A stretch of DNA of 64,000 nucleotides, taken from IMG/VR virus record IMGVR_UViG_3300032285_003957, positions 32,001 to 96,000 of that record. The stretch is one strand, 5' to 3'. The notes beneath the pieces are model-generated. The model had not been told where the DNA came from. It made no database searches and saw nothing but the letters and a program-made list of their open reading frames with translations. The translations under genes were made by a program, and so were the position numbers. The first letter of the stretch is position 1. Every line of letters starts with the position of its first letter. Below are positions 1 to 64,000 of this stretch, piece after piece. This DNA comes from a virus (lineage: Duplodnaviria > Caudoviricetes).

Positions 1-594
1 ATGATTATATCAATAACTGAATCACAATTCAATAGAATTTTTGAACATAAAACTGTCACATGCGATAATTGTGGATGGGAATGGAAATTATCTGATGGTG
101 GTAATGAACCATATAAATGTCATAAATGTGGACATACAAGTGAAGAACAAGATATGGACGAAAGAAGTCGTAGCTTTGCTTTTACCAGAAAAAAAAGAAA
201 GTTTAGTCAACCTGAAAGAATGGCTAACCCTTTGAGATACAAAGAGGTAGATAGAATACCAAAAGAAGAAATAGATGAAACAAGTCGTTCACTTGCGTTA
301 ACAAGAAAGATTAAAATATTTGATAAGACGGCGGTTGAATATGCGCACCCAAGATTCAGTCATCACGTTAAAAGACTAAAAGGTGTTGTTAAAACTAATT
401 TAGACGAGAACGATGTGCCAATATCACCTGACCATATAAAATGGGTGGAGAAGTTTAACGAGGGCGGAAAGGTTATTAGTTGTCCTAATTGTAGAAAAAA
501 ATTTATACAAACAACACATAAGAAAAAGAAATCATTACCGATATGTCCCACATGTGGGACACACGTTCAACAAGATAAAAAGGAGGGCGAATAA
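1..594 (+). CDS. hypothetical protein with two CxxC zinc ribbons and an ITESQ-type N-terminal leader (may be 5' partial)
   Basis: CDNC..CHKC and CPNC..CPTC motifs; N-terminus MIISITESQF resembles other candidate virion proteins. Confidence 0.7.
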   Translation: MIISITESQFNRIFEHKTVTCDNCGWEWKLSDGGNEPYKCHKCGHTSEEQDMDERSRSFAFTRKKRKFSQPERMANPLRYKEVDRIPKEEIDETSRSLALTRKIKIFDKTAVEYAHPRFSHHVKRLKGVVKTNLDENDVPISPDHIKWVEKFNEGGKVISCPNCRKKFIQTTHKKKKSLPICPTCGTHVQQDKKEGE

Positions 595-630
595 CCCTCC
601 TTATTTATTTAGACCTTGTGATTAGTTTAT

Positions 631-1515
631 TTAGAATTTAGTTCCGCAATTTGGGCAGAACTTATGTGTGTCTTTTTTTCTCTTACTACCACACTCTGTG
701 CAGTAAGTAACCAAATCTTCTCTCATAATTGGTTTAGTTGATTGTGGTTTGATTTTCCACCAATTTGTCATAAATGGATAACTATTAAATGATGTGTTAT
801 CGTATGTGAAAGATTGGTTAGAATTTGAACCTTTTTCTACTCTACCGGTTTCTACTTTTCTCAATGGTGAAATTGGTGGTTCTTGTGAAACAAATGTTCT
901 AATATTTGAAGTAGAGCTTGTTAAAGAAGAGTTATAAAACGCATTTGTGCTCGTTGTTGTAAAAGTCCCATGAGTTGGTATTGTCATACCACCCAAAGTA
1001 TTATGCGTTGTATAAGTAAACGGTGTGGTATTATTAACATTCCAAGATGGGCTGTTAATTGTTAACGTATTTGCACCATTATAATATGAAAGTGTTTCAT
1101 TATAGAACTTAACAACTACATCACCATTGTTGGCGATTGCTTGTTTAACCTCCTCGTTATTCCCATTTACAACGTATGTTTCAAACAAAAACTTCTTCGC
1201 CTCATCAAGATATCTTTCAAGAAAGATACGTTCACCAGGACGAAGTATAATACCATTACCAATGGAATTACCGTTCATCTCGATTTTTGCTAAAATTTTA
1301 TTTTGTGTGGGGTTGTAAAGTTCGATTTCGAACTCATCACCGTTATTAAGATAAACGGTGTCAATGTGCTGTTTTAATCTTTGTTTACTCTTAGTAATAA
1401 AAGATTGTGGCGCAGCAAAACCAGTTGTGTTAACTGAAATTCTTCTGTTCATTTCCTTATATTTTTTTGTATTTGAACCCGAATTCGTTGGTATCAATTC
1501 CAACTCAAATGCCAC
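631..1515 (-). CDS. hypothetical protein with C-terminal zinc ribbon
   Basis: 294-aa ORF ending CTECG..CPNCG. Confidence 0.7.
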   Translation of the reverse strand: MAFELELIPTNSGSNTKKYKEMNRRISVNTTGFAAPQSFITKSKQRLKQHIDTVYLNNGDEFEIELYNPTQNKILAKIEMNGNSIGNGIILRPGERIFLERYLDEAKKFLFETYVVNGNNEEVKQAIANNGDVVVKFYNETLSYYNGANTLTINSPSWNVNNTTPFTYTTHNTLGGMTIPTHGTFTTTSTNAFYNSSLTSSTSNIRTFVSQEPPISPLRKVETGRVEKGSNSNQSFTYDNTSFNSYPFMTNWWKIKPQSTKPIMREDLVTYCTECGSKRKKDTHKFCPNCGTKF

Positions 1516-1618
1516 AAGGACACTTCCGATTCAACCACAAGGTCTATTAATAAGTATGAAAAATTTTAAAAAAGGTAAAGAGTATTTATAATAATAAACT
1601 AATACAAACGAAAAACAT

Positions 1619-2470
1619 ATGTTATTAAAATTAGGATCTGAAGGAGAAGATGTAAAAAAACTCCAAACTAAATTGGGTGTGGACCCTATAGGTAAGTTCG
1701 GACCTAAAACCGAAGCAGCTGTTAAAGCTTGGCAATCTGAACACGGTTTATCTGCAGATGGAATTGTTGGTGACAAAACATGGGCGGTTATTATGGGTAT
1801 TTCAGAATCAACACCAGTAAGTGCACCAACAGTAATTACTGAACCCGCACCTGTTAAAAGTGTCGGCGGTTTAAAATTAGAAGCCTTAAGAGGTCATGTT
1901 CCTGATGCTGTTATTGCACAGATTCCTGATACCGCGGCTAAATTTGAAATCAATACACCTTTGCGTTTAGCTCACTTCTTGGCACAATGTGGTCACGAAT
2001 CAGGTGGATTTAGATTAACAAAAGAAAATTTAAATTATTCTGCAAAAGGTCTAAATGGAACGTTTAAAAAATATTTCCCAACATTAGATTCGGCTTTACC
2101 ATATGAAAGAAAACCTGAAAAAATTGCCAATAGAGTATATGGTGGTAGAATGGGTAACGGCCCTGAATCATCTGGAGATGGTGCAAAATATTGCGGTCGT
2201 GGTTATATCCAATTAACCGGTAAAGACAACTACACAGCATTTGGTAAATCAATCAATGAGGATATTTGTTCAGCACCTGAAAAAGTTGCATCATCATATG
2301 CATTATTATCAGCAGCTTGGTTCTTTAATAAGAATAAGTTACATATTATGGCAGACGGCGGCGCAAGCGATGCTGTTGTAACATCAATTACGAAAAGAGT
2401 GAATGGTGGAACAATTGGTCTTCCTGACCGTATCAAACACTTTAACGAATTTTATAATTTATTAAAATAA
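1619..2470 (+). CDS. endolysin: peptidoglycan-binding domain plus GH19-type lysozyme
   Basis: N-terminal LKLGSEGEDVKKLQ..DGIVGDKT PG-binding motif; AHFLAQCGHES, YCGRGYIQLTG and TKRVNGG GH19 motifs. Confidence 0.9.
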   Translation: MLLKLGSEGEDVKKLQTKLGVDPIGKFGPKTEAAVKAWQSEHGLSADGIVGDKTWAVIMGISESTPVSAPTVITEPAPVKSVGGLKLEALRGHVPDAVIAQIPDTAAKFEINTPLRLAHFLAQCGHESGGFRLTKENLNYSAKGLNGTFKKYFPTLDSALPYERKPEKIANRVYGGRMGNGPESSGDGAKYCGRGYIQLTGKDNYTAFGKSINEDICSAPEKVASSYALLSAAWFFNKNKLHIMADGGASDAVVTSITKRVNGGTIGLPDRIKHFNEFYNLLK

Positions 2471-2499
2471 AAAAAAGGGACTTTATAGTCCCTTTTTTA
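2471..2499. terminator. bidirectional intrinsic terminator
   Basis: aaaaaaagggact-ttat-agtccctttttt between convergent genes. Confidence 0.85.
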
Positions 2500-4093
2500 T
2501 TTCACCCAAATCAGCATATTCAGGTTTTACTTCGCTTGTTTCTTTAATTTTTTCTATTACCGATAAGAATTGTTTTTGACTTAAAATGTAAGCGTAACGC
2601 TCGTTACGATGTTCTGTTTCGGTTTCAAGTGTGTAAAATTTATGATTGTTGTTATCCACATTTACATATTCTGAAACAACATACATATCAACATCACCAT
2701 CAGGTAATTCATATGGGATGTCAATTGTGTTAACATGTTTATATCTATCGTCATAATAAACGCCATCATGTTTTAACCAATCACTATCATTTACATTGTA
2801 TATTCCATATAGATAGCTACTGTCTTGATAAACCCTAACGTTCTTATCTTTTTTACCATAGTATGCAACGCTACATGAATGTTCAATAAAATATTTAACC
2901 AAGTATGAAATACCACCAACACCAAGAACGTTCAATCTATTGTTTAAAGATGCTGCATCTTGTTTAATTGTTTTGATGTAATCAAATAATGGTTTACTAC
3001 CAAAACGCTCAAATATCGTATCATTTTCGGTCATGTTGATGTAGGCTTTTCTTAAATCCTCATCCATATATTCCCATGAAACTGGTTTGGTAATTAACTT
3101 ACCTCTATGTATGTATTGTCTTTGTAATGAACCTGAAAGACTCGCAAACTCATATTGTGAACCTTCTGTTTCAGAAATTCTATCAACAATATCGCTTGAA
3201 TCTTCAATTTCGGTTGATTCATCATATTTAACAGCGACAATTTTATCAAGATGTGCTTCTAATTTTGGATATGTTTGAAGTAATTTTTCACGAGAAAATT
3301 CAGGGTCAGAACCGTTATTTAAAATGCTTGTAACTCTAAAGCCTGAACGAGTATCTGCAGATGTTTGTAAAGCTGATAAATAATATTGTGCAACTTGCGG
3401 ATTAGTTTCGACTGCAGGACTTTTAGTTTCGTCAATAACAAAATAGAATGTTCTTGGATATGTTCTATTTCTATAACTCACATATAAGTTATCATTTCTA
3501 TTCCATCTTGTTGTGCACCATTGCATATGCGACTCTGGTTGATTTTTGAAAAAATCACTATTCGTTACATATTGTTCATAATAACCAAAATAAATTGAGC
3601 TTTTTCTATCAGGTATCGCATAAACTCTAAAATCACCTTCATCAATGATTAGGTATTCATTTTGACCATACCATAATTCTTTTGAAGCCTCAACCAATTT
3701 ATCATTTGGTTTTAAATCGTGACCTTTTAATGCTGCAGGAACTTTGGATTCAACTGGCTGTGGTGTGTTACCATCACTATTTGGTAAATCGGTAAAAAAT
3801 TCACCGATTAAAAATCTCATTTGTTGGTATGAAAATTTTTGAGGTATTGTTAAATCCTCATCTTTAAAATCGTTAAATTTACGTTTAAATCTTTTAATTT
3901 GAGGTAGTTGTGGACCAAGTCTCTTTGAATTTTTTAGTTCAACATATTTCATTATCAAATACTCACCTTCAGCTTTTTGAGCTTCAGTCGGTTCAGGACC
4001 ATACCAAACATTAATCAAGTTCAATAACTTCTTGTCTTTTATCTCTTCCAATACCAAATCAAAGACAATATCAGCAATTTTTATCATATCCAA
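2483..4093 (-). CDS. hypothetical protein
   Basis: 536-aa ORF with upstream TATTTAT motifs. Confidence 0.7.
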   Translation of the reverse strand: MDMIKIADIVFDLVLEEIKDKKLLNLINVWYGPEPTEAQKAEGEYLIMKYVELKNSKRLGPQLPQIKRFKRKFNDFKDEDLTIPQKFSYQQMRFLIGEFFTDLPNSDGNTPQPVESKVPAALKGHDLKPNDKLVEASKELWYGQNEYLIIDEGDFRVYAIPDRKSSIYFGYYEQYVTNSDFFKNQPESHMQWCTTRWNRNDNLYVSYRNRTYPRTFYFVIDETKSPAVETNPQVAQYYLSALQTSADTRSGFRVTSILNNGSDPEFSREKLLQTYPKLEAHLDKIVAVKYDESTEIEDSSDIVDRISETEGSQYEFASLSGSLQRQYIHRGKLITKPVSWEYMDEDLRKAYINMTENDTIFERFGSKPLFDYIKTIKQDAASLNNRLNVLGVGGISYLVKYFIEHSCSVAYYGKKDKNVRVYQDSSYLYGIYNVNDSDWLKHDGVYYDDRYKHVNTIDIPYELPDGDVDMYVVSEYVNVDNNNHKFYTLETETEHRNERYAYILSQKQFLSVIEKIKETSEVKPEYADLGEIKKGL

Positions 4094-4143
4094 ATAAATA
4101 TACTATAAATATCTAACAATAGGAATAATTATCGATAAGAGAT

Positions 4144-4713
4144 ATGCCAAACGAATTTTTAACTAAAGTAGGATATTACGATATCTACATCAACAAAACA
4201 TCTAAATCCACAAAATATATTGTGGATAGCGGTAAAACGATTTTTATAGCCAAATTAAGGAAGTATATTATCAATCCGTATAGAGATTGTAAGGAGTTTA
4301 CATCATTGGAAAAAGCTAAGGAATACGCTCAAAATACACTTAAAAAGAAAGCTAAAGTTAAACAAAAGAAAATTGATAAATTACCTAAGTCACTTTATTT
4401 AGTCTTAATTAAAGAAGAGAGTTCAGGTAAAACGTTTGTTAAGGTTGGTATTACTTCTAAGCGATTCATTATGCGACGTTTCAGTAAAGCTTATGGATAT
4501 GAGGGATATGTAGTTGATACAATCCTAAGAAGAATCGATGATGTTGATGCTGAGAAATTGGAATCACAAATTAAAGACAAACTAAATAAAAAAAGGTCTG
4601 TTAAAAAATACAGACCTCTTTTGGAATCGTTTTCGGGTTATTCCGAGTGTTTTGATTATATGTGTTTAAATGAGATAATTGAAATTTTTGATTCTTGTGT
4701 TAATAAATCTTAA
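4144..4713 (+). CDS. GIY-YIG-like (T5orf172/MUG113-type) nuclease domain protein
   Basis: LYLVLI..FVKVGIT..R..E..SECF pattern. Confidence 0.55.
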   Translation: MPNEFLTKVGYYDIYINKTSKSTKYIVDSGKTIFIAKLRKYIINPYRDCKEFTSLEKAKEYAQNTLKKKAKVKQKKIDKLPKSLYLVLIKEESSGKTFVKVGITSKRFIMRRFSKAYGYEGYVVDTILRRIDDVDAEKLESQIKDKLNKKRSVKKYRPLLESFSGYSECFDYMCLNEIIEIFDSCVNKS

Positions 4714-5066
4714 GCTCCTGCAACACTTACCATTAATTTACCATTTTGTGCATATACTGTTGCTTGTTTGATGCTTGGACTTTGAATCATAATTTCATCA
4801 CCGGGTTTAAATGTTAAACTATCTTTTGGTAATATAGTCATGTTTTGGGTTATCAATACACCGCCTTTTGCTGGTTTACCTTTTACAGGTCCAACAACTG
4901 TGCAAGTTTGATTTCTTAATTTGGTTACTAAACCATCGTAAAAAGATCTATCAGATACTGCTTGACTTATTGATGTTGTTAAACTACCTCCCATAGAGGA
5001 TTGTTGTTCATTTAATTGATTGTCAATAATTTTTTTGATTTGTGATTCTGTGAAAATATATTTCAT
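4710..5066 (-). CDS. hypothetical (candidate virion) protein with TESQ..LNE leader
   Basis: MKYIFTESQIKKIIDNQLNE. Confidence 0.65.
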   Translation of the reverse strand: MKYIFTESQIKKIIDNQLNEQQSSMGGSLTTSISQAVSDRSFYDGLVTKLRNQTCTVVGPVKGKPAKGGVLITQNMTILPKDSLTFKPGDEIMIQSPSIKQATVYAQNGKLMVSVAGA

Positions 5067-5067
5067 A

Positions 5068-5406
5068 CTATTTTGTTTTTGGAGTTCTTGTTGCTTTTGG
5101 TTTTTTTACCAACGTCGTTTCTAATTTATCGTTTTCAACTCTAAGAAAATCAACAGTAACTTTAAGTTCGGCCACTTGACGGGTTAAATCTAACACCATT
5201 TTTCTTAATTCATCCTTTTCTTTTGCTGCAGATTCTAATAACGCTTCCAATTTAGAAATACGGTCTTTACAATCGTGTCTAATAAAGTCTTCGTCTTTTT
5301 CTTTATGCATTGCGCGTTTTTCATAGTAACGCCATGCGCTCGCTGATCCTAAAACAGTAATCATTGTTCCTAAAACCGCATATAATGTGTTCATGTCTTG
5401 TGCCAT
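5068..5406 (-). CDS. single-TM coiled-coil membrane protein
   Basis: hydrophobic N-terminal helix followed by heptad-rich segment. Confidence 0.65.
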   Translation of the reverse strand: MAQDMNTLYAVLGTMITVLGSASAWRYYEKRAMHKEKDEDFIRHDCKDRISKLEALLESAAKEKDELRKMVLDLTRQVAELKVTVDFLRVENDKLETTLVKKPKATRTPKTK

Positions 5407-5655
5407 CGTTTATATAAATAGTGTAATACAAAATAAAGTTTTAAACTTTTTTAAGCGTGTCGACCCAAAAACGCAAATTAATTTTTACCTGACAAATTGT
5501 CACCTTCAAAACCCACCCTTTTACCCACATATGCTTAATAGAAACCTTCATAGAAATGTGGGAGTTTTTTAATAATTTATTAATCTAATATAATTGTTAT
5601 CGCTTTTGTTTTTTATATTTATTAGTAATAAAATAAAACCAAAAACCAAAAAAAA

Positions 5656-6312
5656 ATGAGACTAGATCAATTAGCATCAAGAGTAGCGATACTCGAATCT
5701 AAAGTGAACTTTTTAATGACTGGTGAGTATGTTGCACCAGCATCATTAGACAATGTTACAGCAATGGACATTGACGCAAGATTAACATTAGTTGAAACTA
5801 CAGTTGACATGTTAGTAGCACAAAAAACTCAAGAAGTTATGACTACTATTGCTACTGCAGATTCTTCTGATGGCACAACGCCAAATGTTGACGCAATTGT
5901 TGCGTTATCACCAAGTGCCACCTTTCCAGAAGCATCAGACATCGTTAGTGCTGTGGTTCAATCACAAGTTGAATTACCTGCTATCGAATCTGAAACAGCT
6001 GCCGCAGCAGTTGCTACAGCAGTTGCAACAGTTGTTACAGCACAACCAGAAGTAGTTACTGATTCTGAAAAGATGATAGAAACTATTTTAGATGCGTTAA
6101 TCAACCAACCAGCGGTACCTGCAGGAACAGAAGCTGACCAAGCTGTTGATGCAGTAAGTGCAATTATTGCTAACGTTACAGGTGAGGATATTACAGAAGA
6201 AGTTAAAGCACAAATTATAGAAGCGATTACTTCTGATTCTGATCCTGTATTAGATGCTATTGAAGCACGTTTAGATGTGGTTGAAGCAAAATATAATACA
6301 TTGGTAAAATAA
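5656..6312 (+). CDS. acidic Ala/Val/Thr-rich hypothetical protein
   Basis: 218-aa ORF between TATTTAT motif and terminator. Confidence 0.7.
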   Translation: MRLDQLASRVAILESKVNFLMTGEYVAPASLDNVTAMDIDARLTLVETTVDMLVAQKTQEVMTTIATADSSDGTTPNVDAIVALSPSATFPEASDIVSAVVQSQVELPAIESETAAAAVATAVATVVTAQPEVVTDSEKMIETILDALINQPAVPAGTEADQAVDAVSAIIANVTGEDITEEVKAQIIEAITSDSDPVLDAIEARLDVVEAKYNTLVK

Positions 6313-6334
6313 TTAATTTAGATTATTTTTCATA

Positions 6335-6361
6335 AACCCTCCATATTGGAGGGTTTTTTTT
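6335..6361 (+). terminator. intrinsic terminator
   Basis: aaaccctcc-atatt-ggagggtttttt. Confidence 0.8.
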
Positions 6362-6390
6362 GTGAGTATTTTTTTGTATATTAAATTAAT

Positions 6391-6942
6391 ATGAGTAAGA
6401 TAATTAATTTTTTTGGTGGTCCTGGTATCGGTAAATCTACTCAAGCATCGGGGTTATTTACTGAGATGAAAAAACACCATATGAGTGTTGAATATACATA
6501 TGAATTTCCTAAAGAAGTTGCTTGGGAAGGGAATATCTCTCAATTGAAAGATCAATTCTTTATTACAGCAAATCAACATAGAAATATAAGTAGGCTTTAT
6601 GATAAAGTGGATTACATTATTGTGGATTCACCTATTATCCTTGGTTGTTTTTATGAACAGCGCTACGGTGAGGGGTATCCAGCATCACACTACGGTATGT
6701 CTGGATTAAGTAAATTTTTATGGAGCCTATTCAAACAATATGATAATATAAACATACTTTTAACTAGAAATAATGAAACATATGATACAAATGGTAGATT
6801 ACAGAATTTACTAGAGGCTCAAGAAATTGATGCGGATATTAAGCTTACATTGGACATTAACAATATATCTTATAGCGAATTTTCTGTTCATAATGATACT
6901 CCTTTGGAGATTTATAGGTATTTAATAGAAAACAAGTTATGA
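6391..6942 (+). CDS. P-loop ATPase/nucleotide kinase (NadR/AAA_28-like)
   Basis: GGPGIGKST Walker A; YIIVDSP Walker B. Confidence 0.75.
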   Translation: MSKIINFFGGPGIGKSTQASGLFTEMKKHHMSVEYTYEFPKEVAWEGNISQLKDQFFITANQHRNISRLYDKVDYIIVDSPIILGCFYEQRYGEGYPASHYGMSGLSKFLWSLFKQYDNINILLTRNNETYDTNGRLQNLLEAQEIDADIKLTLDINNISYSEFSVHNDTPLEIYRYLIENKL

Positions 6943-7601
6943 AAAAAACATTAAAGAATTTTTGGTTACCAACATTAATAGGCTTCGGTCTTTTTATCTT
7001 ATCTTTTGTGGCTGCAAATGCTCAAGATTTAGTTACAATTAAACATACTAATTACACAACCATATTTAGTAAATCTAAAAAATACCCAGTAAAAGTGGAG
7101 TGGTGGATTACAAAAGCTAAGGTTGGTTGTCCAGCACCATTGGCTAGAAAGGATAAATTTGCCCCCGATCCATTATTACCAAATGAAACTGATTTAATGG
7201 ATGATTATAAAGGTAGTGGCACTGATAGAGGACATAACATGCCTGCCGCTGAAAACCAATGTCAAACACAAGATGTTCAAGATGAATGTTTTTATTTTTC
7301 TAATATGACCGCTCAATATCATTCTTTAAATGCGGGTGATTGGAAATCATTAGAAGTTTTAGAGAGACAATTTGCTATGGATCAAGATTCTGTTCACGTT
7401 TGGTGCGGTAGTGTTGGTGAAGCTAAAAGAATAGGTAAAGTTGCTGTTCCAAAAACATGTTGGAAAGTTGTTTACATTGTAAAATCAAAAGAATATTTTG
7501 CTTATATATTTGAAAACACGCCTGATAAACCAAGTGGTTTAAATTCACATAAAGTGGAAGTATCAGATGTGGAAAAATTAAGTGGATTTAAATTTAAATA
7601 A
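6939..7601 (+). CDS. secreted DNA/RNA non-specific endonuclease (NucA family)
   Basis: signal peptide; DRGH and NMTAQ..LN...W..LE motifs. Confidence 0.9.
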   Translation: MKKTLKNFWLPTLIGFGLFILSFVAANAQDLVTIKHTNYTTIFSKSKKYPVKVEWWITKAKVGCPAPLARKDKFAPDPLLPNETDLMDDYKGSGTDRGHNMPAAENQCQTQDVQDECFYFSNMTAQYHSLNAGDWKSLEVLERQFAMDQDSVHVWCGSVGEAKRIGKVAVPKTCWKVVYIVKSKEYFAYIFENTPDKPSGLNSHKVEVSDVEKLSGFKFK

Positions 7602-7810
7602 TGTTACCAAGGGAGTTCATCAATTATCAAGACAAGTTATACTGGGTTTATAGAAAAATAAAACAATCACAAATTAAAGAAGGTTCAATTTCTGAATTAA
7701 AGGAATTTTGGATGTGTGATATGGTTGTCAAAAGTAGAAATCAAACTGATGAACTCCTTTTATTTATGAGAGAGATTGAGGAGGCTAAAATTGCGAAGGA
7801 TTTTATCTAA
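7601..7810 (+). CDS. hypothetical protein
   Basis: translationally coupled 69-aa ORF. Confidence 0.6.
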   Translation: MLPREFINYQDKLYWVYRKIKQSQIKEGSISELKEFWMCDMVVKSRNQTDELLLFMREIEEAKIAKDFI

Positions 7811-8201
7811 TATTTTTTCTAATTTCGTTTAGACAAATTTTAGCATATTTCAATTCGTTTCTTTTGGCCTCTTTTTCATATGGGTTGGTAGAATAATAAT
7901 ATTCCTTTTCATATTTGCGGTATTGAGGGCCAGATTGTAAATAATGAGTATATTCGTGGATGACTGTTGCAACAATTTCATAAGAACTTTCACAATTTGG
8001 TGCATAAATAACCATTCTATTTCGATAAAAACAATAATTACCCATAAATTCAAATCGACCCTTTTTTCTTGACCAATTCATTACAACAAAATCCAATTTT
8101 TTTCTTTTCCTTTCGTTAATACCAAGGTTTTTCCTACACCACTTTATGGCTTCATTAGCATATAGCTTTTTTAAATCTATATTTTGCTGTTTTTTAGCCA
8201 T
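7803..8201 (-). CDS. putative zinc metallopeptidase-like protein
   Basis: HEYTH (HExxH) and PYEKEA motif. Confidence 0.65.
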   Translation of the reverse strand: MAKKQQNIDLKKLYANEAIKWCRKNLGINERKRKKLDFVVMNWSRKKGRFEFMGNYCFYRNRMVIYAPNCESSYEIVATVIHEYTHYLQSGPQYRKYEKEYYYSTNPYEKEAKRNELKYAKICLNEIRKNIR

Positions 8202-8553
8202 TTTTGGTTTTATCGGTTTTAATAACCCTGTTTTGACGTTTAGTTGTTTTAGTGAATTCGTTTACCGAATCGTAATTGTTTGAGATATCTTTTAAAATCG
8301 CAGCAAATTCATAATTTTCTAATTCTTCGTTCTTTTTCCATAAAACTATAACAAAAGCTTTCATTTCCAAATCGCTAACTTGTGCTCTCATTTTGATGGC
8401 ACCTTTCATTAATTTAAAAACCATGTATAAAACCCCCATTTTGCTTTCTTGAGGTAGACTAAAGTAGTTGTTAACGCTAACATTTGTTAGTATGTTATTC
8501 GTAACATTATCCAAAAATTGAATAAAAGATGGGTGGTTTACGTTAAGTTTCAT
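8194..8553 (-). CDS. hypothetical protein
   Basis: 119-aa ORF with upstream TATTTATA. Confidence 0.6.
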   Translation of the reverse strand: MKLNVNHPSFIQFLDNVTNNILTNVSVNNYFSLPQESKMGVLYMVFKLMKGAIKMRAQVSDLEMKAFVIVLWKKNEELENYEFAAILKDISNNYDSVNEFTKTTKRQNRVIKTDKTKNG

Positions 8554-8651
8554 GTTTTCGTTTTTTTATAAATAGTGGCTAAAAAATCATTAAATTAAAA
8601 AAGGGATAAATTTATTTTTACCCCCTTTTTGTCATTTTTTCTACTTTTTGG

Positions 8652-9011
8652 TTATTTTCCCCATTTACCGTTTTTAACCAATTGTGCGATAATTGAATAA
8701 ACCGATAAATCTTGATAAGTGTCATCTACAGCTTCACCAACGTTATCCTGAGCTCCTAAAACAACAAGTTGTTTGATTCTTTGAATCTTATCATTCATTC
8801 TAAACCATAGCCCCATTTGGGATAATTTGCGGTCATCCTCCTTAGATAGGTCTTTACCTAAAGCGATGTTGTCAGGACCATAATTTGATTGCTTTTTACA
8901 AAACGTCTCATATTGCTCCCTCATTATTCTTTTAAATTCTTTGGTCATTTCAGGATACATTTCCTCAATTTCCTTGATTACTGGGTTGATTTGTTGTTTA
9001 TCTTCTGCCAT
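8652..9011 (-). CDS. DUF1599/nucleotide-modification-associated domain protein
   Basis: KKQSNYG..RMNDKIQR..DTYQDLSVYSII pattern. Confidence 0.7.
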   Translation of the reverse strand: MAEDKQQINPVIKEIEEMYPEMTKEFKRIMREQYETFCKKQSNYGPDNIALGKDLSKEDDRKLSQMGLWFRMNDKIQRIKQLVVLGAQDNVGEAVDDTYQDLSVYSIIAQLVKNGKWGK

Positions 9012-9082
9012 AATTTTGTTATTTGTTATAATATAACGATTTTTAATTGTAATACAAAATATTTATATAAAAACATTAACAA

Positions 9083-9331
9083 ATGGCTTCTAACGCATAC
9101 AAACAATCTTTAGAAAAGGGTATAGGCACAACGTCCGACCAACCAAAACACAAGAGATTAATTAAAATGTTAACTTTTAGAGTGGTTCCCGCTTATTATA
9201 AGGAAATCGAGAAGGTTGCAAACGAAAAGGGTATCACAACCTCTAAATTAATCAGAACATACATTAAGGAAGGTATGAAAAGAGACGGTGAATTATCGTC
9301 AAAAGAAGAAAAGGACTTCGGTTTATCTTAA
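9083..9331 (+). CDS. ribbon-helix-helix-like DNA-binding protein
   Basis: MLTFRV..YKEIEKVA..GITTSKLIRTYI. Confidence 0.55.
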   Translation: MASNAYKQSLEKGIGTTSDQPKHKRLIKMLTFRVVPAYYKEIEKVANEKGITTSKLIRTYIKEGMKRDGELSSKEEKDFGLS

Positions 9332-9335
9332 TCAT

Positions 9336-9665
9336 ATGGAAAAACTAATAATCAGCGAAAATATCGTTAAAAACGTCTTAGAATCGATTTTAAACGAGGA
9401 AACTTCAAAGGTTCGACGCGAAGAATATAACAAAGTTCAGTTTAGAATTGAAGAACTTGAAAATTCACTAAGCGAAACCCTAAAAGAATTTAGAAAACTA
9501 CAAGATTCTTTACCTGACGGCCTAAAAACCGTTGCAAACGGTAGAATTTCTTCAATTTCGTCTAATTTAAATGATGCAAACAAATTAATTGACGAATTGA
9601 AAGTTAAAATAAGAAAACACAAGAAAAGTTCATACATCCAACAGGTGGATGAGAAGAAAAAATGA
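9336..9665 (+). CDS. coiled-coil hypothetical protein with ISE..LNE leader
   Basis: start moved to ATG 9336; MEKLIISENIVKNVLESILNE. Confidence 0.6.
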   Translation: MEKLIISENIVKNVLESILNEETSKVRREEYNKVQFRIEELENSLSETLKEFRKLQDSLPDGLKTVANGRISSISSNLNDANKLIDELKVKIRKHKKSSYIQQVDEKKK

Positions 9666-9994
9666 TAAAATTCACAGATTTACTTAACGAATCGGAAGAA
9701 AAGGGTTTTGAAGAATTTTCTTCAAAACGTTTAAAAGGTGCAACCAAAATTGCGGACCAAGCTAAAGAAAAAGGTGGTCCATCTATGTTAACTTATCACC
9801 ATTTCCACGTTAAATTACCATATTATAATGACGCATCAGAAGGTAAATTTAATTTTGCGGCGGCAGTAAAGGAATTTGATAATTGTGTAAATAAATTAGC
9901 TGAAAAAATGGACAATATGGGACAAATCGAGTTCCAAAAGTTAATGGGTCGTATCGAGGTCCTTGGCGAATTGATAATTAAACATAAAGCTTAG
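9662..9994 (+). CDS. hypothetical protein
   Basis: coupled ORF, N-terminus MIKFTDLLNE. Confidence 0.6.
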   Translation: MIKFTDLLNESEEKGFEEFSSKRLKGATKIADQAKEKGGPSMLTYHHFHVKLPYYNDASEGKFNFAAAVKEFDNCVNKLAEKMDNMGQIEFQKLMGRIEVLGELIIKHKA

Positions 9995-10353
9995 TTATTT
10001 TCATCATCCTCCAATTTTTTTAAATAGGCTTTTCCTTCTTTAGTTAAAAAAAACATTTCTTCGGTATTATCATCCGAATACGAATCAAGCATACCCTTAT
10101 CTTTTAACTCATTTAATACATTACCGGCAATAATGTGTTTTAAAAGTTGCTCAAACTCGTCCTCAGTATACATTTCTTCAAAATCATCATCAAGTCTACC
10201 GTTTATGAATTTTTCAGTTAAATCATCTAAAATATATTCACGAACAAAATCAAAATTGGTGATTCCATATTCAATAAAGAAGTTAGATTCGGATAAACCT
10301 TCAATTAGCTCATCGGTTTTTTCAATTACAATAGGCTGATATACTTTTGGCAT
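9991..10353 (-). CDS. acidic hypothetical protein
   Basis: 120-aa ORF. Confidence 0.6.
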   Translation of the reverse strand: MPKVYQPIVIEKTDELIEGLSESNFFIEYGITNFDFVREYILDDLTEKFINGRLDDDFEEMYTEDEFEQLLKHIIAGNVLNELKDKGMLDSYSDDNTEEMFFLTKEGKAYLKKLEDDENN

Positions 10354-10460
10354 TGCATTACATATTTTAATAAAAAATAAACAAAAAATACTATAGAAAA
10401 AAATTGTAAGGGTTTTAAATCCAATGTTTTTTTGTTATATTCTAATATAAAATTTTAATA

Positions 10461-11711
10461 ATGGGAAACGGAAAGATTTTTATTCAAATTGCGTCATATA
10501 GAGACCCGCAATTATTACTTACAATTAAGGATTGTATTGAAAAAGCAAAGAATCCAAAAAAATTAGTGTTTTCAATAGCTTGGCAACATTCTACTGAAGA
10601 CGCTTGGGATAATTTGGAAGAATATAAGGACGATAAACGATTTAAAATTGTTGATATTGACTATAGAGACTCTCAAGGTGCTTGTTGGGCTCGTAATCAA
10701 TTGCAACAAAATTACGATGGTGAAGAATACACATTACAATTAGACTCACATCACCGATTTATAAAAAATTGGGATGAGGAGTTAATTAATATGATAAAAC
10801 AATTACAAGATAAAGGTCATGAAAAGCCATTATTAACAGGTTATGTTTCATCATTTGATCCTGATAATGATCCTGAAGCAAGAATAATGCAACCTTGGAA
10901 AATGAATTTCGATAGATTCATACCTGAAGGTGCGGTGTTCTTTTTACCTGCAACAATTGATGATTATTTGGAAAGAACTGAACCACTACCTGCAAGATTT
11001 TATTCTGCGCATTTTTGCTTTACATTAGGTCAATTTTGTGTTGAAGTTCCTCATGACCCTCAGTATTATTTCCATGGCGAAGAAATATCAATTGCAGTTA
11101 GAGCTTATACTTGGGGTTATGATTTATTTCATCCACATAAAGTAGTTGTTTGGCATGAATACACACGTAAAGGTAGAAAAAAACAATGGGACGATGACCC
11201 AATTTGGGTATCACGTAATGCCGCTTGTCACAAAAGAAATCGTAAGTTGTTTGAAATGGATGGTGAAATAAAAGATGTTGATTTTGGTGTGTATGATTTT
11301 GGTAAAGTAAGGTCGTTAGAAGATTATGAAAGGTATGCGGGGTTATCATTTAAGAAAAGAGCAATTCAACAATATACTAAAGATAATAAATTAGCACCTA
11401 ATCCACCGTTATATGGTGAAGAATTTGATAAATCATTCATGACGATATTCAAGCATTGTATTGATGTAGCGTATGATAAAGTTCCTGAAAAAGACTATGA
11501 TTTTTGGGTTGTAGCTTTTCATGATAATAACGATGAGACAGTTTATCGAGATGATATAAATGAGCAACAAATTAAAATGTTATATAATGACCCTGACGGT
11601 TATTGTAAAATTTGGAAAGAATTTCAAATATCAAAAAAACCAGCTTATTGGGTTGTTTGGCCACATAGTGTGTCAAAAGGTTGGTGCGAAAGATTAACAG
11701 GTGGCTTATAA
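10461..11711 (+). CDS. GT60-like (Skp1-type) GlcNAc transferase
   Basis: IFIQIASYRDP, GACWAR, LQLDSHHRF, FHGEE, AVRAYTWGYD, VWHEY motifs. Confidence 0.8.
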   Translation: MGNGKIFIQIASYRDPQLLLTIKDCIEKAKNPKKLVFSIAWQHSTEDAWDNLEEYKDDKRFKIVDIDYRDSQGACWARNQLQQNYDGEEYTLQLDSHHRFIKNWDEELINMIKQLQDKGHEKPLLTGYVSSFDPDNDPEARIMQPWKMNFDRFIPEGAVFFLPATIDDYLERTEPLPARFYSAHFCFTLGQFCVEVPHDPQYYFHGEEISIAVRAYTWGYDLFHPHKVVVWHEYTRKGRKKQWDDDPIWVSRNAACHKRNRKLFEMDGEIKDVDFGVYDFGKVRSLEDYERYAGLSFKKRAIQQYTKDNKLAPNPPLYGEEFDKSFMTIFKHCIDVAYDKVPEKDYDFWVVAFHDNNDETVYRDDINEQQIKMLYNDPDGYCKIWKEFQISKKPAYWVVWPHSVSKGWCERLTGGL

Positions 11712-11720
11712 TTATAATAT

Positions 11721-12617
11721 ATGTTAGAGATTACATTAACAGATTCTAATTTTCCTCATCAGGAATATTTGACTCCCTATTTAAAATCCAAACACATAGT
11801 TTGGAAAAGAGATGATATTAGAAGAAAAATAAATGTTTATACCGATAATTTCATTAAACAATCGGTAATTGATATTCCGCAAGATGGTAATATCAATGTG
11901 TGTATTCTATTAGAACCATACACCAATCCACCTTGGACAGACATCTATGATTATATTAGAACCGATTTTGAAAAATTTGATTTAATTATCACGCATAATC
12001 TAATGAAATTAGGTGACTTAATTGAATCAAGACCTGATAAATTTTATTATTCAACTAAATGTATCACAACCACTTGGTTAGAAGAAAAATTCATAGGTTT
12101 AAACAATAAAACAAAAATGATTTCAATGCCGTTCTCATTTAAAAATTTTTCAGAAGGCCATAGAATTAGACACATAATTTATGACAAATATAAAGATAGT
12201 GGGGTTATTGATTTTTATGGTTCGGGAATCGAAGGATATAATGGCGAATTTAGGGAATCATTGGTTGATTACAAATATTCAATTTGTTGTGAGAACTGTT
12301 TACAAAAAGGATTTAATTCTGAAAAATTAAACGATTGTTTTTTAACATATACAATACCAATTTATTGGGGTTCAGAAATTTATGATGAGAATTATGACAA
12401 ATCATCCGTTTTTATGTTTTCACCAAATAAAGAAAAAGTAGATTTTAATTTTGAAGAATCATTTGAAAATTTGGACAAAACAATACAAACAATATTAGCA
12501 ACTGACCCTTATGATGAATTAAAAAAAGCTGTAGAACATAATTTTAGTTACACCTTTAATAATTTACAAACAGAGGATAACATATATAACGTATTACTAA
12601 AAAGGAATTATATATGA
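11721..12617 (+). CDS. GT10-like glycosyltransferase (fucosyltransferase fold)
   Basis: YKYSICCEN..NSEKLNDCF..IPIYWG motif. Confidence 0.7.
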   Translation: MLEITLTDSNFPHQEYLTPYLKSKHIVWKRDDIRRKINVYTDNFIKQSVIDIPQDGNINVCILLEPYTNPPWTDIYDYIRTDFEKFDLIITHNLMKLGDLIESRPDKFYYSTKCITTTWLEEKFIGLNNKTKMISMPFSFKNFSEGHRIRHIIYDKYKDSGVIDFYGSGIEGYNGEFRESLVDYKYSICCENCLQKGFNSEKLNDCFLTYTIPIYWGSEIYDENYDKSSVFMFSPNKEKVDFNFEESFENLDKTIQTILATDPYDELKKAVEHNFSYTFNNLQTEDNIYNVLLKRNYI

Positions 12618-13387
12618 TATTTTGGTTTGGTGAAAAATTATGTGACGCGGGATTTGCTATCAACCTTAAACATAGAACAGACCGTTTAGAATCTTGTTTT
12701 AAAGAATTAGATATTTCGGGTATTGAAGGGGTTGAAAGATTTGAAGCCGTTTCAATGGAAGGAACAGCATTTCCGAGATTTGGATGCACGCAAAGCCATA
12801 TTGATATTGCAAAAAAACAAATCGAAAACAATTGGGAATACGTTTTATATTTGGAAGATGATATCCAAGCTGATTTTTATTATTGTGAAAAAATAAAACA
12901 AGAAGCGGTAAACAAACAATTAGTCGCTAAACAAATCATCAAAGAATTAAATCAACACAAACCCGATATATTATGGTTAGGCGTAAGACCCGAGAGTTTT
13001 ACTGAACCATTTAATGACATTTTAGTTAAAGCAAGAAAAACGTTAATGTCACATGCATATATTGGTTCATTAAAATATGCAAATTTTTTAGTTGATAATT
13101 TAAGATATATGGAAGAGAATCATTTTTCCAAAAGATTTGCAATAGACTTTTTTATGTCACAAATTGCTGAAAAAGACGATTGGCAATTAGATAAGTATAA
13201 AGAGGGAGATAAAATTAAAACGAATGATTTGGTGTCTTTGATAGCTATGCCAATGATTTTTAATCAAGGGCCGTCACACTCTAATTTAACTGAAGTATGG
13301 GTGGATTATAGAGTTTGGGTTAGAGGGTCTATTGATTATTATATAAATTTAGAAAAACTTAATATAAAACCATTATTACATGAATAA
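12614..13387 (+). CDS. GT25-like glycosyltransferase
   Basis: INLKHRTDR, ERFEAV, GCTQSH, LYLEDD motifs. Confidence 0.75.
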   Translation: MIFWFGEKLCDAGFAINLKHRTDRLESCFKELDISGIEGVERFEAVSMEGTAFPRFGCTQSHIDIAKKQIENNWEYVLYLEDDIQADFYYCEKIKQEAVNKQLVAKQIIKELNQHKPDILWLGVRPESFTEPFNDILVKARKTLMSHAYIGSLKYANFLVDNLRYMEENHFSKRFAIDFFMSQIAEKDDWQLDKYKEGDKIKTNDLVSLIAMPMIFNQGPSHSNLTEVWVDYRVWVRGSIDYYINLEKLNIKPLLHE

Positions 13388-14063
13388 CTCGATTAAATAT
13401 TGGGACGAAAAAATTGTCTCGAGACATATTGGAATGGAAATCAAATGGTTAATTGATTATCTAACCGAAAAAAATATAAGTGAAATATCGTATATCGATA
13501 TTGGAGGTAATGTTGGTAAATTTTACGATGAACTTTCGGAAAAATATCATATTAAAAAATGTGTTATCGTTGAAGCATCAAAAAGATTAAGTGAATATAT
13601 GGTTGAAAAATTCAAAAATATTGATTCAATTACCGTGTATAATTTTGGTATATCGGATAGCGAAGGTGAATATCATTTTGATGATTCGGGTATTGATTTT
13701 TGGGCTGACAGAGAACTAAATGAAGACATTAATTTGGGTGTCTCAAAAATGTCAAATAGACCGGGTGAAACGCCATTCATAAAAATGGACAAATTTCTAA
13801 CCGAGTTTAATACGATACCATCAAATGAAATAACATTTATTAAAATTGATACAGAAAACAGGGATATTCCAATTGTGGGTGACATGATGGAATACTTAAA
13901 AATAAACAACATAAGACCATTCATACTATTTGAAAATAATTTTCATAATGATATGTCAATGGAAGATGCTCAAAAAATTGTTGATAATTTTTGTGAGGTC
14001 CTAAATTATGAAAAAGTTGACTTAAACATAAACGGCGATAAATTTATAAAACCAATAATTTAA
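13380..14063 (+). CDS. FkbM-family methyltransferase
   Basis: YIDIGGNVG, VIVEA, FIKIDTE motifs. Confidence 0.8.
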   Translation: MNNSIKYWDEKIVSRHIGMEIKWLIDYLTEKNISEISYIDIGGNVGKFYDELSEKYHIKKCVIVEASKRLSEYMVEKFKNIDSITVYNFGISDSEGEYHFDDSGIDFWADRELNEDINLGVSKMSNRPGETPFIKMDKFLTEFNTIPSNEITFIKIDTENRDIPIVGDMMEYLKINNIRPFILFENNFHNDMSMEDAQKIVDNFCEVLNYEKVDLNINGDKFIKPII

Positions 14064-14066
14064 AAT

Positions 14067-15218
14067 ATGAAAACATCGATTGGGGATATTGTTGATAGAT
14101 ATTCAATATGCAAATTAAAATCTGAAAGATTACAGATTGAGAATTTGAAGGAAATGAACGAATTACAAAATGAAATGAATCAATACGAAGGGATTGATGA
14201 GTATGTTACCAAATTATATGAAGTAAATGGCGATATTTGGGACTTAGAAGCTGACATTAGACAAGAAAACGAAGACATACTTGGTTTAGAGGAAGTGGGT
14301 AGACGTGCAATTAAAATTAGGGGGTTTAATAACATTAGAGTCGCTTATAAAAATGAAATAAATTCAAAATATAATGAGGGTTTCCTTGAAGTTAAAATGA
14401 ATCACGGTAGTGCAAAAGAACCATCTGTTATTATTTCATTAACCACTGTTCCTGAAAGATTGGCTTTACCTAATGAAGACGGTGTGAAATTAGTTATCAC
14501 AAGTTTATGTGAGCAAAATGATGATGATTATGAAGTTCATTTTAATGTTCCAAATAAAAACGTCATAACTGGTAAAGAATATATTATTCCTGAATGGGCT
14601 AATGAGTTTTTATTAAAATATAAACATTTTAAAATTTTTAGAACGGAAGATTTTGGCCCACCGACAAAATTTGTCCCAACAATACAAAGGATAACAAATC
14701 CTGAGACAATATTGGTTGTTGTTGATGATGATATGATTTATCATGAGGATATGGTGACCGAACATAGAAAAAATCACCAACAGTTTCCCGATAGTGCATT
14801 TTGTTATGATGGAAGAGGTGCGATAAAATCATTATATGGCGGTGAATTACCTGATTTTTGGATTGTTTGTGTAACAGAACCAAGAGAAGTTCATGTCATT
14901 CAACATTACAAATCTTGTTCATATAAGAAAAAATATTTCACCGATGATTTTTTTAATTATTACATTGGTAAAACATTTTCTGATGATGTTTTAGTTTCTA
15001 AATATTTTAGGGATAATAATATTAAAATGTATGTAATGCCGTATGAGCCTGATTTACATTTATATAATACTTTAGAAAAATGGCAAGCTAATCAAGGCGT
15101 TGTAGCATTTCCAATTACAAAATATGCTCACAGTCTGAATGAAACGGGTTGTAATCATCCTGAAATGATTAAAATACAACCAAGATTTTATGAACCAAAT
15201 GATTTAGGAAAAAAATAA
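14067..15218 (+). CDS. fusion of small helical domain and GT-A glycosyltransferase
   Basis: IGDIVDRYSICKLK..NGDIWDLEADIR domain; ISLTTVPER, GPPTK, VVDDD, SDDV motifs. Confidence 0.7.
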   Translation: MKTSIGDIVDRYSICKLKSERLQIENLKEMNELQNEMNQYEGIDEYVTKLYEVNGDIWDLEADIRQENEDILGLEEVGRRAIKIRGFNNIRVAYKNEINSKYNEGFLEVKMNHGSAKEPSVIISLTTVPERLALPNEDGVKLVITSLCEQNDDDYEVHFNVPNKNVITGKEYIIPEWANEFLLKYKHFKIFRTEDFGPPTKFVPTIQRITNPETILVVVDDDMIYHEDMVTEHRKNHQQFPDSAFCYDGRGAIKSLYGGELPDFWIVCVTEPREVHVIQHYKSCSYKKKYFTDDFFNYYIGKTFSDDVLVSKYFRDNNIKMYVMPYEPDLHLYNTLEKWQANQGVVAFPITKYAHSLNETGCNHPEMIKIQPRFYEPNDLGKK

Positions 15219-15224
15219 ATTAAA

Positions 15225-17579
15225 ATGAACGGAAAAATTGATAATATTTTAAACTTTAATAATAAAAAAATTGACCCGTCAATCATAAATGATGACCAAA
15301 TTAAAAATTTGGTTCTTTATTTATCTGACGCTATTGATAGAAATATTGATGGCGATGTTGTGGAATTTGGTTGTTATGTTGGTGAGTCGAGCAAATACTT
15401 AACAAAAACATTACTTGAAAATGAATCAAATAAAAAGCTTTATGTTTACGATTCATTTGAGGGTTTACCGCCATTATCTAAATGGGAAGAAGGAACAGGT
15501 TGGAGAGCAGGAACGCTTAAAAGCACTGAGGAGATATTGATATCTAATTTTAACCAAAATAATTTACCAATACCAATCATACATAAAGATTGGTTTAAAG
15601 ATGTTCCCGAAAATAAATTACCTGAAAAAATTTCATTTGCTTTTTTGGATGGTGATTTTTATGATTCAATTTATGATAGTTTAAATAAAGTTTTTGATAG
15701 GATAAGTGATGGCGGATACATATGCTTCCACGACTATCAAAGAAACGATTTACCGGGCGTTAGAGCTGCAATAGAAGATACATTTAGAGAAAGAGGTGTT
15801 GATTATACTGTTATTGAGGTTTGTGAACAATTGGGGGTCTTTAAAAAGAATGGTATCGTTGATTTATTGGATAACACCATAACACAAAATGATAACATAA
15901 AATATGGTGGGACAACAATTGTTACTGGTATTTGGGATATAAAAAGAAATGAATTATCAGATGGTTGGAGTCGTAATTTTGACCATTATTTAACACACTT
16001 ATCTAAATTACTTAAAACCAAAGATAATGTTATAATATACATTGAGGATCAGTATAAATCATTTGTTGAAAATATAAGGGATAAAAGTAACACACTTATT
16101 ATTGTAAGGGAATTAGATTGGTTTAAATCAAATGAACTTTTATATAATAAGACACAAGAAATTAGAAACAATCCTGATTGGTATAATCAAGCAGGTTGGT
16201 TAAAAGATAGCACACAAGCAAAATTGGAGATGTATAATCCAATTGTGATGTCTAAGATGTTTTTATTAAATGATGCCGCCATTTTGGATCCATTTGATTC
16301 ATCACACATGGTATGGGTTGATGGTGCAATAACTAATACAGTTCATGAAGGTTATTTTTGGAAAGACAATGTTATTGAAAACATTAGTAAAACATTTAAT
16401 AAATTTTCTTTTGTTTGTTTTCCATACAACGGGACGGTTGAAATACATGGTTTCAAATACGATGAGATTTGTAAATACTCGGGTAAATTAGTGGATAGAG
16501 TTGCGAGAGGCGGTATTTTTGGTGGACCAAAACATCTAATATCTAAATTAAATCAAATTTATTATGGGTTGATGCAAGATACCTTAATAAAAAATTTGAT
16601 GGGGACTGAAGAGAGTATTTTTACAATTATAACTTACAAATATCCTGAATTTGTTCAATATTTTGATATTGAGTATAATGGATTACTTGGCCCATTTTTT
16701 GAAAATTTAAAAAACAACACATTAAAAGCAAAACAAGAGAATAATGGTGATGCGTCAATTAATGGTCATGATAAAAACAATACCGCACTTTATGTTTTAA
16801 CATATAATTCACCAAAACAATTTGAAACATTGTGTAAATCCTTTGAAATGTATGACCGTAATTTTTTGAATTTACCGAAAAAATATCTTTTAAATAATTC
16901 ATTGGATAGGTCAACAGATATCGCTTATGCTGAACTTTGTGACAAATACGGATTTGAAGAATTAAAAAAAGATAATATCGGTATTTGTGGTGGAAGACAA
17001 TTCATAGCTGAACATGCAGATGAAAATAATTTTGATTATCATTTCTTCTTTGAGGATGATATGTTTTTTTATGTAGGTGAAGATGAATTTTGTAGAAATG
17101 GTTTTAGAAGAAAAATAAAAGATTTTTACAATATTATGATGGATATTGCTTGGAAGGAAAATTTTGATTATTTAAAATGGAATTTCAGTGAATTTTTTGG
17201 TGATAATACACAACAATGGGCTTGGCACAATGTTCCCGCGTCTGTTAGACAAGAATATTTTCCTGAAACACCAATAAAATTAAGTAATGATGTTAGTTTA
17301 GCACCATATTTAAACTTCAAAAATATTAAATCTTTTAGAGGATTACCATATGCCACAGGTGAAATATATTATTGTAATTGGCCACAAGTAGTGTCAAAAC
17401 AAGGTAATAAAAAAATGTTTTTAGATACAACTTGGGAGCATCCGTATGAACAAACATGGATGTCATATATGTATCAAGAGACTGTTAAAGGTAATTTGAA
17501 TATGGGTATTTTATTGGCTACACCAACGGAACACAATAGATTTGAGCATTATGATGGTAAAGATAGAAGAGAAAATTAA
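15225..17579 (+). CDS. multidomain protein: TylF/MycF O-methyltransferase, HtrL/YibB-like domain and glycosyltransferase
   Basis: GDVVEFGCYVG, DSFEG, LDGDFYDS; TTIVTGIWDI..SKMFL..WVDG; FFFEDD. Confidence 0.75.
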   Translation: MNGKIDNILNFNNKKIDPSIINDDQIKNLVLYLSDAIDRNIDGDVVEFGCYVGESSKYLTKTLLENESNKKLYVYDSFEGLPPLSKWEEGTGWRAGTLKSTEEILISNFNQNNLPIPIIHKDWFKDVPENKLPEKISFAFLDGDFYDSIYDSLNKVFDRISDGGYICFHDYQRNDLPGVRAAIEDTFRERGVDYTVIEVCEQLGVFKKNGIVDLLDNTITQNDNIKYGGTTIVTGIWDIKRNELSDGWSRNFDHYLTHLSKLLKTKDNVIIYIEDQYKSFVENIRDKSNTLIIVRELDWFKSNELLYNKTQEIRNNPDWYNQAGWLKDSTQAKLEMYNPIVMSKMFLLNDAAILDPFDSSHMVWVDGAITNTVHEGYFWKDNVIENISKTFNKFSFVCFPYNGTVEIHGFKYDEICKYSGKLVDRVARGGIFGGPKHLISKLNQIYYGLMQDTLIKNLMGTEESIFTIITYKYPEFVQYFDIEYNGLLGPFFENLKNNTLKAKQENNGDASINGHDKNNTALYVLTYNSPKQFETLCKSFEMYDRNFLNLPKKYLLNNSLDRSTDIAYAELCDKYGFEELKKDNIGICGGRQFIAEHADENNFDYHFFFEDDMFFYVGEDEFCRNGFRRKIKDFYNIMMDIAWKENFDYLKWNFSEFFGDNTQQWAWHNVPASVRQEYFPETPIKLSNDVSLAPYLNFKNIKSFRGLPYATGEIYYCNWPQVVSKQGNKKMFLDTTWEHPYEQTWMSYMYQETVKGNLNMGILLATPTEHNRFEHYDGKDRREN

Positions 17580-18541
17580 ACCATAGTTTTTATCCATTCA
17601 TATGTTTTAATCAAACCATCGTATAATGGTTGTGATGGTTTCCAATTTAATTTTTCTTTGATTAATTTATTATCACTATTTCTACCCCTAACACCTTGCG
17701 GGCCGTCAATATGATTAAGATATATTTCTTTACCACTTATATCAATAATATAGTTAGCTAAAGTATTAATTGAAACAATTTCTTCACTTCCAATATTAAG
17801 TGGATTGTTAAAATTAGAATCCATAAGTTTTAATATCGCTTCAACACATTCATCAATATACAAAAAACTTCTTGTTTGTAAACCATCACCCCATATATCG
17901 ATTTGACCACCATCTAAACATTCCGCAACTTTTCTACATAAAGCCGCGGGAGCCTTTTCTTTACCACCTTTAAATGTGCCATAGGGACCAAATATGTTGT
18001 GAAATCTACCAATTCTAACATTTAACCCGTAGTTTCTTTGATATGCTTCGTATAATTTTTCACCGTATAATTTTTCCCAACCATAATTTGAATCTGGTTG
18101 TGCGGGATATACTGTGTGTTCTTCACAATTGGGATTGTTTGCGTTTTCTTGATTAAATTCAGGATATACACAAGCTGATGAAGAATAAAATACTTTTTTA
18201 ACGTTAGTTCTAATACATTCATTTAGCACGTTTAAATTAATCAATGTTGAATTATGCATAACATTCGCATCATTTTCACCAGTATTAATATAACCTGCTC
18301 CACCCATATCGGCAGCTAATTGATATACTTCATCAAATATTTCGTCGTTTCTATTGTAGAATGCTCTACCACAAGATAATGGCCTTCTTAAATCGTAATT
18401 ATAAAATTCGCTACAATAGTTTGTAAGATATTCATGTTCTTTGATATCAACTACACGAACATAATTTCCTTCATTGTATAATTTTTTAGCTAAATGACCA
18501 CCTATAAAACCGCCACCACCTAAAACCAATATTCTTTTCAT
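17576..18541 (-). CDS. NAD-dependent epimerase, GDP-mannose 3,5-epimerase-like
   Basis: GGGGFIG, LAADMGG, YSSSACVYP, YGWEK, RFHNIFGP, EKAPAALCRK. Confidence 0.85.
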   Translation of the reverse strand: MKRILVLGGGGFIGGHLAKKLYNEGNYVRVVDIKEHEYLTNYCSEFYNYDLRRPLSCGRAFYNRNDEIFDEVYQLAADMGGAGYINTGENDANVMHNSTLINLNVLNECIRTNVKKVFYSSSACVYPEFNQENANNPNCEEHTVYPAQPDSNYGWEKLYGEKLYEAYQRNYGLNVRIGRFHNIFGPYGTFKGGKEKAPAALCRKVAECLDGGQIDIWGDGLQTRSFLYIDECVEAILKLMDSNFNNPLNIGSEEIVSINTLANYIIDISGKEIYLNHIDGPQGVRGRNSDNKLIKEKLNWKPSQPLYDGLIKTYEWIKTMV

Positions 18542-18552
18542 GAAATTAAAAG

Positions 18553-18693
18553 TTACTTCTTTTCTTGTTTTTTTTGTGGTAACTGTAAACCCTTCTTAAA
18601 TTCTTCTTTTTTTTCTTTAGCTTGTTTTTCAAGCATTTTGTGTTGTTCAGATATTTTCTTTCTCTCAGCTTCAGACATTCCAAAAATTGACAT
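18553..18693 (-). CDS. small basic hypothetical protein (46 aa)
   Basis: manually translated: MSIFGMSEAERKKISEQHK... Confidence 0.5.
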   Translation of the reverse strand: MSIFGMSEAERKKISEQHKMLEKQAKEKKEEFKKGLQLPQKKQEKK

Positions 18694-18697
18694 AATA

Positions 18698-19012
18698 TTA
18701 AATTGTTTTTTTATTCATTATTTGTAAAGACTCGTCTTTTTTATCTTTTAACAAAGAACACATTTCGTATTCTTCTCTGTTTTCATAGATTTCAATTAGT
18801 GCATCGATAATTTCAACATATAATTCTAAATCCGTATCATATGTCAATATACTTGATGTGCAGTTGTAATCATTTAAAATTTCTTCGTCAATTGCAATCA
18901 TGAAATTAGTCACCATAGCTAACTCATCTTCATCGTAATTACCATGTTGTAATACCCTTGTTGCTTGTAATAAAAAGTTTGCTGTCATTGATATATTATA
19001 AATACCTTCCAT
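18698..19012 (-). CDS. hypothetical protein with C-terminal UVR-like helical hairpin
   Basis: YENREEYEMCSLLKDK resembles the UVR consensus. Confidence 0.55.
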   Translation of the reverse strand: MEGIYNISMTANFLLQATRVLQHGNYDEDELAMVTNFMIAIDEEILNDYNCTSSILTYDTDLELYVEIIDALIEIYENREEYEMCSLLKDKKDESLQIMNKKTI

Positions 19013-19335
19013 TATTTCTCTTTTAATTTTTTATCTAATATTCTAAAGCATTCTAAAAAACCCTCATATTCAACATCTTCACGAGTTTTTTTAGATTCTT
19101 GCGTTGGACCGATTATTACACCCGTTTCAAGAGCTATAGAAAAAACCCATTGGTTTGGATTATACATTTCAACCGTTAAATAAATCCCTTCTTTATCAAA
19201 AAACTGATAAAGCTTTTTTATGTCATAGATATGTAACGTAGACAGGCTTATAACACCTGTATTTGGAAACATAACATCAGTAAACCTTTTTAGGGCATTT
19301 GGATGCAAAAAATCAATAACATACCAATCTATCAT
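19012..19335 (-). CDS. hypothetical protein
   Basis: 107-aa coupled ORF. Confidence 0.6.
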   Translation of the reverse strand: MIDWYVIDFLHPNALKRFTDVMFPNTGVISLSTLHIYDIKKLYQFFDKEGIYLTVEMYNPNQWVFSIALETGVIIGPTQESKKTREDVEYEGFLECFRILDKKLKEK

Positions 19336-19417
19336 ACAATTAATTATACGAAAATCTTCTAATAATGTATAGTTTTTAAACTTTTGATTTTTTTTATCAT
19401 AATTATCATTATTTGCA

Positions 19418-19651
19418 ATGCTCTTACACGAATTTTACTACAACAATCGAAGGCTTTATGTTGAATTCTCAACTAAGGAGGATGGGGATGATTTTTATAG
19501 AACATTGGAATTAGATTATAACGATGTTGTTTACTATTCTGTTGATATAATCGATGAAACTGATTTACGTGATTTGGATGAGAGCTTAGTGATTGAAATT
19601 ATCGAACAATATCTTAAAGAGAACGACTTACCAGAACGAGAGTATTTATAG
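19418..19651 (+). CDS. acidic hypothetical protein
   Basis: 77-aa ORF. Confidence 0.55.
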   Translation: MLLHEFYYNNRRLYVEFSTKEDGDDFYRTLELDYNDVVYYSVDIIDETDLRDLDESLVIEIIEQYLKENDLPEREYL

Positions 19652-19653
19652 TT

Positions 19654-20025
19654 ATGAGTTTTTTGTCAGAAGAAGCAAAAGAAAAATTGCAAAAATTTAC
19701 AAAATTTGTTAAGGATCAGTTAGAATTAGAAACTGTTCCCACTATATCAATTCAAAACGGTCGCGGTAAATTGAAGACTACCGCTAATTATGACCATTCT
19801 AAACCTAACAAGGTTATTAAAATTAATGCACATAAACGAGCTTTAGTTGATGTTATGAGGAGTTTAGCTCATGAAATGGTTCACCATAAACAATGGGAAC
19901 GAGGTGATTTAGAAGTTAAACCACCAGATATCGGAGGACCGATTGAGGATGAAGCTAACGCAAAAGCAGGTCAATACATAAAAATGTATTCAAAAATTGA
20001 TCCCGATATATACAATATCGATTAA
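19654..20025 (+). CDS. putative zinc metallopeptidase-like protein
   Basis: HEMVH and EDEANA motifs. Confidence 0.65.
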   Translation: MSFLSEEAKEKLQKFTKFVKDQLELETVPTISIQNGRGKLKTTANYDHSKPNKVIKINAHKRALVDVMRSLAHEMVHHKQWERGDLEVKPPDIGGPIEDEANAKAGQYIKMYSKIDPDIYNID

Positions 20026-20043
20026 TTTTCATATTTATATCAT

Positions 20044-20304
20044 ATGAAACTTGTAATATCTGAAAAACAATTTAAACTAATATTATCTCACGAGAATCTA
20101 TTAGACGAAGAAGATGCGGCTCCATCAACACCAAGTGGTAATTCAGGTGGGAGTGCACCATCAGGTGGTGGCTCAGGTTATCCATCGGTTACAAAATGGG
20201 AAAGTGGTGTCACAAGAGGCCCTGCTAATCAAATAGGCGTAACCAAATGGTCAGATATTGTGGGTAACTCATTAAAAAGAGGAAACGCAAACCCATTAAC
20301 TTAA
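20044..20304 (+). CDS. candidate virion protein with ISEKQ leader
   Basis: MKLVISEKQFKLILSHENLLDE; TATTTATA upstream. Confidence 0.6.
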   Translation: MKLVISEKQFKLILSHENLLDEEDAAPSTPSGNSGGSAPSGGGSGYPSVTKWESGVTRGPANQIGVTKWSDIVGNSLKRGNANPLT

Positions 20305-20329
20305 CAATTTTCTTGATATTTATATTGTA

Positions 20330-21655
20330 ATGGAAAGTATTTTTATTTCAACCAATGGTAATTATTTTGTCACAAACGAGGTAATGTATTCAGTATACGA
20401 GGATAAGTCATACAAATTAGACGAGATTTCTCTTGAGAAATTCATTGATATTTTCAGTGAAAACACGCATTTTTCTTTAAAACATAAAATTCACGAAATC
20501 AAAGAATTAGCCGCTTACCAAAGAAGAATTACATACCAATTAATGGAAGGTTTATCAAATGTAATGAAAACCGAATTAATGATGGAGTATGAATATAAAT
20601 TTGGTGGTTTACTATTGACAGAAAATTACGCTCTACTTGAAAACTGGTTTGGTGATGCATGGAATTGGACCAAAGATAAAGTTGTTGGTGCAGGTAAAGC
20701 TATTGCAAATGGAGTTAGTTGGGTTGGTGGTAAAATTGTTGATGGAATTAAATGGGGTTGGGATAAATTAAAAGCATTTGGTGCATTCGCTATTAAAACA
20801 GGTAAGGATTTAGTTGCTTGTATTAGTGGTGGTGGGTGTTCACCCTTTTTTGAGGATTTTCGTGAAATGTTATTTAATCCTGCAAGTATTGCAGTTGAGA
20901 CTTTCTTAAGTATAACAGGCGTGGGTGCAGCAATTCCTGCAGTTTTGTGGGGAATTATGCTTGCTTGGGATTTATACCTTATGGTAAGTGATTACAAAAA
21001 TTTTAGTTGGTTAAATTTAATATTGGATATACTGGGCGTTGGGCTTGGCACTATTGCTAAGGGTTTTAGAACCCTATTAGGTGGTGAAGCAGCAATCGCT
21101 AAAACTGCAGGTAAAGAATTACCTGCTATTATTCAATGGGGTGAAAAAATACCTGGTGTTAAACAAGTTTTTGAAAAAGTAGGTGGTGTATTGAAAGATA
21201 GTTTAGGAACAATTTCAAGTGGTTTGAAATCTGCGGGAACTTTTCTTTCTGAAAAATTAGGTTTAAAATGGGTCGGTAAAATTGTCGATTCGTTTTCATC
21301 TAAAGCTGCTGAATTATTGGATAAATTAGGCGTTAAAGGAGGTAAAGAAAAATTAGGTCAGCAAGTTGATGCTATGTATGGTAAAACTGCAACAGGTAGA
21401 ACTTTCAAAGCTGCGGGAAAAGTTCAATCAGCTAACAAAGCTCTTTTACAAAAAGGAATTAGTGGTGGTGTAAAACATGGTGCAATAGCTCAAGGAGTTA
21501 TGACAGGTGCGGAATCTGAAACAGGACAAAAAATATTATCAAAAGCAGGTAACACTGTTGGAGCAATATTAGGAACTAATAAGGGTGCGGCAGCCGGAGA
21601 TGTGTCAAAATCTTTAGCAACAAGCTCAGGTTTTGTTGATGGTATTGACTATTAA
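20330..21655 (+). CDS. candidate virion/ejection protein with hydrophobic Gly/Ala-rich helices
   Basis: 441 aa; LLE-NWFGDAW boundary followed by membrane-like segments. Confidence 0.6.
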   Translation: MESIFISTNGNYFVTNEVMYSVYEDKSYKLDEISLEKFIDIFSENTHFSLKHKIHEIKELAAYQRRITYQLMEGLSNVMKTELMMEYEYKFGGLLLTENYALLENWFGDAWNWTKDKVVGAGKAIANGVSWVGGKIVDGIKWGWDKLKAFGAFAIKTGKDLVACISGGGCSPFFEDFREMLFNPASIAVETFLSITGVGAAIPAVLWGIMLAWDLYLMVSDYKNFSWLNLILDILGVGLGTIAKGFRTLLGGEAAIAKTAGKELPAIIQWGEKIPGVKQVFEKVGGVLKDSLGTISSGLKSAGTFLSEKLGLKWVGKIVDSFSSKAAELLDKLGVKGGKEKLGQQVDAMYGKTATGRTFKAAGKVQSANKALLQKGISGGVKHGAIAQGVMTGAESETGQKILSKAGNTVGAILGTNKGAAAGDVSKSLATSSGFVDGIDY

Positions 21656-21673
21656 AAAAAGAAAACAAAGAAA

Positions 21674-23764
21674 ATGGAAAGTATAAAAAGAATCAAATTA
21701 ATCATGGGGTATGATATGACAAAAACCCTAAATGAAAATAAGGTAGCATTATCTATTATTGAAGAAAACGATAATGAATATGATATCAATGAAGGTGAAT
21801 ATGACGCAATGGCTAGGTCATTTGAAACTGCATTAAAAGGTGCAGGTGAAGAATTACCTGTATTAAAATCGGCTATTGAAGATGCTGCAAATGCGGGTAA
21901 ACCTTTTAAAACTACAGGAAAATTACCAATTAAAAACATTGAGGAGTTTGAAGCAGCTTTAGCAAAAGGTGAGATTCCTGCTGTGGATTTAGGTAGAATG
22001 AGAAAAACTATTATTAATGACGCATCAACTGCTGCGGAAGCAAAAGCTGCGTTTAGAAATAGTATGACAAGTGATGCTGGTTTTATCAAAAAATATAACA
22101 CAGTTGCATATAAAGATGCAAAATCAATAGAAGCTGAATTAACAAGAAAAGGTTATAGTCCTGAACAAGCTAAAGCAATGTCTGAAGAGTTTTGGACAAA
22201 AAAGAAAGCGGGTAAATTAGGTGCACCTGGACCTGCAGCTGCGGGAACGACGGTGGCTAAAGATGCTGATGCAGCAACTGCCGCAGGTAAAGACAGCAAA
22301 GGTAAAACACAAACACAAACACAAAGTGGTCAAGGTAATGTGCAAGCCGGTCGTGATGCAAACATTAATAACACCACTAACATAACTAACAACTATATGA
22401 GTAAGGGTGTTGGCGATGTTCGTGACATTAAAAAAGTTGGTGGAACAGTTGCTGAAGATGCTGCTGCGGTAGATAAAAATATTGAAACAGCGATGAAGGA
22501 TGAAAAAGTTCCAACAGAAACTAAAGAAAAATTAGAAAATAATAGATCAAAAACTAAAAAAATTAGTAATTGGGATAAATTCAAAAATACTGCTAAAAAA
22601 GTATTAAGTAAAAAATGGCTTTATGCTTTAGGTATTATTGGCGGTGGTTATCTTGTATTAAAATGGTTATTTGGTGGTAATACTCATCCTGATATTCCAG
22701 AATGGCCAGATTGTTTAAGTGATGTTTACAACAATGGTGCCGATAATGTTGAATTATTAGGAACCAAGGGTGGTAACCCAATTTTACATGTTAAAGTTAC
22801 AGGAAGATATCCTGAAGTAGATAAAGTAGGTGGTGTATGGTTATACACATCAGGAACTGTAATGAGTGCTGATGGTGGTAAAACTAAAAAAGGTAAATGG
22901 AGTTGTCCTGCAGAAGCAGAAGAAACAGCTGCCACATCAGAAATACCTGATGAAACACCATTAGCAGAGCAAACTGCGCCTGCTGAAGATAATTTAGGTC
23001 AATTGGTAATTACATGGGATGGTGAGGAAGCACCTAAACCAATTACAGGTGGAACAACAGGTGACACAACAACATTGACTGGTAGCACAACAACTTACAA
23101 ACAATGTTCAGATTTACCATTTGCATTTGGTTGTAAAAATGATAAAATCAAAGAAATTCAAACATGTCTTGGTTTAGAAAGTAGATACCAAACAGGTAAT
23201 TTTGGGCCAATAACTCAAGATGCTATTTCAAAGAAAATTGCTGACGGAACATATAAATCAATGACCGCAGAAGCATTCAAAAATAATGGTATCCTTAAAG
23301 AGTTGTATGACGATATAATGCAACAATGTAAAGGTGGTGCAACATCAGGCTCAACTTCAGGTGATACATCAACAACTTCAGGAACTACTTCAGGTGCAAC
23401 AGCTACAACAACAGGTGCGACATCGGGTAATACCGCAACAACTTCAGGAGCTACATCGGGTAATACCGCAACAACTTCAGGAGCAACAGCAACTGATACA
23501 GTAGCAGAAGGTAAAACATTATATAATAGCTTAAGAGAAAATAAGAAAAACGATACTTGGCCAAGAATTGAGGTAAAAGGTGATGGAAGAATTAGATTTA
23601 AGGGTCCTCAACCATCAGATGCTGATTTGAGTAAATTAGATGCTTATATTAAAACATTAGGTTATAATATGATACCTCAAAGAGATACTCAATTAGATAA
23701 AACATACGGCGGTCAACCAGGTGTTAAGTATGTATGGGAAAAACCACAAGAACCAACAGCGTAA
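21674..23764 (+). CDS. large candidate virion protein with TM segment and Thr/Ser/Gly-rich repeats
   Basis: 696 aa; LNE leader; TSGNTATTSGA repeats. Confidence 0.65.
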   Translation: MESIKRIKLIMGYDMTKTLNENKVALSIIEENDNEYDINEGEYDAMARSFETALKGAGEELPVLKSAIEDAANAGKPFKTTGKLPIKNIEEFEAALAKGEIPAVDLGRMRKTIINDASTAAEAKAAFRNSMTSDAGFIKKYNTVAYKDAKSIEAELTRKGYSPEQAKAMSEEFWTKKKAGKLGAPGPAAAGTTVAKDADAATAAGKDSKGKTQTQTQSGQGNVQAGRDANINNTTNITNNYMSKGVGDVRDIKKVGGTVAEDAAAVDKNIETAMKDEKVPTETKEKLENNRSKTKKISNWDKFKNTAKKVLSKKWLYALGIIGGGYLVLKWLFGGNTHPDIPEWPDCLSDVYNNGADNVELLGTKGGNPILHVKVTGRYPEVDKVGGVWLYTSGTVMSADGGKTKKGKWSCPAEAEETAATSEIPDETPLAEQTAPAEDNLGQLVITWDGEEAPKPITGGTTGDTTTLTGSTTTYKQCSDLPFAFGCKNDKIKEIQTCLGLESRYQTGNFGPITQDAISKKIADGTYKSMTAEAFKNNGILKELYDDIMQQCKGGATSGSTSGDTSTTSGTTSGATATTTGATSGNTATTSGATSGNTATTSGATATDTVAEGKTLYNSLRENKKNDTWPRIEVKGDGRIRFKGPQPSDADLSKLDAYIKTLGYNMIPQRDTQLDKTYGGQPGVKYVWEKPQEPTA
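23420..23485 (+). repeat. 33-bp tandem coding repeat x2 (TSGNTATTSGA)
   Basis: acatcgggtaataccgcaacaacttcaggagc repeated directly. Confidence 0.85.
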
Positions 23765-23765
23765 T

Positions 23766-24533
23766 ATGAAAAATATTAAATTAGTAGTTAAAGAAAACCT
23801 CATTAAAAGATTTCAATTGCAAGAATCTGTTAATGCAATATTATTAGAAGAAAACGACAATAGAAAATTTAACATGACTATTCATCATTTGGGTAAACTT
23901 ATTGATGAGGGTTATGATGAGGGACAATTACATCAACATTTGGATGAACAATTTGATTGGTTAAGAAATTTGTTTGGTGGAGGCGGTTCTAATTCAAAAG
24001 ATATTGCTAATCATAATTCTGTTTTACAAACTGGTGAAACTTCGGCGTTTAATCAATTAAAACAATGGGGTATCAGAAAATTTTTAGGCGCGTTAGGTAT
24101 AGATTCTGAGGGACCTATGGCATATGCTATTTCAACTGCATTTACCGATATGAGTTTAATGGACATTATTTCTGTGTTTAGAGATAGACAAGGTTGTATT
24201 AGTCATTCGGATAATGTAGCAAGAGGTGTGATTGATGGTGCTGTAGCGGCAATGAGAGCTGAAGCGGGACCAAACTCAATGATTGGTAATTTTTTACAAA
24301 ATGCAATATCACAAACTCTTTATGATAAGGGTATGTTTAGAAAAATTGGTTCAGCAGTTTGTAACATGGTCTACGGAAAAGCATCAAAAAGTCTTTTACC
24401 TAAAGCGGCACAGAAAGCAATTGATGAACCAAAACCTACAGTAGCGGCGCCAACTAAAACAGTAAAAGCACCTACTGATGACGATTATCAATTTAAATCA
24501 GATTTTAGCAAAGATACGTCACCGTTATCTTAA
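23766..24533 (+). CDS. candidate virion protein
   Basis: start moved to ATG 23766; same operon as the preceding genes. Confidence 0.6.
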   Translation: MKNIKLVVKENLIKRFQLQESVNAILLEENDNRKFNMTIHHLGKLIDEGYDEGQLHQHLDEQFDWLRNLFGGGGSNSKDIANHNSVLQTGETSAFNQLKQWGIRKFLGALGIDSEGPMAYAISTAFTDMSLMDIISVFRDRQGCISHSDNVARGVIDGAVAAMRAEAGPNSMIGNFLQNAISQTLYDKGMFRKIGSAVCNMVYGKASKSLLPKAAQKAIDEPKPTVAAPTKTVKAPTDDDYQFKSDFSKDTSPLS

Positions 24534-24549
24534 TTATATGATATTTATT

Positions 24550-24660
24550 AGTAGAGTTTGGCGGTTTGGTCGCCGTTGAATGATAACTCTATTAAACGAA
24601 AAGGAGGTATTCTAAATCTCGACAAAGGGTCTTCGGACCTTTTGTTCGTTTATAGAGTTA
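24550..24660 (+). ncRNA. putative late small structured RNA containing an extended Shine-Dalgarno-like segment
   Basis: TATTTAT at 24542; several inverted repeats; cUUCGg hairpin with a G-U pair on the + strand; AAAGGAGGTATTC with no start codon following. Confidence 0.5.
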
Positions 24661-24722
24661 CCACAAACAAAAAACCCCTCGTAGAAACGAAGGGTGATGT
24701 TTTAGCGGTGGCTAAAACAAAA

Positions 24723-25119
24723 TGGTGGAGATGACGAGACTCGAACTCGTGTCTTTCCTGCTCAACAATAAATGACTACACGTTTATTACAACATTGTTT
24801 CTCAATGTTCCGAAATATCAGGTTTGATATATGTGAGAACCCTACCTGCAAACAACTTGGTCTTAGAATTATTTTAAACGAGCTCTAACCTGTCACCCGT
24901 ATATTGGACTTCTGTTCCTAGGTTAATGTCCTAATCGACCCGTGCATAGGAGGCTAACTTAGTTAGGCTGCTACTTTAGAAGTTGCAAGAATACCTGCAA
25001 TTTCCATGTTGTTGTAAACGTTGCCGTTTGAATTTTTCCACCGTAGATTTAAGTCATAGATGAAGTCTGACTACGTGCCATCTATCCCTGATACCTGAAA
25101 TCAATTCCAAAGCATCCCC
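24723..25119 (-). ncRNA. ssrA: tmRNA; tag GNVYNNMEIAGILATSKVAA* at 25025-24963
   Basis: 5' GGGGATG pairs with 3' CATCTCC-ACCA with G3-U; GTTCGAGTC T-loop; internal tag ending AA-stop; 397 nt. Confidence 0.95.
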
Positions 25120-25140
25120 ATATTTTAAAGAACTATAATG

Positions 25141-25148
25141 CAAATATA
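25141..25148 (-). promoter_or_regulatory. Bacteroidota-type -7 box (TATATTTG) for tmRNA
   Basis: matches TAnnTTTG 22 nt upstream of the tmRNA 5' end. Confidence 0.65.
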
Positions 25149-25206
25149 GATAAAAAAGGGGTTAAAAACAAATTTAACCCCGAAATATTCTATATACGTA
25201 AATTAA

Positions 25207-25413
25207 TTACTTAGTTTTTTTTGCTGCTTTTTTAGCTGCAGGTTTTTTAACTGTTTTTTTAACCTTTTCTTTAACTTCTACTTCAGCAACTTTAGCTTTT
25301 ACTTCTTTTACCTCTTCAACTACAGCAGTTTCAAGTTGGGTTAATTCAGCCGCTTTTTCAGCGATAGAACCACCGCCTAATAAACTTTTAATTAATTCGA
25401 TAATTTTTTTCAT
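25207..25413 (-). CDS. small Lys/Ala-rich protein
   Basis: 68 aa with basic C-terminal tail; TATTTATA upstream. Confidence 0.6.
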   Translation of the reverse strand: MKKIIELIKSLLGGGSIAEKAAELTQLETAVVEEVKEVKAKVAEVEVKEKVKKTVKKPAAKKAAKKTK

Positions 25414-25436
25414 AAGATTCTTTTTATATAAATATA

Positions 25437-26135
25437 TTATTTTTGGACAAAATCGACAGTTCGTAAAGGAAGCGTTTTATCATATAAAGCCTCAAAAAAC
25501 AACTTATTTTTTTCCCATTGTTTATTTGTCACCCCAATCGATAAATGAGTTAACTCAATTTTGGTTGTTACCCCAATTTTAACACCCTCTAAGAAATTGG
25601 ATACACAAAATGAAATATCATAAAAATGGAACCCACTAAATTGTTCGTCAAATTGTTTTTTAATTTGCGATTTACGAACTGCAAAAAATAAACCATCAAC
25701 AATTACAACAGGCTTCAAATTATCATTATATGTCTTTTTGTTGAAAACAGATAAATGTCTTTTACCTTCATGAACGTGCCCAACTTTACCATACATATCA
25801 GGTCTATTATCCCACCAACAACCACTAGTTAAGTTATCAGTTCCGGCCACACCAATAATACCGTAATCAGAATGCTTTTCAAAAAGCTTAACTATCTTTG
25901 GTGTGATATTAGGTGTTTCCAAAACAATATCATCGTGCATAAAAACGACAATATCATTATCGGCTGCGTTTAATCCTTTATTATAAATTTGAGTTAAGGA
26001 TTCTTCACCATTATTCTCATATATTAAAATCTGAGTTTTCGGATGAGAAAACTTTTTTTCAATGTGTTTTAAAAAATCATCATTTATTTCTCGTGTTGAT
26101 ATTACAACACTGATTACTTCATTAGTCTTTGACAT
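25437..26135 (-). CDS. GT2-like glycosyltransferase
   Basis: YNKGL..VVFMHDD..GIIGVAG..VDGLFFA..FHFYD. Confidence 0.75.
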   Translation of the reverse strand: MSKTNEVISVVISTREINDDFLKHIEKKFSHPKTQILIYENNGEESLTQIYNKGLNAADNDIVVFMHDDIVLETPNITPKIVKLFEKHSDYGIIGVAGTDNLTSGCWWDNRPDMYGKVGHVHEGKRHLSVFNKKTYNDNLKPVVIVDGLFFAVRKSQIKKQFDEQFSGFHFYDISFCVSNFLEGVKIGVTTKIELTHLSIGVTNKQWEKNKLFFEALYDKTLPLRTVDFVQK

Positions 26136-26871
26136 ATATTGCTTGTATTTTACCGTCGATTTCAACTAAGTCAACAACGATTGGTTTATTTATTGGTTTA
26201 TATTGTGCGTCACATGTTGATGCGTTTACAAACATTGTATCTCCATCATGTTGAACGCCATAACCTTCATGTATATGTCCAAAAACATTTACCAAAGGGT
26301 TGATAGTTTTAATTCTGTTTATTAAACATTCACAACCAACATGTATATTTGGTTGTCTCCAATTGTTAACTAAATCACCATATCCGTTTGGTGGTCCATG
26401 TGTAATTAATACATCTGTATCTTCAGGTATGAAACTCCACTTTGCTTGTAATTCAGTTCCTAATCTTGGTAAGTTAAAAGCCCAATTATAAAATTCAGGT
26501 TGCCAAGGACTACCATAAAATTTAATAGGTCTTGAGAACTCAGGACTTTCAATCATGATAAAATCATCTTGCAAATATGTTACATTTGATTGTGATAAAT
26601 TTTCCGATGCCATTAAATTATGTAACCAATCATAATCACCTTTATGATGAGGCTGATTGACTTTTTCAAAACAAAAATCATGATTACCTGCGATAAAAAT
26701 TTTAGTGTCAAACCCCTCAATGTTTTGAAACCAATAAACAAAATTAGTTACATCAACTTCACCACCTTTATTGGAAATATCACCGGCATGGATTAACACA
26801 TCACCTTTAGGTAACTCATGTTCCATTAGTTTATGTAAACTATGTGTATCAGATATACAAACTATTCTCAT
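26122..26871 (-). CDS. calcineurin-like metallophosphoesterase
   Basis: SDTH, HAGD, GNHD, THGPP, GHIHE motifs. Confidence 0.9.
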   Translation of the reverse strand: MRIVCISDTHSLHKLMEHELPKGDVLIHAGDISNKGGEVDVTNFVYWFQNIEGFDTKIFIAGNHDFCFEKVNQPHHKGDYDWLHNLMASENLSQSNVTYLQDDFIMIESPEFSRPIKFYGSPWQPEFYNWAFNLPRLGTELQAKWSFIPEDTDVLITHGPPNGYGDLVNNWRQPNIHVGCECLINRIKTINPLVNVFGHIHEGYGVQHDGDTMFVNASTCDAQYKPINKPIVVDLVEIDGKIQAIYVKD

Positions 26872-26902
26872 GATTAAAATATACAAAAAATTATTGTAAA
26901 GA

Positions 26903-26931
26903 CAAAAAAAAAGTCAGAATTTCTTCTGACT
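26903..26931 (-). terminator. intrinsic terminator downstream of the large ncRNA
   Basis: agtcagaa/ttctgact stem followed by a U-tract on the minus strand. Confidence 0.8.
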
Positions 26932-26999
26932 AAATTTTTTAGGATCGTATGGTTTTACATACAAACTTCCACCATTCAATTTTACTAAATTGAAAAAAT

Positions 27000-27807
27000 A
27001 AAACACTGAGAATACATGTCTTAACGAAACTCTTTAAAAGGATTATTTGATTCCCTTCGTTTCCACTAACTTTTGATTAGTAAGTTTCAGTCACGGCCAA
27101 TTAGATTAACCAATCCTTTCGCAATATCCTACTCTTTTAATACTCATTACTCATCAAATCTGCCGACCTGATTCAACCTTGCGGGTTTAGAGAACTTTCT
27201 CAAAAATCATATTGGGCTTGAGACCCTTTATGGCTGCGAACCCCTCGCAACTAAGTAGTGACCTATCGGACACTGCGGACGAACACTTTTTCTTGTTATA
27301 ATTTTAGTTGTTAAACCGCTATTAACAAAATTTAGTTTCCGAATTTGGGAAAGTAGTGGTTCGTCACCTAGCCAAGCCACCTTTTGAGCGACTCGATACT
27401 AAACTACTCTCTGTAACATCCCTGCTACCATATTTTTGGACTCCTTCAAAACTAAACCCTTGGTAGAGTTTAATAAAGGATGATAACAGCACCACCTGTT
27501 TTTCACCATACCTTTCGGTTTTAAGATTCCCATTATATTGAATCACGCAATGATATAGTCGGATAACTATACTTCTTACAATAACTCTATGGATTATTCT
27601 TATTGATGTTCCCATCTCAACCGAACAACTCGGATTGCTCGGTCATCAAACCACTTTCGCTACAGTGTTACCCTCACTACTTAAGGTTCAATGATATTCC
27701 ACTTGCCTACTCGAGCTCCATTACTGAAGCCGCAACTTACCCCAACCAAGGGTTTGTCACTTTATCCCACTTTCGTGGTTTATTTTAATCGACCATAGGC
27801 GGCCAAT
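27000..27807 (-). ncRNA. approximately 800-nt structured ncRNA, probably GOLLD-like
   Basis: no credible ORF, GC-enriched, many hairpins with GNRA loops, own promoter and terminator, next to a tRNA array; 3' hairpin GACA-UGUAUUCUCAG-UGUU resembles my recollection of the GOLLD 3' end. Confidence 0.6.
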
Positions 27808-27842
27808 ATTTTTAAATCAAAGAACTATTCTTGTTTCTTTTA

Positions 27843-27850
27843 CAAAGATA
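27843..27850 (-). promoter_or_regulatory. Bacteroidota-type -7 box (TATCTTTG) for the large ncRNA
   Basis: TAnnTTTG match. Confidence 0.7.
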
Positions 27851-27905
27851 TAAAAAATATTTCAAAAAAAGAAATGTTTTTTAAACTTTTTCTATTTTAT
27901 TTTTT

Positions 27906-28103
27906 TTAAGTTGTTTTTTTTGACGCAACTTTCTCACTTGTTTGTGATTTATAATTTGGATTCTTATAAAGTTTATATTCAGTTTTTGGTGCGAAAGCCC
28001 AATTACCTCCTTTAACTCTTAATTCCGCTTCATTATCGTCAGTTCTTAACATTTCACCGATTTCGTGTCCTTTACTTGCTTTGATTAATTTAATACATTT
28101 CAT
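27906..28103 (-). CDS. hypothetical protein
   Basis: 65-aa ORF; TATCTTTG at 28131-28138. Confidence 0.6.
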   Translation of the reverse strand: MKCIKLIKASKGHEIGEMLRTDDNEAELRVKGGNWAFAPKTEYKLYKNPNYKSQTSEKVASKKTT

Positions 28104-28162
28104 AGTTTACCTCCATGTTTTAGTTATAATCAAAGATACAAAATAAATTTCAAAAAACAAAA

Positions 28163-28624
28163 TTAAATCCTTACTAAATGATTTGCTGCGTATGTCATCA
28201 ACGCACCTAAATGTTTGTATCTAACTTTATAACCCATCCCTTCAACCATACCAACTGCTTGTCTTAAAACAGAATTAGATTTGAACTTAGGATCAGGATT
28301 TAAATCGATATCAATCCATTGAGGTTTTGGTAATCCATTTTCTTTTAGATATTCCGCAATTTCAATTGACTTCCAAACTTCCGCAAGCAATCTGTTCGGT
28401 GTATTTCTTTCCATAGGTTCGGTTTCACGCGTGCATAACACGTGAGCACCTTTACCTTTTACATAAAGAGCAATAACAACACCATAGATTGTTTTTTTAT
28501 TTCCATAACATTGGGAATCAGAGCCAATGAGAATTTCCACATTCTCTCTTGTTGCGACATACTCTCTTATGTAATCTATTACATTTGGAATTGGAGTTCC
28601 ATAGAGAGTTCTAAATTTTTTCAT
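28163..28624 (-). CDS. DUF458/RNase H-like family protein
   Basis: ILIGSDSQ, EVWKSIEIA, IDIDLN motifs. Confidence 0.75.
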   Translation of the reverse strand: MKKFRTLYGTPIPNVIDYIREYVATRENVEILIGSDSQCYGNKKTIYGVVIALYVKGKGAHVLCTRETEPMERNTPNRLLAEVWKSIEIAEYLKENGLPKPQWIDIDLNPDPKFKSNSVLRQAVGMVEGMGYKVRYKHLGALMTYAANHLVRI

Positions 28625-28653
28625 TACCTTTTCATTTTATTATAATTAGTTTG

Positions 28654-28825
28654 CTGTGGTAGCAGGAGTCGAACCATGCAGGTGGAGATTCGATTAGTAA
28701 CAAAGCGCTTGCAAGCCGGTGGTCTACCCCGATATTACTAATCTATTTCTTTGTCCACGCCCGGGAGACAACCGGGTGCGTTTGCCGAGGCCATAACAGA
28801 GACAGCCAATTTTCGCCATACCACA
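28654..28825 (-). ncRNA. 172-nt tRNA-like RNA with expanded D-loop and very large variable region
   Basis: TGTGGTA/TACCACA acceptor, GCG/CGC D-stem, CCCGG/CCGGG stem, GGTTCGACTCC T-arm. Confidence 0.7.
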
Positions 28826-28886
28826 ATATAAGGACCCAGTACCTCTTATGCTTTCACTCACCTGAGTCCAACGTGAGATAAGGTTG

Positions 28887-28976
28887 CAGAGAGTGAGGGG
28901 TTCGAACCCTCGCGCCGATTTAACTCGACCTAACAGTTTAGCAAACTGCCCCCTTCACCAACTTGGGTAACTCTCT
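28887..28976 (-). tRNA. tRNA-Ser(GCT)
   Basis: cloverleaf, loop TT-GCT-AA, long variable arm. Confidence 0.92.
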
Positions 28977-28977
28977 A

Positions 28978-29250
28978 TTAGTAGATGCTGTGTCTATCTT
29001 CTTCGTTTAATAACCCTTTACCAATATCAAACTTTTCAGCTCTTCTTTTTGCTTCTTCAGCTTCTTTAACCCAACGAATCCAAGTTAATGAAATATCAAT
29101 AGGTGCTAACACCCAAGCCATAACAATAACCATTATCGTGTCCAATTCTGCTGAATTTGAGGTTACACTTCCATCGTAGCGTTGTTTGTATTTACTAAAC
29201 AATTGATAAAAACAATACACAACGCAAATCAAATAATACGTAATTAACAT
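28978..29250 (-). CDS. small membrane protein (2 TM)
   Basis: start moved to ATG 29250 outside tRNA-Gln; two hydrophobic segments. Confidence 0.6.
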   Translation of the reverse strand: MLITYYLICVVYCFYQLFSKYKQRYDGSVTSNSAELDTIMVIVMAWVLAPIDISLTWIRWVKEAEEAKRRAEKFDIGKGLLNEEDRHSIY

Positions 29251-29265
29251 AAATAAAAATTTAAG

Positions 29266-29337
29266 TTGTCCCCCAGGGAATCGAACCCCACTTATCCGGA
29301 CCAAAACCGGATGTAATAACCGATATACGAGAGGACA
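29266..29337 (-). tRNA. tRNA-Gln(TTG)
   Basis: cloverleaf, TCCGG-TTTTGGT-CCGGA. Confidence 0.9.
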
Positions 29338-29416
29338 ATAATCTCAGGCATTCTACTTCCCGCAGCACGAAATTGTATCTTACTTAGCCCACCGTTAGCG
29401 GTATGGGAACCTGAGT

Positions 29417-29491
29417 TGGAGCAGATGAGAGGAATCGAACCTCCGTCTCCTACTTGGAAGGAAGGAGTAATGACCATTATACGACATCTGC
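29417..29491 (-). tRNA. tRNA-Gly(TCC), CCA encoded
   Basis: cloverleaf, loop CT-TCC-AA, U73. Confidence 0.92.
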
Positions 29492-29590
29492 ATTCATAGC
29501 AGTTATGTGAGCGCCCAACTCACAATACCACTACGTTTTAATGGATGAAAAACATCTGCTTTTCTTTCGGACTTCCATTGGAGTCCCATG

Positions 29591-29662
29591 AGCTCAGTAA
29601 CAGACTCGAACTGTTGTCTAATGATTACAAATCACTTGTTCTACCGACTGAACTAACCGAGC
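29591..29662 (-). tRNA. tRNA-Thr(TGT)
   Basis: cloverleaf, loop TT-TGT-AA. Confidence 0.9.
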
Positions 29663-29785
29663 AATTATTGGAACTTTAGAAGGTATTCCAACTGATGGTT
29701 TATGACTTTACCACACCACGATTCGCGAGCTGTAAGACCCCAATCATTGATACTCTTCTAACGCTTACACTTCAAGTATCTAGTG

Positions 29786-29858
29786 AGCGGAAGACCAGGC
29801 TCGAACTGGCCACCCCGACCTTGGCAAGGTCGTGCTCTACCGAATGAGCTACTTCCGC
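29786..29858 (-). tRNA. tRNA-Gly(GCC)
   Basis: canonical cloverleaf, CT-GCC-AA-type loop, U73. Confidence 0.95.
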
Positions 29859-29864
29859 TTGTTG

Positions 29865-29936
29865 TAGTCTCTGAGAATTTTGAAATCCCGACCCTCTCCA
29901 TGTAAGGGAGATGCTCTTCCTCTGAGCTAAGAGACT
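29865..29936 (-). tRNA. tRNA-Val(TAC), atypical T-arm
   Basis: loop CT-TAC-AT; T-arm GGGAT-TTCAAAA-TTCTC. Confidence 0.85.
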
Positions 29937-29937
29937 A

Positions 29938-30014
29938 TGGTGGACCAAACAGGGCTCGAACCTGTGACCTTGGCATTATGAGTGCCCTGCTCTAACCATC
30001 TGAGCTATAAGTCC
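29938..30014 (-). tRNA. tRNA(CAT), probably Ile2 (lysidine type), CCA encoded
   Basis: loop CT-CAT-AA, G1-C72; the cognate leader contains ATA, and other CAT tRNAs lie in the second array. Confidence 0.8.
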
Positions 30015-30021
30015 AATAAGG

Positions 30022-30127
30022 TGCCGAAGGAGGGATTTATACCCACACGCAGGTCATTTCGAACTCTGCTCCTTCTAGAATACAGCGCGTCTAACAGGTG
30101 GCCACCCGTCTATTCCGCCACTTCGGC
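30022..30127 (-). ncRNA. 106-nt Leu-type tRNA-like RNA with D-loop hairpin insertion and disrupted anticodon/T loops
   Basis: GCCGAAG/CTTCGGC acceptor, GCG/CGC D-stem, inserted GACGGGT-GGCC-ACCTGTT, T-loop TATAAAT. Confidence 0.65.
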
Positions 30128-30132
30128 ATGTG

Positions 30133-30215
30133 TGAGAGTGGACGGATTCGAACCGCCGAAGTCTAAGACTCCTGATTTACAGTCAGGTGCCAATTACCGC
30201 ATTGACAACACTCCC
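30133..30215 (-). tRNA. tRNA-Tyr(GTA)
   Basis: loop CT-GTA-AA, long variable arm. Confidence 0.9.
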
Positions 30216-30220
30216 ATTTG

Positions 30221-30301
30221 TGACCAAGGAGAGATTCGAACTCTCACGACTTACGTCATTGGTTCCTAAGACCAACGTGTCTACCGTTCCACCACTCGGC
30301 C
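30221..30301 (-). tRNA. tRNA-Leu(TAG)
   Basis: loop CT-TAG-GA, long variable arm, A73. Confidence 0.92.
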
Positions 30302-30308
30302 ATTGTTG

Positions 30309-30380
30309 CGCTGATGGAGAATTACGATATCTCAACCTATTGATTAACAGTCAATTGCTCTGCCGTTGAGCTACATCAGC
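30309..30380 (-). tRNA. tRNA-Asn(GTT), atypical T-arm
   Basis: loop CT-GTT-AA, G73; T-arm GAGAT-ATCGTAA-TTCTC. Confidence 0.85.
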
Positions 30381-30385
30381 TTTTG

Positions 30386-30459
30386 TTGGGAATGCAGGAT
30401 TCGAACCTACGGCCTCTTGGTCCCAAACCAAGCGCGATACCGGACTACGCTAATTCCCA
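30386..30459 (-). tRNA. tRNA-Pro(TGG)
   Basis: loop TT-TGG-GA. Confidence 0.92.
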
Positions 30460-30465
30460 TTTTAG

Positions 30466-30539
30466 TGATTCCGTTTGGATTCGAACCAAAGACCCACATC
30501 TTAGAAGGATGTTGCTCTATCCAACTGAGCTACGGAACC
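30466..30539 (-). tRNA. tRNA-Arg(TCT)
   Basis: loop CT-TCT-AA. Confidence 0.93.
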
Positions 30540-30540
30540 A

Positions 30541-30975
30541 TTATTTAATATTTTTTGCTCGATATGTTTCCGTTTGTGAATGACAATTAGGACATAACAT
30601 TCTTAAATTTTCTAATTTATGATTTGTTCGATTCCCATCGATATGGTCTAATTCCATATTTAATTTTTTACCATTCCATTCTTCAATGTCACATATAAAA
30701 CATTTGTTTTCGATTATTTTTTCTTTTAATAATCTATTTTTTAATTTGAATGTTTGGAAATGTGGATGTTTACCTTCCAATATTTCCTGTAAATCTACTT
30801 TAGGTGGGACAATCTTATTTGTTCCTTTTCCTGATTGATTCGTTACGTAACAACCAAATTTAATTGCATACTTTTTAAAAGTATTAAAATGTAAATCTAA
30901 TTTACTTGCTGCTTCAGCCATTGATTTAGATTCTTGACAGATTTTTATAAAATCGTTTTGATTAAAATGTTTCAT
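30541..30975 (-). CDS. HNH endonuclease inserted in the tRNA array
   Basis: CFIC, ELDHIDG, NLRMLCPNCHSQT; TATTTAT at 30980-30986. Confidence 0.9.
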   Translation of the reverse strand: MKHFNQNDFIKICQESKSMAEAASKLDLHFNTFKKYAIKFGCYVTNQSGKGTNKIVPPKVDLQEILEGKHPHFQTFKLKNRLLKEKIIENKCFICDIEEWNGKKLNMELDHIDGNRTNHKLENLRMLCPNCHSQTETYRAKNIK

Positions 30976-31031
30976 ATTAATAAATATCATACACTTTAGA
31001 AAAAACCATTTTAGTGTCTATCTTTTTCATG

Positions 31032-31116
31032 TACTTCCGACCAGAATCGAACTGGTACGAACTTTCAGTTCATAGCATTTTAAGTGCTACGTGTCTACCA
31101 GTTCCACCACGGAAGC
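31032..31116 (-). tRNA. tRNA-Leu(TAA)
   Basis: loop CT-TAA-AA, long variable arm. Confidence 0.93.
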
Positions 31117-31169
31117 GTTTTTTCCCAATATGTCAAAGAACAATACTAATATAAAAAATAAAATTCACT

Positions 31170-31208
31170 AAAACAAAAAACCCGAACTTTTTTAATTTGT
31201 TCGGGTTT
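31170..31208 (-). terminator. attenuator terminator ahead of tRNA array B
   Basis: AAACCCGAAC/GTTCGGGTTT stem followed by TTTGTTTT. Confidence 0.85.
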
Positions 31209-31230
31209 CAATATTCTAATTTAAATTATT

Positions 31231-31338
31231 TTAAATAAGTGTGTCCGAACTTAAAGCGCATGTAGGTTGCACAAGATAGCCATTACCATTTGTTAACGGT
31301 CTACTCGTAATCCCCAATATGTTATTTAAGTTCTTCAT
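31231..31338 (-). CDS. leader peptide B, 35 aa: MKNLNNILGITSRPLTNGNGYLVQPTCALSSDTLI
   Basis: manually translated; lies between promoter box and terminator; codons match array B tRNAs. Confidence 0.8.
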   Translation of the reverse strand: MKNLNNILGITSRPLTNGNGYLVQPTCALSSDTLI

Positions 31339-31356
31339 CGTTTTTATAAGTATAAG

Positions 31357-31364
31357 CAAATATA
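31357..31364 (-). promoter_or_regulatory. Bacteroidota-type -7 box (TATATTTG) for leader B/tRNA array B
   Basis: TAnnTTTG match 19 nt upstream of the leader ATG. Confidence 0.7.
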
Positions 31365-31405
31365 CAAAAAGTTTCAATAATAAAAAAATAATCATAAAAA
31401 TATTT

Positions 31406-31564
31406 TTACCAACGTTTCATTGGCGGTGGTGAAAATCGTGGTTGATAGTATCTGTGCACATGATACATTCCGTTCCATGGATGACGATGTGTATAAATTG
31501 CACGTTCGTAATAACATCCACTGAATGTCACTGCGATTAACAATAAGAATAATAACTTTTTCAT
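31406..31564 (-). CDS. small lipoprotein (52 aa)
   Basis: manually translated: MKKLLFLLLIAVTFSG-C lipobox; TATTTAT upstream. Confidence 0.65.
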   Translation of the reverse strand: MKKLLFLLLIAVTFSGCYYERAIYTHRHPWNGMYHVHRYYQPRFSPPPMKRW

Positions 31565-31578
31565 ATTAATAAATATTT

Positions 31579-32310
31579 TTAGTTTTTAACTAATTTAGTT
31601 CTTGATATAAAATTATAACTCTCTTCAAATGTTACAGGCTTTTCAATCGCACGTCTTTTTATATTAAGGACATATAACGCATATGAAAGTGCAGCACCTT
31701 CGCCATGACCATATATTGTTCTTCGATATAAATTCTTATCATATAATGATGCATATTCAAACACTGGTTTTATTTTTTCCAACTCATATTGAATTTTATC
31801 GTAATCTAATCCAACAGGGAAATAAAACAATTGTTCAAACATTGTTTCTAATTTTGATGGTTCGGTTCCTTCCAATGTGAGAAACTCAATTATTGGACGA
31901 GCCCATTTATCAACGTTTATGTCAGGTAGATATTTCCATGATTTCCATTCACCGTTAACATTAACGGGCCAAAAAGTCAAATATAAAACCTCATCAAAAC
32001 TTTCAAGTGTTCGATATTTTTCATCGCTTAAAAATACGTTTAGGCTATCACAATCAACATATGTAACATCAGTTTTTAATTCCTTAATTAATTTAAAACT
32101 AAAAAAGAATTTATCAAAATAGCTGAATATTTTTTTTTCGTATTGATATGTTGTGCAACCAACCCCTTCAAATTCTTGAGGTGTGTCTGTTAATATTCTA
32201 ACATCAAAATTGAATTCATTAACTAAACGCTTAACATTATCAATGCATTGACTTGCATATGATAAACCGTCATCGTCCACACCGACACATATTAATGCTA
32301 ATACTTTCAT
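31579..32310 (-). CDS. glycosyltransferase-like hypothetical protein (paralog 2)
   Basis: FSYFDKFFFSFKLIKEL, YVDCD, GHGEG shared with the adjacent paralog. Confidence 0.65.
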   Translation of the reverse strand: MKVLALICVGVDDDGLSYASQCIDNVKRLVNEFNFDVRILTDTPQEFEGVGCTTYQYEKKIFSYFDKFFFSFKLIKELKTDVTYVDCDSLNVFLSDEKYRTLESFDEVLYLTFWPVNVNGEWKSWKYLPDINVDKWARPIIEFLTLEGTEPSKLETMFEQLFYFPVGLDYDKIQYELEKIKPVFEYASLYDKNLYRRTIYGHGEGAALSYALYVLNIKRRAIEKPVTFEESYNFISRTKLVKN

Positions 32311-32312
32311 GT

Positions 32313-33053
32313 TTAAATCAATGTTTTACTTTTGTCTTGGAATATGACGTCATATCTTTCTCTAAATAACATTTGATCCTCAAGTTTTTCTTTACCAATA
32401 TTATTAACATCTAAAGCGTATGAAAGAGCTAAACCTTCACCATGTCCAAATATTAATCGGTTATTTAAATTTATAGAATACAACGACATATATTCAAACA
32501 CAGGTTTTATTTTTTCCAATTCATATTGAACATTATCGTAGTCCAAACCAACGGGAAAATACAATAAACGTTCGTGCATTGTCTCTAACTTAGATATATC
32601 ATATTTTTCCATTTCAAAAAATTCCAATAACGGATGTGACCAAATATCAAACTTAAAATCTTTTAAAAATTGATATGTCACCCATTCTTTGCTATTTTTA
32701 ACGGACCAATATGTTAAATATAACACCTTATTTTGACTTTCTAAATTTCTAAATTTTTCAATTTTAAGTAAATAATCGATACAATCACAATCAATGTAAG
32801 TTACCGATTTATTTAACTCCTTAATTAACTTAAATGAAAAAAAGAACTTATCAAAGTAGCTGAATATTTTCTTATCGTATTTGTAAATTGAACATCCAAG
32901 ACCTTCAAATTCTTTTGGTGTGTCAGTTAATAATCTAACATCGAAACCAAAAACATCAATCAATTGCTTTACATTCTCAACACATTGGGTGTAGTATGGA
33001 ACACCTTTGTAATCATTCCCAACAGATATAATTGCAACTGTTTTCATCTTCAT
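32313..33053 (-). CDS. glycosyltransferase-like hypothetical protein (paralog 1)
   Basis: tandem paralog with YIDCD DxD motif. Confidence 0.65.
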   Translation of the reverse strand: MKMKTVAIISVGNDYKGVPYYTQCVENVKQLIDVFGFDVRLLTDTPKEFEGLGCSIYKYDKKIFSYFDKFFFSFKLIKELNKSVTYIDCDCIDYLLKIEKFRNLESQNKVLYLTYWSVKNSKEWVTYQFLKDFKFDIWSHPLLEFFEMEKYDISKLETMHERLLYFPVGLDYDNVQYELEKIKPVFEYMSLYSINLNNRLIFGHGEGLALSYALDVNNIGKEKLEDQMLFRERYDVIFQDKSKTLI

Positions 33054-33056
33054 ATG

Positions 33057-33128
33057 TACTCCCAACGGGATTCGAACCCGTGACTCATCCGTGAAAGGGA
33101 CGTGACTTAACCGCTTGTCGATGGGAGC
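33057..33128 (-). tRNA. tRNA-Glu(TTC)
   Basis: loop CT-TTC-AC. Confidence 0.92.
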
Positions 33129-33330
33129 GTTTCGGGACGAGTCAGGTTAACTCTTGTGTCCCTACTTAATAGTTGTGTTTAGAGGGAAGTCCAAAACACG
33201 GTATTCACCAAAAGGGACTTTACTTTCGATTATCGCTGAAACTTTTAACTACGCTCAATGTATCTTTTAATTTGTTTCGTTTAACGTCCAAACAAATGTC
33301 CCAGTTGAGCGGGACAAAAAAGACGACCTG

Positions 33331-33462
33331 TGGGTTAGGAGTGGGAATCGAACCCATAACGATGCGTAATCTTCTACTTCAACTCCTTGTACTTCAGAGT
33401 CCGTCACCGCGTCCCGTATGTAGCCTCCATACGGTGCATCTTCCATTTCTGCTACCTACCCA
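33331..33462 (-). ncRNA. 132-nt tRNA-like RNA with long variable region
   Basis: TGGGTAGG/CCTAACCCA ends, GCA/TGC D-stem, CCGTATG/CATACGG stem, GGGTTCGATTCCC T-arm. Confidence 0.65.
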
Positions 33463-33467
33463 AATTT

Positions 33468-33610
33468 GCAATCAAGATAGGATTTGAACCTATAAGCCGT
33501 TTTCGTGTTCTTCCATTCCACTCAACGACATACCTATGTGATCCTGCGGGAAGAAATCGTCCATCTTGCGATGCCTACATAGGTGTGTATCACACTACAC
33601 TTCTTGATTG
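33468..33610 (-). ncRNA. 143-nt tRNA-like RNA with expanded anticodon arm
   Basis: CAATCAAGA/TCTTGATTG ends, ATAGG-TTCAAAT-CCTAT T-arm, ACCTATGT/ACATAGGT stem. Confidence 0.65.
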
Positions 33611-33613
33611 TTG

Positions 33614-33701
33614 CGGAGAGAGTAGGATTCGAACCCACGGACCCCTTTCGAGATCTTCAGTTTTCAAGACTGACGCAATCGGCCAACTCTGCCATCTCTC
33701 C
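33614..33701 (-). tRNA. tRNA-Ser(TGA)
   Basis: loop CT-TGA-AA, long variable arm, G73. Confidence 0.95.
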
Positions 33702-33923
33702 AAATTCCCCACATTGAGATTACTTGTGAGTAGTTATTTCGGTTTTCTATTTCTTAAAAACCTGTGAGGCATCCCTCATTAAAACATCCGACCTAATACT
33801 TGGGGGAGAGTAGGTTCACAATCCTTATTCCCAACGAGTAGTTCTTAAGATGACACTACTAACGTCTAATCCATTGTTAAATGAGTCTTGGATCAAAGAC
33901 TGCTGAGTATCTCTTACTCATTG

Positions 33924-33997
33924 CGGAACGGACGAGACTCGAACTCGCGACCCCTACAGTGACAGTGTAGTATTCTAACCAACTGAACTACCGCTCC
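33924..33997 (-). tRNA. tRNA-Asp(GTC)
   Basis: loop CT-GTC-AC, G73. Confidence 0.95.
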
Positions 33998-34083
33998 GTG
34001 TTTGATTCTAACTCACCTTAAATTGCACCATCCGAGTCACTGCTCTGGTTGACAAAGTCCTCGTTGAGTTAGTCTCAAAATTT

Positions 34084-34203
34084 TTACTTTTTTCTACGCT
34101 GTCTTAAAGCTGAACCTGCAACAGATTTGTAAGCTTTTGTTGTTTTCTTACTTCTCAATGCGCTACTTGCTTTCTTAGCAACTCTTCTTGACGTTCTTGC
34201 CAT
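34084..34203 (-). CDS. 39-aa highly basic peptide MARTSRRVAKKASSALRSKKTTKAYKSVAGSALRQRRKK
   Basis: manually translated, clean ATG-TAA between tRNAs. Confidence 0.6.
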   Translation of the reverse strand: MARTSRRVAKKASSALRSKKTTKAYKSVAGSALRQRRKK

Positions 34204-34218
34204 AGTTAAAAGTTTTAG

Positions 34219-34290
34219 TTGCGAGAGAGGGAATCGAACCCCCGACCTAAAGGTTATGAGCCTTCCGAGCTACCGCTGCTCTATCTCGCG
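34219..34290 (-). tRNA. initiator tRNA-fMet(CAT)
   Basis: C1-A72 mismatch, loop CT-CAT-AA. Confidence 0.9.
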
Positions 34291-34302
34291 ATGTTTGTTT
34301 CA

Positions 34303-34310
34303 CAAAGATA
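34303..34310 (-). promoter_or_regulatory. internal Bacteroidota-type promoter (TTTG-N18-TATCTTTG) before tRNA-fMet
   Basis: both -33 and -7 elements present. Confidence 0.7.
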
Positions 34311-34352
34311 AGAAATATTAATGATATACAAAAATATTTCAAATCTTTTTTG

Positions 34353-34420
34353 TTGCGGGGCCAGGAGTCGAACCTGGAACACTCGGCTTATGAGGCCGGT
34401 GGGAAACCATTCTCCCCGCA
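34353..34420 (-). tRNA. tRNA-Met(CAT) with reduced D-arm (68 nt)
   Basis: good acceptor, anticodon and T arms; D-arm only TGG-TTTC-CCA. Confidence 0.7.
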
Positions 34421-34425
34421 ATGTG

Positions 34426-34497
34426 GGTGTATGGACGGTATCGAACCGTCTTCCCGAGCTCCACAAACTCGTGCTTCACCTTAAAGCTTCAAACACC
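34426..34497 (-). tRNA. tRNA-His(GTG)
   Basis: loop TT-GTG-GA; G-1 opposite C73. Confidence 0.9.
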
Positions 34498-34564
34498 GTG
34501 TGTGGAATCGAACCACTTTCCCATCTCCACGACAGGCGATACGTCCATTATCCTTTACCGGGTG
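34494..34564 (-). pseudogene. degenerate tRNA-like remnant (His-GTG-like)
   Basis: intact GTGG-TTCGATT-CCAC T-arm but poor acceptor and anticodon stems. Confidence 0.35.
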
Positions 34565-34635
34565 AGTCAAGTACTGGAGTCGAACCAATCTAAAAAGTTT
34601 TGCAGACTTTCACCTAACCGCTCGGCCAACCTGAC
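34565..34635 (-). tRNA. tRNA-Cys(GCA)
   Basis: loop CT-GCA-AA, U73. Confidence 0.92.
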
Positions 34636-34694
34636 TTGTTTGTTCACTTTTTTCATCTGTTCACGGTCCGTGAACAATCAAATTTTGTGAACAG

Positions 34695-34766
34695 AGGTCT
34701 CTAAAGGATTTGAACCTTTACTAAAACATTCGTAGTGTTTCGTGCTATCCGTTACACCAAGAGACC
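34695..34766 (-). tRNA. tRNA-Arg(ACG)
   Basis: loop CT-ACG-AA. Confidence 0.9.
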
Positions 34767-34769
34767 TAT

Positions 34770-34958
34770 TTACTTCCATTGAGTCTTCCTTTGTTTTTTC
34801 CACGTTCTAAATTCTCTCCATTTGTGATTTGGTAGGTTACCATGATTAAAATTCCAACCATAATCCCAATCAAGTTCATATTTGTCCGGTGCTGTAACAA
34901 TTTTATACTCTTTGTTATGAGTGGTTTTTTGGCTTACCCTGCCTTTTACTGGTTTCAT
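34770..34958 (-). CDS. small basic protein ending WKKQRKTQWK
   Basis: 62-aa ORF preceded by repeat copy 1. Confidence 0.65.
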   Translation of the reverse strand: MKPVKGRVSQKTTHNKEYKIVTAPDKYELDWDYGWNFNHGNLPNHKWREFRTWKKQRKTQWK

Positions 34959-34961
34959 GCT

Positions 34962-34999
34962 ATTAGGTTTACCTAATGCATATCAAATTCTTTTTTCAT
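34962..34999 (-). repeat. approximately 40-bp direct repeat, copy 1 (hairpin ATTAGG-TAAA-CCTAAT)
   Basis: near-identical to 35178-35217. Confidence 0.8.
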
Positions 35000-35000
35000 T

Positions 35001-35174
35001 TTATTTCCATTTAGTTTTTCTGTGTTGTTTCCAACACTTATCAATTTTTTTTCTTGAACGATTGCAACCTTTATTAGGTCCACAGATAGGACAAGATAAT
35101 TCTCTACTCAACCAAACACGTTTAAATGTTTTACGGTCCGTAATTGTTTTGATGTTTCTTCTTGCTTTTGACAT
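35001..35174 (-). CDS. 57-aa basic Cys-rich protein ending WKQHRKTKWK
   Basis: manually translated; CPIC..C..C; C-terminus paralogous to 34770-34958. Confidence 0.65.
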   Translation of the reverse strand: MSKARRNIKTITDRKTFKRVWLSRELSCPICGPNKGCNRSRKKIDKCWKQHRKTKWK

Positions 35175-35177
35175 ATG

Positions 35178-35217
35178 ATTAGGATTTTACCTAATGCATG
35201 TCGAATTCTTTTTTCAT
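35178..35217 (-). repeat. approximately 40-bp direct repeat, copy 2
   Basis: tgaaaaaagaattcgacatgcattaggtaaaatcctaat. Confidence 0.8.
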
Positions 35218-35219
35218 GG

Positions 35220-35462
35220 TTACTTATATTTTCTTATTGTTTTAAAAACTTTTGTTATATCGGTCAATTCCATTACTTGGTCGTTTCTAATTGGATAAAA
35301 TGCAATTGTAAAACCGTGGTTTCCAAGATAGAAATCTTCCTTCATTATTCTATTGCCATTTACCTTTTCAAGATATATCCAAGGATAGTTACCAACCAAT
35401 TCAACGTTGATTCCTATCTTCTTTAATCTTGGGACTAACCTGTTTATTACGTTGTCTTCCAT
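35220..35462 (-). CDS. hypothetical protein
   Basis: start moved to ATG 35462 outside tRNA-Trp. Confidence 0.65.
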   Translation of the reverse strand: MEDNVINRLVPRLKKIGINVELVGNYPWIYLEKVNGNRIMKEDFYLGNHGFTIAFYPIRNDQVMELTDITKVFKTIRKYK

Positions 35463-35476
35463 AACTTTATTTTTAG

Positions 35477-35547
35477 CACGGGTGGAGAGATTCGAACTCC
35501 CATCGATGGTTTTGGAGACCATAATTCTGCCGTTGAACTACACCCGC
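35477..35547 (-). tRNA. tRNA-Trp(CCA)
   Basis: loop CT-CCA-AA, G73. Confidence 0.93.
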
Positions 35548-35554
35548 GTATTTG

Positions 35555-35629
35555 TGACCCCTTTGGGACTCGAACCCAAAACCCACTGGTTAAAAGCCAG
35601 TTACTCTAATCCGATTGAGCTAAGAGGTC
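35555..35629 (-). tRNA. tRNA-Lys(TTT)
   Basis: loop CT-TTT-AA. Confidence 0.93.
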
Positions 35630-35638
35630 TTACTCTTG

Positions 35639-35764
35639 TCACTTTCCATAGTTGTTGTTTTTAATTTGTTCAAATAACTTATTATGTCTTATCTTTTTAT
35701 CTTCTTGCATCTTCTTTATCAATGCAATAAAATCTTTGCTTGCTTTTACTTTAATCGTTTTCAT
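35639..35764 (-). CDS. 41-aa basic hypothetical peptide
   Basis: manually translated: MKTIKVKASKDFIALIKKMQED... Confidence 0.45.
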   Translation of the reverse strand: MKTIKVKASKDFIALIKKMQEDKKIRHNKLFEQIKNNNYGK

Positions 35765-35778
35765 AAAATACCTTTTAG

Positions 35779-35851
35779 TGGAAATGGTTGGTTTCGACCC
35801 AACTCCTGAAGATTTTCAGTCTTCCGCTTCTACCAAGTTAGCTTCATTTCC
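35779..35851 (-). tRNA. tRNA-Phe(GAA)
   Basis: loop CT-GAA-AA; T-loop GTCGAAA. Confidence 0.9.
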
Positions 35852-35856
35852 TATTG

Positions 35857-35929
35857 TTCTTAGAGATGGGTTCGAACCATCAACCTTCCGCGTATCAGGC
35901 GGATGCTCTCACCATTGAGCTACCTAAGA
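35857..35929 (-). tRNA. tRNA-Ile(GAT)
   Basis: loop CT-GAT-AC. Confidence 0.92.
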
Positions 35930-35934
35930 ATATG

Positions 35935-36007
35935 TGGAGTAAGTGGAACTCGAATCCACAACCTCAAGAATGCAAATCTTGTGCTCATCCGCTAGAGCTT
36001 TTACCCC
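35935..36007 (-). tRNA. tRNA-Ala(TGC)
   Basis: loop TT-TGC-AT, G3-U70. Confidence 0.92.
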
Positions 36008-36009
36008 AT

Positions 36010-36046
36010 AAAACAAAAAACCCCGAGATTTTTAAGTCTCAGGGTT
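36010..36046 (-). terminator. attenuator terminator ahead of tRNA array A
   Basis: AACCCTGAGA/TCTCGGGGTT stem (U-G wobble fits the minus strand) followed by TTTTGTTTT. Confidence 0.85.
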
Positions 36047-36068
36047 CTTCAATATTGTTAGTTAAAAA

Positions 36069-36167
36069 TTACCAACCACTTGCTTCACTGAGACTATTGG
36101 ACATAGCACGCTCATCCGCCCATTTTGAACAGATAATAAACGACATTGTATGTTTTGTTTGTCTCAT
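36069..36167 (-). CDS. leader peptide A, 32 aa: MRQTKHTMSFIICSKWADERAMSNSLSEASGW
   Basis: manually translated; lies between promoter box and terminator; codons match array A tRNAs. Confidence 0.8.
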   Translation of the reverse strand: MRQTKHTMSFIICSKWADERAMSNSLSEASGW

Positions 36168-36194
36168 CGAAGTTTTTTTTAATTTAATCTTTTA

Positions 36195-36202
36195 CAAAGA
36201 TA
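36195..36202 (-). promoter_or_regulatory. Bacteroidota-type -7 box (TATCTTTG) for leader A/tRNA array A
   Basis: TAnnTTTG match. Confidence 0.7.
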
Positions 36203-36290
36203 ACAATAAGTATCCGAAAAAACAAGAAAAGTTCAAAATATTTTTTTTCTTAAAATAGAATATAGAGATTGCCTAATGATATTTATCAGT

Positions 36291-36788
36291 ATGACAAAAA
36301 TATTGAAGGTATCTCTCCTACCTTTATTCATGCTGTTTATGGGCCAAACCCACGCCCAAAAAGTATATCTTGATAAGGTAGAGAACAAAGTTGTAATGGG
36401 TAAAATGGCCGGTAACCGTAATCTTGGTTTCGGTTGTAAAAACATTTTCTTAGAAATTTTACAGGACAAAAATTATGATATTACCGAAACTGTGGCAGAC
36501 GCTGACATGGTATTTAAGGCTGATATTATGTATTTTGATGTAAACAGAACAAAAAGAAATGTGTCTGTATTCCATTCCGATGTGGAAGAGACTTTGGTTG
36601 TAATCAAGGGGTATCTCTATGACAAAAGTGGTAAAAAAATTAAAGAGGCTGTTGCAGAAGAGTCAAGTTCAGAAATATCCACATCAACACTTATAACAGA
36701 TGAAGGAAGTAGCTCCATAAATCAACAAGCTTTATCGCAAGCCATTAAAAAAACTTGCGTTACATTAATAAATAAAATTTTTAAATAA
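36291..36788 (+). CDS. secreted protein (signal peptide), possibly CsgG/LptE-like fold
   Basis: signal peptide ending THA-Q; TATTTAT at 36280. Confidence 0.6.
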   Translation: MTKILKVSLLPLFMLFMGQTHAQKVYLDKVENKVVMGKMAGNRNLGFGCKNIFLEILQDKNYDITETVADADMVFKADIMYFDVNRTKRNVSVFHSDVEETLVVIKGYLYDKSGKKIKEAVAEESSSEISTSTLITDEGSSSINQQALSQAIKKTCVTLINKIFK

Positions 36789-36790
36789 AC

Positions 36791-38446
36791 ATGAAAAAAA
36801 TAATAAATTTAATTGTATTAACAACATTAATACCATTCATTTCATTTGGCCAATTAACTGTAAACCAAACAGTAACCCCAACAACAGGGTTAAAAGTTGG
36901 TGATACCGTTTCGGTAAAGTATACTGTGGCAAGAGGAACTACGACACCTCGTTATTTTTGGTTAAGATACCAATATAATAACAAAGCTTTAGCTTATGTT
37001 TCAACAACATTCTCACAAGGAACTTCAGTTCAAACATATTACACAAACTGGTCTTCTTATAAATTCACAGCAAATGCAAATAAAGATGCTACCGATTTGT
37101 ATGAGCAATATAAATTAACACCATGGGCGTATACAACCAATGCTGATTGGAATGTTGGTCAGTTAACAGTTCAAAGAACTGACGCAGCAATTAATGGAGA
37201 CATTGCAACTCAAAAATATGTAATCAAAGATTTAGGTGATTATACAAACATCCATAAAATAGATTTATCCTATTCAATTGATGGAACAGGTGCTAATATT
37301 AGCCCAATCACAACTAATCCTGGTACAATGTCTTTATCAAACGTTGTTGGTAACACATCTCAATTTAAAGTAAGAGTTTTATTCCCAACAGGATACGATA
37401 TCACTTCTCATAGTGTGTCTTTATTACCATTAAAAACAACAGGTGAGGTTGATTGGACCGCAAGAGCCATTGCAACTAAACCATTGGATGCAAGTGGTGA
37501 AGCCATTTTTACAACGGAGGCTAAAGTAGGTGACACGTTTGCTGTATTTGTAAATGCGGCATTACAGAAAACATTTATGAATAACATCATAACAGTATCA
37601 GACGCTTATAAAGCATTCTTAGGTGTTTCCCAAACAGATATCAATGGTAACGCAACTTACTTTACATATCCTTCATTAGAGAAGAAAATTGGTTTAATTA
37701 CAAACGGAAAAACAGCATTTAGCGAAAGCGACTCATACAATTTATTTGCAAATGTTATGGGTATTGATGTTAGTTCTGTTGCAATGATTCCATCAAATGC
37801 TGCACCCGTAAATGGTGTGGTTAACTTCAAATGGTATAATGGTTTATTAAATCAAAGTTGGTTAGACGGCGTTCCAACATATAAAACAAAAGTAACATCA
37901 TCAAATCAAGCGGTTGATATGGTATTTGCATGGGGCGGTGATTTAGACTGGTCTCATTCATCTTCACCAACAGAAATTGCATCAAGAATTTCAAGTGGTA
38001 ATTACGCTAACTCGGTTAACCCATCAAACGGAACCATCAAAACCATGTCTTTAACAACTATGTCATATACACCAACAATAGAAAAAGCAACATTAGGTTT
38101 AGCTTCAACAATTGTTAATGGTAAAGTTGTATTAACAGGAACTTTAACTAAAGATGGTTTAGCAGGTTTAGAAGTTATTTTACAATATGATAACACAAAA
38201 TTAACATTTGATAATATTGCGTTTGATGCGGGTGCAAGTGTAACTAACTTTTCAACAAACACAGATGGTAGATTAACATTTGGTTCTATGGATCAAACAA
38301 AAACTGCAAGAATTAAAATAGGAACACCATATAAATTAACATTTACACCAAAAGAAACATTAACAAATACAGCGGGATTATTCTACACAGTTTTAGCTGA
38401 CGCTGTTGATGGAAATGGAAATAAAATCAACTTAACGGTTGAATAA
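36791..38446 (+). CDS. secreted protein with cohesin-like domains and a degenerate dockerin-like segment
   Basis: signal peptide; LEVILQYDNTKLTF..LTFGSMD; ITVSDAYKAF. Confidence 0.6.
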   Translation: MKKIINLIVLTTLIPFISFGQLTVNQTVTPTTGLKVGDTVSVKYTVARGTTTPRYFWLRYQYNNKALAYVSTTFSQGTSVQTYYTNWSSYKFTANANKDATDLYEQYKLTPWAYTTNADWNVGQLTVQRTDAAINGDIATQKYVIKDLGDYTNIHKIDLSYSIDGTGANISPITTNPGTMSLSNVVGNTSQFKVRVLFPTGYDITSHSVSLLPLKTTGEVDWTARAIATKPLDASGEAIFTTEAKVGDTFAVFVNAALQKTFMNNIITVSDAYKAFLGVSQTDINGNATYFTYPSLEKKIGLITNGKTAFSESDSYNLFANVMGIDVSSVAMIPSNAAPVNGVVNFKWYNGLLNQSWLDGVPTYKTKVTSSNQAVDMVFAWGGDLDWSHSSSPTEIASRISSGNYANSVNPSNGTIKTMSLTTMSYTPTIEKATLGLASTIVNGKVVLTGTLTKDGLAGLEVILQYDNTKLTFDNIAFDAGASVTNFSTNTDGRLTFGSMDQTKTARIKIGTPYKLTFTPKETLTNTAGLFYTVLADAVDGNGNKINLTVE

Positions 38447-40365
38447 TGAAAAAACTACTAACCTTTTTATTCTTATTAATTTGTTCAATAACCTACTCCC
38501 AATCAGGAGTGGGTTATTTGAATTATACGGTTTATAACATCATAAGTAATGGTGCGGGTCAATATGCTAATAATGCAACTAACTTTGTTAATATGTTTGA
38601 TGTTACAAAAGGTGCTAGTGTTTATGCAAGTGGTGTGACAACCGCCGCTAAGGCTTTATATTTTGTTAATAGTTGGACACCTTCAGGAGTTCCAAATGGT
38701 GGTGCATATACCGGTATTAAAATTACAGGATATTTTGTTCCAAAAGAAAGTGGAACATATTCATTTGGTATTGATGGTGATGATGGTGTGGATTTCTCAT
38801 TAGATGGTGTTGTTGTAACGTCATTTTATGGACCACATGGATTTGGTGGTTATCGTTTTGGAACAATTAATTTAGTTGCGGGTAAAACATACACATTTAT
38901 GGCTAGATATCAAAACTGGGGAGGTGGATGGGGTTTGGATTTAGCATGGAAAAGACCTTCACAGTCACAATGGACAGTTCAATCAAATGAAGTTTATTCA
39001 ACAAAACCCGCAGAACCATCTAAAAAAGGGTTGGTAAATTTTAATTTAAATACGAATTTAAATGCAACAACATTTTCAATAGGTTCATCGACATTAAGTT
39101 CAGCAGGTTCCGCCGATATAACAAATGATTTAGATAGTAATAAAATCGCTGCAGGTTATAAAGCCGCAATTACACCAGGTCAAGTTGAGTGGTCGTATAC
39201 AAATCCAAATGCAAATTGGTTAGGTGGTAATAGTAGATTATTAATTGATATGAGACAAGTTGGTAATATAGATCCAACTAAAATTAATAGTGCAAAAATA
39301 TTTGATGCGTATGATGGTGATATAACATACACATCACATGACCCAAATGGGTGGGCGATATATACGGTTCCATCACCATTAACAAAAATAACAGATGGAA
39401 CTTCAACATATAATTCATCAATTAGAAATGTAAATGGGTGGAATACCGACTATGCATTTCAAAGCACTATTACATTTTCACAAACTCAAGTGTATAAAAC
39501 ACAAACAATACCTGTAACAACAACTAATAATATATCAACATTGTATAATAGTATTGTAACGGTATCAGATGTTTATTTGGCATTCAAAGAAGTGTCAAAT
39601 GTGGGCTTATTTGGTAATCAAAGTGGTAATGAGTTTTCATATGGAATTCAATATAAAAATGCAGATGTAAATGACGACGGAGTATTCAATGAAGTGGATT
39701 GTTTCTTATTGTTACAAAATTTGACGGGTGCAAAACAATTAGTTGATACTTTTAATTTAAACAAAACATTAAGAATAATACCACAATCAACATATGACAC
39801 TATTGGTAAATCAAATTGGAATAATTTTATAACACCATTAGGTGGTTCATATTCATTTAACATAAACACCGGTAAACCAACTGACACATTTAAATTAGCA
39901 ATAGCTTGGAAGGGTGATGTGAACCTATCTCACTCAACGACACCTACGTCAAATACTTACACCACAATGTCATTAAAATCAATGAGTGTAAGTAATGAAA
40001 TAAACGCATCAATATTAACTGAAATAATAGGTGATAGTGTTTATACATACATTACATTGGACCCATTGCAACAAAATGTTGTAGGAACACAATTTCAATT
40101 GAATTATGATAATACATCATTAAAATTCAATAATGTAAAATTTACAACAAAAGGAGCGCCTACTAATTATTCAACGGATAAAGGTTCATATATTAATTTG
40201 GGTTCATTGGTTAGTGATGGTAGCACAAATTTAGATAACACCACAACATATAAAATATCTTTTACAGCAACGACTAAATTGGATAATGTATTTGGTTTGA
40301 TTTCGGTCGGTGCAACTGATGCTATTAATAAAAGTGGGACAACATTAAAAGTAAGAATGAATTAA
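38446..40365 (+). CDS. secreted protein: PA14 domain, dockerin-like motif and cohesin-like C-terminus
   Basis: ITGYFVPKESGTYSFGIDGDDG (PA14); ADVNDDGVFNEVDCFLLLQNL; GTQFQLNYDNTSLKF. Confidence 0.7.
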   Translation: MKKLLTFLFLLICSITYSQSGVGYLNYTVYNIISNGAGQYANNATNFVNMFDVTKGASVYASGVTTAAKALYFVNSWTPSGVPNGGAYTGIKITGYFVPKESGTYSFGIDGDDGVDFSLDGVVVTSFYGPHGFGGYRFGTINLVAGKTYTFMARYQNWGGGWGLDLAWKRPSQSQWTVQSNEVYSTKPAEPSKKGLVNFNLNTNLNATTFSIGSSTLSSAGSADITNDLDSNKIAAGYKAAITPGQVEWSYTNPNANWLGGNSRLLIDMRQVGNIDPTKINSAKIFDAYDGDITYTSHDPNGWAIYTVPSPLTKITDGTSTYNSSIRNVNGWNTDYAFQSTITFSQTQVYKTQTIPVTTTNNISTLYNSIVTVSDVYLAFKEVSNVGLFGNQSGNEFSYGIQYKNADVNDDGVFNEVDCFLLLQNLTGAKQLVDTFNLNKTLRIIPQSTYDTIGKSNWNNFITPLGGSYSFNINTGKPTDTFKLAIAWKGDVNLSHSTTPTSNTYTTMSLKSMSVSNEINASILTEIIGDSVYTYITLDPLQQNVVGTQFQLNYDNTSLKFNNVKFTTKGAPTNYSTDKGSYINLGSLVSDGSTNLDNTTTYKISFTATTKLDNVFGLISVGATDAINKSGTTLKVRMN

Positions 40366-40718
40366 TGAAAATTATAAAAATAATATTAATATTTTGTTTT
40401 ATTTCTGTGGTATCATGTAGAAAACCTGATTTACCGACACCTGTTGTTGCAAACAATAAGGAGTTCTTTTCGGTTTCTGAAAACGCGGTTAAAAACGGTG
40501 ATATTATAAATTTTAGTATATCAACAGGAGGTGTTTATACATTAACGATGATAGATACTGTTCAAAATCAAGTTGTATCAAGAGAAAGGTTTACAGGTAA
40601 AGCAGGTTTGAATTCACTTAAAATATTTACAAATTCCTTACCGACAAAATACCTAAGTGTCGTGTTAAAGGACCAAAATAATAATCAAATAGGTAAAACA
40701 AAAATAATTATAAATTAA
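40365..40718 (+). CDS. lipoprotein with T9SS-CTD/Ig-like domain
   Basis: lipobox VVS-C; YTLTMID..VVS..GLNSLKI..LP pattern. Confidence 0.55.
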   Translation: MKIIKIILIFCFISVVSCRKPDLPTPVVANNKEFFSVSENAVKNGDIINFSISTGGVYTLTMIDTVQNQVVSRERFTGKAGLNSLKIFTNSLPTKYLSVVLKDQNNNQIGKTKIIIN

Positions 40719-40730
40719 AAAAAGACAAAA

Positions 40731-41099
40731 ATGAAAAAAATCTCTCTCCTAATTTTCGGATTAATTGCTCTTGCGGGTTGCACAAAACAAGATATTGTTC
40801 CACAACCACAAGCAATTAGTGATAACTTAAAAATCAGCAGTTCAGTTGGTTTAAAGTTGGAAACACCTTTTGTAACAAGTGAGGTGGCTATGAACATAAA
40901 AAGTGATGTAGCTCAAACCGTTACGGTTAAAATATTTGATATCTCTAATAGAGTTGTGTCAAAATCAACAAGTGACGTAAAAGTGGGTGATAATATCTTA
41001 AGAGTATACACCTCAGCTTTACCGTCTTCAGCTTATAGAATAGCTCTATATGACGCAAATGGTAATATGTTAACCATAACTGATTTTAATAAAATCTAA
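40731..41099 (+). CDS. lipoprotein with T9SS C-terminal sorting domain-like fold
   Basis: lipobox LAG-C; VTVKIFDISNRVV..GDN..LPSSAYRIAL. Confidence 0.6.
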   Translation: MKKISLLIFGLIALAGCTKQDIVPQPQAISDNLKISSSVGLKLETPFVTSEVAMNIKSDVAQTVTVKIFDISNRVVSKSTSDVKVGDNILRVYTSALPSSAYRIALYDANGNMLTITDFNKI

Positions 41100-41133
41100 G
41101 ATAATTATATATAAACACTAAACACAAAAAAAG

Positions 41134-41505
41134 ATGGCAAAAACAAAAAAAGAACAAACGCCTGACGAAGCGATGGCAAAAAATGAAAAACACAATGACG
41201 GTTCAATGAGCGGTTTAAAGAAAACCATTATTGGAACAGTTGGAACGTTAGTTACAGCGGGTGGAGCATTTTTAATGACTTACCTACAAAAACCAAAGGA
41301 GAGTGATGCTAAAGCTCAACCACAAACACAACAATCAATAAACATTAATATCCCTCAACAACAAGCTGCAGGTAAAACTGTAATTGTTCAAGGTGGTGGA
41401 AATGGTGCCGCATCATCAGCAAAACCTGCGGAAGCAGCAAAACCAGTACCTGCACCTAAGAAAAAAGAAGGTGATGAGTTTAAAGAAAAACCTGCTCAGT
41501 GGTAA
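41134..41505 (+). CDS. single-TM membrane protein
   Basis: hydrophobic IIGTVGTLVTAGGAFLMT segment. Confidence 0.6.
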   Translation: MAKTKKEQTPDEAMAKNEKHNDGSMSGLKKTIIGTVGTLVTAGGAFLMTYLQKPKESDAKAQPQTQQSININIPQQQAAGKTVIVQGGGNGAASSAKPAEAAKPVPAPKKKEGDEFKEKPAQW

Positions 41506-41592
41506 TCTATTACCAAATAGGAACCTTAGCAGTTATAATAGGGGGATTATATCTCCTAATAAAAATGAGTTTTAAAATAGATAGAAAAAAAG

Positions 41593-42177
41593 ATGAGTGA
41601 CGAACAAAAAACCCCACAACCAAATACCGGTTTTAGGGATTTATTAAATTCAGTAATGAAAAGAAGATGGTATATTACTGCCATGGTATTGGGTGGTTTT
41701 ATGGTGATTATAGCAGGTGTATTTGCTGCTATTATGGCTAAAACACCCGCATCTGCAGAATGGAAAGAACTTCTATTATTGATGTTGGGCGCATTCATTG
41801 GTAGTTACGGTAAAATTATTGATTACTGGTTCAGCGACCAAGATAAGGATAAAATGTTGGTCCAAAAAATGGATGAAGAAGACGGAACAAGTTTATCTCA
41901 TACAAATGATATGAAGGAAACTAACACGCCGCCTACTCCACTTATCCCTGATGCGTTTGTCGCGGGTGCAGCTGCAGCAAGAGATTTAGCTGTTGTTGAA
42001 AACAAACAAAACTTTGAATTGGAGGTCGCTCAACAAAAACATGAGCATGAAATGGAAAAATTAGAATTTGAACATCATGCACACAGACAATGTGAGCACG
42101 AATGGGGTGATTCTGACCATGACGGACACGAGGAGTGTCAAAAATGTGGACTATTACGTGAAGACGTAGAAGGATAA
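41593..42177 (+). CDS. 2-TM holin-like protein with His/Cys-rich tail
   Basis: two TM helices; HHAHRQCEH..HEECQKC. Confidence 0.55.
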   Translation: MSDEQKTPQPNTGFRDLLNSVMKRRWYITAMVLGGFMVIIAGVFAAIMAKTPASAEWKELLLLMLGAFIGSYGKIIDYWFSDQDKDKMLVQKMDEEDGTSLSHTNDMKETNTPPTPLIPDAFVAGAAAARDLAVVENKQNFELEVAQQKHEHEMEKLEFEHHAHRQCEHEWGDSDHDGHEECQKCGLLREDVEG

Positions 42178-42200
42178 ATAAACGACAAAAATAACAGACT

Positions 42201-42455
42201 ATGACATTTAAAGAATGGCTTATAGACCTTTTCAAAGATGAAAGAGGCACTATCTCGGTAAAACCGGTAATCGCATTTGTAGGCGCATTATTCCTATGTG
42301 GAACAATGTTAGCAAACTCATTTTCAAATAAAGATTTTGCACCTGCACCTGAATTAGTTAATGCGGTTATGGTTATAACTGCAATTGGTATGGGCGCAGA
42401 TACTTTGGATAAATTTACAAAGAAAGAAGCACCAAAAGAAGATTCTGAAGGTTAA
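42201..42455 (+). CDS. small 2-TM holin-like protein
   Basis: two hydrophobic helices and a charged tail. Confidence 0.55.
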   Translation: MTFKEWLIDLFKDERGTISVKPVIAFVGALFLCGTMLANSFSNKDFAPAPELVNAVMVITAIGMGADTLDKFTKKEAPKEDSEG

Positions 42456-42456
42456 T

Positions 42457-42486
42457 AAAAAGGGAGTTAAGACTCCCTTTTTTTTT
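42457..42486 (+). terminator. intrinsic terminator
   Basis: aaaagggagt-taag-actccctttttt. Confidence 0.8.
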
Positions 42487-42512
42487 GGATATATTTATAT
42501 AAAAAACAGTTT

Positions 42513-42737
42513 ATGACTTTATCATTTAAAAACATCGGAGAAACACTGTTCAAAGGTTATTTAATACTTGTTGGTGTTTGGTTAGTATTTGCATTATCAT
42601 TTGATATTTTTGGGATTATACTTCATTTCACTAATCCTGATTTAGAACTAAAAATTTCAAACGAAATAGCATGGAAAATAGACGGAACTTATAAAAATAA
42701 TCCGGATAATATATGGTATGAAGGACCAAAGAAATAA
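42513..42737 (+). CDS. small membrane protein
   Basis: hydrophobic segment; TATTTATA upstream. Confidence 0.55.
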   Translation: MTLSFKNIGETLFKGYLILVGVWLVFALSFDIFGIILHFTNPDLELKISNEIAWKIDGTYKNNPDNIWYEGPKK

Positions 42738-42742
42738 TTAAA

Positions 42743-43471
42743 ATGAAAAAATTATTATTAACAACAATATTAATGACATGTTCACTTTTTTATTACAAGT
42801 GTCATGCACAAACAATTGGTAGAACTAAAACAGAAGAATTTAAAGCGGATTTTGAAAAGAAAAAAGACATTTCGGCTTATTTGAACTATGATGGACCTCA
42901 AGTTCCAATTCAAATCCTTAAGTGTGGTATCAACGACGAGACCTATGAAATGTATCCTGAATTAAAGGAAAAACGTGTAGGCTTAGGTGTTGCAAACATC
43001 ACTTTGGAATATTTGGATAACCTTGGTCGTTTTATGTTTACTGAAGATAAAACGGAAATTAAGAACCGTATGGTAAAACAATTCCAAGCGTCTCAAGCAG
43101 GTATATCTGAAGATAAATTAGATGGTCGTGGAAAGATTCGTTTAGCTCATTATTTTGTTGAAATTGAGGTATATGATTACTCAGTATCTGAAGACGAAAC
43201 TATCAATCTAAAAGACGGTATTAAAGACAATATGGTAACTCGTATAGGTTTACAAGTAAGATTTACCGATGCTCAAACAGGAACCATCATTGGTGCTTCA
43301 GGTTTAGGTGAAGCTAAAACTAACAGAGAATTAACATTGTTATCTGATGCAACTGTAGACCCAATTAAATTTAATCAATCCACAATTAGTATTGCAACTA
43401 AAAAAGCTTTAGATATTGCATGTGCAAATATTCTTGATAAAATGATTAAAAAAGGTGTGTTTACCAAATAA
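42743..43471 (+). CDS. CsgG-like secreted protein
   Basis: signal peptide; GLQVRFTDAQTGTII..GLGEA and TKKALDIAC pattern. Confidence 0.6.
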   Translation: MKKLLLTTILMTCSLFYYKCHAQTIGRTKTEEFKADFEKKKDISAYLNYDGPQVPIQILKCGINDETYEMYPELKEKRVGLGVANITLEYLDNLGRFMFTEDKTEIKNRMVKQFQASQAGISEDKLDGRGKIRLAHYFVEIEVYDYSVSEDETINLKDGIKDNMVTRIGLQVRFTDAQTGTIIGASGLGEAKTNRELTLLSDATVDPIKFNQSTISIATKKALDIACANILDKMIKKGVFTK

Positions 43472-43529
43472 AATATTTTAAGATAATGATAAGGGGGACT
43501 AAATCCCCCTTTTTTTATATTTATATGTT

Positions 43530-44459
43530 ATGGGAAAGTCAATTGTTATAACAGAATCACAACTTAAGCAAATCATAAGTAATGTGGTAAAACCTGAACC
43601 ATTAAACGAGTGCACAGTAGCAGGTGTTAGACTTAATGATGGGGTTGTTTTAGCCAAAAACAGAGATAGAGGTTATAATGCTGAAATGGAAATTGTTCAT
43701 GAAGTTTTAAATAACGTTGAAATAGCTTATTGGCATGATGTTGATACTGATTGGTCTGAAGGTATGAATGAATTTGGTATTGGTATTGTTAATTCTTCAT
43801 TAATGGTTAATGATGATGAAAAGGAAAGTGATAAAATTAAAGCCGCTAAAGAAGAAAAAGAAGAAAATAAAGATAAAAAAAAGAATCCAAGACACGCAAG
43901 TGACGGTGCTAAAATTAGACAAGCATTATTACAAAAAAATATAAGAGATTGTATTAAAGTTTTGATATCAACAAAAGGTGACGGTAGTGCAAAAGTAAAG
44001 GGTGTTACAGGACAATCAATTGTTAGTGATGGTAATGAAATTTACGTTATTGAACATTCAAGTATTGATGTTCCTGTTATTAAAAAATTAAAATCAGATA
44101 AAAAAATTGTGGTTAGAACTAATCACGGAATATTCCATAAAGATTTAGGTTACCAAAGTGGGCCCAAAAAAGAATCTTCACATAGTAGAATGGAATTAGC
44201 TAAAGAAAATTTGAAGAAGGCTAAAACAGATCAAGATGTGTTAGATTTATTAAAGAAAAAATATAAGAAAAATCCTTTTTTAAATCCATATAGAACTGAT
44301 AACAAATTTCATATGCAAACAGTTGGTCAAATTATGATGAACTGCGATAAAAAAACTATAACAATTCGTTTAGATAAAAAACATGGTGAATTTACCGGTA
44401 TGGAAACATTGTTACCAAAAGGTTATGAACCAAAAATAAAAATTAAAATAGAAAAATAA
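43530..44459 (+). CDS. Ntn-hydrolase-like protein (Cys nucleophile) behind an ITESQ..LNE propeptide
   Basis: LNE-CTVAG..LAKNRDR..EGMNEFGI..RTNH. Confidence 0.7.
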   Translation: MGKSIVITESQLKQIISNVVKPEPLNECTVAGVRLNDGVVLAKNRDRGYNAEMEIVHEVLNNVEIAYWHDVDTDWSEGMNEFGIGIVNSSLMVNDDEKESDKIKAAKEEKEENKDKKKNPRHASDGAKIRQALLQKNIRDCIKVLISTKGDGSAKVKGVTGQSIVSDGNEIYVIEHSSIDVPVIKKLKSDKKIVVRTNHGIFHKDLGYQSGPKKESSHSRMELAKENLKKAKTDQDVLDLLKKKYKKNPFLNPYRTDNKFHMQTVGQIMMNCDKKTITIRLDKKHGEFTGMETLLPKGYEPKIKIKIEK

Positions 44460-45268
44460 TGAAAAACATTTTATTCTTATTGTTACTTATCCCAACATTA
44501 ATGTTTGGGCAAGTATCTCATTGGAGAAGTAGTGCACCACAACAAGGAAGTGTGACTCCAAGAATGCAACAATCATTTCCACAACAAAATAACGTTAGTA
44601 GATGGAGAACACAAACAGAACCAATTAGACCGGGTCAACCTATCCCACAACAACCATTAGTAAGAACATATAGACCAACTATGATGAATCCATATGGTTT
44701 ATATTACGGAACATGGGGTTGGTATCAACCATACCCATATCTTTGGTATGATAACTATGGTTGGAGACATAGAAGTGTTGTTAGAATATATGAAAATGGT
44801 AAAAGAGATACTGTAGAAAAGGTTCAATACTTTAGCGCAGGTATTGGTCACACAAATAATAAACAAGCTTCTTTTTGGGGCGCCATAGGTGGTAATAAAG
44901 GATACTTTATTTTAGATTATACAATGTCGTATGATATTGACCGCAATGAATATTTTCCATATGGTAAAATTAATATGGTAGATTTCCCACTTAGTAAAAC
45001 TGATTTTATCAAGCAAGGCACATTATATCTTGGTGGCGGTAAACGATTTGGTAAATTAGGTGTTCATGGAATGATTGGATTTGGACACGAAGAGATTAGA
45101 TATCAAGGTAAAGATAACCTCGGTGGTATTTCATTTCCAAAATCAAACGCAAATTTTACAACATTTAAGTTTGGTGTTATAAGAGATTTCAAATTCTTTA
45201 CATTAAAATTAGATAGAGACCCAATTAGAAATTACAATCAAATATCTATTGGATTGCATAACTTATAA
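44459..45268 (+). CDS. secreted/outer-membrane beta-barrel-like protein
   Basis: signal peptide; alternating aromatic beta-strand pattern in the C-terminal half. Confidence 0.6.
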   Translation: MKNILFLLLLIPTLMFGQVSHWRSSAPQQGSVTPRMQQSFPQQNNVSRWRTQTEPIRPGQPIPQQPLVRTYRPTMMNPYGLYYGTWGWYQPYPYLWYDNYGWRHRSVVRIYENGKRDTVEKVQYFSAGIGHTNNKQASFWGAIGGNKGYFILDYTMSYDIDRNEYFPYGKINMVDFPLSKTDFIKQGTLYLGGGKRFGKLGVHGMIGFGHEEIRYQGKDNLGGISFPKSNANFTTFKFGVIRDFKFFTLKLDRDPIRNYNQISIGLHNL

Positions 45269-46899
45269 TGAAAAAAATATTAATACCTCTCCTATTACTA
45301 TTTTTTTGTGTTAAATCTTTCGGTCAAAGCACTATAACACAAACTTACATTGACCCATGTGACAATAAAGTTTATGTGGTTACAATTCCATTTGGTCAAA
45401 ACCAAACTATTGCAATTATTAGAGGACAATCAAGAATAGTTACGTTAGCTGACATGAATAGTGGAGCGTTTCAATTATGGGTTAATAAGATATTTTCAAC
45501 ACCATGTTCAACACAAAATGACGCAATAGCAGCCGCACAAGCGGCAGCAGCAAAAGCGGCGGCAGACGCAGCAGCTAAAGCAGCAGCAGATGCGGCAGCA
45601 AAGGCCGCGGCAGACGCAGCAGCAAAAGCAGCAGCGGCAGCTGCATCAAACGCTGCAGGTAATGCGGCTTCATCAGCAGCAAGTGGCGCAGCGAGTTCTG
45701 CGGCCAGTTCAGCAGCAAGCGGAGCGGCTTCTAATGCAGCAAGTTCAGCAGCATCATCATCTGCAAGTTCTGCGGCTAGTGGTAGCGCGAGTTCTGCGGC
45801 AGCAAGTTCAGCTGCGGCACCTCCACCTCCACCTGCGAGTGCACCACCGCCACCACCACCTGCGAGCGGAGGATCATCATCTCCACCACCGGCAAGTGGC
45901 AGCTCATCATCAGGAGGTGAAAGTAGCTCATCTTCAAGTAGCGGCTCATCATCAAGTAGTAGTTCATCTTCTTCTTCAAGTGGTGAAAGTAAATCAAGTG
46001 GAGGTTCTACTGAACAAAAATCAGAATCAAAAACCGAAAGTAAATCTGAATCAAAAACGGAAGAAAAGAAAACCGAATCAAAATCAGAAGAAAAAAAGGA
46101 AGAGTCTAAATCCGAAGAAAAGAAAAGCGACGATAAAAAAGAAGAAAAGAAAACAGAAGAAAAAAAGGAAGATAAAAAGGAAGAAGAAAAGAAAAAAGAA
46201 GAGAAGAAGAAAGAAGACGATAAAAAGAAAAAAGCGGAAGTTACTAATCCATTACTTTTGGCTTCAGATTTAACAACAGCACAACAGGCGGATGGTAGTT
46301 ATTTGGCGTCAATATCATTGGGTGTAAGTAAATCATCATTAATGGGTGATGAAAGTTATAGCGGAGGTTTAGTTGTTAATAGTAATTTAAGTTCAGTTGT
46401 TACAACAGCGGGTTATACTAAAATGGCTATGACAAAAGATGGACAATTAAGTGGTATCCATTCATATGGAACGGCATTTGCATATTTGGCAGGAAACTAT
46501 ATGAATTTGTTGGGATATACTTTCATAAAACCCACACCAAAAAGAGGAACGTATGGTTATAATTTAGGTGTGATTAATTTATTCCTTAAAAATGATAACG
46601 GAGGATTTGATTATAATGTAGCTTCATCGGCAATTGTCTTTTGGACCAAACCTTATGTATATTCAAAAAAACTTACGATATCACCACAAGTGTTTAGCAT
46701 GTTTTCACCCATTGCTTGGAATAGTGTTACTAACGTAACAACCGTAAATAGACATATGGGCTTTTTGTTAGGTTCTTCATTTGATTACAAACTAAGCAAA
46801 AGATTTGGGTTTAGTTTTAATTACAAATTAAGTGGTAACACAAAACCTGGTACACAATTCTTAAGTAACTTCTTGATTGGTTCAAGAATGATGCTTTAA
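45268..46899 (+). CDS. outer-membrane beta-barrel-like protein with Ala/Ser/Pro and Lys/Glu low-complexity linker
   Basis: signal peptide; long low-complexity stalk; beta-rich C-terminus. Confidence 0.65.
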   Translation: MKKILIPLLLLFFCVKSFGQSTITQTYIDPCDNKVYVVTIPFGQNQTIAIIRGQSRIVTLADMNSGAFQLWVNKIFSTPCSTQNDAIAAAQAAAAKAAADAAAKAAADAAAKAAADAAAKAAAAAASNAAGNAASSAASGAASSAASSAASGAASNAASSAASSSASSAASGSASSAAASSAAAPPPPPASAPPPPPPASGGSSSPPPASGSSSSGGESSSSSSSGSSSSSSSSSSSSGESKSSGGSTEQKSESKTESKSESKTEEKKTESKSEEKKEESKSEEKKSDDKKEEKKTEEKKEDKKEEEKKKEEKKKEDDKKKKAEVTNPLLLASDLTTAQQADGSYLASISLGVSKSSLMGDESYSGGLVVNSNLSSVVTTAGYTKMAMTKDGQLSGIHSYGTAFAYLAGNYMNLLGYTFIKPTPKRGTYGYNLGVINLFLKNDNGGFDYNVASSAIVFWTKPYVYSKKLTISPQVFSMFSPIAWNSVTNVTTVNRHMGFLLGSSFDYKLSKRFGFSFNYKLSGNTKPGTQFLSNFLIGSRMML

Positions 46900-47193
46900 T
46901 ACTTCTTTATCTAACACTAACGGTTTAATATGTTGACGTTGTTTACGAAATCCATATTCGGTTGTGATTTTAGAAAGTGTAATTCCAAATGAGGAACAAA
47001 TTAAAAGAAGACCTATAAATAAATTTAACATATTGTATTTTTTTTATATAACTATTAGAATAATACAACAAAAATATTAGTTTACCAAGAATAATTGGAT
47101 AATAACAAGAGGTTCTTGATATAATACAATAAAAAAATCCTCGAAGTAAAAACCCCGAGGATATGACAAAAATAACAGCACCTCTCCAAGTAC

Positions 47194-47547
47194 CTAATCA
47201 ATAGTAACCAATAATTTTTTATTTGTCAAGCGTTCGTATAAATTTCTTATTTCAATACAAGTTTCGTAATCTTCTTTTTGCTCAAAGTAGGGCATAACAT
47301 CACGAATCAAAACAATTGTCTGCTCTCGATAGAATACAAATTCAGTATCCCACTCCAAGCCTTTGATTAAGCCTTTAAGGTAAAGACTTAGAACTTTTTT
47401 ATCGCTATCAGCAAAACCTTCATAAATTTCAATAATTTTTTTATAAATCATTTCCTTGTTTGTTTCATAAATTTCATCGAAATCTTGGTATCTACCTTTA
47501 AGATGAAGGGTTCTGTAAGGCGTGCGTGTTTTCTTGTGGTAAGCCAT
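47194..47547 (-). CDS. hypothetical protein with C-terminal UVR-like motif
   Basis: FEQKEDYETCIEIRN; ends in TAG. Confidence 0.6.
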   Translation of the reverse strand: MAYHKKTRTPYRTLHLKGRYQDFDEIYETNKEMIYKKIIEIYEGFADSDKKVLSLYLKGLIKGLEWDTEFVFYREQTIVLIRDVMPYFEQKEDYETCIEIRNLYERLTNKKLLVTID

Positions 47548-47651
47548 TGTGTTAGAATTTATGTGTTTGTAATTATTTGAAGACTAAATTATATAATTTA
47601 ATTGATGCCGCCAAAAAAGATTCAGTATAAATACTGATTTTTTTTCAGAGC

Positions 47652-48137
47652 TTATTCACTATTTTTACTGCGGTCCCAACGTGCCTCTCTAACTTCAGGA
47701 GATAGTTGAAATTGTTCATCTATAGTGTGCTCAATTTTAACGTATTGAGCTATTTGATGTGTCCTACAATTTTTAAAATAATTATTAACATACCCTAATA
47801 TATTGTGTGTGCCGACGGGATTTGCTGAATGAACATAAATTTGTGGTAACGGTATTCCCCTATTCATACTTTCAGCTACAAGAAACTTTGCAGCATCTAA
47901 TCCTGTTTTCTCAGTAATGTTAGAATAATCAATCGTATAATTATTTTTTACATTTGTATAGTATTCAATCATAGCACTATCGCCTAAATCGTGGTCTAAA
48001 GATATAACTTCAAATCTTTCTAAACCATAACGTTTTACTTCCGTCACAAAATCATCGTAGTTCCTTACAACAATCCAATCTTCAGATATAGGCGTTCTCA
48101 CGTCATCAAGATATAATCTTTTTTTCTCAGTTTTCAT
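47652..48137 (-). CDS. cyclic-phosphate-processing receiver-like domain protein
   Basis: LYLDDVR, ISLDHDLG, KTGLDAAKFL, VHSANPVG. Confidence 0.75.
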   Translation of the reverse strand: MKTEKKRLYLDDVRTPISEDWIVVRNYDDFVTEVKRYGLERFEVISLDHDLGDSAMIEYYTNVKNNYTIDYSNITEKTGLDAAKFLVAESMNRGIPLPQIYVHSANPVGTHNILGYVNNYFKNCRTHQIAQYVKIEHTIDEQFQLSPEVREARWDRSKNSE

Positions 48138-49170
48138 CGTTCTTAAATGGTTTTGAATATTTTGGATAAATAGTTTTCCAAATTATATGTTTATAATCCT
48201 TATTGTCAAACATAGCAAATAAAATAGCAGAGTTAGTGTAACTTAACGCATAATGCGCAAACGTTTTTTTATCTGTTATATTATTTCTTTCTGTAATATT
48301 TTTAAAAATTAATCGATATTCTAAATCAATCGTTTTAAATTGTTGTTCAAAATGTTCTTTGGTTTCTTTAACCCAATTGTAAAATTCATCAGGAACCTTA
48401 TCAAGTATTTCATCCAACGGTTTACCTTCTTTAACATATTCAAAAATATCTCTATTTGAGATATTTGTTAAAATTTTGTGAAGACGTTTATACTCATCAC
48501 CTTTGATTTTCATACGAAAACCATTTTTAAAACGAATCACATATCCTTCTTTATCCTTGGATATTTCTTCTTTTAATAAATCATAGCCTTCACCCCAAGT
48601 CTTATATGTGGTAACAACTTCAAATCCCGCGTCCTGCGTCCAAAACAAACTACTGTCAGGTATTTCTTCACCTGTTTCAGTATGGAAAGCACCAAGAACG
48701 ACTAACTTTTCTTCATTACCATAATCAACAACAATTCTATTTTCAGGATAAATGATTTCAAACAAATACGTATTGTCTTTTCTCCACGCACTTATGTCAT
48801 GCCTATCAAGAATTTCTTTTCCTTTAATTGCTTGCGGTGATGTGAAGGAACCACGAGTAGCTAAAATCCATTGATTTTGATAATTAAAAAGAATTCCTAA
48901 TGAACCATCCATTTTTTCATAAACAACATAATCTTCATTTGGAATATCTTCAGGTTTATATTCTTCGTAATTAAAAAATTTTTTAAATGGTCTTGCAACA
49001 ATCTCACCTTTTGAATTAGTAACTAATCCACGACATTGTATGGTGATTTCGTCCCATAATCTTTCATATTGAACTTTAGGTGAATAATTCCAAATAGTTA
49101 AATCAAGTGTTGGATGTATTTGCTTATGAAGTAAACCATCTTTGTAATATTTTTCTAATGTAGTTAGCAC
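48127..49170 (-). CDS. T4 Rnl1-like RNA ligase
   Basis: RPFKKFFN, EKMDGSLG, ATRGSF, FEII, EGYV, MKIKG motifs. Confidence 0.9.
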   Translation of the reverse strand: MLTTLEKYYKDGLLHKQIHPTLDLTIWNYSPKVQYERLWDEITIQCRGLVTNSKGEIVARPFKKFFNYEEYKPEDIPNEDYVVYEKMDGSLGILFNYQNQWILATRGSFTSPQAIKGKEILDRHDISAWRKDNTYLFEIIYPENRIVVDYGNEEKLVVLGAFHTETGEEIPDSSLFWTQDAGFEVVTTYKTWGEGYDLLKEEISKDKEGYVIRFKNGFRMKIKGDEYKRLHKILTNISNRDIFEYVKEGKPLDEILDKVPDEFYNWVKETKEHFEQQFKTIDLEYRLIFKNITERNNITDKKTFAHYALSYTNSAILFAMFDNKDYKHIIWKTIYPKYSKPFKNDEN

Positions 49171-49237
49171 AGTTTTTGATTGGTGTTTTTTGTGGTGGAT
49201 TTACCGATTTAATAAAAGATTCGATAAACTGACTCAT

Positions 49238-49663
49238 TTACAATTTGATTTGAAATCTGTCCTTCATTTGCTGAAGTTTATCTTGCGGAACACCGTGAAC
49301 ATTTTCACCTTCGTGTCTATTTTCAACAATGACGCTATGAATACGATAATTATATCTTTCAGCCATTTCGTAATATTTTTCCATTTCCCATTCTTGGGTA
49401 AATGTATTAGCCACCACAATTTTTGATATTTCATATTTCATTCTTTCAGCACATTTTTCTTGACAAAAATTATGTGCCAATTTTATTTTCGAAGCATCAA
49501 AATTGTAATTACCCTTTTCATCAATAAAAAAATCGTCGGCAGATAAAACGTGTGAATCGTCAATCGATAAATTGCGCAATATTATTTGACCCAATGTTGA
49601 TTTACCTGAACCAGGTAAACCCCTTAATAATATTAAATCCCCTTTGTATATTTTTTCTTCCAT
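49238..49663 (-). CDS. polynucleotide-kinase-like P-loop protein (AAA_33)
   Basis: RGLPGSGKST, SADDF, VVANTF, HGVP. Confidence 0.8.
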   Translation of the reverse strand: MEEKIYKGDLILLRGLPGSGKSTLGQIILRNLSIDDSHVLSADDFFIDEKGNYNFDASKIKLAHNFCQEKCAERMKYEISKIVVANTFTQEWEMEKYYEMAERYNYRIHSVIVENRHEGENVHGVPQDKLQQMKDRFQIKL

Positions 49664-49721
49664 TTGGAAGTTTTTTTTAAAGTTAAAAAAATAGGGGTCG
49701 GGTATACCAACCCCCCATTTC

Positions 49722-49916
49722 TTATTTTACAGTTGTTTCAGTTTTAGAACCACCTGTAGTAGAATCTGTTTTAACTGCAGTGCTGTCAGTTGCTTTAGCT
49801 GTTGAATCAACAATTGTTGCAGTAGAGTCAGTTGTTTGAGTTGCGGTTGACCCTGAACCACATGCTGTTAGTGTAAGTGCTACACCAAGAGCCAATACTA
49901 ATGTAATTTTTTTCAT
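49722..49916 (-). CDS. small Thr/Ser-rich lipoprotein
   Basis: lipobox LTA-C; TDST repeats. Confidence 0.75.
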   Translation of the reverse strand: MKKITLVLALGVALTLTACGSGSTATQTTDSTATIVDSTAKATDSTAVKTDSTTGGSKTETTVK

Positions 49917-49964
49917 ATACCTTAAATATACGAAAAATAAGGCAGATTACAAAATATATTAATA

Positions 49965-50066
49965 AAAAAACCCCAACGAGTTGTCGGGGTTTAAGGTCTT
50001 TCAGTGAGTTCAACGTCACTTACTTTTGAAAAAAACGAAAAGGTAATCGACAAAGAGAACCTCCAA
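49965..50066 (-). ncRNA. putative late small RNA with its own terminator
   Basis: TATTTATA at 50070-50077; CCCCGAC/GTTGGGG stem plus U-tract; two blocks complementary to the 24.5-kb RNA. Confidence 0.5.
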
Positions 50067-50102
50067 GGATATAAATATATAAATTTTAGAAAAAATTAAA
50101 TA

Positions 50103-52121
50103 TTAAATAACTTTTTTTGCAATAAATAATTTTTCATCCTTAAATTTAATGGTAATTGATTGATTTTCAACAATATTACCTTTTAAAATCTCTTCGCTTA
50201 AGAAATCCTCTAAAAGATTTTGTATGATTCTTTTAAGAGGACGTGCACCATATTCTTCTTGTGAGTTTAATTCAAATACTCTGTTTAATAAAGTTTTATC
50301 AAAATTAATTTTGTATCCTTTTTCTTTTAAACGATTTGATAACTTATCGATTTCAATGGCGATGATTTTTTTCATCGTTTCTTCATTAAGTGCGTTGAAT
50401 AAAATAATATCATCGATACGATTTAAAAACTCGGGATTGAATTGTTGCTTCAATGCTTTTTGAATCATTGATTTTCTAACCTCAAGTTGTTCTTCTTCTT
50501 TACCTTTTAAATTAAAGCCGACACCACCACCTAATTCAGATACACGTTTAGCACCAACATTAGATGTCATGATAATAATCGTATTTGTAAAATTAACTTT
50601 TCTACCAAATGAATCGGTTAAGTGACCTTCATCTAAAATTTGAAGTAAAATATTAAACACGTCTTTGTGTGCTTTTTCAATTTCGTCAAATAACACAACG
50701 GAGAATGGATTGTTTTTTATCTTCTCAGTTAATTGACCACCTTCATCATATCCAACATAACCCGGAGGTGAACCAATTAATTTAGATACGTTATGTTTCT
50801 CCATGAACTCACTCATATCAACGCGAATGATTTTATCAGGGTCGCCAAATAATAATTCCGCAATTGATTTAGCTAAGAATGTTTTACCAACACCCGTTGA
50901 ACCTAAGAATATAAATGAACCAATTGGTTTATTCGCATCTTTAATACCAACGCGATTTCTTCTAATCGCTTTTGATATTGTGGTGATAGCATCATCTTGA
51001 CCAATAACCTTAGCTTGTAAAATTTGTTCCATTTTTAAAAGCTTCTCAGTTTCTTTAGCATCCAATTTAGTAATTGGAACACCAGTCATATTAGTGATGA
51101 TAGTATAAACATCATCAACACTAACAGGGGTCTTATTATCTTTTAATGAATCAGCCCACTTTTGTTTTTCAACATCTAATTTAGTGTTAAGCTTTTTTTC
51201 GTCATCGCGTAACTTAGCTGCTTGTTCGTAATTTTGCTTTTTAACGACATCAAGCTTCTTATCCTTAATTTCATCAATTTCTTTTTTTAATTTTTCAATT
51301 GAATCGGGAACACGGCTTGTTACTTTCTTTTCAGAACCCAACTCATCCAAAACATCGATTGCTTTATCAGGGAATTGTCTATCGGTAATATATCTACCTG
51401 ATAATTTGACGATTGTTTGAATAACATCGTCTTGATATAATACCTTATGAAACGTTTCGTAAGATGGTTGTAAATTTTTTAAGATTTCAACCGTTTCAGC
51501 AGCTGTTGGTTCTTGTAAAATAATTTTTTGGAAGCGACGAACTAAAGCAGCATCTTTTTCAATATGTTTTTTGAATTCATCAAACGTTGTTGCACCAATA
51601 CATTGTATTTCACCGCGTGCAAGCGCAGGCTTTAATATATTAGCAGCATCCATTGCACCACTTGCATTACCAGCACCAACCATAGTATGTAATTCATCGA
51701 TGAAAACAATTACATTTGGTTCAGCTTGTAATTCATTTAATATTGCTTTAATTCTTTCTTCAAATTGACCACGATATTTTGTTCCTGCAACTAATGATGT
51801 TAAATCTAAAGAAACTAATCTTTTATCCAAAAGATTGGAAGGACATTCACCCTTTTGAATTAATAACGCAAGCTTTTCAACTAACGCTGATTTACCAACA
51901 CCAGCATCACCTACAATAACTGCATTATTTTTTTTCTTACGAGATAAAATTTGCGCAATGCGCTTTACCTCTTTATCTCGGCCAACGACAGGATCAATCT
52001 TTCCTTCTTCAGCCATTTTGTTTAAGTCGCGAGAAAAGTTATCAAGTATCGGCGTTGATGAGCCTTTTCTAACTTTCTTTGGACTGATGGGTGCACCATC
52101 ATCGAAATAATCTACTGACAT
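50103..52121 (-). CDS. clpC: ClpC-type AAA+ ATPase lacking the N-terminal Clp-repeat domain
   Basis: two Walker A motifs (GDAGVGKS, GSTGVGKT), UVR-type middle domain, VGF ClpP-docking loop. Confidence 0.85.
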   Translation of the reverse strand: MSVDYFDDGAPISPKKVRKGSSTPILDNFSRDLNKMAEEGKIDPVVGRDKEVKRIAQILSRKKKNNAVIVGDAGVGKSALVEKLALLIQKGECPSNLLDKRLVSLDLTSLVAGTKYRGQFEERIKAILNELQAEPNVIVFIDELHTMVGAGNASGAMDAANILKPALARGEIQCIGATTFDEFKKHIEKDAALVRRFQKIILQEPTAAETVEILKNLQPSYETFHKVLYQDDVIQTIVKLSGRYITDRQFPDKAIDVLDELGSEKKVTSRVPDSIEKLKKEIDEIKDKKLDVVKKQNYEQAAKLRDDEKKLNTKLDVEKQKWADSLKDNKTPVSVDDVYTIITNMTGVPITKLDAKETEKLLKMEQILQAKVIGQDDAITTISKAIRRNRVGIKDANKPIGSFIFLGSTGVGKTFLAKSIAELLFGDPDKIIRVDMSEFMEKHNVSKLIGSPPGYVGYDEGGQLTEKIKNNPFSVVLFDEIEKAHKDVFNILLQILDEGHLTDSFGRKVNFTNTIIIMTSNVGAKRVSELGGGVGFNLKGKEEEQLEVRKSMIQKALKQQFNPEFLNRIDDIILFNALNEETMKKIIAIEIDKLSNRLKEKGYKINFDKTLLNRVFELNSQEEYGARPLKRIIQNLLEDFLSEEILKGNIVENQSITIKFKDEKLFIAKKVI

Positions 52122-52277
52122 GTGTTTATAATTTAATGTTGATACAAATATAACAATAATTGTGATAAAAACCAAACCAAGACAAATTGTCAAAAAAAAT
52201 TTGTATATTATGACAAAGTGTCAATATTTTTGTTGTGGCAAATAATTTGATTAAATGTAATAAAAAAATATAATACT

Positions 52278-52646
52278 ATGATTACATTATTCAAAGACCC
52301 ATTCTTTCAAGGATTTGAAAGCGTGTTTGAAACATCAAAGTTTCTAAAAACTCCTGAAACTAAAGTTCAGAAAACCGAGACCGAATATAAGGTTTCATTA
52401 AGCGTCCCTGGTTTAACTAAGGACGATTTAAAAATAACAACCAAAGAAGGTGTCTTAACCATTCAATTTGAAAAAGACGAAAAGGATTTGGAACACCATT
52501 TCATTGGTTCGTTTGTTAAATCATATAATGTTCCTGATGACGTTAAAGAAAAGGATATCATCGGTAAGGTTGAGAACGGTGTGCTTGAATTGGTGCTACC
52601 AATTGATAAGAAGAAGTCATTGGAAAGACTAATTTCGTTGAATTAA
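52278..52646 (+). CDS. Hsp20 small heat-shock protein
   Basis: SVPGLTKDDLKI..GVLTI..ENGVLELVLP. Confidence 0.9.
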   Translation: MITLFKDPFFQGFESVFETSKFLKTPETKVQKTETEYKVSLSVPGLTKDDLKITTKEGVLTIQFEKDEKDLEHHFIGSFVKSYNVPDDVKEKDIIGKVENGVLELVLPIDKKKSLERLISLN

Positions 52647-52730
52647 CAAAATTTTTTAATATTTTTTGCTCAAAATTTTTTTTTACCGAATTTTTTGTAT
52701 AAATTTATTACACACCTAAATTATATACAT

Positions 52731-52979
52731 ATGAGTATTAAAAAAGAAAAAATCAACGGAAGGATGATTGATTTGAACATCACATCATCAAGTCTTAAAT
52801 CGGCTTCATTCGATTGTTTGACTGAAAAATTAGTTGTTAATTTTAACAACGGCGCATCTTACGAATACAGAAAGGTCCCAACTTTGTTATTCACAAAGTT
52901 CAGATTATCTGAATCGCAAGGTAAGTTTTTCAATCGTTACATTGCAAAGCAATTTAAGTTCAAAAAAGTTTCAAACTAA
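52731..52979 (+). CDS. KTSC-domain protein
   Basis: SSSLKSASFD..FNNGASYEY..SQGKFFNRYI. Confidence 0.85.
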   Translation: MSIKKEKINGRMIDLNITSSSLKSASFDCLTEKLVVNFNNGASYEYRKVPTLLFTKFRLSESQGKFFNRYIAKQFKFKKVSN

Positions 52980-53048
52980 AGATAAGCCCCGAGAAATCGG
53001 GGTTTTCTTTTTGGTATTTATTAGATATATTATTAAAAAATAACTAAT

Positions 53049-53294
53049 ATGTCTATTTTATCTGAAGCAATAAATGGTAAAGAAATCTCTGTTACCATCA
53101 AATCATCTAACATTACGGCCGCCACTTATGACACCGAAGCGGAAACATTAGCAATAACATTTAATACTGGTGGTATTTATGTATATAATAAAGTTCCTTG
53201 GGCGCTATTCACTAAATTTAGAATGGCTGACTCCCAAGGAAAATTCTTTAACGAGAAAATCGCTAAGAATCACGAATATACCAAAGTAAAATGA
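53049..53294 (+). CDS. KTSC-domain protein (tandem paralog)
   Basis: SSNITAATYD..FNTGGIYVY..SQGKFFNEKI. Confidence 0.85.
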   Translation: MSILSEAINGKEISVTIKSSNITAATYDTEAETLAITFNTGGIYVYNKVPWALFTKFRMADSQGKFFNEKIAKNHEYTKVK

Positions 53295-54037
53295 GTTTAT
53301 TTGAAGAATTAATTGAGGATAAGGAAGGTGACGAAAGGATTATTAAATCTTTTGAAACTAAAGAAGAATTATCCCCTCAAATATTTGAAGGTAACAAAAT
53401 GCGCGATGACATCAAGGATAAGTTATTGGAAATAGCTGACGACTTTATTGAAAGCCTTGGCGTTGATTTTTTTATTCATGATATTGTTCTTACGGGTTCG
53501 CTTGCAAATTACAATTGGTCTGATTTTTCAGACGTTGACCTACATATCATGATTGATTTTAAAGAATCGAAATATAATTCCGATATCCTAAAAGAGTTTT
53601 TTGATGCAAAAAAAGCGGTATGGAATGAAAAACATGAAGTAATTGTAAAAGGTTACGATGTTGAATTATACGTTCAAGATGTTGAAGAAGAGCATGTATC
53701 ATCCGGTGTTTATTCTGTTTTACACGATAAATGGTTGGTTAAGCCGAGTAAGAATAAGGCGAAGATTGATGACAGAAAAATATTAAGCAAAGGTGAGGAG
53801 TTTGCTAAGAAAATTGACGCTTTGATTGCGCAATCGCAAAAAGGTGTTAATGTTTTAGATAAAATCGAGTCCTTAAGAAAGAAGCTTAAGGAGTTTAGAC
53901 AAAGTGGTTTGGATACGGGCGGTGAGTATTCTTATGAAAATTTAACCTTCAAACTATTGCGTAGAAACGGATATATTGAAAAACTATTAAAATTAAAAAC
54001 AAGCATTACGGATAAAAAATTGTCTGTGGCACAATAA
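53291..54037 (+). CDS. Pol-beta-superfamily nucleotidyltransferase
   Basis: LTGSLANYNW..SDVDLHI and VELYVQD motifs. Confidence 0.8.
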   Translation: MSLFEELIEDKEGDERIIKSFETKEELSPQIFEGNKMRDDIKDKLLEIADDFIESLGVDFFIHDIVLTGSLANYNWSDFSDVDLHIMIDFKESKYNSDILKEFFDAKKAVWNEKHEVIVKGYDVELYVQDVEEEHVSSGVYSVLHDKWLVKPSKNKAKIDDRKILSKGEEFAKKIDALIAQSQKGVNVLDKIESLRKKLKEFRQSGLDTGGEYSYENLTFKLLRRNGYIEKLLKLKTSITDKKLSVAQ

Positions 54038-54106
54038 ATACCCTTATTTTTTTCCGTATTACAATGTATTTATATGATAAGAATAAGTTAACTTAATTAT
54101 TAAAAA

Positions 54107-55096
54107 ATGGCAGATTTGAAACCAGTCGGTAGCGAAAAGTTACAAGGTGACGAGAAAATGAAAAGAATTCTCGAATTAACATACTACGGTAACAATAAAA
54201 AATCCTCAACAACTAAACCTGAGTTAGTAAAAGAATCTAAAATAGGTGGTGTATATGGTATCGTTAAAGAAAAAGACGGTTACTATGTTAAAAGAGGTTT
54301 AAATGAATCATCACTCGATTATATCGGTGGTATGTTCATGAAAAATAAAAACAAATTTAGCTCATACGGCGAAGCTTTAAAAAGATTAAATCTTATTCAA
54401 GGTCAAGACGAGTTAAACGAAGCAACAAAGTATGTTTTAAAACCATCAAAACCTGAAGCGGAATTACCGGAACAAGACATGCCACCTGCACCGGCTCCTG
54501 CACCTGAAGATGCGGCTGCTCCTGCACCTGATGCCGCACCGGCTCCTGATGCTGCTCCTGCTCCAGAAATGGGCGATGCACCTGATGGTCCTGATACCGC
54601 AGATTCTGTAGGTAGTGGTGACGAAGAAGGAAAGCGTTCAAGCTATATGGCTGAAGTTCAAAAATACGCGGGTAAATTAGGTCAAGAATTAAGAGACCAA
54701 CATGAGAAAATGGAAAGCGATGATATCAAATACGTTTTAAACATGATTATATCTGCGGTTGATTTAGACAAATTAGACGATGAAGATATTGAAGAAATAG
54801 GTAAGAAATTTGAAAGAGACGAAGAAGGTGAAGAAGGTGGTGAACAACCAACAGGTGAAGAGCCTGCTGTTGAGCCAGAAGCTGCTCCTGACGCTCCTGA
54901 TCAAGATATGGGCGAGGGAATGAATGCTCTTGAGGCATTTGTAAATTCAGGCGCACCTGCTCAACAAAATGAAACAAGTTTATCTGACTACATGGATGAA
55001 AACAATTCTATGGATGGTGGTGATAAAACTGAATACATTGATTTAGAAGAAATAAAAAAAGCATTAGGTAATACTTTAAGCAAATACTTCAAATAA
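54107..55096 (+). CDS. candidate head protein, acidic with Pro/Ala linker
   Basis: several LNE sites; position upstream of terminase. Confidence 0.6.
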   Translation: MADLKPVGSEKLQGDEKMKRILELTYYGNNKKSSTTKPELVKESKIGGVYGIVKEKDGYYVKRGLNESSLDYIGGMFMKNKNKFSSYGEALKRLNLIQGQDELNEATKYVLKPSKPEAELPEQDMPPAPAPAPEDAAAPAPDAAPAPDAAPAPEMGDAPDGPDTADSVGSGDEEGKRSSYMAEVQKYAGKLGQELRDQHEKMESDDIKYVLNMIISAVDLDKLDDEDIEEIGKKFERDEEGEEGGEQPTGEEPAVEPEAAPDAPDQDMGEGMNALEAFVNSGAPAQQNETSLSDYMDENNSMDGGDKTEYIDLEEIKKALGNTLSKYFK

Positions 55097-55099
55097 CAA

Positions 55100-55501
55100 A
55101 TGCATCTAATATATGTCAATGAAATCGGCTCCGATTACAAAGGTCAAAAGCAATACGAATTCATCTTCAGTGAATCCACTGAAATTGACATGGGTGAATG
55201 GTTTGTAATTCCCGCATCTGCATCAACCCAACCAAAATCTCCTGACATGGAATATGTCGATGTGGTTGGTTTATTAAAAAATACTGATTTACAATTAGAC
55301 TTAATTCAAGACTCCGATTATTTCGGAGTCATTGATGCTGTAGATGGTGTCATAGCGTTAGCATGGGAAAAATTCGATTTTGACGCCGAAAATGAAAGGT
55401 TAACTTTTAAATTCGGAGAATCGATTGATAGCGTAACTAAAAAATTAAAACAAAGGTCATTTGTTTTATTAAAAGAAGAAATAAATTTCAAGAATATATG
55501 A
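55100..55501 (+). CDS. hypothetical protein
   Basis: 133-aa ORF in the head operon. Confidence 0.65.
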   Translation: MHLIYVNEIGSDYKGQKQYEFIFSESTEIDMGEWFVIPASASTQPKSPDMEYVDVVGLLKNTDLQLDLIQDSDYFGVIDAVDGVIALAWEKFDFDAENERLTFKFGESIDSVTKKLKQRSFVLLKEEINFKNI

Positions 55502-56772
55502 AACGTTCAGAATTAATACAAAAATTGGTTAATGAAGGAATGTCAGCAAAAACGTTGGCTAATTTCAATGACAACCAAATAAATGATTTAGCTAAAAGAA
55601 TGTTAGGTGAACAAGCGACACAAACATCAGGAAAAGCTCCTGTAACTGTAAGTGCAAAATTACCTAACGCTGCTCAAATTGCTACAGGTTTATCTAATTC
55701 AGGGACACCTGCAAATATTGGTGAAGAATTAAAAGGTGGTCAAAAGAAATTAGATAAAAATCATAACGGTAAAATTGACGCTCAAGATTTTAAAATATTA
55801 AGAGGTCAAAAAAAGAAAGAAGTTAAAGAAGATTTAAAAGGCGACCAAAAGAAAATTGATGCAAATCACAATGGTAAAATTGACGGTCAAGATTTTAAAA
55901 TATTAAAAGCTAAAAAAGAAGATATGAAGGAGGCTGATATGGGATTAACCGTTAAAGCTCCAAAATCAAGTGGTTCAGTATTTGGTGCACCTGTTAAGGG
56001 CGCAGCAAAAACAACACCTAAGAAAAAAACAGCCCCTAAAAAGAAAGAGGTTGAAGCAACTGAGGAAGATGAATCTGATGATTCATTGCATGATGTAATT
56101 CATAACGCAATTAAGGAAAAATTAACTAAGGATTTGGATAGAGAACCTACTGATGACGAGGTTAAAGACGCACATAAGAATTATGTTAACGATTGTAAAG
56201 ACGATTCAAATGAAGAAGAGTCTGATGAAAAATCTGATGATGAAAGCGATATGGATGAATCAAAACCATCTGCAGGTCTTTCTAAAGAGAAAAAAAGTGA
56301 AGTTGTAAAGAAAGCTAAGAAGGGTGGTGATATTGGTAAAAAAGGTAAAGGATTTGAAAAATTAGCGGATAAAGCAGCTAAGGAATATGGTAGTAAAGAA
56401 AAGGGCGAAAAGGTTGCAGCTGCAGCTATGTGGAAGAATCTTAATAGAGAACAAAAGGAAGTAAATAATTGGGTAAATAATTTGGCTGAAAGTAATTTTT
56501 ATCATAGTTTTACGTCAAAAGAAGAAATTATGGAACTTATCAGCACAAAATTAACAGAAGCAGACATGGCAGTTGCACACGGTCCAAACGTAAAAAAAGG
56601 TCACAATGGTGTTCCTGAATTTATGAGTTACGAATCAATTAAATCTGCGGGTCCCGCAACAGCACCAACAAAACCAACAGTTAAACCAGGAACTAAACCA
56701 GGTGAAAAACCAAAAACACCTTATAATCCGGGCAAAAAACCTAATCCAAAGCCAAAAGCTTCGTTTGAGTAA
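55498..56772 (+). CDS. candidate head protein with two EF-hand-like repeats
   Basis: DKNHNGKIDAQDF and DANHNGKIDGQDF. Confidence 0.65.
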   Translation: MKRSELIQKLVNEGMSAKTLANFNDNQINDLAKRMLGEQATQTSGKAPVTVSAKLPNAAQIATGLSNSGTPANIGEELKGGQKKLDKNHNGKIDAQDFKILRGQKKKEVKEDLKGDQKKIDANHNGKIDGQDFKILKAKKEDMKEADMGLTVKAPKSSGSVFGAPVKGAAKTTPKKKTAPKKKEVEATEEDESDDSLHDVIHNAIKEKLTKDLDREPTDDEVKDAHKNYVNDCKDDSNEEESDEKSDDESDMDESKPSAGLSKEKKSEVVKKAKKGGDIGKKGKGFEKLADKAAKEYGSKEKGEKVAAAAMWKNLNREQKEVNNWVNNLAESNFYHSFTSKEEIMELISTKLTEADMAVAHGPNVKKGHNGVPEFMSYESIKSAGPATAPTKPTVKPGTKPGEKPKTPYNPGKKPNPKPKASFE

Positions 56773-56787
56773 AAAATATTTGTATAA

Positions 56788-58149
56788 ATGAAATTTTCTA
56801 AAAAGAATTTGTTATCTTTGATTGAATCAAACATTAATGAGATGGCAATGGATTATGATACACCCGATAGACCGCATGGTGATATTACGGGTAAATTAGA
56901 AACAGGAGATACTCCGTTACAAAAAATTCCTTTACCTCAAACAGGTAGAGAAGAAGGTGCACCGGGTCAAAATTTCCAAGAGTTATTAGCATCTGAAAGA
57001 TATAAGCAAGTAGTAGCTAAAGTTAGACAATATACAGGTCAAAACGCACCAATGAACGCTGATAGAGGTATAGGTCCTTTAACTCAGATGATGATGGGTG
57101 CTCATAACAGAATTGTTCAAATTGAAGCATCACACAGAGCTGAGTTAGAACAATTAGCTGTTGAATTGGTAATGAAAGAAATGGGCATTCCTGAAGGTTC
57201 ATTCCAATGGGATGTTAAAATTGTAGGTATGGGTGAAATTAATACCGATAATTTTAATAGAGAACAACAACAAGAACCCCAAATACCTCAAGTAAACATT
57301 GAAGTTGAGGAGGAGTTAATGACAGATTTGGAGCAGTTGAATCTAGAGAAAGCCAAAAGAAGAATGATGAATGCTATGATACAAGGCGCATCTAAAAAAG
57401 GCCATTACATGTATCATTTAGTTCCTGAAAGAATACAGCAAATCACTGGTTCACAAACATTATTAAACGACTATGGCATATTGATGTCAATTAACGATAG
57501 CTTATATTGGCAATTGGGTGATGACACAATGCAAATGATGATGAATTCTGCAGGTGGTGTTGGTGGTAAAGAAGAGGTAGATACTCAAACAGACCCTCCA
57601 ACAATTAAAGTTAGAGCGTTGAATTTCCCTATATGTGTTCACGAATGTATAAAGGGTGTTATGGAAATATTTGCAATTCACGGTCAACCTGAAGATGACG
57701 AAATGAATCAAGCGGTTTCTGATAGTGAAGACACATTAGAAAAAGAAATGTGGGATTTACGTTTAGGACCTGCTATTTGGGATAGAATCAGATTACAAAT
57801 GCCAGAGGATATTTTAACCGATGAAAATAAAGTTGAAATACAAAACTACTTGTTAATGGAAATTTTCAAGTTACCTGCAAAAAAGTTTTTAGTTTTATGT
57901 AAGGAAGTGGTATCAGGTAGTGATGCAGGTAAGAGATTACTTAGTGAATTAACAGATAACATCATCAAAACGTTTAATGACGAAGAAATTAACGATTTAT
58001 TTAATAGTGATTTAGACCAATTGACTGATGAAGAAGATGACGACGAATTAAAAAGTTGGTTGAATTCAATAGGCGTTGATTTACCAAATAGTGGAAATGA
58101 CGACGAAGAAGATGACGATGACGGTGGGGAGTTAGTTCCTGCGAGATAA
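56788..58149 (+). CDS. candidate head/internal protein
   Basis: 453 aa; INE leader; directly before terminase. Confidence 0.6.
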   Translation: MKFSKKNLLSLIESNINEMAMDYDTPDRPHGDITGKLETGDTPLQKIPLPQTGREEGAPGQNFQELLASERYKQVVAKVRQYTGQNAPMNADRGIGPLTQMMMGAHNRIVQIEASHRAELEQLAVELVMKEMGIPEGSFQWDVKIVGMGEINTDNFNREQQQEPQIPQVNIEVEEELMTDLEQLNLEKAKRRMMNAMIQGASKKGHYMYHLVPERIQQITGSQTLLNDYGILMSINDSLYWQLGDDTMQMMMNSAGGVGGKEEVDTQTDPPTIKVRALNFPICVHECIKGVMEIFAIHGQPEDDEMNQAVSDSEDTLEKEMWDLRLGPAIWDRIRLQMPEDILTDENKVEIQNYLLMEIFKLPAKKFLVLCKEVVSGSDAGKRLLSELTDNIIKTFNDEEINDLFNSDLDQLTDEEDDDELKSWLNSIGVDLPNSGNDDEEDDDDGGELVPAR

Positions 58150-58154
58150 TATTG

Positions 58155-58181
58155 AAAAGAGGGTTTTAACCCTCTTTTTTT
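58155..58181 (+). terminator. intrinsic terminator before terminase
   Basis: aaaagagggtt-tt-aaccctcttttt. Confidence 0.8.
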
Positions 58182-58193
58182 GTATTTATATAT

Positions 58194-59975
58194 ATGAATT
58201 CAAAAATAGAACAATTAAAAGAATACGCAAGAATTATTAAAGATACACCATATGCTTTGAAAACATATCTTCAAACATATGACAATACGCAGAAGAAATA
58301 CGTTCCAATGGATTTATTTCCTGACCAAATTCAATTGATTGAGGATTACGAAAAGTATAACGAAAATATCACAAGGAAATATAGACAAGCAGGTGTTACT
58401 ACAGTAACAGCAGCATGGTTATCAAAAAAATTACAATTAGCAAAACCTGAAAACCCCGAAAGAGTCTTAGTTATTGCGAACAAAAAAGATACTGCAGTGG
58501 AAATGGCTAACAAGATTAGACATTTCTTAGAACAATGGCCAGAATGGTTAAACGTAGGGTTTTCACCTGATAAAAACTCTGAAAGTAGATTTAGATTAAA
58601 CAATGGTTGTGAAGTAAAAGCGGTAGCAACATCTGCGGATGCATTACGTGGTTATACACCAACAGTATTGGTATTTGACGAAGCTGCTTATATTGAAGCG
58701 GGAGAAGATTTTTGGGCGGCGTCTATGGCCTCACTTTCTACGGGAGGTAAAATTATATTAGTATCAACACCGAATGGTTATGACCCGATTTATTATGGTG
58801 TTTTTGACCAAGCATTACGCGGTATAAATGATTTCCATATTACAGACTTAAGATGGTTTAAAGACCCTCGTTATACCAAAGATTTACGTTGGGTTAAGTG
58901 TAGTGATATTTGTCATTACATGTTAAACAGAGAACAATACAATGATGATGAAGTTGTTATGTATGATTTTGATATTGAAAAATATGAAGAATACATGGAA
59001 CAAGGTTACAAACCATTCTCATCTTGGTTTGAATCAATGTCAAAAAAATTCAAATATGATAGACGTAAGATTGCACAAGAGTTGGAATGTGACTTTTTAG
59101 GTTCGGGTGATGGTGTAATTCCTGGTGAAGTCCAAGAGAACATTGCTAAGAATTTAGTTAGACAACCAAAAGAAAAATATATGCAAGGAACTTTCTGGCA
59201 ATGGAAAGAACCAATTCAAGGACATCGTTATATTATGGGTGTCGATGTTAGTAGAGGAGATAGCGAAGACTTTTCATCAATTAACATTGTTGATTTTGAT
59301 GATAGAGAACAGGTTGTTGAATATATTGGAAAAATACCTCCTGATGACTTAGCTGCAATTGCATACAAATGGGGAATATTATATGACGCATTTATCGTTA
59401 TAGATATCACAGGCGGTATGGGTATCGCAACGTCAAGAAAGTTACAAGAATTAAATTATAAACACCTTTATATTGATGGTGTAAACACACAAAATATTTG
59501 GGAATACAATAAAAAAGCCATGGAGAAAATCCCTGGTTTAAACTTTAATAATAAAAGAACACAAATTGTTGCAGCATTTGAAGAACAAGTAAGAAAGGGA
59601 TTTGCAATTCGTTCTACCAGATTATTAAATGAACTTAACACGTTTGTTTACATAAATGGTAGACCTGATCACATGAAAGGAGCACATGATGATTCAATCA
59701 TGAGTTTATCTATGGCATTGTATGCTGGTGACATGTGTTTCAATCAGTTACAAAAAAATGATGCAAAAAATAAGGCCATGATTGAGTCTTGGGTATCATC
59801 AGAAAGAACATACGAAGCAAATAAAACCTTTTATTCATACGGAACATCTTTAGACCCAATAGGTTCTATGGCCATGGATGGTGGTGTTAATAACATATTT
59901 CATCAAAATAACGACACTCGATTACCACAAGAATCATATAAGGAGTTCGGTTGGTTATTCGGTAGACCAAGATAA
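58194..59975 (+). CDS. terminase large subunit (T4 gp17-like)
   Basis: KYRQAGVTT, VFDEAAYI, STPNG, GVDVSRG, HDD motifs. Confidence 0.95.
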   Translation: MNSKIEQLKEYARIIKDTPYALKTYLQTYDNTQKKYVPMDLFPDQIQLIEDYEKYNENITRKYRQAGVTTVTAAWLSKKLQLAKPENPERVLVIANKKDTAVEMANKIRHFLEQWPEWLNVGFSPDKNSESRFRLNNGCEVKAVATSADALRGYTPTVLVFDEAAYIEAGEDFWAASMASLSTGGKIILVSTPNGYDPIYYGVFDQALRGINDFHITDLRWFKDPRYTKDLRWVKCSDICHYMLNREQYNDDEVVMYDFDIEKYEEYMEQGYKPFSSWFESMSKKFKYDRRKIAQELECDFLGSGDGVIPGEVQENIAKNLVRQPKEKYMQGTFWQWKEPIQGHRYIMGVDVSRGDSEDFSSINIVDFDDREQVVEYIGKIPPDDLAAIAYKWGILYDAFIVIDITGGMGIATSRKLQELNYKHLYIDGVNTQNIWEYNKKAMEKIPGLNFNNKRTQIVAAFEEQVRKGFAIRSTRLLNELNTFVYINGRPDHMKGAHDDSIMSLSMALYAGDMCFNQLQKNDAKNKAMIESWVSSERTYEANKTFYSYGTSLDPIGSMAMDGGVNNIFHQNNDTRLPQESYKEFGWLFGRPR

Positions 59976-60029
59976 TATACATTTTATCAATTATTAATGT
60001 TATATTCTTAAAGAAAACTATTTATATAC

Positions 60030-61868
60030 ATGGCAGAGCAAAACATGACAGTCTTTCAGAAACTTACCAAGATGTTTGGTTATCCTGGTAAAGTTGACCA
60101 AGAAAAGTCACCTTCGTTTAATTTTTCAAAAGACGAGTTATTAAAAACAGATAGCAAAGAAGAATATGAAAAGGCCTTGTTACAAGCACAGCAATCATCA
60201 TACATTGCTGACAAATGGACAAAACTTGATCAATCTTTATACAATCAATCGGTTTATTATGAACCAAATAGATTAGCAGCATATTACGATTATGAATCAA
60301 TGGAGTTTACTCCTGAAATTTCAGCGGCGTTAGACATCTATTCAGAAGAATCTACAACGATGTCTGAAAAGGGTGAAATATTAACCATATTTTCGGATTC
60401 AGATAGAATTAAAACTGAATTGGATGATTTGTTTAATAACAAATTAGACATTAACACAAACTTACAAATGTGGGCTCGTGGTTTATGTAAGTATGGTGAT
60501 AATTTTGTTTACTTAAAAATTGACCCTGAAGCAGGTATTGTTGGTGTTCAACAATTACCAAATATTGAAATAGAAAGAATTGAAGGTGCTTCATCAAAAT
60601 CACCTGTTCAAAGAGAGATTAAATTACCATCAAGAGAATTACGTTTCCAATGGAAAAATAAAGAAATGGAATTCCAAGCATGGGAAGTTGCTCACTTTAG
60701 ATTATTAGGTGACGATAGAAAGTTACCATATGGAACATCAATGTTGGATAAGGTTAGAAGAATTTGGAAACAATTACTTTTAGCTGAAGATGCTATGTTA
60801 ATTTATAGAACAACAAGAGCACCTGAAAGACGTGTGTTTAAAGTGTTTGTGGGTAACATGGATGATAAAGACATCGAACCATATGTTCAACGTGTTGCGA
60901 ATAAGTTTAAAAGACAAGCTGTTCCTGATGCTCGTAATGGTCAAGTGGATATGAGATTTAATCAAATGGCGGTAGACCAAGATTATTTCATTCCTGTTCG
61001 TGACCCATCACAATCAAGTCCAATTGAAACTTTAGCAGGCGCTCAAAATTTAGGTGAGATTGCGGACATTGAATATATTCAAAAGAAAATGTTAGCAGCT
61101 CTTCGTATTCCTAAGGCTTTCTTAGGTTTTGAAGAAGTTGTTGGTGATGGTAAGAATCTTGCATTAATGGATATTCGTTTTGCAAGAACAATCAATAAAA
61201 TTCAAAAGTCTTTAATACAAGAGTTAAATAAAGTTGCGTTAATCCATTTATACCTTTTAGGTATGGAAGATGAATTAAACAACTTCCAATTATCTTTAAG
61301 TAATCCATCGACACAATCTGATTTATTAAAAATTGAATCTTGGAAAGAAAAAATAACATTGTATAAAGACGCAACATCTGACCAATCACAAATAGGTATT
61401 TTACCTGTATCACATACATGGGCTAAAAAGAACATTCTTGGATTTAGTGATAACGATGTTATTCTTGATTTACAACAACAACGTCTTGAAAGAGCTATCG
61501 GATTTGAATTAACGAACACACAAAACATTATTAAACGTTCAGGTGTGTTTGATGAAGTGGATGCTAAATACGGTATACCTGAAGAAGAAAGAGAAAAGCT
61601 TGAAGCATCTGGCCAATTAGGTGGTGAAGCACCTGGTGGTGGAATGGGAGCTATGGGCGGCGGAGCATCAGCACCACCATCACCTGCGGGTGGAGGAGCG
61701 GAACCATTAAGCGAAGGTTACTCTAAACCAAATAAAACGAAGAAATCTAAAATATTAAGTCTATTGGGTGATGAAAGTTCTGAATTTAAAGATTTATTTA
61801 ATATGGAAAAGGCTCAACAGAATATTTATGAGATAGAAACAAAATTAAACGAAATTATAAACGAATAA
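60030..61868 (+). CDS. portal protein (T4 gp20-like)
   Basis: EDAMLIYRTTRAPERRVFKVFVGN, DYFIPVR, IETLAG motifs. Confidence 0.92.
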   Translation: MAEQNMTVFQKLTKMFGYPGKVDQEKSPSFNFSKDELLKTDSKEEYEKALLQAQQSSYIADKWTKLDQSLYNQSVYYEPNRLAAYYDYESMEFTPEISAALDIYSEESTTMSEKGEILTIFSDSDRIKTELDDLFNNKLDINTNLQMWARGLCKYGDNFVYLKIDPEAGIVGVQQLPNIEIERIEGASSKSPVQREIKLPSRELRFQWKNKEMEFQAWEVAHFRLLGDDRKLPYGTSMLDKVRRIWKQLLLAEDAMLIYRTTRAPERRVFKVFVGNMDDKDIEPYVQRVANKFKRQAVPDARNGQVDMRFNQMAVDQDYFIPVRDPSQSSPIETLAGAQNLGEIADIEYIQKKMLAALRIPKAFLGFEEVVGDGKNLALMDIRFARTINKIQKSLIQELNKVALIHLYLLGMEDELNNFQLSLSNPSTQSDLLKIESWKEKITLYKDATSDQSQIGILPVSHTWAKKNILGFSDNDVILDLQQQRLERAIGFELTNTQNIIKRSGVFDEVDAKYGIPEEEREKLEASGQLGGEAPGGGMGAMGGGASAPPSPAGGGAEPLSEGYSKPNKTKKSKILSLLGDESSEFKDLFNMEKAQQNIYEIETKLNEIINE

Positions 61869-61870
61869 AA

Positions 61871-62617
61871 ATGAATAAATTTGGCATTGTTAAATCAAAA
61901 TTGTTAACTAAGTTAACTGAATCTTACGCAAACGAAAATAAGGCGGAGATTAAAGATATTTTAACAACTATAAAGGAAAATAAAGATTTTAAAGAAATGT
62001 ATTTGTTCTATGAAGAAATCGAAAACAAGTATATTGAAGATAAGGATACCGCAAGATTATACGTTGAGGGATTAAATACGTATTTTGGTCAACCAATAGG
62101 TAATTGGGGTAAACTAAACATGTTTTGTGAATCTTTACATAATAAATTAGGTGATGTTGAAATTGTAACAAACGATTTATATGAAGCATTAGATGTATTA
62201 TCTGAACCTGACAAATTATCCAATATTGAAAAGAAGGTAACCGCAAAAAAGAAATTGGTGGAACATTTATCAACTAAAAAGGAAATTAAAGAATCAAAAG
62301 AAACAACATTAGTTCCAAACGAAAATTTATTAAACGCTGTTTTGGCAAACAATTTTAACGTATTATATTCAAATACACTATCTGAATCGGAAAAAGATGA
62401 ATTGAAAAATATCTTATCAATTTCACACGATGAATTAATAACTAAATCAAACGAATTAGCAGAATCGGTTATTAACCAAGTATCTACACTTTTAAGTGAA
62501 TCAAATGATACGGATTTATCCAACAAATTAAAGGCGGTAAAGGATGAGGTGACTCAAATGTCCCCGTCGCGATACAATTACTTTAGATTAAACGAATTAA
62601 AAAATGGTCTTAATTAA
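61871..62617 (+). CDS. hypothetical protein (head module)
   Basis: 248-aa helical ORF after portal. Confidence 0.7.
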   Translation: MNKFGIVKSKLLTKLTESYANENKAEIKDILTTIKENKDFKEMYLFYEEIENKYIEDKDTARLYVEGLNTYFGQPIGNWGKLNMFCESLHNKLGDVEIVTNDLYEALDVLSEPDKLSNIEKKVTAKKKLVEHLSTKKEIKESKETTLVPNENLLNAVLANNFNVLYSNTLSESEKDELKNILSISHDELITKSNELAESVINQVSTLLSESNDTDLSNKLKAVKDEVTQMSPSRYNYFRLNELKNGLN

Positions 62618-62801
62618 GACCATTTCTTTTTTGTTGAATATACACCGCTTTTAGCTTTTGCGTTCTTTTCTTAACTGAAGGTTTTACAAATACTTGTCTC
62701 ATCCTTAATTCTTGAACTTGCTTAACTTTTTGAACTTTATTTTTATAAGTTCTTAACGCTGTTTCAATACTTCTTTCTTTAGATAAATCAACGATAATCA
62801 T
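62610..62801 (-). CDS. rpsU: ribosomal protein bS21
   Basis: SIETALRTYKNKV..ELRMRQVFVKPSVKKR matches the bS21 pattern. Confidence 0.85.
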   Translation of the reverse strand: MIIVDLSKERSIETALRTYKNKVQKVKQVQELRMRQVFVKPSVKKRTQKLKAVYIQQKRNGLN

Positions 62802-62903
62802 ATTATATAATTATATAACAAAAATATAAAAAATTTTTGGAATTCTAAAATATTTTATTTATTTTTTAAATAACACCATAAAATATAATAATATGAAAAA
62901 TTA

Positions 62904-63329
62904 ATGAAAACAGGTAAGTATATCCCATTGGGGATTTACAACAATGTAAAAATCGGGTATGGAACAGTAGATTTTAAAAATCTTAAAACAATCTACTTAA
63001 AACTTAATTCTTGGTTACAACCCGAAATTGAAGATGAAGATTATGACAATCTAATTTTTAAAACAAGAAAACAAATAAAGCAAATTATCTATAATATGGG
63101 TAATGCCAATTTCAAACAACAATGTATTGTTGATTTGGACATAAGGACCAAAGGTATTAAAATGGAAAAAAGGTCTTTTATGAATTTGGAAATCACATTA
63201 TATGTTGACAAATTCTTTGATGTTAAGTCAAAAGAAATAAAAACGTTAACAAGAACTATCATGGAAACCGTTGTTGATAATGGTTTAACGGATAAAAAGC
63301 TATTCAATTTTCATAATACTAAAAAATAA
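62904..63329 (+). CDS. hypothetical protein
   Basis: 141-aa ORF between bS21 and the protease. Confidence 0.7.
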   Translation: MKTGKYIPLGIYNNVKIGYGTVDFKNLKTIYLKLNSWLQPEIEDEDYDNLIFKTRKQIKQIIYNMGNANFKQQCIVDLDIRTKGIKMEKRSFMNLEITLYVDKFFDVKSKEIKTLTRTIMETVVDNGLTDKKLFNFHNTKK

Positions 63330-63367
63330 TAGCGATATCGAAGTATTTATAGAAATAAAATCTATAG

Positions 63368-64000
63368 ATGAAGATATTAGGACCAAAAGATTCCGGTCAC
63401 GGAATATTAATTGAATACGACGCGGGACATGTTTCCGCTGAAGAAAATAAGCATATTCTTAGAGAAGCGAAGGATATAGATTTTTCGCAAGATTTAATTT
63501 TATACGCAGTTTTACAAAAATATGACACTCCTAATAAGAATGGTAGGATTTATCCTAAACCCATTCTTATGAGGGAGAATGAGAAATATCAATCCGTAAT
63601 TAAAAAAGGTGGTGCTCTAAATGAATTAAACCACCCATCCTCATCCCTTATTGATTTAGACCGTGTATCACACTCAATTCTTGAGACTTGGTGGGACGGT
63701 AAAATGTTAATGGGAAAAATCAAATTATTCACATCACCCGGTTGGAGAAAAATGGGTATTGTATCCACTAAAGGAGACCAAGCTGCAATGTTATTAATGA
63801 ACGGAGCAACTTTAGGTATCTCATCACGTGGTGTCGGTTCTTTAAAGAACGTTAAAGGTGAAAACATTGTTCAAGACGATTATGAATTAGTTTGTTTTGA
63901 CTTAGTTTCTTCACCATCAACACCTGGTGCATATGTTTTCCAAGATTTAAAAGATAGGGATCAATATCAAGAATCAGTGCAAGAAAAACCCCAAGAAGTG
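63368..64000 (+). CDS. prohead core protease (T4 gp21-like), 3' partial
   Basis: manually translated from ATG 63368: NKNGRIYP, ELNHP, GISSRGVGS, FDLVSSPSTPGA. Confidence 0.9.
   Translation, partial: MKILGPKDSGHGILIEYDAGHVSAEENKHILREAKDIDFSQDLILYAVLQKYDTPNKNGRIYPKPILMRENEKYQSVIKKGGALNELNHPSSSLIDLDRVSHSILETWWDGKMLMGKIKLFTSPGWRKMGIVSTKGDQAAMLLMNGATLGISSRGVGSLKNVKGENIVQDDYELVCFDLVSSPSTPGAYVFQDLKDRDQYQESVQEKPQEV

Follow-up and report, generated by a model that had tools for sequence, protein, structure and literature searches.

Two predicted tRNA-framed, non-decoding RNAs in the tRNA array of a Caudoviricetes phage and their likeness to the tRNA-like stable RNAs of T4 and T5

About fifty years have passed since oversized tRNA-like stable RNAs were recognised among the products of the tRNA clusters of bacteriophages T4 and T5, and the roles of these RNAs, including those of T4 rnaC and rnaD, are still unexplained (PMC3014915, PMC9697503). 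In the T5 genome (NC_005859) RNA1 (144 nt) and RNA2 (125 nt) are annotated as "tRNA-like stable RNA with unknown functions"; both belong to the tRNA region of the phage and share its strand, with tRNAs and HNH endonuclease genes as neighbours, and their folds combine paired termini, a D arm (of tRNA-Leu type in RNA1) and a canonical T arm with an enlarged branched middle. In T4 the rnaC (species 1, 139 nt) and rnaD (species 2, 119 nt) RNAs are encoded next to each other, directly after tRNA-Arg in the tRNA cluster. The computed fold of rnaC has a canonical T arm, nearly paired termini and an enlarged middle, while that of rnaD has no T arm.

The DNA studied here is a stretch of 64,000 nucleotides from a phage of the Caudoviricetes (the window), for which an earlier note had proposed two adjacent enlarged tRNA-like RNAs with paired termini and a canonical T arm, spaced like the real tRNAs of the same array (array A). 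Both RNAs were confirmed on the minus strand, the strand of the tRNAs, the termini of the first one carrying a single bulge. The first is designated below as RNA-A and the second as RNA-B.

33613-33701, minus strand: tRNA-Ser(UGA), directly upstream of RNA-B in the window and in most relatives
33469-33609, minus strand: RNA-B, a tRNA-framed RNA of 141 nt, from A1 to G73
33331-33461, minus strand: RNA-A, a tRNA-Leu-derived RNA of 131 nt, from G1 to A73

RNA-B starts 2-4 nt past tRNA-Ser and is followed by RNA-A after a gap of 7 nt, which agrees with the gaps of 1-7 nt between true tRNAs and with the spacing that had been claimed. RNA-B is flanked by C74 at 33468 and by a C at position -1 (33610), its size being about 141-143 nt, and RNA-A has its 5' end at 33462/33461 and C74 at 33330. 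In 24 of the 25 true tRNAs of the array C74 follows the discriminator, and this N73-C74 trailer is common to them and to RNA-B (G73-CAA) and RNA-A (A73-CAG). Besides a full tRNA set, the phage encodes a tmRNA (24723-25119) and an RNA ligase of T4 Rnl1 type, the only ligase found, while neither RtcB nor a CCA-adding enzyme was detected in its own genome. The spacers at 33129-33330 and 33702-33922 fold no better than shuffles, and complements of the cargo loops, searched for as antisense targets, occur nowhere else in the window. Taken as single sequences, the two RNAs fold weakly better than shuffles (z of -2.6 for RNA-B and -1.2 for RNA-A); the folds are regarded as more than chance because relatives keep both with compensatory changes. 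The check by structural conservation suggested in the earlier note thus came out in favour of both RNAs, with covariation in 24 distinct sequences of RNA-B and a family of RNA-A kept in 8.

RNA-B was found in 45 loci, namely the window and 44 related viral or metagenome contigs, which represent the 24 distinct sequences; model R1 gave 173 bits at the window RNA-B and 140-180 bits over the 45 loci, with one match per locus. The minimum free energy fold is a cloverleaf with extra arms, and the RNAalifold consensus was independently identical. The parts of RNA-B are the following.

33603-33609, minus strand: 5' strand of the acceptor stem, AAUCAAG, pairing with 33470-33476 (CUUGAUU)
33585-33600, minus strand: D arm with a 5-bp stem and a 6-nt loop
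33532-33584, minus strand: 'anticodon' arm with an 8-bp stem, 33577-33584 pairing with 33532-33539
33540-33576, minus strand: branched insert of 37 nt in place of the anticodon loop
33562-33573, minus strand: GNRA hairpin CAUC-GCAA-GAUG inside the 37-nt insert
33549-33555, minus strand: candidate pseudoknot strand UUCUUCC, with the partner GGAAGAA at 33508-33514
33496-33529, minus strand: variable arm with a 6-bp outer stem, a 3-bp inner stem and the 11-nt loop GAAUGGAAGAA
33477-33493, minus strand: T arm AUAGG-UUCAAAU-CCUAU, with the pair types GU/AU/GC and AU/GC

The details given in the earlier note for its second RNA, an 8-bp stem around 37 nt including CATC-GCAA-GATG and the acceptor AATCAAG/CTTGATT, were all recovered here. 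At the paired positions of the alignment 99.0% of the cells are paired, compared with 33-45% when the partners are slid, and eight pairs change on both sides. The D stem is paired in 100% of the cells, with two pairs changing on both sides (UA/AU and AU/GC), and the D loop is GUGUGA in the window and GUGGUA with G18G19 in most relatives. The 'anticodon' stem is likewise 100% paired and possesses one extra compensated base pair in one relative (L004). The tetraloop of the insert is represented by GCAA, GAAA, GUAA and ACAA only, the N position being the one that changes except in a single ACAA. A sarcin-ricin-loop mimic and an 11-nt tetraloop receptor were also considered by eye, and neither fits. 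The 34-nt variable arm, which was absent from the earlier description, changes both sides in four of its six outer pairs and has an invariant loop. The seven pairs of the acceptor are almost invariant, with one G-U change and one mismatch across 23 sequences. RNA-B has neither U8 nor A14, and position 73 is mostly G, so that no recognisable identity set is present.

The insert and the variable-arm loop of RNA-B could form a pseudoknot of 7 bp. The candidate strands would make seven Watson-Crick pairs with a duplex energy of -8.4 kcal/mol, which was equalled by 46 of 2000 shuffles, and a small hairpin competing with this pairing is lost in one relative (L078). Both strands are invariant in 24 of 24 sequences and show no covariation, the invariance being partly imposed by the search patterns with which the relatives were collected.

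RNA-A is built on a different frame, and its parts are the following.

33455-33461, minus strand: 5' strand of the acceptor stem, GGGUAGG, pairing with 33332-33339 (CCUAACCC, one bulged A)
33436-33452, minus strand: D arm GCAG-AAAUGGAAG-AUGC of tRNA-Leu type, with A14, A15, G18G19 and A20a
33414-33434, minus strand: 'anticodon' hairpin, a 7-bp stem CCGTATG/CATACGG with the loop GAGGCUA (33421-33427)
33359-33410, minus strand: variable-arm module of 52 nt on an 8-bp stem with a bulged A
33341-33357, minus strand: T arm AUGGG-UUCGAUU-CCCAC, with an A-C mismatch as first pair and an extra U before the acceptor strand

This corresponds to the first RNA of the earlier note, described as a 7-bp stem with the loop GAGGCTA and about 55 nt between the stem and the T arm. 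Position 33331 is A73, and the D arm matches the window's own tRNA-Leu genes in alignment. Direct homologs are 88-97% identical, and a wider family stands on clean tRNA-Leu frames in other phages (one such relative is L076:5826-5957), the window RNA-A being its least regular member owing to the acceptor bulge (also present in L066), the A-C mismatch of the T stem and the extra U. In the eight sequences of this family both sides are changed in acceptor pairs 1, 3, 4 and 7, covariation is seen in pairs 2 and 3 of the D stem and in pairs 2 and 3 of the T stem, and the first T pair is A-U in five of eight relatives. The E. coli leucine set (A73, U8:A14, A15:U48, G18G19 and A20a) is complete in the window RNA-A; A73, U8, A14, A15, U48 and G18G19 are found in all eight members together with a canonical T loop, and in all eight C74 directly follows the discriminator.

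The 'anticodon' loop is the least conserved part of the RNA-A family. In the window it has A33 in place of U33 and U37 in place of a purine; among the relatives the stem comprises 4-7 bp and the loop 5, 7, 9 or 10 nt, with the sequences GAGGCUA, AAAGCUA, AGCAA and GAGAAGCUAA, and no 7-nt loop of the family carries a leucine anticodon (NAG or NAA). The variable-arm module, which holds the hairpin GACUCU-GAAGUACAA-GGAGUU and a 14-nt bulge GAAGUAGAAGAUUA, is nearly invariant in the eight sequences although they come from different frames, and the closing pair of its hairpin shows four pair types. In comparison with class II tRNA-Leu of the window, the RNA-A family has in common the D arm, U8, A14, A15, G18G19, A73 and a long variable arm, but this arm takes about 52 nt instead of about 14 nt, and the loop varies in length and carries neither U33 nor a leucine anticodon. 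Since the loop varies from 5 to 10 nt, RNA-A cannot decode. The non-decoding tips supposed in the earlier note are therefore upheld for the RNA-A family, which lacks U33 in its loops of 5-10 nt, as well as for RNA-B, which has no anticodon loop.

The canonical tRNA reading was rejected for both RNAs, since they fall below the RF00005 threshold, are not called by ARAGORN and have no 7-nt loop with U33 and a purine at 37; the outer frame of a canonical tRNA is present, with a 7-bp acceptor (one bulge in RNA-A), a D arm and a T arm with a UUCRANY loop. An intron-containing tRNA was discarded because removal of the 37-nt insert of RNA-B, which sits directly on the stem, leaves no anticodon loop, and a group I intron because the insert is far too short and no Rfam intron family was matched. 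A small ORF in RNA-B is broken in relatives by one-nucleotide indels and by the compensated extra base pair. For the 8/5 geometry of tRNA-Sec, with an 8-bp acceptor and a UCA anticodon, the -1:73 pairing is of no diagnostic value in RNA-B, which has no anticodon loop: it is possible in 22 of 23 RNA-B sequences and in 16 of 25 ordinary tRNAs of the array. RNA-A and RNA-B are interpreted as genuine small non-coding phage RNAs that do not decode codons.

No Rfam family was assigned to RNA-A or RNA-B (33331-33610) either at the gathering threshold or at E<=10, a result that covers tRNA (RF00005), tRNA-Sec, YrlA, ribozymes and riboswitches among others; within the RNA-A family only one member (L077) matches the Rfam tRNA model, with 34.5 bits. 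In blastn against 50,697 GenBank phage records, with the whole region, RNA-B alone and one RNA-A-family member as queries, only tRNA-Ser or generic T-arm matches were obtained, and none of 185,579 prokaryote genomes contains an exact copy of a 23-base motif from the RNA-B core or of a 21-base motif from the RNA-A arm. RNA-A and RNA-B are new, uncatalogued families in the sense that neither has an Rfam entry or turned up in the GenBank phage records. The wider set of tRNA-framed, non-decoding RNAs that the earlier note had postulated does exist in related contigs: RNA-C (172 nt) adjoins RNA-B in L004 and L008 and has a homolog in the window at 28654-28825, RNA-D comprises Leu-framed RNAs of 94-98 nt in L011 and L066, and a further tRNA-framed RNA of 124 nt with a non-decoding middle occurs in L079, RNAs of the same kind being those of T4 and T5.

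RNA-A and RNA-B possess the anatomy of the T4/T5 type, with 110-150 nt, paired termini, a canonical T arm and an enlarged middle that is not an anticodon arm, and by this analogy they appear to be the same kind of molecule as T5 RNA1 and RNA2 and T4 rnaC. The T5 RNAs have the same size, strand and setting, and the D arm of RNA1 is of tRNA-Leu type, as in RNA-A; their inserts, however, differ from those of RNA-A and RNA-B, the likeness being limited to generic tRNA features as judged from the GenBank phage blastn, and the T5 RNAs are annotated as stable RNAs, while RNA-A and RNA-B are predicted. With model R1 T4 rnaC reaches 17 bits, no better than several ordinary T4 tRNAs, which gives no homology. 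Phage tRNA-like stable RNAs are a functional and anatomical class and not one homologous family. For the study of this class the present RNAs are better comparative material than those of T4 and T5: the 24 variants of RNA-B separate a covarying frame from an invariant, probably pseudoknotted core, and the cargo arm of RNA-A on several tRNA-Leu frames indicates that selection keeps the arm and not the anticodon.

The explanation considered probable is that RNA-A and RNA-B are tRNA-framed stable RNAs in which the frame serves processing and stability and the insert binds a partner. Transcription of the array would include both RNAs, RNase P would cut on the 5' side, and the 3' end would be trimmed by host tRNA 3'-end enzymes and completed by the CCA-adding enzyme of the host. 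Release by RNase P and RNase Z is suggested by the tRNA-like spacing and the shared N73-C74 trailer, and processing by RNase P has been described for closely spaced T4 dimeric pre-tRNAs without CCA as well as for other tRNA-like RNAs (PMC11143913). The released RNAs would then fold into an L-shape that gives stability, and from this shape together with tRNA-type processing the tRNA frame would serve both functions. The invariant inserted module would be the working part and would bind a conserved partner, a protein being likelier than an RNA.

This partner is probably encoded by the host, since RNA-B recurs in another group of related contigs (L002, L004 and L008; 10-36 kb) whose conserved RNA-flanking proteins have no homolog in the window. 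Among the RNA-flanking genes of the window and of these three contigs Pfam and PHROGs identified HNH endonucleases, a 2OG-Fe(II) oxygenase, a ferredoxin-like protein and unknowns, and in the few contigs examined no protein gene adjoins either RNA in every contig group. Where no large tRNA array lies in the stretch examined, RNA-B is accompanied by tRNA-Ser only, sometimes with RNA-C. The near-invariant acceptor of RNA-B hints that the acceptor end is read by something, which goes beyond a pure scaffold model.

A rival explanation is an off-ribosome use of aminoacylation: host LeuRS would charge RNA-A with leucine, another synthetase may charge RNA-B, and the non-decoding charged RNA would deliver its amino acid to a non-ribosomal enzyme recruited by the arm, or would withhold it. 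Leu-RNA-A would then be used or read by an enzyme or sensor that the invariant 52-nt arm of RNA-A attracts, and a second partner would be served in the same way by the near-invariant acceptor and candidate-pseudoknot body of RNA-B. E. coli LeuRS requires A73 and tertiary elements of the D and T loops, neither the anticodon nor the variable arm, and tRNA-Leu variants without the anticodon and variable arms are still charged (PMC9976931). The retention of these elements in RNA-A and its relatives, with A73 and C74 in eight of eight, is consistent with charging, as is the acceptor of RNA-B, which stays almost invariant while other stems covary, as expected if it is read by an enzyme. The same elements may, however, be mere inheritance from tRNA-Leu, kept for folding; the bulged acceptor of the window RNA-A may hinder charging, the identity signs are missing from RNA-B, and no tRNA-dependent transferase was found among the ten ORFs scanned with Pfam between 23.7 and 40.4 kb of the window, the part in which the array lies. 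In addition, the identity rules applied are those of E. coli and may not be those of the host. Altogether this explanation is rather unlikely, and the definite claim that RNA-A, possibly with RNA-B, is a dedicated aminoacyl carrier never entering the ribosome is improbable. If it were true, the phage tRNA-like stable RNAs, for which an explanation has been lacking since the 1970s, would act as cofactors in tRNA-dependent chemistry or, alternatively, would control host amino-acid sensing.

It has also to be considered that the tRNA frame lures host proteins that bind tRNA (synthetases, modification enzymes or the anticodon nucleases of defence systems, for example), and that the RNA, through its altered middle, is a dead-end ligand or an inhibitor. 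Phage tRNAs counter tRNA-cleaving defences, and the full tRNA set, the tmRNA and the T4 Rnl1-type RNA ligase of this phage suggest pressure on the tRNA pool; furthermore, both frames retain the tRNA elbow. A lure for anticodon nucleases, however, should copy the target anticodon stem-loop, of which RNA-B has none, and in the RNA-A family the loop is the least conserved part, whereas the inserts are invariant. No linkage of either RNA to a defence or anti-defence gene was seen, and a decoy function is unlikely.

Two further explanations have very little probability. Partnership with a Ro60/Rsr protein in the manner of Y RNAs, one of the partners named in the earlier note, found no support. The termini of YrlA belong to the Ro-binding stem, while those of RNA-A and RNA-B form the acceptor stem instead. 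No TROVE gene was detected in the 234-kb record (70% complete), with a Bacteroides TROVE protein as control, and Rfam YrlA (RF02553) was unmatched even at E<=10. The idea draws on the presence of a TROVE protein in Bacteroides, a possible relative of the host, and on the likeness of YrlA to RNA-A and RNA-B as non-coding RNAs that mimic the tRNA elbow and an acceptor-like stem, a tRNA-like domain and occurrence in some phages being stated for bacterial YrlA in PMC4201824 and PMC7824862. The lack of any function of their own, as in decaying tRNA genes, intron-bearing tRNAs or a small ORF, would suit the silence of tRNA finders, the absence of RNA-A from some close relatives (L003, L006) and a 24-codon ORF readable within RNA-B, but it is hardly credible when conservation is highest in the inserts and the changes in the stems are compensatory.

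Another tRNA-related molecule, the tRNA-like domain of tmRNA, resembles the preferred picture of tRNA-framed RNAs with a partner-binding insert in carrying a tRNA-like acceptor and T arm on pseudoknotted non-tRNA parts and in being processed by RNase P. RNA-A and RNA-B differ from it in that no tag reading frame is kept in relatives, G3:U70 is missing, the D arm is intact and the size is far smaller. For genome annotation it is of importance that tRNA finders miss such RNAs or assign arbitrary anticodons to their relatives.

A minor observation concerns the 3' side of the pair, where a terminator-like hairpin lies 15 nt past RNA-A.

33297-33316, minus strand: terminator-like hairpin, UGUCCCGCUCAACUGGGACA followed by UUUGUUUGG

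The sequence of this hairpin stands directly after RNA-B in L003 and L006, and after RNA-A in L011 and L015.

RNA-B and RNA-A, two tRNA-framed RNAs, are located between tRNA-Ser(UGA) and tRNA-Glu inside the tRNA array of the window (bases 32001-96000 of a 234-kb source record, about 70% complete), whose tRNA set represents all 20 amino acids. The main features of this region are as follows:

24723-25119, minus strand: tmRNA
27003-27411, minus strand: GOLLD RNA
28886-36007, minus strand: tRNA array, 25 tRNAs called by ARAGORN, 26 with one Rfam-only call
33056-33128, minus strand: tRNA-Glu, bordering the RNA-B/RNA-A locus on one side
33297-33316, minus strand: terminator-like hairpin 3' of RNA-A, opening the RNA-A/tRNA-Glu spacer
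33461-33331, minus strand: RNA-A, defined by sequence reading and fold
33610-33468, minus strand: RNA-B, defined by sequence reading and fold
33613-33701, minus strand: tRNA-Ser(UGA), bordering the locus on the other side

The earlier note described both as enlarged tRNA-like RNAs with paired termini, canonical T arms and altered "anticodon" regions, and every detail was borne out by minus-strand reading and folding; a 34-nt variable arm of RNA-B was absent from that description. In RNA-B, AAUCAAG pairs with CUUGAUU as the acceptor stem, the D stem has 5 bp, an "anticodon" stem of 8 bp surrounds 37 nt with the GNRA hairpin CAUC-GCAA-GAUG, and the T arm is AUAGG-UUCAAAU-CCUAU. In RNA-A, the acceptor stem is GGGUAGG/CCUAACCC with a single bulged A and the D arm resembles that of tRNA-Leu; the loop GAGGCUA caps a stem of 7 bp, the variable arm measures 52 nt, and the T arm is AUGGG-UUCGAUU-CCCAC. 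Single-sequence folds were modestly better than shuffles (z -2.6 for RNA-B and -1.2 for RNA-A); therefore the case for both RNAs rests on their relatives, which were gathered by scanning viral and metagenome contigs for exact motifs.

Judged from these relatives, RNA-B is a conserved family. The covariance model made from the alignment of 23 distinct RNA-B sequences gave exactly one strong match per locus, with 140-180 bits, at 45 loci (the window and 44 related contigs), and a single hit in the genome of the phage itself. In this alignment 99.0% of cells are in standard pairs versus 33-45% for slid partners, and double-sided changes occur at eight pairs: the -1:73 pair, two pairs of the D stem, one of the T stem, and four of the outer variable-arm stem. 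The same cloverleaf-like fold was obtained by RNAalifold, run independently, and the long stem of one homolog (L004) carries an additional, compensated base pair. The acceptor stem, long stem, insert, and variable-arm loop are near-invariant, and the tetraloop occurs only as GCAA, GAAA, and GUAA, plus a single ACAA, a variation that would be expected of a real GNRA loop.

The insert motif UUCUUCC is a perfect complement of GGAAGAA in the variable-arm loop, with a duplex energy of -8.4 kcal/mol that was equalled or bettered by 46 of 2000 shuffles. Both strands are invariant, in part since the search patterns demanded them, so the pairing is consistent with the data as a candidate pseudoknot. 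In the most divergent homolog (L078, L082), located via T arm and acceptor only, both strands are kept and the competing small hairpin is lost.

Close homologs of RNA-A (88-97% identity) were found in L011/L012/L014/L032, L015, L018, and L066, and a variable-arm motif search added L073, L074/L075, L076, and L077, where this arm, about 52 nt long, is carried on a clean tRNA-Leu-like frame with acceptor AGUCAGG/CCUGACU, discriminator A, and the D arm GGUGGCGGAAUUGGUAGACGC, common also to the window's own two tRNA-Leu genes; one such member, L077, is accepted by the Rfam tRNA model at 34.5 bits. Among the 8 distinct sequences of the family, covarying pairs are acceptor 1, 3, 4, and 7, T stem 2 and 3, D stem 2 and 3, and the closing pair of the variable-arm hairpin, which shows four pair types, and total length is constant at 128-132 nt. 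The arm is near-invariant (8-bp stem with bulged A, hairpin loop GAAGUACAA, 14-nt bulge GAAGUAGAAGAUUA), while the least conserved part is the "anticodon" hairpin, with a stem of 4-7 bp and a loop of 5, 7, 9, or 10 nt in which U33 is never present in the 8 sequences; thus frame and arm are what selection maintains, rather than a decoding loop. The window's RNA-A is the least regular copy, with an acceptor bulge (also in L066), a T-stem A-C mismatch, and one additional U. The presence of RNA-A is optional: RNA-B of L003 and L006 runs directly into the sequence found after RNA-A in the window. In L073, L076, and L077, viral contigs of about 30 kb, the Leu-framed RNA stands alone, with no further tRNA in the 10-13 kb examined, and the A/T-rich TTTG-containing stretch upstream of it could be its own promoter.

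The mechanism adopted here for both RNAs is a frame-plus-cargo model, where the tRNA frame would allow each RNA to be cut out of the array, completed at its 3' end, and kept stable, and the invariant insert would bind a conserved partner. This partner is probably host-encoded, because RNA-B occurs with tRNA-Ser alone, sometimes together with the 172-nt tRNA-like RNA-C, in L002, L004, and L008, contigs in which the flanking genes lack homologs in the window. The leading alternative is charging (aminoacylation) of RNA-A, which keeps A73, U8, A14, A15, U48, G18G19, A20a, and the canonical T loop, just those elements required by E. coli LeuRS, for which anticodon and variable arm are dispensable (PMC9976931); the acceptor stem of RNA-B, being almost invariant, hints at the same. 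Decoy models are a poor match, since the anticodon-like region is missing or variable in each RNA.

Neither RNA was called by ARAGORN, and no Rfam family was matched even at E<=10. Pseudogenes are disfavoured, as conservation is highest in the inserts, and so are intron-bearing tRNAs, as insert removal leaves no loop, the insert falls well below group I intron size, and no Rfam intron family matched. A 24-codon frame within RNA-B is disrupted by indels in relatives, which dismisses a peptide gene. The termini of YrlA-type Y RNAs sit in the Ro-binding stem; this identity was rejected, since the termini of RNA-A and RNA-B form the acceptor stem, no Rfam match was obtained, and the 70%-complete record is without a TROVE gene. 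An 8/5 tRNA-Sec-like fold of RNA-B was dropped, as 16 of the 25 ordinary array tRNAs could also form the -1:73 pair.

Similar RNAs are annotated in classical phages. In the T4 record rnaC (139 nt), with a canonical T arm as in RNA-A and RNA-B, and rnaD (119 nt) are adjacent, after tRNA-Arg, inside the tRNA cluster, and their roles are stated as unknown in reviews and a 2022 omics study (PMC3014915, PMC9697503). The T5 record contains RNA1 (144 nt) and RNA2 (125 nt) in the tRNA region among HNH endonuclease genes, annotated as "tRNA-like stable RNA with unknown functions"; both fold into a cloverleaf-like frame with an enlarged middle, and the D arm of RNA1 is of tRNA-Leu type. No sequence homology to T4 or T5 RNAs was found, the T5 pair being compared by annotation and fold; therefore RNA-A and RNA-B are new families of a known, unexplained kind. 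Neither matched any of 50,697 GenBank phage records, and their exact core motifs were absent from 185,579 prokaryote genomes.

Regarding the excision proposed in the frame-plus-cargo model, upstream spacing is 2-4 nt for RNA-B and 7 nt for RNA-A, and 1-7 nt for true array tRNAs. C74 follows the discriminator in at least 24 of the 25 true tRNAs (28886-36007, minus strand), mostly with A next, full CCA being encoded by only 2 of 25; this trailer is common to RNA-B (G73-CAA) and RNA-A (A73-CAG), and A73-C74 is present in 8/8 RNA-A family members. From spacing and trailer we infer that both RNAs would be processed like tRNAs. RNase P processes T4 dimeric pre-tRNAs with spacers below 5 nt and no CCA, as well as other tRNA-like RNAs (PMC11143913). 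A CCA-adding enzyme gene was not found in the 70%-complete record, and CCA addition would thus have to rely on the host enzyme. The 200-nt RNA-A/tRNA-Glu spacer (33129-33330, minus strand) folds no better than shuffles (z -1.25), and at least its first 30-190 nt (the reach of the extracts) are near-unchanged in L003, L006, L011, and L015.

Several other elements accompany these arrays. HNH homing-endonuclease genes lie in or beside tRNA and tRNA-like arrays in the window (30541-30990, minus strand), L002 (3378-4025), and L008 (2002-2502), in resemblance to phage T5. A T4 Rnl1-type RNA ligase gene (48490-49038, minus strand; PF09511, 75.6 bits) suggests a phage able to repair tRNA. The 67-nt tRNA-Cys/tRNA-His gap (34497-34563, minus strand), uncalled by any tool, has a T-arm-like motif AGUGG-UUCGAUU-CCACA and partly pairing ends; it could be a small tRNA-like RNA or the remnant of a tRNA. 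RNA-C (28654-28825, minus strand) has homologs in L004 (about 4420-4595, minus strand) and L008 (2888-3049, plus strand), directly 3' of RNA-B in these and several metagenome contigs; therefore tRNA-Ser, RNA-B, and RNA-C are a co-travelling module in related phages. In one contig group (L002, L005, L007, L026) an ORF begins 8 nt past RNA-B, its product in L002 (4250-4840, plus strand) being a 2OG-Fe(II) oxygenase. Further tRNA-Leu-framed RNAs with other middles include a 124-nt RNA in L079 (5004-5127, minus strand) and RNA-D of 94-98 nt in L011 (3219-3314, minus strand) and L066 (729-822, minus strand), for which the ARAGORN identities of the two copies disagree (Val-GAC and Ala-CGC).

Follow-up and report, generated by a model that had tools for sequence, protein, structure and literature searches.

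Multivalent leader-peptide attenuators are found in enterobacterial amino-acid operons (ilvL of ilvGMEDA and thrL; also trpL, hisL, leuL and pheL), and the pheM leader attenuator controls pheST. T-box riboswitches need no ribosome: they bind uncharged tRNA by direct contact with one specifier codon and the T-box bulge. To our knowledge, leader-peptide attenuation is a textbook mechanism for amino-acid biosynthesis and a few synthetase genes and is not known for tRNA genes, and essentially nothing is known about the regulation of phage tRNA arrays. In bacilli, a leader with His codons precedes hisS paralogues (PMC2965389), and the leader peptides mentioned in a 2010 survey of attenuators all belong to amino-acid or synthetase genes (PMC2965389). 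Our full-text literature searches turned up no account of tRNA genes under attenuation. Here we analyze a phage locus that is best read as a ribosome-mediated (leader-peptide) transcription attenuator gating a tRNA operon, and to this reading we give a probability of roughly 0.7. The parts and the logic of the attenuator would be as known, but the regulated genes are tRNAs, and the leader appears to list the codons of the tRNAs that lie behind it.

The window, that is the whole 64-kb stretch of DNA that was analyzed, is part of a 234-kb virus record (33% G+C) of an uncultured phage. It holds 26 tRNA genes, all on the minus strand between 28886 and 36007, of which ARAGORN finds 25 and Rfam adds one more, a CAT tRNA (34353-34420). 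The genes form two blocks, each with its own leader:

33056-36007, minus strand: array A, upstream, with tRNAs Ala, Ile-GAT, Phe, Lys, Trp, Arg-ACG, Cys, His, Met, fMet-like, Asp, Ser-TGA and Glu
31116-28886, minus strand: array B, downstream, with tRNAs Leu-TAA, Arg-TCT, Pro, Asn, Leu-TAG, Tyr, a CAT tRNA, Val, Gly-GCC, Thr, Gly-TCC, Gln and Ser-GCT

Small ORFs are scattered among the tRNA genes of array A, and divergent plus-strand genes begin at 36276. The thirteenth tRNA of array A (CAT, 34353-34420, minus strand) scores 35.7 bits with Rfam, has an odd D arm and escapes ARAGORN at default settings. In array B, the CAT tRNA is probably a reader of ATA because its best match is E. coli tRNA-Ile. 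In all relatives, array A opens with an unusual tRNA-Ala, which ARAGORN detects only at relaxed thresholds.

Several other elements adjoin or interrupt the arrays. Directly downstream of array B, at 27003-27411 on the minus strand, there is a full-length GOLLD RNA (302 bits with Rfam RF02032). GOLLD, often together with tmRNA, also adjoins the tRNA arrays of relatives, and in a distant clade it is found upstream of the leader; a full-text literature search on GOLLD, tRNA and phage returned nothing relevant. An ORF of 149 aa (30541-30990, minus strand) interrupts array B between tRNA-Leu(TAA) and tRNA-Arg(TCT). It has weak matches to HNH endonucleases, below the Pfam cut-offs, and is absent from this position in several relatives. 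Arrays A and B are separated by a tandem pair of paralogous proteins, 243 and 250 aa long (31579-33065, minus strand). The 243-aa copy, the one that was scanned, has no Pfam match, and as a query for relatives it gave 0 matches in viral contigs. The motif GTTCTTTGACAT(A/T)(T/G)TGG occupies the spacer just before tRNA-Leu(TAA) (31140-31122, minus strand) and recurs after tRNA-Ala in L044, L054, L059 and L061; it could be a processing or binding site. Finally, an RNase H-like protein (28163-28624, minus strand; PF04308, E = 1.4e-17) adjoins the tRNA arrays in 40 related viral contigs and may take part in processing tRNA or RNA.

Relatives were collected with the RNase H-like protein (PF04308), which retrieved 40 viral loci, and with the leader-A core pattern, which added 23. 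The combined loci yielded 18 distinct versions of leader A and 13 of leader B. As to cultured relatives, a DNA search of a phage collection gave tRNA-level matches only, and a protein search gave no close one.

A separate observation concerns the cultured Caulobacter phage phiCbK (JX100813, 47000-52900; L069), in which annotated rho-independent terminators stand directly before tRNA blocks. A small ORF precedes each terminator and appears, by inspection, to be enriched in the amino acids of its block: gp083 lies before Pro/Lys/Leu/Ser, and an ORF with QFVRQIQVV before the Phe/Val/Ile/Gln block.

The region upstream of array A, and its sister upstream of array B, contain the following parts:

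36195-36226, minus strand: Bacteroidota-type promoter from sequence and motif scan, with cTTG (36226-36223), a 20-nt spacer and TAtcTTTG (36202-36195)
36161-36172, minus strand: region 1, CTTCGATGAGAC, which includes the start codon and pairs with 36094-36083 when ribosome-free (-12.0 kcal/mol)
36069-36167, minus strand: leader A ORF of 32 codons plus stop, which reads MRQTKHTMSFIICSKWADERAMSNSLSEASGW
36099-36155, minus strand: regulatory stretch, codons 5-23 of leader A, from a genome-wide six-frame scan
36115-36133, minus strand: inner hairpin TCTGTTCA-AAA-TGGGCGGA, codons 12-18 of leader A, from the RNAalifold consensus
36088-36095, minus strand: region 2, antiterminator 5' strand, AGTCTCAG, codons 25-27, the exact complement of CTGAGACT
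36035-36042, minus strand: region 3, antiterminator 3' strand, CTGAGACT, whose first 6 nt complete the terminator 5' arm and whose other 2 nt begin its loop
36010-36050, minus strand: intrinsic terminator A, with a stem-loop at 36050-36015 (-19.1 kcal/mol) and the T-tract TTTTTTGTTTT at 36020-36010
31176-31364, minus strand: sister module B, with its -7 box at 31364-31357, ORF at 31338-31231, GTTCGG at 31250-31245 and terminator at 31207-31176, preceding array B

The boxes of the leader A promoter, which we take to fit the Bacteroidota -33/-7 consensus, are both kept in 14 of the 18 aligned relatives. Between promoter and ORF lie about 20 nt of A-rich, untranslated sequence. A scan for sigma-70 promoters produced no more matches than in shuffled sequence and was unsuitable here; the Bacteroidota motif TTG...TAnnTTTG was used instead. 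The initial annotation of this DNA had reported the ORF at 36167-36069 with its codons 5-23, and the exact complementarity of AGTCTCAG to CTGAGACT over the terminator 5' arm and loop; the sequence agrees with both. It had also placed the end of the U-tract 3 nt before tRNA-Ala. The T-tract in fact ends at 36010 and tRNA-Ala starts at 36007, leaving a gap of 2 nt, and the accompanying claim that no room remains there for another promoter is borne out by the layout: promoter, ORF, terminator and tRNA follow one another without space for one.

The arrangement resembles that of the enterobacterial leader-peptide attenuators in its promoter-proximal short ORF with regulatory codons, in the competition of an antiterminator, made by the 3' portion of the ORF or by what directly follows it, with an intrinsic terminator, and in that the position of the ribosome would decide between them. 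It departs from them in several respects. The phage leader would regulate tRNAs and not biosynthetic enzymes. Where the enterobacterial leaders have runs of codons for one to three amino acids, the phage leader has one or two codons each for 12-13 tRNA species, a number that rises to about 22 in the distant clade. Its antiterminator strand is part of the ORF itself and ends 5-6 codons short of the stop, and the 1:2 helix is not conserved. Finally, the element sits in a phage with Bacteroidota-type promoters. With the pheM and hisS leaders it would share attenuation of the decoding machinery for the amino acid that is coded in the leader, but those leaders control synthetases and respond to a single amino acid, whereas the phage leader would gate tRNA genes and sense many species. 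T-box riboswitches likewise sense a specific tRNA state and operate a terminator/antiterminator switch before translation-related genes; unlike them, the phage leader has no T-box match in a permissive Rfam cmscan (E <= 1) and carries a conserved ORF of translated type instead. As in ermC/cat-type leader peptides, a ribosome stalled on a short ORF would reshape the downstream RNA; those, however, respond to drug-bound ribosomes and act mostly on translation initiation, while the phage element would act on transcription termination before tRNA genes.

We compared the codons of each leader with the tRNAs behind it, taking U34 to read whole four-codon boxes and I34 to read U, C and A. Eighteen of the 19 codons in the leader A stretch (codons 5-23) are read by array A, and all 12 of its elongator species are represented. 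The unmatched codon is ACA (Thr, codon 7). The earlier statement that ACA alone is unread by array A holds if U34 reads the full Ala and Ser-UCN boxes; under strict wobble it fails, with three leader A codons unmatched (GCT and TCC need U34 of the single Ala and Ser-UCN tRNAs). How unusual is such a stretch? Among the 170,815 stop-free 19-codon segments in the six frames of the 234-kb genome, leader A (KHTMSFIICSKWADERAMS) is the top scorer. All 12 array A species are covered in only 5 of the 170,815; the four of these with at least 16 of 19 codons from set A all overlap leader A, and the position of the fifth was not located. Leader B (NLNNILGITSRPLTNGNGYLVQPT) is the top of 143,291 24-codon segments for set B, with 23 of 24 codons matched and 13 of 13 species represented. 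The boundary between sets A and B is given by the position of leader B and not by our choice. Could the small ORF nevertheless be an ordinary small gene, or a chance ORF, with a constitutive terminator or insulator, and could its codon match be incidental, with the tRNAs coming from internal promoters or leaky read-through? That both leaders are the top segments of the genome for their own sets argues against this, and we regard it as improbable.

The split codon families of each leader agree with the isoacceptor encoded in its own array, and AGA is the Arg codon of leader B. Counts pooled over related sequences, which are not independent events, are for Ser (TCN : AGY) 47 : 0 in leader A and 6 : 13 in leader B, for Arg (CGN : AGR) 15 : 0 and 0 : 15, and for Ile (ATY : ATA) 33 : 0 and 3 : 21. 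This partition bears on a second alternative, in which the same RNA switch senses general translation capacity, amino-acid starvation or infection stage and not a specific tRNA pool. Read-through would then occur, for example, when ribosomes are scarce or translation is blocked, and the choice of codons would only tie the leader to the phage's own tRNAs. The single codon copies make for weak specificity and fit such a sensor; a partition of codons between A and B at the level of isoacceptors would, however, serve no purpose in it, and we consider it unlikely.

The content of leader A also varies with that of array A. Both relatives that have tRNA-Val in array A (L054 and L061) have Val codons in the center of leader A (KWAEVVDI and KWAEVADI). 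Thr codons within codons 5-23 number 2-4 when tRNA-Thr is in array A, and 1, 1, 1, 1, 1 and 3 when Thr is only in array B. In L020, L027, L044, L054 and L059, which carry Thr (L054 also Val) in array A, all central codons are matched. Because these Thr-bearing arrays leave no codon unmatched, the unmatched ACA in the window looks like a relic of an arrangement with Thr in array A. Tracking of Val and Thr would likewise be purposeless in a sensor of general translation capacity. At fine scale the tracking of Lys and Phe is imperfect: the central codons of L010 also match, but tRNA-Lys and tRNA-Phe are not detected there, yet one Lys and one Phe codon remain.

Distinct amino-acid variants of leader B fall within set B in 36 of 40 cases and outside it in 4, where a single-nucleotide-neighbour model expects 59% inside (p = 3e-6). 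The variants of leader A (18 in the set, 12 outside) show no significant bias (p = 0.10); most of those outside are Thr or Val, which some of the phages concerned carry in array A. The distant clade, whose marker protein is 56-60% identical, has one undivided array and one leader, which encodes 19-20 kinds of amino acid. That leader covers 21-22 of the 23-24 tRNA species downstream of it and is only moderately unusual against background (p about 0.001-0.04).

The leader A ORF is intact in all 18 distinct versions: it has 29-34 codons, its ATG never varies, and its indels keep the frame, being multiples of three. The terminator is likewise present in 18 of 18 (-15 to -20 kcal/mol, with a U-tract), and four of its pairs are doubly compensated across these sequences. 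Leader B has the same properties, ORF and terminator being intact in all 13 distinct versions, and in the distant clade both are intact in 6 of 6. In 12 of the 18 leader-A versions only a few nucleotides (about 2-5) separate the U-tract from tRNA-Ala, a spacing that speaks against an ordinary ORF with a constitutive terminator. Two relatives differ at the other end of the module: a 75-nt insert after the promoter (L010:2918-3091 and L012:2994-3167) lengthens leader A by 25 in-frame upstream codons (MRWTYWDCTSTHFIQTKKTKLKITS...).

The core of leader A is nearly invariant, synonymous sites included, which implies some extra constraint at the level of the RNA; perhaps this is a pause signal. Six of the eight pairs of the inner hairpin are invariant in all 18 sequences and thus offer no covariation, and we speculate that the hairpin (36133-36115) is an RNA polymerase pause hairpin. 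The invariance of the core at synonymous positions, together with the conserved hairpin, would also suit a switch that works without translation, in which uncharged tRNAs (in the manner of a T-box) or a phage protein bind the leader RNA and the "codons" are sites for pairing with anticodons. Such a switch would not account for the conservation of the ATG, the frame and the stop, nor for indels in multiples of three, and 12 to 24 different specifier sites would be without precedent. Moreover, the permissive Rfam scan (E <= 1, 27000-38000) gave only tRNAs and GOLLD nearby, with no T-box or other match over leader A (36007-36260). We therefore hold this alternative to be highly improbable.

Each of the 18 leader-A ORFs forms its most stable helix with the 5' arm of its own terminator from codon 24-25 onward, and in most of them this helix ends by codon 28. 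These duplexes have energies of -10 to -19 kcal/mol, with p from <0.001 to 0.12 against codon-order shuffles; the 8-bp complement of the window leader is reached in 1.4% of such shuffles. A single consensus antiterminator was unsuitable for counting pairs since its register differs by 2 columns between sequence classes, and we used duplexes for each sequence and a swap matrix instead. When every ORF is paired with every 5' arm, the matrix is block-diagonal, the ORFs pairing best within their own sequence class. Regions 2 and 3 carry compensatory changes across three sequence classes of leader A. The paired differences are AGTCTCAG/CTGAGACT, GTCTCGA/TCGGGAC, TCCCGAGGT/ACCTCGGGA, TCTCGAGGT/ACCTCGAGA (L054) and TTCCGAG/CTCGGAA (L048). 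Arm and complement differ again in the distant clade (GTCAGGG/CCCTGAC, GTTAGAGG/CCTCTAAC and GTTAGGGG/CCCCTAAC), with duplexes of -13.5 to -18.8 kcal/mol and shuffle p <= 0.016. In leader B, GTTCGG is retained in L022 despite a different reading frame there. As judged from these comparisons, the covariation in three leader families (leader A, leader B and the distant clade) is that expected of a functional alternative helix.

The peptide tails of the leaders vary while the RNA complementarity is kept. Both this and the retention of the same nucleotides in another frame in L022 are difficult to reconcile with an ordinary small gene. The initial annotation had read the locus as an attenuator, and the conserved ORF, the compensated terminator, the co-varying antiterminator and the codon content that tracks array content all favor that reading. 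The parts, their conservation and covariation, and the match of codons to tRNAs are direct observations on the DNA.

When ribosome-free, the window leader folds into a helix of the start-codon region with 36094-36083, plus the terminator. The 1:2, 2:3 and 3:4 helices of the window leader A have energies of -12.0, -10.8 and -19.1 kcal/mol, respectively, comparable in strength to the corresponding helices of the E. coli trp leader. The 1:2 helix, in which the start-codon region pairs with region 2, is present in the window but not conserved, being favored in only 6 of the 18 relatives. The remaining 12 form the antiterminator when ribosome-free, so that an absence of translation would also give read-through, as would be expected if the switch senses general translation capacity.

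We simulated the effect of the ribosome by blocking about 28 nt around it. As long as the terminator 3' arm has yet to be made, the 8-bp antiterminator is the fold of minimum free energy for an A site at most of codons 5-21 (not at codon 14). It does not form for an A site at codons 23-32. When the A site reaches the stop codon, the 8-mer lies uncovered and the antiterminator can form. Masking of leader B gives a similar result. Once the 3' arm has been made, the terminator is always favored thermodynamically, and the decision must therefore be kinetic, as in classical attenuators. The model of the initial annotation, in which a ribosome stalled at about codon 21 or earlier allows read-through and one that reaches the stop masks the antiterminator, agrees with the simulation in its first half and not in its second. 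The 8-mer ends 5-6 codons before the stop in the window, and the trailing edge of a ribosome on the stop codon would reach back some 12-15 nt from the P site, to about 36086-36089. Since a ribosome at the stop leaves the 8-mer without cover, blocking would have to be due to ribosomes still moving over codons 22-31, or to steric hindrance.

The attenuator may not be the only route into array A. The following element had been proposed earlier as an internal promoter and is a real match to the consensus, conserved in L004 and L013:

34303-34310, minus strand: candidate internal promoter, -7 box TAtcTTTG, 13 nt before tRNA-fMet

From there, fMet, Asp, Ser and Glu could be transcribed without the attenuator. 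Four relatives have an insert of 45-90 nt between terminator A and tRNA-Ala (L005:4880-4955, L010:3155-3233, L012:3231-3309 and L024:4690-4735) that ends in TTTGG(C/A)A.AATATAA(A)TG, and this insert may give those phages a further, non-canonical promoter past the attenuator. A TAtaTTTG box also follows terminator B in most relatives, though not in the window. These internal and post-terminator candidates are what one would expect if the leader were an ordinary ORF and the tRNAs had promoters of their own.

Under the leader-peptide attenuator that we favor, transcription would begin about 20 nt upstream of the 32-codon ORF, of which codons 5-23 hold one or two codons for each elongator tRNA of the array behind. 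If decoding is fast, the ribosome would cross codons 24-28, the antiterminator 5' strand, while RNA polymerase makes the terminator; the terminator would then fold, and transcription would halt 2 nt before tRNA-Ala. If a charged tRNA is scarce, the ribosome would linger at its codon, leaving the 8-mer free to pair with the terminator 5' arm, and transcription would read through into the array. The outcome would be a demand-driven, self-limiting supply of the phage's own tRNA set, governed by an OR-gate over 12-13 tRNA species. Because each tRNA has only one or two codons in the leader, sensitivity to a mild shortage is expected to be low. We infer the polarity of the switch, the physiological signal and the coupling of translation to transcription; such coupling in the presumed Bacteroidota host is an assumption of the model. 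The order of elements and the codon content suggest that the phage probably makes the array tRNAs only when ribosomes decode the listed codons slowly.

We lean towards the view that codon-enumerating leader attenuators are a widespread, undescribed class of phage regulators, tRNA-pool homeostats that would switch on each block only once its codons are decoded more slowly, with leader and array co-evolving as tRNA genes move between blocks. If this is true, the content of a leader would delimit tRNA transcription units in uncultured phages, and the element would be a compact, programmable part in which read-through reports the shortage of a chosen tRNA. With up to two dozen listed codons it would be the most multivalent attenuator described and would act as a sensor of the decoding capacity of the infected cell. 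The slowing could come from destruction of host tRNAs, whether by anticodon nucleases or by the phage itself, and the leaders would then provide a mechanistic link between phage tRNA arrays and host defences that deplete tRNAs.
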